Of a DNA stretch of 25,889 nt, positions 1 to 25,889 are shown piece after piece; the first letter of the stretch is position 1, and each line of letters opens with the position of its first letter. The stretch covers positions 1 to 25,889 of the forward strand of contig DATFEK010000076.1 of assembly GCA_035251305.1 (NCBI GenBank). The letters run 5' to 3'. Source of the stretch: Gaiellaceae bacterium (lineage in GTDB: Bacteria; Actinomycetota; Thermoleophilia; Gaiellales; Gaiellaceae). The position numbers and the translations under genes were made by a program. The notes beneath the pieces are model-generated. The model was not told the DNA's origin and did not search any database. It worked only from the letters and a program-made list of their open reading frames with translations.

Positions 1-1
1 C

Positions 2-406
2 GTACGGCGAATCGGCACGGATCTCGTGCCGGGCCAGCTGATCCGGATCTCCGCCGTCGGCGAGCTCGACGACGAGGTCGTCGAGGCCTACAACGCTCCG
101 TTTCCGGTTCCGGAGTCGAAAGCCGGCGTCCTGGCCTTTCCTGAGCTCGTGCCGACCGAGCTCGACCATCCTTCGGCCGCGAAGATGCTCGAGGTGCGCG
201 CCGAGCTCGAGCGCTGGGAGCGACCCGCACTCGTCCTCTTCTCCGACTCGGACCCGATCTTCTCGACGGACGCCGCTCGGCGCCTGGCCTCACGCATCCC
301 CGGCGCGGGCCCGGCCGAGATCGTGAAGGGCGCAGGCCATTTCCTGCAGGAGGAAAAGGGCGAGGAGATCGCCGAGCGGATCGCGCGCTTTCTGGTCGAG
401 AAGTAG
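2..406 (+). CDS. Alpha/beta hydrolase, haloalkane dehalogenase-like, 5'-truncated at the window edge
   Basis: The frame is open from base 2 (VRRIGTDLVPGQLIR...). It contains AYNAPFP...AGVLAFPELVP and the catalytic-His motif GAGHFLQEEKGEEIA typical of haloalkane dehalogenase-family C-termini. Confidence 0.75.
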   Translation, partial: VRRIGTDLVPGQLIRISAVGELDDEVVEAYNAPFPVPESKAGVLAFPELVPTELDHPSAAKMLEVRAELERWERPALVLFSDSDPIFSTDAARRLASRIPGAGPAEIVKGAGHFLQEEKGEEIAERIARFLVEK

Positions 407-431
407 AGCGAGATACGTCTCGCCGCCGGCG

Positions 432-1451
432 TCAAGACACGACCCAGGTATCACCGGAGTGGAGCAGACCGGCGAGATCGCCCTCACCTGACGTCTCTCG
501 CGCCGTCTGGAGCTGCTCGTTCATCAGATCGTCGTAGACCGGACGCTCGACGCTGCGGAAGACGCCGAGCGGCACGGCGCCGTCGGTCTCGAAGGTGATC
601 CGGGAAAGCGCGAACGCAAGGCTCGCCTGGGGATGCGCCTCGTCGTGCACGAAGAGGGAGTTCTCGCCCGCCTCCGCGACGTCGACGACGCGAAGCGAGC
701 CGTCCGGGTACTGCTGTACTCCGCGCTCGCCGTCGGCCCCGAACCGGATCCGCTCCCCGTGCTCGAGGTAGATGCGGTTCCCCTTCTCCTCGCGCACGAA
801 GTCGAACGCGCCGTCGTTGTAGATGTTGCAGTTCTGGAGGATCTCGACGAACGCCGCGCCGCGATGACGCGCGGCTGCCCCGAGGACCTCGGTCAGCCCC
901 TTCTTGTCGGTGTCGATCGCACGCGCGACGAATGACGCCTCCGCGCCGATCGCCACCGAGAGCGGGTTGAAGGGGTAATCGATCGACCCCATCGGCGTGG
1001 ACTTCGTCACCTTCCCGGGCTCGGAGGTCGGCGAGTACTGGCCCTTCGTGAGGCCGTAGATCTTGTTGTTGAAGAGGAGGATCTTCAGGTTGACGTTGCG
1101 GCGGAGACCGTGGATCAGATGGTTGCCTCCGATCGAGAGCGCGTCGCCGTCACCCGTGACGACCCAGACCGACAGATCGGGCCGCGTCACGGCGAGACCC
1201 GTCGCAATCGCCGGCGCGCGCCCGTGGATCGAGTGCATGCCGTACGTCTGCATGTAGTACGGGAATCTGGCCGCACACCCGATCCCGGACACGAACACGA
1301 TACGTTCGCGTGAGAGCCCGAGCTCGGGCATGAAACCCTGGATCACGTTCAGGATCGCGTAGTCCCCGCAGCCCGGGCACCAGCGTACCTCCTGGTCGGA
1401 CTTGAAGTCCTTCGCCGTCAGCTGCACCAAGTCGCCGTTTCCCTTGCTCAT
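432..1451 (-). CDS. korB: 2-oxoacid:ferredoxin oxidoreductase beta subunit
   Basis: Motifs WCPGCGD, SGIGC, HSIHGRA and the TPP-binding GDGD...NNKIYGLTKGQ. It overlaps the alpha subunit stop by 4 nt (ATGA). Substrate specificity cannot be determined from sequence. Confidence 0.92.
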   Translation of the reverse strand: MSKGNGDLVQLTAKDFKSDQEVRWCPGCGDYAILNVIQGFMPELGLSRERIVFVSGIGCAARFPYYMQTYGMHSIHGRAPAIATGLAVTRPDLSVWVVTGDGDALSIGGNHLIHGLRRNVNLKILLFNNKIYGLTKGQYSPTSEPGKVTKSTPMGSIDYPFNPLSVAIGAEASFVARAIDTDKKGLTEVLGAAARHRGAAFVEILQNCNIYNDGAFDFVREEKGNRIYLEHGERIRFGADGERGVQQYPDGSLRVVDVAEAGENSLFVHDEAHPQASLAFALSRITFETDGAVPLGVFRSVERPVYDDLMNEQLQTARETSGEGDLAGLLHSGDTWVVS

Positions 1452-3298
1452 TGGTCCACCAGCGCCGTGATCGCGTCCTCGAGCTCCGCTGCTCGGAACG
1501 GCCGGCCGCGAACCTTGTTGTAGCCCACGGCGTCCACGAGGTACTCCGCACGGAGAAGCAACCTCAACTGGCCGAGGTTCATCTCGGGGACGAGCACCTT
1601 GTCGTACGCGCGAACGACGTCTCCCGTGTTGCTCGGGAACGGATTCAGATGGCGGAGGTGTGCGGTCGCCAGCTTGCGTCCGGTCGCGCGCACGCGACGT
1701 GCAGCCGCTCCGATCGCACCGTACGTCGATCCCCAGCCGAGGACGAGCGTGTCGGCGTCGTCAGGGTCGTCGACCTCGAGCTCGGGGATGTCGGCGGCAA
1801 TCCCCGCGACCTTCGCCGCTCGGAGCTGCACCATCAGGTCGTGGTTCTCGGGATCGTAGGAGACGTTCCCGGTCTCGTTCTCCTTCTCGAGCCCGCCGAT
1901 CCGGTGCTCGAGCCCCGGTGTGCCGGGAATCGCCCATGGTCGGGAAAGCGTCTCGGGATCGCGCTTGTAGGGCAGGAAGCCGTCGGCGTCGTTGGGCTCG
2001 GTCATGAAAGCCGTCGAGATGTCCGGAAGCGTGCTCACGTCCGGGATCAGCCACGGCTCCGAGCCGTTCGCGAGGTAGGCGTCCGAGAGCAGGAAGACGG
2101 GCGTGCGGTACTTGATCGCCAGTCGCGCAGCCTCGATCGCGGCCTCGAAGCAACCGGCGGGCGTCGACGCGGCGACGACGGGAACCGGCGACTCCGAGTT
2201 TCGCCCGAACATGACCAGCAGCAGATCGGCCTGCTCCGGTTTCGTCGGCATGCCCGTCGACGGGCCCGCGCGCTGAATGTCCACGATGACGAGCGGGAGC
2301 TCGAGCGTCACCGCCAGCCCTACCGTCTCGGACTTGAGGACGATGCCCGGTCCGGCCGAGGTCGTGACCCCGAGCGCGCCACCGAAGGCAGCTCCGAGCG
2401 CAGCCCCCGAGGCGGCTATCTCGTCCTCGGCCTGAAAGGTGCGGACGCCGAAGTGCTTGAGCTGGGCAAGCTGCTCGAGAACGTCGGACGCAGGCGTGAT
2501 CGGATAGGCGCCGAGGAACAGCGGGAGCTTCGAGAGCCGGCTCGCGGCGACCAGACCGTAGGTCAGGGCCGTGTTCCCGGAGACCTGGCGGTACGTCCCC
2601 GGCTCGAGCTTCGCGGGCGCGACCTCGTACGAGACGGCGAAGTCCTCGGACGTCTCGCCGTAGTTCCATCCCGCCCTGAACGCCTTCGTGTTCGCCTCGG
2701 CGATCTCGGGACGCCGCGCGAACTTCGTCTCGATGAAGGCCAGCGTCCCCTCCGCCGGCCGGTGGTACAGCCAGGACATGAGCCCGAGCGCGAAGAAGTT
2801 CTTCGAGCGCTCGGCCTCACGCGACGTGATCCCCTCGACCTCCTTGAGCGCCTCGACGGTCATCGAGGAGAGCGCGACCTCGTGGACGTGGAAGTCGGAC
2901 AGCGAGCCGTCCTCGAGGGGACTCGACGTGTACCCGGCCTTCTGCAGGTTGCGCTCGTTGAAGGCGTCGGTGTTGACGATGATCGTCCCGCCCTTCGCGA
3001 GGTCGGAGACATTGACTTTGAGCGCCGCCGGGTTCATCGCGACGAGCACGCTCGGCTGGTCTCCCGGCGTGAGGATGTCGTGGTCGGCGAAGTGGACCTG
3101 GAAGCCCGAGACACCCGGCAGCGAGCCCGCCGGCGCGCGGATCTCGGCCGGAAAATCGGGGAGCGTCGCCAGGTCGTTCCCGAAGACGGCCGTCTCGCTC
3201 GTGAAACGGTCGCCCGTAAGCTGCATGCCGTCCCCCGAGTCGCCGGCGAAGCGGATCACGACCCGTTCGAGCTGCTCGACGGGCTTGCTGCTGCTCAC
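1448..3298 (-). CDS. korA: 2-oxoacid:acceptor oxidoreductase alpha subunit (fused gamma-alpha)
   Basis: N-terminal RFAGDSGDGMQLTG, YPITP, QAEDEIAA and QRAGPSTGMPTK motifs. Paired with the beta subunit. Confidence 0.92.
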   Translation of the reverse strand: MSSSKPVEQLERVVIRFAGDSGDGMQLTGDRFTSETAVFGNDLATLPDFPAEIRAPAGSLPGVSGFQVHFADHDILTPGDQPSVLVAMNPAALKVNVSDLAKGGTIIVNTDAFNERNLQKAGYTSSPLEDGSLSDFHVHEVALSSMTVEALKEVEGITSREAERSKNFFALGLMSWLYHRPAEGTLAFIETKFARRPEIAEANTKAFRAGWNYGETSEDFAVSYEVAPAKLEPGTYRQVSGNTALTYGLVAASRLSKLPLFLGAYPITPASDVLEQLAQLKHFGVRTFQAEDEIAASGAALGAAFGGALGVTTSAGPGIVLKSETVGLAVTLELPLVIVDIQRAGPSTGMPTKPEQADLLLVMFGRNSESPVPVVAASTPAGCFEAAIEAARLAIKYRTPVFLLSDAYLANGSEPWLIPDVSTLPDISTAFMTEPNDADGFLPYKRDPETLSRPWAIPGTPGLEHRIGGLEKENETGNVSYDPENHDLMVQLRAAKVAGIAADIPELEVDDPDDADTLVLGWGSTYGAIGAAARRVRATGRKLATAHLRHLNPFPSNTGDVVRAYDKVLVPEMNLGQLRLLLRAEYLVDAVGYNKVRGRPFRAAELEDAITALVDQ

Positions 3299-3344
3299 TC
3301 CCGAGGTATAGCTGACGCGAGGAGGAACGGGACGGCTGAGACGC

Positions 3345-3944
3345 TCACACCACTCGTCGAGGCTCGCTGACGTCGGAGGCTGGGCGACGACGCCGGCGCG
3401 CCCGGTAGCGTCGAGTCTTGAGCCGGTTGCCGCAGATCACCATCGAGCACCAGGTCCCGGCGCGGTTGCGCGAGAAGTCGTAAAAAGCAAAGCCGCAGTT
3501 CCGGCAGGCCTTGAGCCGGCTCCAGGAGCCGTCGAGCATCGCCGTCATCGCCGCAGCGGCTATTCGAGCAAGGGCGCCGTTCACACCGTCCGCTCCGACG
3601 ACGAGCTCCGCCGAGCCAGACGGCGTGACGCGGAGCTCGATGCGACCACGCCGGGCGGCCCGGTTCAGCTCGTCGGCGGCGGCCTTGCTCGCAGGCCCGC
3701 TGTTGTTGGCGGCCAGCAGCGCGTGGAGCGCGCGACGAAGCGTGGTTGCACGCACCAGGTCGGCCCGCGTCACCCGGGCTGTGGGGCCCAGAAGTCCCTG
3801 CTCGACGAGCCAGTCGCCGAGTCCCCGCGGTGAATCGAGCAGCTCGCGGCTCAACTCCTCGTCGGTCGTGTTGACGAAGAGCTGGACGAGCCGGAGTTCG
3901 TCCGGCGCTGCATTCGGGACGTCGTAGCGCGGCGCCTTCGACAC
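3345..3944 (-). CDS. ABATE/CGNR zinc-finger domain protein
   Basis: N-terminal LFVNT (ABATE-like) and C-terminal RLKACRNCGFAFYDFSRNRAGTWCSMVICGNRLK. AAGGAAG RBS-like sequence upstream of the GTG. Confidence 0.85.
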   Translation of the reverse strand: MSKAPRYDVPNAAPDELRLVQLFVNTTDEELSRELLDSPRGLGDWLVEQGLLGPTARVTRADLVRATTLRRALHALLAANNSGPASKAAADELNRAARRGRIELRVTPSGSAELVVGADGVNGALARIAAAAMTAMLDGSWSRLKACRNCGFAFYDFSRNRAGTWCSMVICGNRLKTRRYRARRRRRPASDVSEPRRVV

Positions 3945-4014
3945 CAGCGTCTTCCTTTCGTCGGTGTTGCAGCGCTATACTCGACTCCATCGTAGTGGGT
4001 TTGCAGGTGTTCAA

Positions 4015-4842
4015 ATGAACGCTCGGCTCCGAGCGGCCTGCGTTGCAGCGGTCTCGATCCTGGCCGTAGCAGGCTGTAACGAGCAGGAGTCTCCCGTTGC
4101 CCAGGACGAGCTCACGAAGCCGGGTGTTCTCCGAATCTGTAGCGACCCGACGCGGCCGCCGATGGAGTACCGCGGCAGAGACGGAGTACTCCGCGGGTTC
4201 GAGATCGACTTGCTCGACGAGATCGCGAATCGCGTCGATCTTCGGCCGGTTTGGGTGGATACGAGCCGCTCGCGGCTCGTCGACGCAGTGGTGGAAGGCA
4301 GGTGCGATGTCATCGCTTCGAGCCTTCCGGTGGATTTCGAGGATCAGAAGGCCATCCGCGAGATCGCCTATCTAGGTGTCCCGATCTCCCTGCTCGTCCT
4401 TGACGGTGCCGAACCCCCGCTCGCCCGTGGTCTCTGCGGACGTCCGATCGGAGCGTTCGCGGGGACGCGCCAGTCCAGGATCCTTGCGGAGTACTCCGAC
4501 GTGTGCGAGCGCGCCGGTCGACCGCCCGTCGACGAGGTGGCGGTGAACGACGTGCCCGAGGCACTGAGCCTAGTCGAGTCTGGTCGAATCGACGGACTAC
4601 TCGACGAGGTCCCTCTCGTCGGCTGGTATTCGAGGCTCCAAACCGACACGTTCGACGACGGGGGAACGCTGCCCGTCGTGAAGGTCGACTACGCCATCGG
4701 CTGTCCGGCAGGGAGAGACAGCGTCTTCTGGGGCGTTCGCCTCGCGCTGCAGACGATCAACGACGACGGGACGTTCGTCGAGCTCCTGCACCGTTGGGGT
4801 CTCGACGAGAAGGGCGTCGAAGGGCTCGCGCTGTACTCGTGA
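4015..4842 (+). CDS. Family-3 (polar amino acid) ABC substrate-binding lipoprotein
   Basis: Start moved to ATG 4015, which gives a lipoprotein signal (MNARLRAACVAAVSILAVAG-C). SBP_bac_3-like PPMEY...GFEIDLL...CDVIAS and GRIDGLLD motifs. No permease or ATPase gene is adjacent. Confidence 0.75.
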   Translation: MNARLRAACVAAVSILAVAGCNEQESPVAQDELTKPGVLRICSDPTRPPMEYRGRDGVLRGFEIDLLDEIANRVDLRPVWVDTSRSRLVDAVVEGRCDVIASSLPVDFEDQKAIREIAYLGVPISLLVLDGAEPPLARGLCGRPIGAFAGTRQSRILAEYSDVCERAGRPPVDEVAVNDVPEALSLVESGRIDGLLDEVPLVGWYSRLQTDTFDDGGTLPVVKVDYAIGCPAGRDSVFWGVRLALQTINDDGTFVELLHRWGLDEKGVEGLALYS

Positions 4843-4898
4843 GGGCAGCCGCGTTCGGCGCCCTCAGCGAACGTCGCGCGTACGCCGGATCCTGACCG

Positions 4899-5120
4899 TC
4901 AACTCAGGCGGTAGACGATGCGGCCGCGGGTCAGGTCGTACGAGGAGAGCTCGATGCGAACTCGATCGCCGGGAAACACCCGGATGCGATAGCGCTTCAT
5001 CCTGCCCCCCATGTACCCCAACGCTTCGTGCCCGTTGTCGAGCCGCACTCTGAACATGCGGCTCCGTAGCGCCTCGATGACCTCACCCTCGACCTCGAGC
5101 TTCTCTTCCTTCACTGCCAT
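4899..5120 (-). CDS. infA: Translation initiation factor IF-1 (probably a paralogous copy)
   Basis: 73 aa, [18 protein letters not shown]...[10 protein letters not shown]...[35 protein letters not shown] 5 nt upstream of ATG 5120. Confidence 0.92.
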
Positions 5121-5145
5121 GGGTACTCCTTGCTCGGGGTGAGAA

Positions 5146-5172
5146 GCCGTGGCCGCTCGAAGCGGCCACGGC
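5146..5172 (-). terminator. 12-bp GC hairpin between csp and infA (terminator/attenuator)
   Basis: GCCGTGGCCGCT-cga-AGCGGCCACGGC is a perfect inverted repeat. On the minus strand it is followed only by a weak TTCTC tract. Confidence 0.55.
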
Positions 5173-5184
5173 CAGGACATGCCG

Positions 5185-5394
5185 CTACGCGGCGGTGAGG
5201 ACGACGTTCGTCGCCTCGGGGCCCTTCGCGCCCTCGCGCGGCTCGAACTCGACGCGAGCGCCCTCGGACAGGCTCTTGAAGCCGTCACCGGCAATGTTGC
5301 TGAAGTGCACGAACAGATCCTTCGAACCCTCGTCGGGGGTGATGAAGCCGTACCCCTTGCTGTCGTTGAACCACTTCACGGTTCCGCTTGCCAT
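5185..5394 (-). CDS. cspA: Cold-shock protein (CspA family)
   Basis: 69 aa from ATG 5394 with RNP1 KGYGFI and RNP2 LFVHF. AAGGGAGGTG RBS. Candidate -10 TACGGT at 5478-5483 would give a ~75-nt 5' UTR. Confidence 0.95.
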
Positions 5395-5532
5395 AGAAAA
5401 CACCTCCCTTACCAAAACTCACGAACGGGCTAGGAAGGCGCACGCGCAAACCGGACTCGCTCTTGATTGACGCCGAAACCGTAGCAGTCGTGCAGGTACA
5501 TCGAGCGGTTGGTGGTCGCTCCGCAGAGACCA

Positions 5533-6855
5533 CTACAGAGATTCTGGTGCCGACTCGTCGGTTGAACGCGTCCTTTGCGACAGTCCGAGGGCGAGCCCCG
5601 CCGCTGCCCAGACCGTGAACGCGAGCCAGTGCACGCCGATGACGTCCGTCTGCAGAGCGAGCAGTAGCACCGCGGCGAAGGCAGCCGCCAGCCATGCTTC
5701 TCTCCGCCACAACCCGATCAGCAGCGCGAGGTTCCAGAGGACGAACGCAGCGAGCCCGGCCACTCCCGCGTCGACGCCGAGCTCGACGTACGTCGATTCG
5801 CCGGCGCGAATCTCGACTCCCGTGCGCTTCGCGACCACGCCGGCGTTTCCGAGGCCGTAGCCCTGCGGATGCCTGAACACCACCCGGACGCCTTCTCGCA
5901 GGTTCCGCCAATGACTCTCCGTCGATGCGTCCTCGGCGGGAATCGAGCGTCTGGCGAAGGGCCCTTCGCTCTTCGCGTTCTCGCGGAGCCACTCCAGCTC
6001 TTCCGGCGTGTAGCTCGTCGAAGGGCCGATCGATGGGTACGCCACGAGGAAGAGGGCGCTGACCCCGACCGATACGACGGCGAGCACCGCGGGCGCAACG
6101 CGACGCTGGCCGAAGGCGAGCACGACCAGACCGACCGCCAGGGCTGCGAACGCGGCTCGGGTGTGGGTGTACAGGAGGGCCGCGTAGACGAGCAGCGCCA
6201 GCAGGCCCCAGTACCAGCGGAACGGCCGGGCGACGACGTAGATCAGCGCGACGACGAAGAGATAGGCGCTCGCAAGCGGTGAGAGAAACGTCGAGACCAG
6301 CCGCCTGATCGGGTTCTCCTCGTCACCGGTGTTGTAGACCCAGTTCTCGGGAAGTCCGGAGAGGCCCTCGTAGTCGAGCCCGAGCTGCTCGCGGTACCAA
6401 CCTGGGACACCGGACTCCCGCCACGGCTGGAGCGAGATGAGAGCGAGATCGACGAGACCCACGACTGCGACGACAACCGCGGTGAGAGCGACGAGCCAGC
6501 CGATCCGCCCACGCTCGGCCCACGCGACGCCCAGGAGGCGTCCCAGCGCATATGCAGCGACCGGGAACAGGTGGTGGCGCAGCGCAAGGAGCTCTCCACG
6601 AGTCGTCGCCTCCCCCTCGAGCCAGCCCTGCGGAAGGAGCCAGTAGACGACGATGACGATCGCGTAGGACGCGGCCAGCACGTCGGCGGCTCTGACCGCC
6701 GGGAGTCGCCGCACGCGCCAAGCGACGGCGACGAGCGCGACGAGGAGGAGTGCCTCCTTCCAGGCCGCGACGACATCGAGGAGCGTCCCGCGCACCCCGA
6801 GTTCCCAGAGCTGGGCCATGGCGACGTTGTGCAGCGCGAGGCCCACGACGAGCAC
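5533..6855 (-). CDS. O-antigen ligase/Wzy-like polytopic membrane protein
   Basis: Many hydrophobic helices, RRLVSTFLSP, THTRAA and a periplasmic loop with ESHW...PQGYGLG...ESTYVELGVDAG resembling Wzy_C. The true start is uncertain and may lie further upstream. Confidence 0.7.
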   Translation of the reverse strand: MLVVGLALHNVAMAQLWELGVRGTLLDVVAAWKEALLLVALVAVAWRVRRLPAVRAADVLAASYAIVIVVYWLLPQGWLEGEATTRGELLALRHHLFPVAAYALGRLLGVAWAERGRIGWLVALTAVVVAVVGLVDLALISLQPWRESGVPGWYREQLGLDYEGLSGLPENWVYNTGDEENPIRRLVSTFLSPLASAYLFVVALIYVVARPFRWYWGLLALLVYAALLYTHTRAAFAALAVGLVVLAFGQRRVAPAVLAVVSVGVSALFLVAYPSIGPSTSYTPEELEWLRENAKSEGPFARRSIPAEDASTESHWRNLREGVRVVFRHPQGYGLGNAGVVAKRTGVEIRAGESTYVELGVDAGVAGLAAFVLWNLALLIGLWRREAWLAAAFAAVLLLALQTDVIGVHWLAFTVWAAAGLALGLSQRTRSTDESAPESL

Positions 6856-6886
6856 GACGAGCGCGATTCCGGTGACTCGACGCGCG

Positions 6887-7498
6887 CTAATCGACGATCG
6901 CCACCAACGTCAGGCCCAGGTTGACGATTCGGACACGACCCGGAAAGAGCGCACGGAAGCTCTTCCTCGAGAGCAGGTGAATCTCGGTCGCGAAGCCCTT
7001 GCCCGCACGGCGATACGCACTGTGCGCGATCGGATCGGGGAGCCAGTGGATCATGGGCAGCCGCGTGTGGACCTCGATTGGAAAGCGACGGTTCGGCGTC
7101 GTGATGAACACCCGGCGCCCGACCCGGACGGCCTCGGACACGAGCTGTCGCTGGCGCTCCGGGCCCCCGACATGCTCGATGACCGCGTTCGAGAACACGA
7201 TGTCGAACTCGCCGTCCGCGAACGGAAGCTCGCACGCGTCACCCTGGACATAGCGGATCGCCGGGTAGCGAGCCTGGAAGGCGGTTCCGTCGTGGAGCCC
7301 GATAGCCGTGATCTGCTCGGGCCACGGATAGTGCTCCTCGAAGAAGTTCAGCGTCCCGCAGCCGTCGCCCTCGCCGAACGCGAGCTCGTCCGCCCCGACG
7401 TCGAGCACCGACGTCTCGGCGGTCGGGCGCAGCTCCTCGAGGAAGAGCCGGAGCTTCCGCTTCCGTGAGCGCAGCGAGACCTGATCGACGATCCGCAC
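6887..7498 (-). CDS. Class I SAM-dependent methyltransferase
   Basis: VLDVGA motif I and GDACELPFADGEFDIVFSNAVIEHV. Start trimmed to GTG 7498 because the longer ORF N-terminus is just translated repeat sequence. Confidence 0.82.
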   Translation of the reverse strand: MRIVDQVSLRSRKRKLRLFLEELRPTAETSVLDVGADELAFGEGDGCGTLNFFEEHYPWPEQITAIGLHDGTAFQARYPAIRYVQGDACELPFADGEFDIVFSNAVIEHVGGPERQRQLVSEAVRVGRRVFITTPNRRFPIEVHTRLPMIHWLPDPIAHSAYRRAGKGFATEIHLLSRKSFRALFPGRVRIVNLGLTLVAIVD

Positions 7499-7511
7499 CG
7501 GCGATAAGTAT

Positions 7512-7642
7512 GGGGTCAGACCCGTGGGGTCTGACCCCATTCACGCGATGGGCGACCGCAGCCGGGGTCAGACCCCCACGGGTCTGACCGCAGTCACGCG
7601 ATGGGCGACCGCAGCCGGGGTCAGACCCCACGGGTCTGACCC
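7512..7642. repeat. REP/BIME-like array of three GGGGTCAGACCC...GGGTCTGACC(C) hairpins
   Basis: Hairpins at 7512-7538, 7564-7589 and 7617-7642 (period 52-53 bp). The two linkers share the identical 23-mer TCACGCGATGGGCGACCGCAGCC. Confidence 0.85.
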
Positions 7643-7660
7643 GGAGATACGCTGCCCACC

Positions 7661-8488
7661 GTGGTCGAGGCGGCGATCAGGCCGGGCGGACTCTACTCGC
7701 TGAAGCTGACCGTTGGCTCGACGACGTGGAACGCACGGCTGCCCGAGAGTCGCTGGGCTTCGGCCGCACAGCTCCAGGACGGATCGGTACTGATCCGGGC
7801 AGCCGACGAGCCTGCGCTCGAGAAGGCGCGGTTCGTCCTCGCGCTCGACGACGATACGACCGAATTCCACCGCCGCTTCGCGCGCGACCCGCTCCTCGGC
7901 CCGACCGTCCGTGCACTCCGCGGCCTGCGGCCGAGGCGCAAGGCGACCGTTGCCCACGCGGCGCTGCGGGGGATTGCGGGTCAGCTCGTCCAATCCAGTC
8001 GTGCCCTCGAGATCGAACGGGCCGTGATCAGGGCGTGCGGTGAAGACCCACCGACTCGCAACGCTCTCGCGCGGCTCTCCCCGGCCGAGCTCGTTCGATG
8101 CGGGCTCGCAGGGAGTCGAGCTGCCACCCTCACTCGCCTCACCCGAACGCTCGATCTGGAGAAGCTGAAAGTCACGCCCGATACCGCACTCGCCCGACTA
8201 CGCCGCGAGCGGGGCGTCGGCCCCTGGACCGTCGGGGTCATCGCGCTGCAAGGGCTCGGGCGCTACGACGCCGGGCTCGTCGCAGACCTGGCGCTCGTGA
8301 AGCTCCTCGCATCGCTGCGCGGACGCTGGCCCGAGCCCGACGAAACGGCGGAGCTGCTCGAGCCGTACGGCGAGTGGCAGGGACTCGCGAGCGTCTTCCT
8401 GCTGCAGGGATTCAAGCGCGGCCTGATCCCCGGCGCGAGCATCGATCGGGCACGCGCGGTGCGTGCTTCCGCGAGTCACGTGGCCTGA
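7661..8488 (+). CDS. HhH-GPD DNA glycosylase (AlkA / 3-methyladenine glycosylase II-like)
   Basis: Features IAGQLV, the HhH motif RERGVGPWT, the downstream Asp (ADLAL) and LLEPYGEWQGLA. -10 TACGCT lies 7 nt before the GTG. Confidence 0.8.
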   Translation: MVEAAIRPGGLYSLKLTVGSTTWNARLPESRWASAAQLQDGSVLIRAADEPALEKARFVLALDDDTTEFHRRFARDPLLGPTVRALRGLRPRRKATVAHAALRGIAGQLVQSSRALEIERAVIRACGEDPPTRNALARLSPAELVRCGLAGSRAATLTRLTRTLDLEKLKVTPDTALARLRRERGVGPWTVGVIALQGLGRYDAGLVADLALVKLLASLRGRWPEPDETAELLEPYGEWQGLASVFLLQGFKRGLIPGASIDRARAVRASASHVA

Positions 8489-8511
8489 CGGGCCGCCGTA
8501 CACTCCCGCGC

Positions 8512-9333
8512 ATGGTGGACGAGCGGAAGATCGCGATCCTCGGCGCCGGCCGGATCGGCGAGTCGCTGATCGCAGGACTGCTCTCGTCGGGTTGGCGCGA
8601 GCCCGCCGAGATCGCGGCAACCGGGCGTCGCGCCGAGCGTGTCGCGGAGCTCCGCGAGCGGCACGGTGTCGATGCGACGCTCTCGAACCACGACGCAGCG
8701 GCGGGCGCTGCGCTCGTCGTGATCTCCGTGAAGCCGCAGGACATCGACGTGCTCCTCGGAGAGATCGGCGGGCTCATCCTGCCCGAGCAGACGGTCCTCA
8801 GCGTGGCGGCTGCGATTCCCACCGCGAAGATCGAAGGCCGACTCTCACCAGGAGTACCGGTCGTTCGGGCGATGCCGAACACGCCCTCGACCGTGCACGA
8901 AGGGATCGCTGGGCTCTGTGCGGGCGCGCATGCGGGAGACGAGCACCTCGCGCTCGCCGAGGAGGCGCTCTCCCACCTCGGTGGGGTCGTGCGCGTGTCA
9001 GAGGCCTCCATGGACGCGATCACGGCGGTCTCCGGCTCCGGTCCCGCCTACTTCGCGCTCCTGGCGGAGGCCATGATCGAGGCGGGGATCCTACTCGGCC
9101 TCTCGAGAGAGATCTCGACGCAGCTCGTCGTACAGACGATGCTCGGCACCGCGAAGCAGCTCCGCGACGAGAAGATGCATCCGGTCGAGCTTCGCGAGAT
9201 GGTGACGTCCCCGGGCGGAACGACGATCGCGGCGATCAGAGAGCTCGAGATGGCGGGTGTGCGAGCCGCGTTCTTGAACGCCATCCAGGCCGCGATGGTG
9301 CGCGCCCGCGAGCTCGCCGCCGGGGAGCCGTAG
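8512..9333 (+). CDS. proC: Pyrroline-5-carboxylate reductase
   Basis: GAGRIG Rossmann motif, SVKPQ, RAMPNTP, SGSGPAY and VTSPGGTT. Start at ATG 8512, with -10 TACACT 7 nt upstream. Confidence 0.95.
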   Translation: MVDERKIAILGAGRIGESLIAGLLSSGWREPAEIAATGRRAERVAELRERHGVDATLSNHDAAAGAALVVISVKPQDIDVLLGEIGGLILPEQTVLSVAAAIPTAKIEGRLSPGVPVVRAMPNTPSTVHEGIAGLCAGAHAGDEHLALAEEALSHLGGVVRVSEASMDAITAVSGSGPAYFALLAEAMIEAGILLGLSREISTQLVVQTMLGTAKQLRDEKMHPVELREMVTSPGGTTIAAIRELEMAGVRAAFLNAIQAAMVRARELAAGEP

Positions 9334-9339
9334 GTGGTC

Positions 9340-9370
9340 GGTGGGGGGCCCTTCGCACGGGCCCCCCACC
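9340..9370. terminator. Probable bidirectional terminator between convergent proC and metallopeptidase genes
   Basis: GGTGGGGGGCCC-ttcgcac-GGGCCCCCCACC, a 12-bp perfect stem in the 48-bp convergent gap. No strong T-tract. Confidence 0.6.
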
Positions 9371-9381
9371 CCCTGAGCTCG

Positions 9382-10281
9382 CTAGGTGTTCGGCCAGGGC
9401 GCCCAGACCCCGCACATACCGGCGTGGTCAGCCGAGTCGGGATCCTGGTTGATGCCCGCGTAGATCGGGTTCATCACCGCCGACGGGGGCGGTCCGAAGT
9501 GGCCGATCCCGAGCGAGTGCCCGTTCTCGTGGAGGGCGACCGTCTCGACGTCGATCCCCGGAAGAGCGACATCGATGCCCCACGGGTTCCCGGCGCGATC
9601 GTCGCCGGGATCGCCGAACGTATTGTTGTAGTAGACCTCGTTCAGCGCAGTGTCGAGGCGGTTGTCGCCGTCCACGTCAGTCGGGTTGCCGTCGCCGTCG
9701 ATGAAGATGAACGTCACCGAGAAGGCGAGGATGCCACGGCCGCCGCCCGGCCCGCCTACGGCCTCGAAGAAGGCCCGCGGGAGCCAGCCGGCCTCCGTGA
9801 TGTCGGCGAGAAACGGATTCCCGAACCCGCCGAAGCCGAAGAACGAGTCGAAGATGTCCGGGTCGGCGCCCGAGTCGGCTCGCTTGAGGATGTCGACGTC
9901 GGCCAGGCACGTCTCCTCCTGCCACGTGTCGAACGAGCGATCGATCGCCGGCTCGGTCTGCGCGTTCGTCAGGCCGCTCGCCGTCGCCCCGTCGCTTTGA
10001 TCGACGAGGTAGGTGATGTTCGTCCCGTCCGCGAGCCGCCGCGCGTCGTTCGGCACCCACCGGAACGGCTGCGCAAAGATGCGGTTGGACGGGCGGCCCC
10101 GTCCGATCGTGAGGTACTCGATCGCCTCGGCCCTGACGTTGAGGCCGAGCGCGGCGAGCTGCTCGTTGATCTGGGGCAAGACGCCCGGGTTGGCCGCTTT
10201 GCTCGGACCACCCGCGCCGGAGCTGGCAAAGGCGCCGGCGACGACGAGGACGGTCGCAAGCGCGATGAAGATGCGTCGCAC
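9382..10281 (-). CDS. Secreted metzincin (matrixin/M10-like) zinc metallopeptidase
   Basis: Signal peptide from GTG 10281 (MRRIFIALATVLVVAGAFASS) with an AAGGGAGG RBS. HENGHSLGIGH matches HExxHxxGxxH and is followed by a Met-turn (AVMNP). Confidence 0.8.
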   Translation of the reverse strand: MRRIFIALATVLVVAGAFASSGAGGPSKAANPGVLPQINEQLAALGLNVRAEAIEYLTIGRGRPSNRIFAQPFRWVPNDARRLADGTNITYLVDQSDGATASGLTNAQTEPAIDRSFDTWQEETCLADVDILKRADSGADPDIFDSFFGFGGFGNPFLADITEAGWLPRAFFEAVGGPGGGRGILAFSVTFIFIDGDGNPTDVDGDNRLDTALNEVYYNNTFGDPGDDRAGNPWGIDVALPGIDVETVALHENGHSLGIGHFGPPPSAVMNPIYAGINQDPDSADHAGMCGVWAPWPNT

Positions 10282-10411
10282 GAGATCCCTCCCTTGGTCG
10301 ACTGGACAGCCGAGTATGTGCCACAGATCCGTCGTGCGCAAACCACCCTCTGGGGTACCTCGTTTTAGCCCCTTTCTCGCGGTCCCACCTGTTCGACGGT
10401 CTGCGTGGGAC

Positions 10412-11074
10412 CTACACGCCACTTGCAGGCAGGAGCGGCGATGCGAGTGGCACCGCCAGTCCACGAGCCTTCGCTAGCTCTTGCAGCGCCAGGACGGTGT
10501 CCGCCACCGGCGTGTCCTCGAGGAACTCCGTGCGAGCCTCGAAGTCTGCGCTGAGCGCACGAATCGCGTGCTCGAACGCATCTGCGTCACGAGCCGCGAG
10601 CGCCGCGAGCGCTCCTGGAACCGCCGGCGGGATGACGTCGACGTCGTCGAGTGTCGAGGCGAGCTCCGTCGCAGCCGCGTCGTCCTCGACGACGAGGCAA
10701 GCGAGTGCCGCGGCATAGCGGCCGATCGGACTCTCCGACTCCGCAGCACCTGCCTCGAGCGCCCAGCGTGCGTCCTCCTGGGCGCCGATCCGGTCCCCCG
10801 CGATGAGTCTCGACTTCATCGCACCGATCGGACGTCCCCAGCTCCCCGGAGGAGCATCCGGCCAGCTCCGGCGGTAGGTCTCGGCCGCCCGCACGAGCCA
10901 GCCGCGCGCCTCGTCGCTCCTGCCTAGCATGAGGAGCGAGAGACCGACGGCCCAGGCCGCGTTGCCCATCCGCGTGAGCTGGCGCTGCCGCTCGTCCGGA
11001 TCGTCGGGTAGCCGCGCCGCGCCGTCCTCGAAGCGCTCCTGCGCCCGCGCTGCCCGTTCCTCCCAGTCGACCAT
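10412..11074 (-). CDS. Hypothetical all-alpha protein with an Imm49-like C-terminus
   Basis: Clean 220-aa ORF with -10 TACTTT 7 nt upstream of the ATG. The C-terminus LALQELAKARGLAVPLASPLLP resembles the Imm49 family tail as I recall it; not searched. Confidence 0.6.
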   Translation of the reverse strand: MVDWEERAARAQERFEDGAARLPDDPDERQRQLTRMGNAAWAVGLSLLMLGRSDEARGWLVRAAETYRRSWPDAPPGSWGRPIGAMKSRLIAGDRIGAQEDARWALEAGAAESESPIGRYAAALACLVVEDDAAATELASTLDDVDVIPPAVPGALAALAARDADAFEHAIRALSADFEARTEFLEDTPVADTVLALQELAKARGLAVPLASPLLPASGV

Positions 11075-11097
11075 GGCTTCGAAAGTATCGTCTCGCC

Positions 11098-12336
11098 GTG
11101 GCCGAGCTCCGCGAGGTGGTCTACGTCGACGGCGTACGCACGGCGTTCGGCCGAGCCACGCCAGACGGCTACTTCGCGAAAACGCGCGCCGACGACATGG
11201 CCGTCAAGGCCGTTCGCGAGGTACTCCGCCGCAACCCGCAGCTCCCGCCGGAGCGGATCGACGACGTCGTCTTCGCCGCGACGGCGCAGGTCGGCGACCA
11301 GGGGCTCACACTGGGGCGTGACGTCGCACTCCTGGCCGGGCTCCCGACGACGGTGCCCGGCTTCGCCGTGGATCGCATGTGCGCAGGCGCGCTGACCGCG
11401 ACGACCGCGGGGGCAGGAGAGATCGCAATGGGCGCTGCAGACGTCGTCCTCGTCGGCGGTGTCGAGCACATGGGCCACCACCCGATGGGCGAGGACGTCG
11501 ACTTCAACCCACGCTTCGTCGCAGAGCGGATCGTCGACGAGTCGGCGGCTGTGATGGGACAGACGGCCGAGAACCTCCACGATGCGTTTCCTCATCTGAC
11601 GAAGGAGGCGGCCGACGCCTTCGCGGTCGAGTCACAGCGCCGGGCGGGCAAGGCCTGGGACGACGGCGTGATGGACGAGATCGTCGTCCCCATGTCCGTC
11701 TTCACGGACGAGGGCTGGAGGGTCGCGGCGCGCGACGAGTTCCTCCGGCCCGAGACGACGATGGAGGCGCTCTTCGGCCTGCGGACTCCGTTCCGTGCGG
11801 GAGGACGCGTCACCGCCGGAAACTCCGCAGGGCTGACGGACGGCGCCACTGCGGCTCTCATTGCTTCTGCAAGCGCCGCACGCGAGCTCGGGCTCGAGCC
11901 GAAGATGCGGCTCGTCGCATTCGCCTACGCAGGCGTCGAGCCGGAGCTGATGGGCCTCGGGCCGGTGCCGGCGACCCAGCGCGTGCTCGAGCGCGCAGGC
12001 GTACGGATCGACGACATCGACCTCTTCGAGCTGAACGAGCCTTTCGCGGTGCAGGTGCTGACGTGGTGCGACGGTGTCGGCGTCGCCCCCGACGATTCGC
12101 GCCTGAACCCCTACGGTGGGGCGATCGCCTGCGGCCACCCGCTCGCAGCGACAGGCGTACGGCTCATGGCCCAGCTCGCGCGTGGCTTTCGCGACCGGCC
12201 GGGCTCGCGTTACGGCCTCACCGCACTCTGCATCGGCCTCGGTATGGGCGCCGCCGTCCTCTGGGAGAACCTTGCCGGCGTAGGCTCGACGGAGCCGGCC
12301 AAGAGAGCGGAGGCGGCGTCTTCGCCGGCGCCGTAG
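11098..12336 (+). CDS. fadA: Acetyl-CoA C-acyltransferase (degradative thiolase)
   Basis: DRMCAGA (active Cys), NSAGLTDGA, ELNEPFA, GAIACGHPLAATG and ALCIGLGMG motifs. Confidence 0.92.
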   Translation: MAELREVVYVDGVRTAFGRATPDGYFAKTRADDMAVKAVREVLRRNPQLPPERIDDVVFAATAQVGDQGLTLGRDVALLAGLPTTVPGFAVDRMCAGALTATTAGAGEIAMGAADVVLVGGVEHMGHHPMGEDVDFNPRFVAERIVDESAAVMGQTAENLHDAFPHLTKEAADAFAVESQRRAGKAWDDGVMDEIVVPMSVFTDEGWRVAARDEFLRPETTMEALFGLRTPFRAGGRVTAGNSAGLTDGATAALIASASAARELGLEPKMRLVAFAYAGVEPELMGLGPVPATQRVLERAGVRIDDIDLFELNEPFAVQVLTWCDGVGVAPDDSRLNPYGGAIACGHPLAATGVRLMAQLARGFRDRPGSRYGLTALCIGLGMGAAVLWENLAGVGSTEPAKRAEAASSPAP

Positions 12337-12347
12337 CGGGAGGACCG

Positions 12348-14339
12348 GTGGCTAGCCCAGCGACGCAATTCAAGCTCCAGCGGCTGGACACGCACGTCGG
12401 CCCCGTCGCTCTCGTGACGATGGACAACGGCGGGGACTGGCGCAGACCGAACACGTTCGGTGAGGAGGCGCTCCGCTCGCTCGAGGCGGTCCTCGGCCGG
12501 CTCGCCACCCGCGACTGGCGGGGCATGTTGCTCACGGGCAAACCGTTCGTCTTCGCGGTCGGTGCCGACATCGACGAGTTCGGCGGGATCACGCCCGAGC
12601 GAGCCCGTCTCGGAGGTGAAGCCGGGCACGAGCTCTTCGGCCGCATCCGCGATCTGCCGTTCGTCACGCTCGCCGCGATCAACGGTGCGGCTCTCGGTGG
12701 GGGCGTCGAGATCGCACTTCACTGCGACTACCGGACGATCGCGTCGTCCGTCCGTCACTTCTCCTGCCCCGAGGTGTTCCTCGGGCTCATCCCCGGTTGG
12801 GGCGGAACGCAGCTCGTTCCGCAGCTCGTCGGAGCGGAGCAGGCCGTGAAGTTCATCGTCGAGAACCCGCTTCGGCAGAACCGGATGCTCCTCGCTCCGC
12901 AAGCGCTCGAGGCCGGCTTCGCGGACGCCCTGCTCGAGCCGGTCGAGTTCCTCGACGAGTCACTCGCCATGCTCATCCAGAAGGTCGAAGAGGGAGCCGG
13001 AAAACGCCGACCGGCGGCCGATCTCTCGGACGCTGCCGAGGTCTGCCGAAAGGCACGAGCGCGGCTCGACGGCCAGCTCCACCGCGCAGCCCCGGCGCCG
13101 TATCGCGCGCTCGACCTGATCGAGGGCGCCGCGACCTGGCCCCTCGAGGAGGGCTGCCGCGCCGAGGAGGATGCGCTGGCCGAGCTCCTTCCCGGCCCGC
13201 AGGCCCAGGCCTCCGTCTACGCCTTCCACCTCGTGGAGCGGCGGGCCAAGCGCGGTGGAGGCGATCCGGATGTCGAGCCACGCCGCGTTCAGAAGGTCGG
13301 CATGGTCGGAGCCGGACTGATGGCGCGACAGCTCGCGCTGCTCGTGCTCCGCCGCCTCGAAGTGCCCGTCGTTCTGCGCGACCTCACGCAGGAGCAGGTG
13401 GACGACGCGAGGTCGTGGATCGCGGACGAGCTGGCCGCCCTCCACCGCAAGGGCCGGCTCGGTGAGGGCAAGGCGGCCTTCCTGGCCTCGCTCGTCACCG
13501 GCGGCACCGGGTGGGACGTCTTCTCCGGGTGCGATCTCGTGCTCGAGGCCGTCTTCGAGGAGATTGCCGCCAAAAAAGAGGTCTTCGCCGAGCTCGAACG
13601 CATCGTTTCACCCGAATGCGTCCTCGCCACGAACACGTCGTCGCTCTCGGTGACGGAGATGGGCGCCGATCTCGAGCATCCCGAGCGGGTCGTCGGCATG
13701 CACTTCTTCAACCCGGTCGACGTGCTTCCGCTCGTCGAGCTCGTGCGAACGCCGCAGACGGACGACGCGTCACTCGCGACGGCCTGGAAGGTCACGAGAG
13801 GACTCCGCAAGACGGGAGTCCTCGTCCGCGACGCGCCGGCGTTCGTCGTCAACAGAATCCTCGCCCGCCAGGGCGCGGTCGTGACGGATGCTCTCGACCA
13901 TGGGAACTCGGTCGACGAGACCGACGAAGCGGTCTTGAGGCTCGGCATGCCGATGGCTCCGTCGGTGCTCCTCCAGCTCGTCGGGCCCAAGGTCGCGAAT
14001 CACGTTCGCCACACGCTCCACGACGCCTGGCCCGACCGCTTCCCGCTCTCGGCGACTCTCGAGAGCCTCGCCACAGGTGGCGATCCGGTCGTCGTGGAGC
14101 ACGCCCCGCGATCCGTCGACGAGATCCACGAGGCCGTGCTCGAGGCGATGGCCGATGAGATCAGGCACATCCTCGAGGAAGGCGTCGTTGCCGAGGCGGC
14201 GGACGTCGACACGTGTCTCCTCCTCGGGGCCGGCTTTCCCTTCTGGCTCGGGGGGATCACGAAGCACCTCGATCAGACGGGCGTGTCGCAGCGCGTCGTC
14301 GGTCGTCCGCTCGCGGACCTCGCCGCGACACCTGCGTAG
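12348..14339 (+). CDS. fadB: Multifunctional enoyl-CoA hydratase / 3-hydroxyacyl-CoA dehydrogenase
   Basis: True start is probably GTG 12348 after a GGGAGG RBS. Crotonase motifs AVGADI, LGGGVEIAL and PEVFLGLIPGWGG. HAD motifs GAGLMA, EAVFE, TNTSS and GMHFFNP. Confidence 0.9.
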   Translation: MASPATQFKLQRLDTHVGPVALVTMDNGGDWRRPNTFGEEALRSLEAVLGRLATRDWRGMLLTGKPFVFAVGADIDEFGGITPERARLGGEAGHELFGRIRDLPFVTLAAINGAALGGGVEIALHCDYRTIASSVRHFSCPEVFLGLIPGWGGTQLVPQLVGAEQAVKFIVENPLRQNRMLLAPQALEAGFADALLEPVEFLDESLAMLIQKVEEGAGKRRPAADLSDAAEVCRKARARLDGQLHRAAPAPYRALDLIEGAATWPLEEGCRAEEDALAELLPGPQAQASVYAFHLVERRAKRGGGDPDVEPRRVQKVGMVGAGLMARQLALLVLRRLEVPVVLRDLTQEQVDDARSWIADELAALHRKGRLGEGKAAFLASLVTGGTGWDVFSGCDLVLEAVFEEIAAKKEVFAELERIVSPECVLATNTSSLSVTEMGADLEHPERVVGMHFFNPVDVLPLVELVRTPQTDDASLATAWKVTRGLRKTGVLVRDAPAFVVNRILARQGAVVTDALDHGNSVDETDEAVLRLGMPMAPSVLLQLVGPKVANHVRHTLHDAWPDRFPLSATLESLATGGDPVVVEHAPRSVDEIHEAVLEAMADEIRHILEEGVVAEAADVDTCLLLGAGFPFWLGGITKHLDQTGVSQRVVGRPLADLAATPA

Positions 14340-14444
14340 ACACTTCCGTCCGGCTCTGAGGTATGCTCTGGCGGTACCGCTCGCCGGCTAACGGGCGAGC
14401 GTCAACTCTTCGGAAGGAGCGGCACGGCAGTACGTGCTGCGTGA

Positions 14445-16937
14445 ATGCACGAGGCAACGACCATCCCGGCGCCGACGTCGGACATCCCCGAGAACCTGAC
14501 CGCCGCCGCTCACCGCGCGGAGAGCTGGGTCGGCGAGCCGTTCCTCCTACCCGACGAGGATGCGGTCGCCGCACTTGCGCCCGGCACCGCGCGCAGGGCG
14601 GCGCTCGACGACGCGCTCGCGGAGATCGACCGTGGCCTGGAGCGCCCGTCCCGGCGCTGGAAAGTGAAGTACGGGTTGATGCTCGGTCTCGAGCGGGTTC
14701 TGACCGAGAGCCCTCCGCGCACGGCGACGGGCACCGAGCTTCGCCGTCATCAGGTCGACGCGCTCGCGGGAATGCTCGCCGAGCTGATCGCGGCGACGCA
14801 GCGCTCGGCCGAAGAGAACGGGAACGGAAACGGCGGTGCCGCGGCGGAGCCCGAGATCGACGAGGAGGCAGACGACGACTTCGACGCCGGCTTCGTCGAG
14901 GAGGGAGACCCCGAAGCCGGCTTCCACGGCGCCGATCCTGGCGCAATGCGTCGCTACCGCTTCCGCCATCCGACGGCCTCCGGGAAGACGATCGCCGCCG
15001 CCGGCTTCGTCGAAGCGGCCCGCGGTCTCGGCGTCCTGATCCTCACGCACCGCCGACTGCTCGTTTCCCAGTTCAAGCGCGACCTCACGACTGAGGGGTA
15101 CGCCGACCGTTTCGCGGACGCAGTGGTCAAGGGCACGCACGCTCCACGCGAGAACCCGATCACGATCCAGACGTACGCCTGGTTTGCGCGCCAGGGCAGC
15201 GAGCTGGATCGGGACACGTACGACCTCGTCCTCTGTGACGAGGCGCATACGGCACTCGGGGAGAAGACCAGCGGCGCCATCCGCGCATTCCACGAGCCGC
15301 TGTACATCGGGATGACCGCGACCGAGCAGCTCATCGCGAAGCAGGTCTCCGATGTCTTCCCGGCTTCGGTCGACGACCTTCCGCTGGCCGACGCGGCGCG
15401 ACGCGGGCTGATCGCACCGCTGCGCAACCTCAGGGTGCCTCCCGCGGCCGCGATCAACTCGGTGCCGATCGTCGGCGGCGACTTCGAGGAGCGAGCCCTC
15501 GCCGCCGCTCTCGACCACGAGGCGCTCAACCAGGCGGCCGCAAGCCTCTACCGCGAGCGCTTCGGAGCGACTCCTGGCATCGTCTACGCGGCCGGCGTGG
15601 CGCACGCATACAACCTCGCGCAGGAGTTCCGCGCGGCCGGCCTCAAGGCCGAGGCCGTCTCCGGGAAGACCCCTCCCGCACGACTCGCAGAGACGCTCGC
15701 AGCGTACGAACGCGGCGAGATCAACGTACTCATCAATGCACAGCTGCTCGCCGAAGGGTGGAACTCACCGCGAGCAACCGTCTGCATGCACCTCGCCCCG
15801 ACAGCCTCACGTCGCGTCTACCAGCAGCGGATCGGCCGAATCATGCGCATGCACCCGCGCAAGGAAGCGGGCATCGTCGTCGACTTCGTCGCCAAGGGCT
15901 CGACCCACAACGACCGCGTCGTCTCGCTGCACGCTCTGCTCAATGCGGACTTCTATCGCGAGGGCGCCCGCGTAACTCCTGCTCCGCGCCGCCGGCAGCA
16001 GCGTCGCGCGCGTCGCAAGCTCTCGCCGGTGCCGTGGCTCGTCCCCGTCACTCCCGACGTCGGTCGCCGACTCGCCGTCATCCAGCGCGAGTGGCAGCGG
16101 ATCGACCCGAAATACCTCGACGATGACGAGCAGCGGTTCTGGGCGACCATCGCAGGGCGGCAGATCCGATTCGACCAGCGGGCAGAGTTCGCACGCAAAT
16201 TCGCCGAGGGACGGGCCGGCAAGGGCGCACTCGAACAGTTCCTCGCCACCTGCGCGGCCGAGAACCCGAACCGCCGTCTGCGGATGACCGCGCTGCTCGA
16301 CCGCGTGGCGACTCCTGTGGACCGGGCCGACTTCGACGACCTCGTGACGCTCGTGACCCAGGCGCCGACCTGGGAGAAGGACCGCTCCGCGGGGGTTCGC
16401 GTGCTCCTGCGGGCAATCGGCGAGGGGAAGCCCGTCGCGCCCGATCAGATCCTGGCGCGTTGGACGTGGCGTCTCGCCCGCTCGACTCGCAAGGTTCAGG
16501 ACCGACGCGTCTCGACCGAGTTCCCCGAGGCGAAGCGACTGCTCGGAGCGGCTGCGAACTCACGGGGTTACCGACACGAGGAGAACGTCAATCGACTCGT
16601 CCAGGTGGCGGAGGCGATGCCTCTTCCCGTCGGCGCCGCGCTCCTGGCGTCTGCCGATGGTTATACGCCGCGCGCAAATGCTGCGCTCGACCGCGCCCGC
16701 GAGGAGCTCGGCACGATCGGTGAGATCGCCAACGCGCTCGCCGACAACCTCCCCGCACCCAAGCTCACCGCGCGCAAGTCGCGCCGGCGGCGGCGCAAGC
16801 GGAGGGGCCCGGCGCAGGCTGAAGCCCAGGCCGTAGAGGCTCCGAGCGAAGACGGCGCGGGCGCAGAGCCGATCCCGCTCGTCGCGGAGCCCGCGGGCGC
16901 GCCTCTAGCCGACGAGACCTCGGAGGACGCAGCGTAG
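14445..16937 (+). CDS. SF2 DEAH-box helicase (ResIII/YejH-like core) with a long unassigned C-terminal region
   Basis: Q-motif-like LRRHQVDAL, Walker A HPTASGKT, DEAH, motif III MTAT, LAEGWNSP and motif VI QQRIGRIMR. An in-frame TGA immediately before ATG 14445 fixes the earliest start. Confidence 0.85.
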   Translation: MHEATTIPAPTSDIPENLTAAAHRAESWVGEPFLLPDEDAVAALAPGTARRAALDDALAEIDRGLERPSRRWKVKYGLMLGLERVLTESPPRTATGTELRRHQVDALAGMLAELIAATQRSAEENGNGNGGAAAEPEIDEEADDDFDAGFVEEGDPEAGFHGADPGAMRRYRFRHPTASGKTIAAAGFVEAARGLGVLILTHRRLLVSQFKRDLTTEGYADRFADAVVKGTHAPRENPITIQTYAWFARQGSELDRDTYDLVLCDEAHTALGEKTSGAIRAFHEPLYIGMTATEQLIAKQVSDVFPASVDDLPLADAARRGLIAPLRNLRVPPAAAINSVPIVGGDFEERALAAALDHEALNQAAASLYRERFGATPGIVYAAGVAHAYNLAQEFRAAGLKAEAVSGKTPPARLAETLAAYERGEINVLINAQLLAEGWNSPRATVCMHLAPTASRRVYQQRIGRIMRMHPRKEAGIVVDFVAKGSTHNDRVVSLHALLNADFYREGARVTPAPRRRQQRRARRKLSPVPWLVPVTPDVGRRLAVIQREWQRIDPKYLDDDEQRFWATIAGRQIRFDQRAEFARKFAEGRAGKGALEQFLATCAAENPNRRLRMTALLDRVATPVDRADFDDLVTLVTQAPTWEKDRSAGVRVLLRAIGEGKPVAPDQILARWTWRLARSTRKVQDRRVSTEFPEAKRLLGAAANSRGYRHEENVNRLVQVAEAMPLPVGAALLASADGYTPRANAALDRAREELGTIGEIANALADNLPAPKLTARKSRRRRRKRRGPAQAEAQAVEAPSEDGAGAEPIPLVAEPAGAPLADETSEDAA

Positions 16938-16950
16938 GGCGCGGGCGATA

Positions 16951-17850
16951 CTAGCCTTCCCCGCCCTTCGGCTCGCCGTCTCCGTTCGCCTCGCGGTCCC
17001 GCAGGAAGCGGGTGATCTCGGCTGCAAGCGCGTCGCCCGAAGGAAGCCCGCCCGACCCCTCGATCCAGTCGAGCGAATCGGAGCGGCGCTCGAGCTCCTC
17101 GACGTAGGCCGCGGTGTCGGCATCCGTGGCCACGGCCTGCGATACCTGCTCGACGTACTCGTCCTCCGCCTCGGCGAGCTCCCCGATGTCGATGTCGGCA
17201 GAGAGGACCCCTGCGAGTCGCTCGCACAGAGCCCGCGCTGCCCGAGGGCTCGGCGCGAGCTGGACGTAATGTGGGACTGCTGCCCACAGGCTCACCGACG
17301 GGATACCCCCTCGCCGGCACGCATCGAGCAGCACGCCGACGATCCCGGTCGGGCCCTCGTACCGCGAGAGCTGTAGGCCGAGCTCGTCCACGAGCTGCGG
17401 GTCGGTCGCGGCGCCGGTGACGGGTGATGGTCGCGTATGCGGCACGTCTGCAAGTAGCGCGCCCAGCGTCACGACGAGCTCGACACCCAGGTCGCGCGCG
17501 AGATCGGCGATCAGCTCGCTGAAGGTACGCCAGCGGTAGTTCGGCTCTACGCCCACGAGTAGGATCGCATCGCGGTTCGCCTCGGGGATGGGGGCGTGGA
17601 AGAAGGTGTTCTCAGGCCACTCGATCTTGCGTGTCTGCCCCTCCTCGAGCGAGACCAAGGGCCGCGTTGCCTGGAAATCGACGAAGAGCTCGGGATCGAT
17701 CTCGGCGAACTTGCGAGCCCCCCATAGGCGCGCGAGGTAGCCCGCGGCAAGTGTCGCCGCCTGACCGCCGTCGTTCCAGCCCCGGAAGGCGCCCACGAGT
17801 ACCGGCCGCACGAGCGTCGGTCGCTCGAATATCCGGAGCTCGTCAGCCAT
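16951..17850 (-). CDS. PAC2 family (proteasome assembly chaperone-like) protein
   Basis: AFRGWNDGG, IDPELFVDFQATRP, EPNYRW, LLADVPHTRP, YEGPTGI and WAAVPHY motifs typical of actinobacterial PAC2. Confidence 0.88.
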   Translation of the reverse strand: MADELRIFERPTLVRPVLVGAFRGWNDGGQAATLAAGYLARLWGARKFAEIDPELFVDFQATRPLVSLEEGQTRKIEWPENTFFHAPIPEANRDAILLVGVEPNYRWRTFSELIADLARDLGVELVVTLGALLADVPHTRPSPVTGAATDPQLVDELGLQLSRYEGPTGIVGVLLDACRRGGIPSVSLWAAVPHYVQLAPSPRAARALCERLAGVLSADIDIGELAEAEDEYVEQVSQAVATDADTAAYVEELERRSDSLDWIEGSGGLPSGDALAAEITRFLRDREANGDGEPKGGEG

Positions 17851-17859
17851 CAGACAAGC

Positions 17860-18777
17860 CTACTGTCGCGCCAACACCGTAGGTGGGCGCCAAAGCACGT
17901 ACGCAAGCGCGACGCTGAGCGCCCAGATCGTCGCCGCCAGGAAGACATGGACGAGCACGAGGCCCCAGGGCAACGCACTGCGGTACTGGACCTCGCCGAG
18001 CACCGCCTGCGCGATGAGCGCGGCGAGCAGGAAGCCCCAGATTCGCACGATGCCCGGATAGGTCCCACGTAGTCCGCGGAGGAACCAGCCGACGACCAGA
18101 ACCCCGATACCGAATGCTGCCGCCACTCGCACATGGACGTACACCGTCTCCGATATGGCGATGCCGAGACGCTCGACGTCTGCGCTCGAGCCCGGGTGTG
18201 GGCCCGAGGCAGTCGCGACTGCGCCCGTGACGACGAGCAGAGCGCACGCAGGGAGGCCGATCCAGCTCACGGCTCTGCGGAGCCAGAGCCCACCCGCGGG
18301 CGCAATGACACCTGACACGAGGAGCCACGCCTCGAGCGCGACGACCACGGCGAGCCCGACCACGGCGAGCCCGAGAAGGAAGTGCGTCATCACCGCCAGC
18401 GGGTGCAGGTCGAGCGCAATCGTGATTCCGCCCATCGGAATCTGAGCCGCGGCGACGAGAAAAGCGCCGAGCGCAGCCAGCCTGGCGGTGCGTGACAGCC
18501 CGTCCACTCTGCGCGATCCCAGCCATGTGACGAGCGTGAGCACGATGCCGACGAGCGCGATCAACCGGTTGCCGAACTCGACGAAGGCATGGAAGCCCTG
18601 CTCCGGGTACGGCTTGTCACCGCAGCTCGGCCAGTTTTCGCATCCGAGACCGGAGCCCGTGAGCCGGACGAAAGCTCCTGACGTGACGACGAGGAAGAGC
18701 GCGACGCACGACGAGACGGCCAAGCGGAGGAAGCCGCGCGCGGACATCGCGCGTGCACGAACGACTGCGATGCTCAC
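17860..18777 (-). CDS. ctaA: Heme A synthase (COX15/CtaA family)
   Basis: GAFVRLTGSGLGCENWPSC, VEFGNR and conserved His in TM helices (THFLLG, VHVR, VHVFLA). The GTG start overlaps the selD stop (GTGA). Confidence 0.88.
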   Translation of the reverse strand: MSIAVVRARAMSARGFLRLAVSSCVALFLVVTSGAFVRLTGSGLGCENWPSCGDKPYPEQGFHAFVEFGNRLIALVGIVLTLVTWLGSRRVDGLSRTARLAALGAFLVAAAQIPMGGITIALDLHPLAVMTHFLLGLAVVGLAVVVALEAWLLVSGVIAPAGGLWLRRAVSWIGLPACALLVVTGAVATASGPHPGSSADVERLGIAISETVYVHVRVAAAFGIGVLVVGWFLRGLRGTYPGIVRIWGFLLAALIAQAVLGEVQYRSALPWGLVLVHVFLAATIWALSVALAYVLWRPPTVLARQ

Positions 18778-19799
18778 GGCGCCAGAACGACACCCGCGCC
18801 GGCTTCGACGCGTCCGACCCGATGCAGCGGGAGGCCGGCGGCGGCCAGCGTCGCCTGGAGGACGTGAGCCCGCTCGCCGGGCACCGACGCGAGCAGGCCC
18901 CCGGCGGTCTGAGGGTCGTAAGCGAGTGCCTCGAGGGCGGGATCGGCCTCGCTTTCCACGTGCCCCGAGACGTACTCGCGGTTCCTGCGATCGCCGCCGG
19001 TTCGAGCGCCGGCCTGCGCGAGCTCGAGCGCTCCGGCGAGCAGCGGAATGGAGCCCGCATCGAGAATCGCGCGCACGCCGCTCCGCGATGCAAGCTCGTG
19101 CGTGTGCCCGACGAGCCCGAAGCCGGTGACGTCTGTCACTGCGTTGGGAGCGAACGGCCGTAGCGCATCGGCCGCCGCCTTGTTCGACTCGACCATCGAA
19201 TCGATCGCAGCATCGAGCGCCCCGGGCGGTGCCTCCCCGTCGCGCACCGCCTGCAGGACGATGCCGGTTCCCAGCGCCTTCGTCAGGAAGAGCACGTCTC
19301 CCGGCTCCGCGCGGGCTTTCGACCAGATCGCATCGGGATGCACCATGCCGACGACGGCGAGCCCGTACTTCGGCTCCTCGTCCCGAATCGTGTGGCCTCC
19401 CGCCAGAATCGCCCCGGCGGCGCGAACGCGCTCGTCTGCACCCGCGATGATTTCGCCGAGCACCTCCGTCGGAAGCTCCTCCGGAAACGCAGCGACGGAG
19501 AGCGCCAGTAGCGGGGCGCCCCCCATGGCGAAGACGTCGTTCAGGGCGTTCGTCGCCGCGATCGCGCCGAAGACACGGGGGTCGTCCACGAGCGGTGGAA
19601 AGAAGTCCACGGTGAAGACGATCGCGCGGTCGGCGTCGAGACGATAGACGGCAGCGTCGTCGGCGGGGTCGAGACCGACGAGGAGATCATCGGCCTCGGC
19701 GGGCACGAGCCCGGCGAGGAGGGTCTCGAGGCGGCCCGCCGCGTACTTGGCCGCGCATCCACCCGCACGCGCGAGCGATGTGAGCGGAACCGTTTCCAC
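18774..19799 (-). CDS. selD: Selenide, water dikinase (Cys form)
   Basis: Start at GTG 19799. GGCAAK (TGC codon, not TGA), DFFPP, NALNDVFAMGG, GGHT, TDVTGFGL and DPQTAGGLL motifs. -10 TACAGT lies 7 nt upstream. Confidence 0.92.
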   Translation of the reverse strand: METVPLTSLARAGGCAAKYAAGRLETLLAGLVPAEADDLLVGLDPADDAAVYRLDADRAIVFTVDFFPPLVDDPRVFGAIAATNALNDVFAMGGAPLLALSVAAFPEELPTEVLGEIIAGADERVRAAGAILAGGHTIRDEEPKYGLAVVGMVHPDAIWSKARAEPGDVLFLTKALGTGIVLQAVRDGEAPPGALDAAIDSMVESNKAAADALRPFAPNAVTDVTGFGLVGHTHELASRSGVRAILDAGSIPLLAGALELAQAGARTGGDRRNREYVSGHVESEADPALEALAYDPQTAGGLLASVPGERAHVLQATLAAAGLPLHRVGRVEAGAGVVLAP

Positions 19800-19832
19800 T
19801 CTCGGAACTGTAGGCGCCCGCGGCCGCGCAAA

Positions 19833-20050
19833 GGTCGCGCTTCCGGGTTGGCGCGACCGAAATCCGCACGTCAGCGCCCGCGCCGCGGGCACGTTTCGGG
19901 ATGTTGCGCGACCGGAGCCTTCACTCGCAGATTCCGGTCTTGCGCGCTGGGGAGGAGAGCCGCCGAGAGCAGCGAACTCCCGACCGGAGAGATCCGTCCC
20001 CATCTCCTCTCCCCCTGACGCAGCGGCCGCCGCCCCCTCGGCGGCCGCTG
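19833..20050. other. Densely structured intergenic region, candidate ncRNA or regulatory leader (family unassigned)
   Basis: Five abutting stem-loop modules, including a perfect 12-bp stem at 20021-20050 and an 8-bp stem at 19833-19858. No credible ORF. Confidence 0.35.
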
Positions 20051-20081
20051 ACTTTGGTGCTCCACTTAGACTCGCCTCAGT

Positions 20082-20762
20082 GTGAAGTCGGCGCTCGTCA
20101 CGGGGGGCTCTTCTGGGCTGGGGCTCGCCCTGGCACGGATGCTTCGCGCGGAGGGCTACGACCTGACGCTCGTCGCACGACGCCCTGAGCCGCTCGAGGA
20201 GGCGGCAGCCGAGCTCGGTGCGCTCGCCGTCGCCGCCAACCTCGCGGACGCCGACGAATGCACGCGCGCCGTCGCTGCACATGCCGAGCGGCACGGAGGC
20301 ATGAACGTCCTCGTGAACTCCGCCGGCCTCGGGATCATGAGCTCGTTCGCGGACCAGGACACGAAGCGGATCGGTCTTCAGCTCGACGTCAACCTGCGCG
20401 CGACGATGATCGTCACGCGTGAGGCGCTCCCCCTCCTACGGGCAGCGCACGGCCACGTGATCACGCTCGCGTCGATCGCCGGAATGATTCCGACCCCTGG
20501 TCTCGCCGTCTACGGCGCGACGAAGGCCGCGCTGATTTCACTCACCAGCTCGATCAATCGCGAAGAGGCCGAGTACGGCGTGCGTGCGACCACGATCTCC
20601 CCGGACTTCGTCGCGACGCGAATGACGGACTGGACCGGGCTCCGCGCCGAGGAGCAGATCCAGCCCGACGACATCGCAGCACTCGTTCGAACGGTGTTGT
20701 ACCTGAGCCCTCGAGCGCGCATTCCGAACATCGTCGTCGAGCTCTTGCGCGACGGCGTCTGA
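20082..20762 (+). CDS. SDR family NAD(P)-dependent oxidoreductase
   Basis: TGGSSGLG, VNSAG and YGATK motifs. -10 TAGACT at 20067-20072. Confidence 0.9.
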   Translation: MKSALVTGGSSGLGLALARMLRAEGYDLTLVARRPEPLEEAAAELGALAVAANLADADECTRAVAAHAERHGGMNVLVNSAGLGIMSSFADQDTKRIGLQLDVNLRATMIVTREALPLLRAAHGHVITLASIAGMIPTPGLAVYGATKAALISLTSSINREEAEYGVRATTISPDFVATRMTDWTGLRAEEQIQPDDIAALVRTVLYLSPRARIPNIVVELLRDGV

Positions 20763-20778
20763 CGCGGTTCGGTCGCGC

Positions 20779-21702
20779 TCAACCGCCGAGCTGAGCCCGC
20801 ACCGCGGCCTCGAGCTCGTTCACCGAGACCACGCCTTCGTACCGCTCGACGATCTTGCCGTCGGTCCCGACGAGGAACGTCCAGGGCTCGGTCTCGAGGC
20901 GCCACTCCCGCATCCAGCGGTTGAAACCCTTCGCCGGGTCGTTCCCCTCGTATACCTCGACGTGGATGAAACGCGTCTCCCCGCCCTCGAACCGGCTCGC
21001 GACCTCCTCGACGACGTCGACCACCGGACCGCACGTACGGCTGGAGCAGAACTTCGGCGTCGAGAACGTAACGACGAACGGCGCTTTCGATCGCAGCGAG
21101 TCGGCGATCGAATGCTCGAGCAGCGACTCGTCGGGCGGCGTGCGGGTCGTGAGCCTCGAGAAGACTCCGCGCGTGGAGGCGATCGTGGGCGTGTCCGACG
21201 CGATCGCGGGGTCGCCGATGTCCGGCGCGGAATCACTCTCGGCCACGACCACGTTTCCGAGCGCCTGCACCGCCGTGGCGCCTCCCTCCGGCTCAGCGAG
21301 CAGCCAGTAGGTGCCCGGGCGGGGAAGCCGAAGGCGAGCGACATAGATATGACTGGCGTCGGCCATGTCGCCTCCGGGCACGCCAATTCGCTCGAGCTTC
21401 GCGTTCGACTCGAGGAATGGAGGAGCATCGAGCCGGTCTGCGACCCACACACGCGCGCTCGGAAGCGTGACCACACGCTCCTCCGCGTCGATGACGAGGA
21501 AGGAGACTCGGACGTTCCCGGGCTCGTGACTCGCAGTCCCCGGGACGATCGCGACGTCGTCGCCCGGCGCTCGCCAGAGCTCCTCGAGCGTCTTGCCCCC
21601 TCCGGGGTCAGCCGCCGTGGTCGTCGTCTCCTCGCTCGATCCGCCACAACCGACGAGGAGCAACGATGACAGCACCACGGTCAGAGCCGCAACTGGGCGC
21701 AT
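20779..21702 (-). CDS. Thioredoxin-like fold lipoprotein
   Basis: Lipobox LLVG-C and a C-terminal thioredoxin-like region VVTFSTPKFCSSRTCGPVV...FIHVEVY...EPWTFLVG (CxxxxC). -10 TACACT at 21712-21717. Confidence 0.7.
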   Translation of the reverse strand: MRPVAALTVVLSSLLLVGCGGSSEETTTTAADPGGGKTLEELWRAPGDDVAIVPGTASHEPGNVRVSFLVIDAEERVVTLPSARVWVADRLDAPPFLESNAKLERIGVPGGDMADASHIYVARLRLPRPGTYWLLAEPEGGATAVQALGNVVVAESDSAPDIGDPAIASDTPTIASTRGVFSRLTTRTPPDESLLEHSIADSLRSKAPFVVTFSTPKFCSSRTCGPVVDVVEEVASRFEGGETRFIHVEVYEGNDPAKGFNRWMREWRLETEPWTFLVGTDGKIVERYEGVVSVNELEAAVRAQLGG

Positions 21703-21729
21703 ACGCGCCCGAGTGTAGCCTCGCCTCGG

Positions 21730-21822
21730 TTAGTGGCCCTCGGGCCAGGAGCCCTTGGCCTTGCTCAGCAAGGCAGCCAGCAGCGCAAGGTTGACCAGCA
21801 GCAGCAGAAGTCTCGGCTTCAC
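21730..21822 (-). CDS. Unannotated 30-aa secreted propeptide MKPRLLLLLVNLALLAALLSKAKGSWPEGH (putative RRNPP-type signalling peptide precursor)
   Basis: Read manually: GTG at 21822 to TAA at 21730, with a GAGGAGGT RBS at 21827-21834. Basic n-region, 15-residue hydrophobic h-region and short polar tail. Lies 13 nt downstream of the HTH-TPR regulator stop. Confidence 0.8.
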   Translation of the reverse strand: MKPRLLLLLVNLALLAALLSKAKGSWPEGH

Positions 21823-21835
21823 GGCGACCTCCTCT

Positions 21836-23176
21836 CTAGAAGCGGATTTCCTGGAGCGCCTCGGCGGCGTTCCGGTAGAGACGTGCGGCCTCGTGCTCGT
21901 CTCCACGACGAGCTGCGAGATCCCCTAGTGCAACCCACGCCTCCGTCCGGTGGCTGATCGACGCCATTTGTTCCGCAGCGGCGTCAGCCATCCGGAAGCA
22001 TTCTCCCGCCTCATCCAGCCGTCCGCGCTCCAGCAGAGCTCGTCCCAGTACGAGCTGCGACGGACAGACTTCGTGGAGGTAATCCTCGCGACCCTGCAGA
22101 AGCTCGAGTGACTCACGCGCGAGCGCGTCGGCATGGTCGTATTCGCCACGGTTCAAGTGCACCTTGGCGAGCCCTTCGAGCGCCTGTGCGGCATCCGCGG
22201 GGGAATCGGCATCGAGCGCCCGCGAGTACGACGCCTTCAAGTGCTCGACGGCATGCTCCTCGTCTCCCAGGAGGAGCGTCAGCCCGCCGAGCATCAATAG
22301 CAGCCGTCCGACGTTTCGCTCGTCGTTCAGCTCCTGGTACAGCTCCTTGGCCCGCTGCGCGTAGTTGCGGGAGCGGATGTAGTGCCCCTGCCGCTGAGCG
22401 GTCAGCGATGCCTGAAAGTACGTGTTGGCGATGGCGCGGCGATCGCCGAGTCCCTCGGCGAGCTCGAGCGCGCGCTCGACGTCTTCGCGCGCCGCAACGT
22501 AATCACGCTGGCGGCGATAGCACCGGGAGCGCCAACCGAGGATGTCCGACCGGAGGAGATCGCACGGAAGATCTGAGCGCTCCGCGAGCTCGAGCGCCTC
22601 GTCGAAGAGGGCAATCGCGGTCGAGATGCTGGAAAGGCTCCATCTGCACGCTCCGAGGCGGCACAGCACCTCCGCTCGGTCGACATCGGAGAACTCGGGA
22701 CGCTCCGCGATCTCACGGGCACGCTGCAGGAGATCGACGGCGCGGCCGACGCCGCCGGACTGCTGAAGCGCCCACGCCTCGCCGACCAGCGACCGAAGCT
22801 CCAGAGAGGACGCGTCTGTTCCAAGCACGTTCGGACGCACCTCACGAAACGCAGCGATCGCCTCTTCGTAGCGATGCGCCTCGGAAAGAGCTTCTGCGCG
22901 CGTCAATATCGCCTCGACCTTCGCGCGCTCGTCAGCCGAGACACCGGCGCTGATGAACGCCGGGTCGACGCGAAGCCGCTCGGCGAGCCAAGCGATGGTC
23001 GCCGGAGTCGGGCGGGTCTTGCCGCGCTCGATCTGGCTGATGTACTCCTTCGAGAAGCGATCGCCGGCGAGCTCGGTCTGCGTGAGACCGGCCGAGACGC
23101 GAAGAGCACGAACGCGAGCCCCCAGGCGTGAGCCGGCAGCGGTGCCAGACAGAATGGCGGTCTCGATCATGCTCAT
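21836..23176 (-). CDS. XRE-family HTH + tetratricopeptide-repeat transcriptional regulator (NprR/PlcR-like architecture)
   Basis: N-terminal LGARVRALRVSAGLTQTELAGDRFSKEYISQIERGKTRPT (HTH_3), followed by ~350 aa of ~40-residue helical repeats (AIAAF/AVDLL/AIALF...A/ALEL pattern). An alternative start is ATG 23170. Confidence 0.88.
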   Translation of the reverse strand: MSMIETAILSGTAAGSRLGARVRALRVSAGLTQTELAGDRFSKEYISQIERGKTRPTPATIAWLAERLRVDPAFISAGVSADERAKVEAILTRAEALSEAHRYEEAIAAFREVRPNVLGTDASSLELRSLVGEAWALQQSGGVGRAVDLLQRAREIAERPEFSDVDRAEVLCRLGACRWSLSSISTAIALFDEALELAERSDLPCDLLRSDILGWRSRCYRRQRDYVAAREDVERALELAEGLGDRRAIANTYFQASLTAQRQGHYIRSRNYAQRAKELYQELNDERNVGRLLLMLGGLTLLLGDEEHAVEHLKASYSRALDADSPADAAQALEGLAKVHLNRGEYDHADALARESLELLQGREDYLHEVCPSQLVLGRALLERGRLDEAGECFRMADAAAEQMASISHRTEAWVALGDLAARRGDEHEAARLYRNAAEALQEIRF

Positions 23177-23280
23177 TTCAGTGAACCCGGTTCTGGCTCG
23201 CCGCGCTCCCCCTGAGGGGGGATGTGTGGCTACCCTTTTCGAGTGAAGTAACGGTAGCGGAAATCACTTGACCAAGCTAC

Positions 23281-23309
23281 TTGACTTTTCTGGACACGGC
23301 TCCTATAGT
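23281..23309 (+). promoter_or_regulatory. Near-consensus sigma70/SigA-type promoter
   Basis: TTGACT (23281-23286), a 17-nt spacer, then TATAGT (23304-23309). Both hexamers match consensus at 5/6 within an AT-richer patch. Confidence 0.75.
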
Positions 23310-23315
23310 CAGGCC

Positions 23316-23486
23316 CACACCGCAAGCGATCGGACGCCAGATCGGTTGCGCGGGCACCACCGCCGGATCCGCCGGCGTGCAGGAAGAGCGTGGCTGGGCC
23401 GCAGAGCCACGAATTCCGGCTCGCCGCCCCGGGAAGGGGTCGCCTCGAACGGAGAACGCCCCCGGAGCCGCAGCCGGGGGCGTTTT
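23316..23486 (+). ncRNA. Candidate ~170-nt small RNA divergent from the HTH-TPR regulator
   Basis: Bounded by the promoter and a hairpin+TTTT terminator. Four internal hairpins and no complete ORF inside. Inferred, with no family match recognised. Confidence 0.5.
23455..23486. terminator. Intrinsic terminator, probably bidirectional (sRNA + strand; MFS - strand)
   Basis: AACGCCCCCGG-agccgcag-CCGGGGGCGTT followed by TT on the + strand (TTTT at 23483-23486) and TTCTC on the - strand. Confidence 0.7.
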
Positions 23487-23512
23487 CACGTTCTGGACGG
23501 CAAACCTGCGAG

Positions 23513-24943
23513 CTACCCGACGGGTTCGACCGCAGCGTCACTTCGACGGCGGCCGGCACCCGCGTGCGGACGCACGAGGGCGAATGCGACGATCGCGCCG
23601 AGGACCGCGATCGCGGCGGCAACGAGCAGGGCGGCCTCGAACCCCCTCATGAACGCCTCGGGCGTGCGCTCTGCTCCCGCCTCGGCGGCCACGATCGCAC
23701 CCATTACCGCGATTCCCATCGTGCCGCCTACCTGTCGTGCGCTGTTCAGGACCGCCGACCCCACGCCGGACTTGTCCACAGGCACGCTCCTCGTTGCCGC
23801 GGCCGCGCCCGGTGTCATCGTCAGCCCCATCCCGATGCCACCGAGCACGAGCGCCGGGAGCAGATCCCAGAAGCGCGCGTCGACGCTCAGCCGGGAGAAC
23901 ATCACGAGCTGAGCGGCGATGAGGATCATCCCGGTTGTCATGAGCCCGCGGGAGCCGATCCGATCGCTCGTCTTCCCGGCGATCGGAGCAACGAGGATGA
24001 TGAGGATCGTCAGCGGGAGAAAGGCAGCGCCGGTCTCCACCGCGGAGTAGCCGAGGATGTTCTGCAGATAGAGGGAGACGAAGAAGAAGACTCCGAACAT
24101 CGCCAGCGCGACGAGCAGCACGACGAGGTTCGAGCCCGTGTACGTCCCGTTTCGGAAGAGCTCGAGTGGCAGCATCGGGTCGCGCTGGCGACGCTCGAGC
24201 TGAACGAACACGAGCAACGAGACGGCGGCGAGGACGAACGATCCGACGATCCGCGTCGAGCTCCAACCGTACGTGTTCGCCTCGATGAGCCCGTACGTCA
24301 GCGCGAAGAGGCCGATGCCGGATGTCGCGAGCCCGGGGAGGTCGAGACGCGCATGGGTCTCGTCTCGCGACTCGTCGATGAAGGCGTAGCTCGCGGCGAT
24401 CCCGAGAATCCCGACCGGGACGTTCACGAAGAAGATCCAGCTCCAGTCGAGGTGCTCGGTGATGAGCCCGCCGACGAGGGGTCCGATCGCGAGGGCGAGA
24501 GCCGAGACGCCCGCCCAGATCCCGATCGCGGTCCCGCGCTCATGGGGCGGAAACGTCGCGGCGATGATCGACAGCGTCGCAGGATTCATCAATGCAGCGC
24601 CGGCACCTTGCAACACACGCGCGGCAATCAGCATCTCCCCCGACTCGGCCAGGCCACAGAGGAGGGATGCGATGGTGAAGACGGCGATTCCGATGACGAA
24701 GATCAGCCGGCGACCGTATGCGTCGGCGACCTTCCCGCCGACGAGCATGAGCGCGGCGAAGGTCAGGGCATAGCCGGTGACGATCCACTGCAACTCGGAG
24801 AGATCGGCGTCGAGGTCGCGCTGGATCGAGGGCAAAGCCACATTCACGACGGTGTTGTCGAGCATGATCATGAAGAGACCGAACGAGACGGCCGCGAGCG
24901 TGAGCCACTTTCGGTCGTGCTCTGCGAAGATCCGAGCCCTCAT
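23513..24943 (-). CDS. DHA2 (EmrB/QacA-like, 14-TMS) MFS drug:H+ antiporter
   Basis: Start at ATG 24943. MIMLDNTVVNVALPSI, WIVTGYAL, motif A GKVADAYGRR, ARVLQGAG, GPLVGG and WIFFVNVPVG. Confidence 0.92.
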   Translation of the reverse strand: MRARIFAEHDRKWLTLAAVSFGLFMIMLDNTVVNVALPSIQRDLDADLSELQWIVTGYALTFAALMLVGGKVADAYGRRLIFVIGIAVFTIASLLCGLAESGEMLIAARVLQGAGAALMNPATLSIIAATFPPHERGTAIGIWAGVSALALAIGPLVGGLITEHLDWSWIFFVNVPVGILGIAASYAFIDESRDETHARLDLPGLATSGIGLFALTYGLIEANTYGWSSTRIVGSFVLAAVSLLVFVQLERRQRDPMLPLELFRNGTYTGSNLVVLLVALAMFGVFFFVSLYLQNILGYSAVETGAAFLPLTILIILVAPIAGKTSDRIGSRGLMTTGMILIAAQLVMFSRLSVDARFWDLLPALVLGGIGMGLTMTPGAAAATRSVPVDKSGVGSAVLNSARQVGGTMGIAVMGAIVAAEAGAERTPEAFMRGFEAALLVAAAIAVLGAIVAFALVRPHAGAGRRRSDAAVEPVG

Positions 24944-25889
24944 GCCTCCCGAGACTAGCCAGCGGGGACCGGTCGACTTCGCGTGGGTGCCGACGCCGGA
25001 GCAGCTCGCCCGGGCCAACGTCACGCGCCTCGCGACGTCGCTCGACTGCAGGGACTACGACGAGCTACATCGGGTTTCGATCGAGGAGCCCGACCGGTTC
25101 TGGCGCGCGGTCGCGAGCGATCTCGGCATCCCGCTCTCGAGGGACTGGGACGAAGTGCTCGACGAGTCGCGCGGGGTCGAGTGGACGACCTGGTACGTCG
25201 GAGCGCGCCTGAACGTCGCAGACGCGTGCGTCCACCGCTGGGCGCGCGAGCGCCCGCGCGACGAAGCTGCGGTGTGGGCGCCGGAAGTCGGAGACGGGCG
25301 AGCGCTCACCTGGTCCGACCTCTCGCACGAGGTAAGAAGGCTGGCCGAGGCGCTCCGCCGGCTCGGCGTGTCGGAGGGCGACGCGGTCGGAACCTTCCTG
25401 CCGATGGCACCGGAGGCGGCCATCGCCTCGCATGCGTGCGCGCACATCGGCGCCGTTCAGGTACCGATCTTCTCGGGGTTCGCGGGGCCCGCGGTCTCGT
25501 CGCGGCTCTCGGACGCCTCCGCGAAGGTCGTGGTAACGGCGGATGCGTCGTACCGCCGTGGGCGAGTCGTGCCCATGAAGGAAGTCCTCGATGCCGCTCT
25601 CGCCGATGCGCCGACGGTCCAGCACGTCGTCGTCTGGCGGCGGGCGGGAGTCGACTGCCCGATGGCGAGCGGCCGCGACGCGTGGTGGGACGAGCTCGTC
25701 GCCGACGAGCCGGGGACCCTTGCCCCGACACAGGTCGAAAGCGAGGCCCCCTATCTCATCGCGTACACCTCCGGGACGACAGGTCATCCGAAGGGTGCAC
25801 TTCACGTCCAGGGCGGGTTCCTCCTCTCGATCGTGCGCGAGACCGCGTACCAGGCCGATCTTCGGCCGGGAGATCGCGTGCTGTTCTCG
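24942..25889 (+). CDS. Acetate--CoA ligase / AMP-dependent acyl-CoA synthetase, 3'-truncated (absent from the ORF track because there is no stop in the window)
   Basis: Manual translation from ATG 24942: MPPETSQRGPVDFAWVPTPEQLARANV...EEPDRFW...WYVGARLNVADACVHRW...AHIGAVQVPIFSGF...AMP-binding YTSGTTGHPKG. An alternative start is GTG 24987. Confidence 0.88.
   Translation, partial: MPPETSQRGPVDFAWVPTPEQLARANVTRLATSLDCRDYDELHRVSIEEPDRFWRAVASDLGIPLSRDWDEVLDESRGVEWTTWYVGARLNVADACVHRWARERPRDEAAVWAPEVGDGRALTWSDLSHEVRRLAEALRRLGVSEGDAVGTFLPMAPEAAIASHACAHIGAVQVPIFSGFAGPAVSSRLSDASAKVVVTADASYRRGRVVPMKEVLDAALADAPTVQHVVVWRRAGVDCPMASGRDAWWDELVADEPGTLAPTQVESEAPYLIAYTSGTTGHPKGALHVQGGFLLSIVRETAYQADLRPGDRVLFS

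Follow-up and report, generated by a model that had tools for sequence, protein, structure and literature searches.

A possible receptor–peptide signalling module in Gaiellales: an HTH–TPR regulator and the small gene next to it

The stretch of DNA analysed here (the window) comprises 25,889 nucleotides of a genome assembly of a Gaiellaceae bacterium (GCA_035251305.1, contig DATFEK010000076.1). It encodes a transcriptional regulator with an N-terminal helix-turn-helix (HTH) domain and a superhelix of tetratricopeptide repeats (TPRs) and, directly 3' of it, a very short open reading frame whose pattern of conservation marks it as a real gene, subject to purifying selection and linked to the regulator. 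From sequence comparisons, we consider the chance slightly short of even that the two gene products form a cognate receptor–peptide signalling module working like the RRNPP systems of Firmicutes. The most far-reaching version of this idea is tentative and on balance doubtful: Gaiellales would possess a core Firmicutes-style circuit in which an exported mini-propeptide provides a six-residue [STG]-aromatic-x-D-G-x signal that is read via R221 by an HTH–nine-TPR receptor and switches a dedicated small RNA (sRNA). The use of peptide signals that are read by cytoplasmic TPR receptors is ascribed to Bacillota and their mobile elements, and Actinomycetota are described as relying on small molecules (PMC10075063, PMC12700828). 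A published description of the regulator–peptide module was not found in the literature.

The regulator, the small gene and their surroundings

An earlier note made from the sequence alone had described an XRE-HTH plus TPR regulator of 446 residues, and the open reading frame list and Pfam bear this out (Table 1). HTH_31 matches residues 17–73 with an E-value of 1.8e-12, HTH_3 is found as well, and the remainder of the protein is matched by TPR_12 (E 2.3e-25), TPR_2 and TPR_MalT. AF2 predicts a soluble superhelix made of helices throughout (mean pLDDT 92.3), without signal or membrane segment. Among 69 homologues, the invariant columns of the HTH domain are R21, R26, Q33, K43, Y45, S47, Q48 and E50. 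The searches gave no specific sequence-family match for the regulator. An ortholog is present in 51 of the 52 Gaiellaceae genomes sampled in a class-level search.

Table 1. Features of the regulator locus in the window
Feature	Position	Strand	Description	Basis
Small ORF	21730..21822	-	GTG start, 30 codons plus stop	ORF list, conservation, RNA-library contig
C-terminal unit S-W-P-E-G-H (codons)	21733..21750	-	Presumed signal peptide unit; motif [STG]-[WFM]-x-[DE]-G-x	
Shine-Dalgarno site AGAGGAGGT	21827..21835	-	Directly 3' of the regulator stop	Read from sequence
Regulator gene	21836..23176	-	446 aa: N-terminal XRE-type HTH, then superhelix of about nine TPRs	ORF list, Pfam, AF2 model
TPR domain	21839..22936	-	Residues ~81–446, presumed peptide-binding module; R221 codon 22514–22516	
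HTH DNA-binding domain	22958..23128	-	Residues 17–73; best-conserved region of the regulator	Pfam HTH_31, 69-homologue alignment
Candidate operator	23266..23285	.	Direct ACTTGAC copies at 23266–23272 and 23279–23285 (+ strand)	Conservation
Promoter TTGACT-N17-TATAGT	23281..23309	+	Near-consensus, divergent from the regulator	Read from sequence
Structured small RNA	23316..23490	+	~175 nt, intrinsic terminator at the end	24-species alignment, RNA-library contigs

The stop codon of the regulator gene (TAG, 21836–21838) and the GTG codon of the small ORF (21820–21822), which ends with TAA at 21730–21732, are separated by 13 nt. The Shine-Dalgarno site in this gap has a GGAGG core, a GGAGGT(C/G) element is also present 5' of the small ORF in related loci, and a strong, well-spaced site precedes the small ORF at every locus. 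Because the two genes are only 13 nt apart and no terminator lies between them, they are probably co-transcribed. Evidence of transcription comes from RNA-library contigs that cover the regulator gene, the small ORF (21695–21865) and the sRNA (contigs of 174–190 nt, 23285–23484). The product, MKPRLLLLLVNLALLAALLSKAKGSWPEGH, is 30 residues long; it starts with a basic stretch (MKPR), continues with a hydrophobic segment of 16 residues and closes with a short tail. With its basic n-region and hydrophobic segment it offers possible signal-peptidase sites at A-K-G|S or S-K-A|K. The position of this ORF, its ribosome-binding site and its 30-residue product had been quoted exactly in the earlier note, which had also called the ORF unlisted. 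That holds for the window; beyond it, exact look-up found identical copies of homologous peptides in public annotations of metagenome-assembled genomes (MAGs), where they are named 'hypothetical protein'. Pfam and NCBIfam searches with the peptide returned no family.

RRNPP systems carry a recognizable signature, that is, a propeptide of 10–100 residues encoded beside a cytoplasmic TPR receptor of 250–500 residues (PMC10075063). Here, a 30-residue peptide is encoded 13 nt past the stop codon of a receptor candidate of 446 residues with TPR families and a soluble model, and homologous peptides of 28–68 residues are always adjacent to the receptor gene. The receptor-then-propeptide layout proposed earlier is conserved and agrees with the signature in peptide size, in receptor size and repeats, and in adjacency (PMC10075063).

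The flanking genes are of the housekeeping type (MFS transporter, thioredoxin-like lipoprotein, SDR, SelD-like, CtaA, PAC2, helicase, FadB-like, IF-1 and POR), and no phage or plasmid gene was found among them, just as the earlier note had said. Synteny of the regulator–peptide locus is conserved across Gaiellaceae, and the locus is core, vertically inherited and slowly evolving. At the orthologous locus, the neighbouring lipoprotein has a thioredoxin fold with a CxxxxC motif. Machinery for oligopeptide import is available, with 5–11 SBP_bac_5 genes per genome, a presence that does not discriminate because such genes are common in bacteria.

Conservation of the peptide gene and covariation with the receptor

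The small ORF is located directly 3' of the regulator gene in about 20 of 22 loci of the genus and in nearly all loci of the family; among 80 further species-level Gaiellaceae genomes, 79 have it behind the regulator gene. In this set of 80 genomes, 77 peptide copies end with the tail motif. Its codons vary at the third position in four of five cases and at the second position in none of five, and this pattern, together with the 77 copies, argues for purifying selection on the peptide. Within the genus, the tail motif is invariant and the preceding spacer is hypervariable. Homologues of the regulator at 32–34% identity (f8) yielded no comparable small ORF.

Paralogous regulators with approximately 50% identity are accompanied by a convergent 32-codon gene ending with GWF[DE]G[SR] at 13 of 13 loci, and more distant homologues (f5, 44–47% identity) by a 36-codon gene ending with RGFHEW. 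TPR paralogues that lack the HTH domain keep an adjacent peptide gene as well, and the MFS and lipoprotein neighbours are absent from all paralogous loci. By this comparison of loci, the peptide gene is tied to the TPR domain and not to the neighbourhood. Each receptor clade has a tail of its own, and two to three different pairs occur within single genomes. Receptor clades share the tail unit, whereas their hydrophobic segments are completely different. The expectation that homologous regulators would be followed by small ORFs with a conserved C-terminal motif was thus confirmed, with a tail that varies by receptor clade. In some homologues, a signal peptide (…GLAQA|K, …PSYA|G, …NAIA|A) is followed by a pro-region and three to five tandem six-residue units, and canonical AxA signal peptides are present in the homologues L046, L048, L076, L142 and L160. 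To judge from their sequences, these features look like signs of export and processing.

The earlier note had suggested looking for covariation between the peptide and the TPR pocket, and such covariation was found at R221, which the TPR register (Pfam TPR_2 alignment 212–241, helix A position 12) would place on the groove side. This residue is Arg in all of the approximately 150 pairs whose tail contains an acidic residue. Gln221 is limited to tails without an acidic residue, namely to the basal GF[RH]RGG and GFS[SKR]G clades and to the GHFGGR sublineage, which gained Gln221 independently and whose GHFDGH sisters keep Arg. Position 221 and the acidic residue of the peptide thus covary in at least two lineages; Gln221 of the basal clades may go back to a single event. 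The covariation is not strict, because three GHFGGR pairs still have R221. R275 was considered as a second covarying site and dropped, as Gln is found there in several pairs with acidic tails too.

The small protein could also be a partner of the regulator without being a cell-to-cell signal, either as a single-pass membrane micro-protein or inside the cell. Its effect on the regulator would then be local, with neither release nor re-import: it might report on the state of the membrane or of export, for instance, or tether or titrate the regulator. We regard this as rather unlikely, yet several observations agree with it. The hydrophobic segment of the genus (LLLLLVNLALLAAWLG) is conserved far beyond the needs of a plain signal peptide, has an invariant polar Asn in its middle and reaches almost to the motif without a typical c-region of signal peptides; conserved in this way, it fits a membrane-resident micro-protein and was counted against a signal. 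The same applies to two loci with versions of 11 and 15 codons that lack the hydrophobic segment altogether (MKARQILHRGWTDGH and MVVMAYSDGPK), and to the core, vertically inherited nature of the locus, whereas RRNPP systems are mostly accessory and diverge fast. Moreover, the tail is near-invariant in the genus and strain-private signals are therefore not possible, which amounts to a lack of pherotype diversity. On the other hand, with K and R residues at the N-terminus and a mostly acidic tail, the positive-inside rule predicts that the tail faces outward, away from a soluble cytoplasmic regulator. The homologues with AxA signal peptides, long pro-regions and repeated motifs resemble secreted, processed precursors, and a shared tail behind clade-specific hydrophobic segments does not suit a membrane partner. 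Should the peptide nevertheless act without leaving the cell, a TPR regulator would here have a micro-protein partner of a new type.

It is unlikely that the peptide is an output of the locus and not a ligand, with a metal-binding, antimicrobial or envelope role of its own and a TPR domain that senses something else. Tails rich in His, Asp or Trp (SWPDGH, GMHDGHDF repeats, HVHHHRGGRGFHEW) would suit such a role, as would the thioredoxin-fold lipoprotein and the MFS transporter next to the orthologous locus. Co-transcription alone would explain the adjacency, and the RRNPP receptor ComR can respond to non-peptide metabolites (PMC12998947). However, the HTH-less TPR paralogues are unable to regulate transcription and still keep the peptide gene, in the 50% paralogues the convergent arrangement disrupts co-transcription but leaves the adjacency intact, the lipoprotein and MFS genes are missing at all paralogous loci, and the covariation of R221 with the acidic residue is hard to explain without contact. 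Finally, it is extremely improbable that the small ORF is open by chance in GC-rich DNA, or acts purely in cis, and yields no functional product: although the GC-rich window contains many short ORFs and the frame is broken in three MAG loci (L005/L090, L010 and L022), a strong and correctly spaced Shine-Dalgarno site at every locus and a motif common to paralogues of unrelated nucleotide sequence speak against it, and a motif that is kept while third positions wobble, together with the presence of the ORF in 79 of 80 species, practically refutes it.

Candidate operator and divergent small RNA

Upstream of the regulator gene, two direct ACTTGAC copies form a candidate operator; the second copy and the -35 box of the divergent promoter overlap. 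GTGAAGT, at 23243–23249, is an imperfect copy in inverted orientation. Homologous loci keep the repeat in this upstream position: it is conserved throughout the family, in f5 and also in the 32–34% identical f8 homologues. Read on the other strand, GTCAAGT-N6-GTCAAGT occurs once per genome in five of five genomes, always at the regulator locus, and the controls gave no match. We infer that the regulator binds to the ACTTGAC repeats. A promoter for the regulator gene with a recognizable -10 box was not assignable in the region 23177–23265.

Of 80 further loci, 79 have an equivalent divergent promoter. The sRNA downstream of it shows compensatory changes in 13 of 27 predicted pairs in the 24-species alignment and is likely the output of the module. 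At the gathering threshold, Rfam contained no family matching the window, and the sRNA region gave matches at chance level only.

Possible mechanism and known systems compared

In RRNPP systems, the propeptide leaves the cell by way of Sec or PptAB, matures outside, returns through an oligopeptide permease and docks in the concave TPR groove of its own receptor. If regulator and peptide form a signalling pair, the pre-peptide would be inserted or exported with its N-terminus in and its C-terminus out, and a short C-terminal part with S-W-P-E-G-H would be released. The peptide would build up outside and re-enter via one of several oligopeptide ABC importers, occupy the concave groove of the nine-TPR domain, where its Asp or Glu would pair with R221, and alter the action of the HTH domain on the sole GTCAAGT-N6-GTCAAGT site of the genome. 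As this site overlaps the promoter of the divergent ~175-nt sRNA, the latter would be the output. With such a system, a family of gene-encoded peptide quorum sensing would be known for the first time outside Bacillota, and a second phylum would be added to those that communicate in this way. For the Gaiellales, abundant in soil and hardly cultivated, it would provide a simple, testable handle made up of one receptor with its hexapeptide, a single DNA site and a single sRNA. As a candidate outgroup, the module might further help to place the root of the RRNPPA receptor family (five versus nine TPRs), which has been named an open question (PMC12700828).

The RRNPP interpretation of the earlier note stands in part. 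The conserved layout and the covariation of R221 support it. Its argument from Asn residues in AIANTYF and ERNVGRL, likened to those that grip peptide backbones in RRNPP receptors, did not hold up: the residues are present, but of 69 sequences only 20 have N251 and 36 have N288, and the Asn pair conserved in the family at 294–295 is Leu-Met in the regulator of the window. Nor is the similarity in fold to NprR and Rap better than that to unrelated TPR proteins. Ranking of Foldseek matches by E-value is uninformative for function because consensus-TPR and LGN proteins dominate; re-ranked by Z, NprR and Rap come out on top, tied with the unrelated TPR superhelices of APC and APPBP2, so that the structural resemblance to them is high and yet not specific. 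A complex prediction for the regulator with peptide residues 21–30 (KAKGSWPEGH), run without controls, gave a score of 0.22, which is below the mark of 0.32 and weighs on neither side of the binding question.

By analogy, the domain architecture is closest to NprR-NprX of the Bacillus cereus group, and the three-part logic is closest to arbitrium (AimR-AimP-aimX). NprR has the same arrangement of an N-terminal XRE HTH and about nine TPRs (~420 residues, 446 here), and its peptide gene is likewise directly downstream on the same strand. NprX carries an internal heptapeptide, whereas the 30-residue pre-peptide of the window has almost no pro-region. Sequence identity is about 10–11%, the host belongs to Actinomycetota and not to Bacillota, the locus is core and syntenic across the whole family, and the likely target is a divergent sRNA instead of a protease gene.

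The arbitrium systems of SPbeta-like Bacillus phages also combine an HTH–TPR receptor, a downstream peptide gene and the control of a non-coding RNA from one DNA site, the binding being presumed in our case, and they share a six-residue unit with Gly at position 5. Tails of the basal clades (GFRRGG, GFHRGG, GFSKGA) resemble the xxxRGA type of arbitrium peptides, a likeness of use as a lead only; AimP has Arg where most tails described here carry Asp. Arbitrium is encoded by temperate phages and serves the lysis–lysogeny decision, whereas the present module is chromosomal, vertically inherited and located between syntenic housekeeping genes with no phage genes nearby. The arbitrium RNA lies downstream of the peptide gene, the sRNA upstream of the receptor gene and divergent from it.

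Rap-Phr pairs of Bacillus consist of a TPR-only receptor and a Sec-exported Phr protein with a C-terminal penta- or hexapeptide. HTH-less TPR paralogues with a peptide gene are found in our set too, and the tandem C-terminal units in some of the propeptides have counterparts in the tandem copies described for Phr propeptides (PMC11343458). The protein of the window differs in having an HTH domain, and nothing in it points to a phosphatase or anti-activator function; in sequence it resembles Rap only as TPR proteins in general do, with RapJ (E 1.7e-11) ranking behind LGN and kinesin light chain. With Rgg-SHP and ComR-ComS of streptococci, the module has in common a very short pre-peptide with a basic N-terminus, a hydrophobic stretch and the active part at the extreme C-terminus, a peptide gene convergent or co-directional with the receptor gene, and the lack of a classical signal-peptidase site (PMC10075063). 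Rgg and ComR are proteins of about 285–300 residues with five degenerate TPRs, whereas the regulator analysed here has nine regular repeats.

The small gene downstream of the regulator and its product

The regulator combines an XRE-type HTH (Pfam HTH_31, E 1.8e-12) with TPRs (TPR_12, E 2.3e-25; TPR_MalT, E 1.2e-16), and its coordinates and stop, as well as the Shine-Dalgarno element, start and product of the small ORF behind it, are exact to the base as the earlier note had described them. The pair is flanked in the window by a gene for an MFS transporter upstream and one for a thioredoxin-fold lipoprotein downstream, and further genes encode an SDR, a SelD-like protein, CtaA, PAC2, a helicase, a FadB-like enzyme, IF-1 and pyruvate:ferredoxin oxidoreductase. 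Around the pair in the window these ordinary chromosomal genes include no mobile-element gene, in agreement with the earlier claim that phage and plasmid genes do not occur nearby. Near-identical proteins and contigs carry source names of uncultured soil Gaiellaceae and Thermoleophilia.

Features of the locus (forward-strand numbering)
Feature	Position	Strand	Remarks
Regulator ORF	21836-23176	-	446 aa; XRE-type HTH at residues 17-73, TPRs over the remainder
Regulator stop	21836-21838	-	TAG
Shine-Dalgarno element	21827-21835	-	AGAGGAGGT; after the regulator stop; followed by four bases, then GTG
Small ORF	GTG 21820-21822 to TAA 21730-21732	-	30 codons; product MKPRLLLLLVNLALLAALLSKAKGSWPEGH
Conserved segment	21700-21729	-	GGCTACACTCGGGCG; directly 3' of small ORF
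-10-like box	21712-21717		TACACT
Lipoprotein gene	20779-21702	-	ATG at 21702
SelD-like ORF	18774-20294	-	AIRS/AIRS_C
Divergent promoter	23281-23309	+	TTGACT-N17-TATAGT, near consensus; opposite to regulator; found in 79/80 further loci
sRNA	23316-23490	+	about 175 nt; driven by the divergent promoter; strong terminator at end
Direct ACTTGAC copies	23266-23272, 23279-23285		overlap -35 box of divergent promoter
Inverted ACTTGAC copy	23243-23249		imperfect

The regulator occurs in 24/24 genomes of the same genus (74-98% identity), and essentially every genus locus with sequence at this point carries the small ORF 3' of the regulator stop with an identical Shine-Dalgarno element. Its product follows the genus consensus MKPRLLLLLVNLALLAAWLG, then four to nine variable residues and finally S-W-[PS]-[DE]-G-x. 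In the 18 intact genus copies, synonymous codon differences outnumber non-synonymous ones, and among the five motif codons the third position varies in four, the first in one and the second in none. The earlier expectation that homologous regulators would likewise be followed by small ORFs with a shared C-terminal motif was borne out in a separately retrieved set of 80 further genomes at species level: the ORF is present in 79, and 77 of these 79 copies end in [STG]-[WFM]-x-[DE]-G plus zero to four residues. Public MAG annotations already contain several homologous peptides as exact copies, under the name 'hypothetical protein'. Three MAG loci (L005/L090, L010 and L022) have a single-base frameshift in the small ORF, accompanied in L022 by a regulator split in two, and represent either assembly errors or decaying copies. 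Judged by these patterns of conservation, the small ORF is a real gene under selection.

Every version of the pre-peptide has Lys/Arg at its beginning and then a hydrophobic stretch; combined with the acidic tail, this would place the N-terminus inside and the C-terminus outside under the positive-inside rule. The stretch nearly reaches the motif in this genus, without a typical c-region, and the putative cleavage sites named in the earlier note, A-K-G↓S and S-K-A↓K, are compatible with the -3/-1 rule. Other genera encode textbook signal peptides with a pro-region (e.g., MKKTRLIFLLCALTAAAWSLPGLAQA↓KNP…, …VVAVPSYA↓GFG… and …GVGNAIA↓APKNP…). Four propeptides with canonical signal peptides repeat a six- to eight-residue unit in species-dependent copy number, namely S[MA]FDGG three times in loci L046 and L142 and five times in L160, and GMHDGHDF three times in L048. 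Tandem copies of the mature pheromone are known from the secreted propeptides of Rap-Phr systems (PMC11343458), and this resemblance is the strongest indication that the short tail unit would be a discrete, released product. Two short ORFs after the regulator, from two genera, keep the motif and lack the hydrophobic segment (L044:2823-2867, 15 codons, MKARQILHRGWTDGH; L059:1447-1479, 11 codons, MVVMAYSDGPK); they may be decayed copies or leaderless peptides, the latter having been raised as a possibility for some RRNPPA clades (PMC12700828). Oligopeptide-binding proteins of ABC importers, numbering five to 11 per genome, are common in bacteria and do not discriminate. With the missing c-region in this genus on one side and the tandem units of other propeptides on the other, we regard it as rather unlikely that regulator and peptide are partners acting without cell-to-cell signalling.

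Association of the peptide gene with the TPR protein

Throughout the family, the order MFS transporter, regulator, peptide and, often, lipoprotein is kept at the orthologous locus. The regulator has been duplicated and every paralogue has its own peptide gene; MFS and lipoprotein genes were found in none of the paralogous loci examined. Paralogues of about 50% identity are accompanied in 13/13 loci by a convergent 32-codon gene (MFTKGNTRYIVVSLTALAGILASLGGGWFDGS), more distant homologues (f5, 44-47% identity) by a 36-codon gene ending in RGFHEW, and tails in other clades include GFPDGP, GHFDGH, GFFDGH, GMSDGG, DGFSDGR and SWFDGH. Even paralogues that lack the HTH and match only TPRs in Pfam still have on their 3' side a small ORF whose product ends in GFS[SKR]G, a Rap-like counterpart of the HTH-bearing receptors. 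These TPR-only proteins are about 390 aa long (loci L078-L081; proteins P0131, P0143, P0152, P0156 and P0186). A maximum-likelihood tree of 59 receptors has one tail type per receptor clade, and several single genomes contain two or three different receptor-peptide pairs; co-duplication of adjacent genes alone would yield much of this clade-tail pattern. The adjacency, however, persists where the orientation has changed and where the DNA-binding domain is gone, which argues for a relationship between protein and peptide beyond mere co-transcription.

The AlphaFold2 model of the regulator, built on an alignment of 69 homologues, is confident (mean pLDDT 92.3) and comprises the HTH, a linker helix and nine to ten helix pairs, the HTH being the most invariant portion of the protein. 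It was compared with apo NprR (5dbk_A, 353/355 residues aligned), with peptide-bound Rap-phi3T, RapF and RapJ, and with APC subunits and the C-terminal-degron binder APPBP2; the likeness to NprR and Rap is high, yet no higher than to unrelated TPR superhelices. The earlier argument from Asn residues resembling those that grip peptide backbones in RRNPP receptors is weak, as these residues are poorly conserved (N251 in 20/69, N288 in 36/69) and this genus has Leu-Met in place of the family's conserved Asn pair (294-295).

When receptors with Asp/Glu at the third position of the peptide unit were compared with those without, R221 was the single outstanding column. R221 is position 12 of helix A in the TPR at 210-243 (Pfam TPR_2 register) and, by usual TPR geometry, would face the groove. 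Arg occupies this position in all of the roughly 150 acid-tail pairs examined, and Gln replaces it in L057 (tail GFRRGG), in L060 (GFHRGG) and in the HTH-less clade (GFS[SKR]G), basal branches in which the exchange may be a single event. Independently, within the young GHF[DG]G clade, R221 goes with GHFDG[HRNS] in nine species and with GHFGGR in three, and Q221 goes with GHFGGR in six. The covariation of tail and TPR pocket that the earlier note proposed to look for is seen at R221 but is not strict, as three GHFGGR species keep Arg. Gln221 is confined to pairs whose peptide no longer has an acidic residue, the order expected if the exchange compensates at a contact. Two or perhaps three independent origins are suggestive and not statistical proof, and relatedness inflates the raw counts. 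A predicted complex of the regulator with KAKGSWPEGH scored below the mark and speaks neither for nor against binding. Within the RRNPP-like reading, the narrower claim that the tail is the ligand of the TPR domain is somewhat more likely than not, and it appears unlikely that the peptide is instead an output of the module.

Divergent sRNA and relation to RRNPP systems

Conservation in the 336 bp upstream of the regulator exceeds that of the coding sequence. Compensatory changes affect 13/27 predicted pairs of the sRNA in a 24-species alignment, and an Rfam search returned no family matching it. The loops GACGCCAG and GGCUGGGCCGCAGAGCC are invariant. Nearly every orthologous locus has the ACTTGAC 7-mer upstream of the regulator, as do the f5 and f8 homologues (32-47% identical), and the rest of each 4.3-kb locus is almost free of it. 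In five genomes, GTCAAGT-N6-GTCAAGT (minus-strand reading, at most one mismatch) occurs exactly once per genome, always between regulator and sRNA, and the reversed control pattern has zero matches. The regulator would be a candidate for binding the repeats and controlling the sRNA; if so, the circuit would share with arbitrium a single dedicated output.

The RRNPP signature consists of a small adjacent propeptide, export and a 250-500-aa receptor with TPRs (PMC10075063), and the module agrees with it in everything testable, i.e., adjacency, propeptide size, receptor length and TPRs. The screen in that survey was limited to Firmicutes and viruses, and its authors describe Actinomycetota as signalling typically by small molecules; the RRNPPA family is described as one of Bacillota and their mobile elements, for which an outgroup is wanted as a root (PMC12700828). 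A literature search on RRNPP in Actinobacteria/Actinomycetota and on quorum sensing in Gaiellales found no description of such a system. Unlike typical RRNPP systems, the module is a core, syntenic, slowly evolving locus (51/52 family genomes) with a tail nearly invariant within a genus, a constrained hydrophobic segment in the pre-peptide and an sRNA as probable output. The RRNPP-like interpretation of the earlier note is partly supported, by the signature and by the tie between peptide gene and TPR protein, and loses its Asn argument; receptor-peptide signalling of this kind with an sRNA output is a tentative reading, to which we give slightly less than an even chance.

Transcription and the downstream lipoprotein gene

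Four RNA libraries, from soil or rhizosphere, yielded assembled contigs at least 90% identical to the stretch. These cover the regulator and the sRNA region, where records of 174 nt and 190 nt lie (23285-23484). A further record of 181 nt (21695-21865) spans the small ORF and 30 nt of the regulator gene, one base under the bridging criterion. As RNA libraries can contain DNA and contigs also derive from relatives, these records weakly support expression of the regulator, the small ORF and the sRNA region.

With a -10-like box 9 nt ahead of its ATG, the lipoprotein gene may be transcribed from a separate promoter, as an mRNA with little or no leader. The encoded protein carries an LVGC lipobox in its signal sequence, an FCSSRTCGP motif and a weak Thioredoxin_2 match (residues 206-300). 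Its gene follows the pair only in the orthologous locus, with the CtaA and SelD-like genes close by, and the frame of the SelD-like ORF stays open for some 160 codons ahead of its conserved domain, across a hairpin-rich region.
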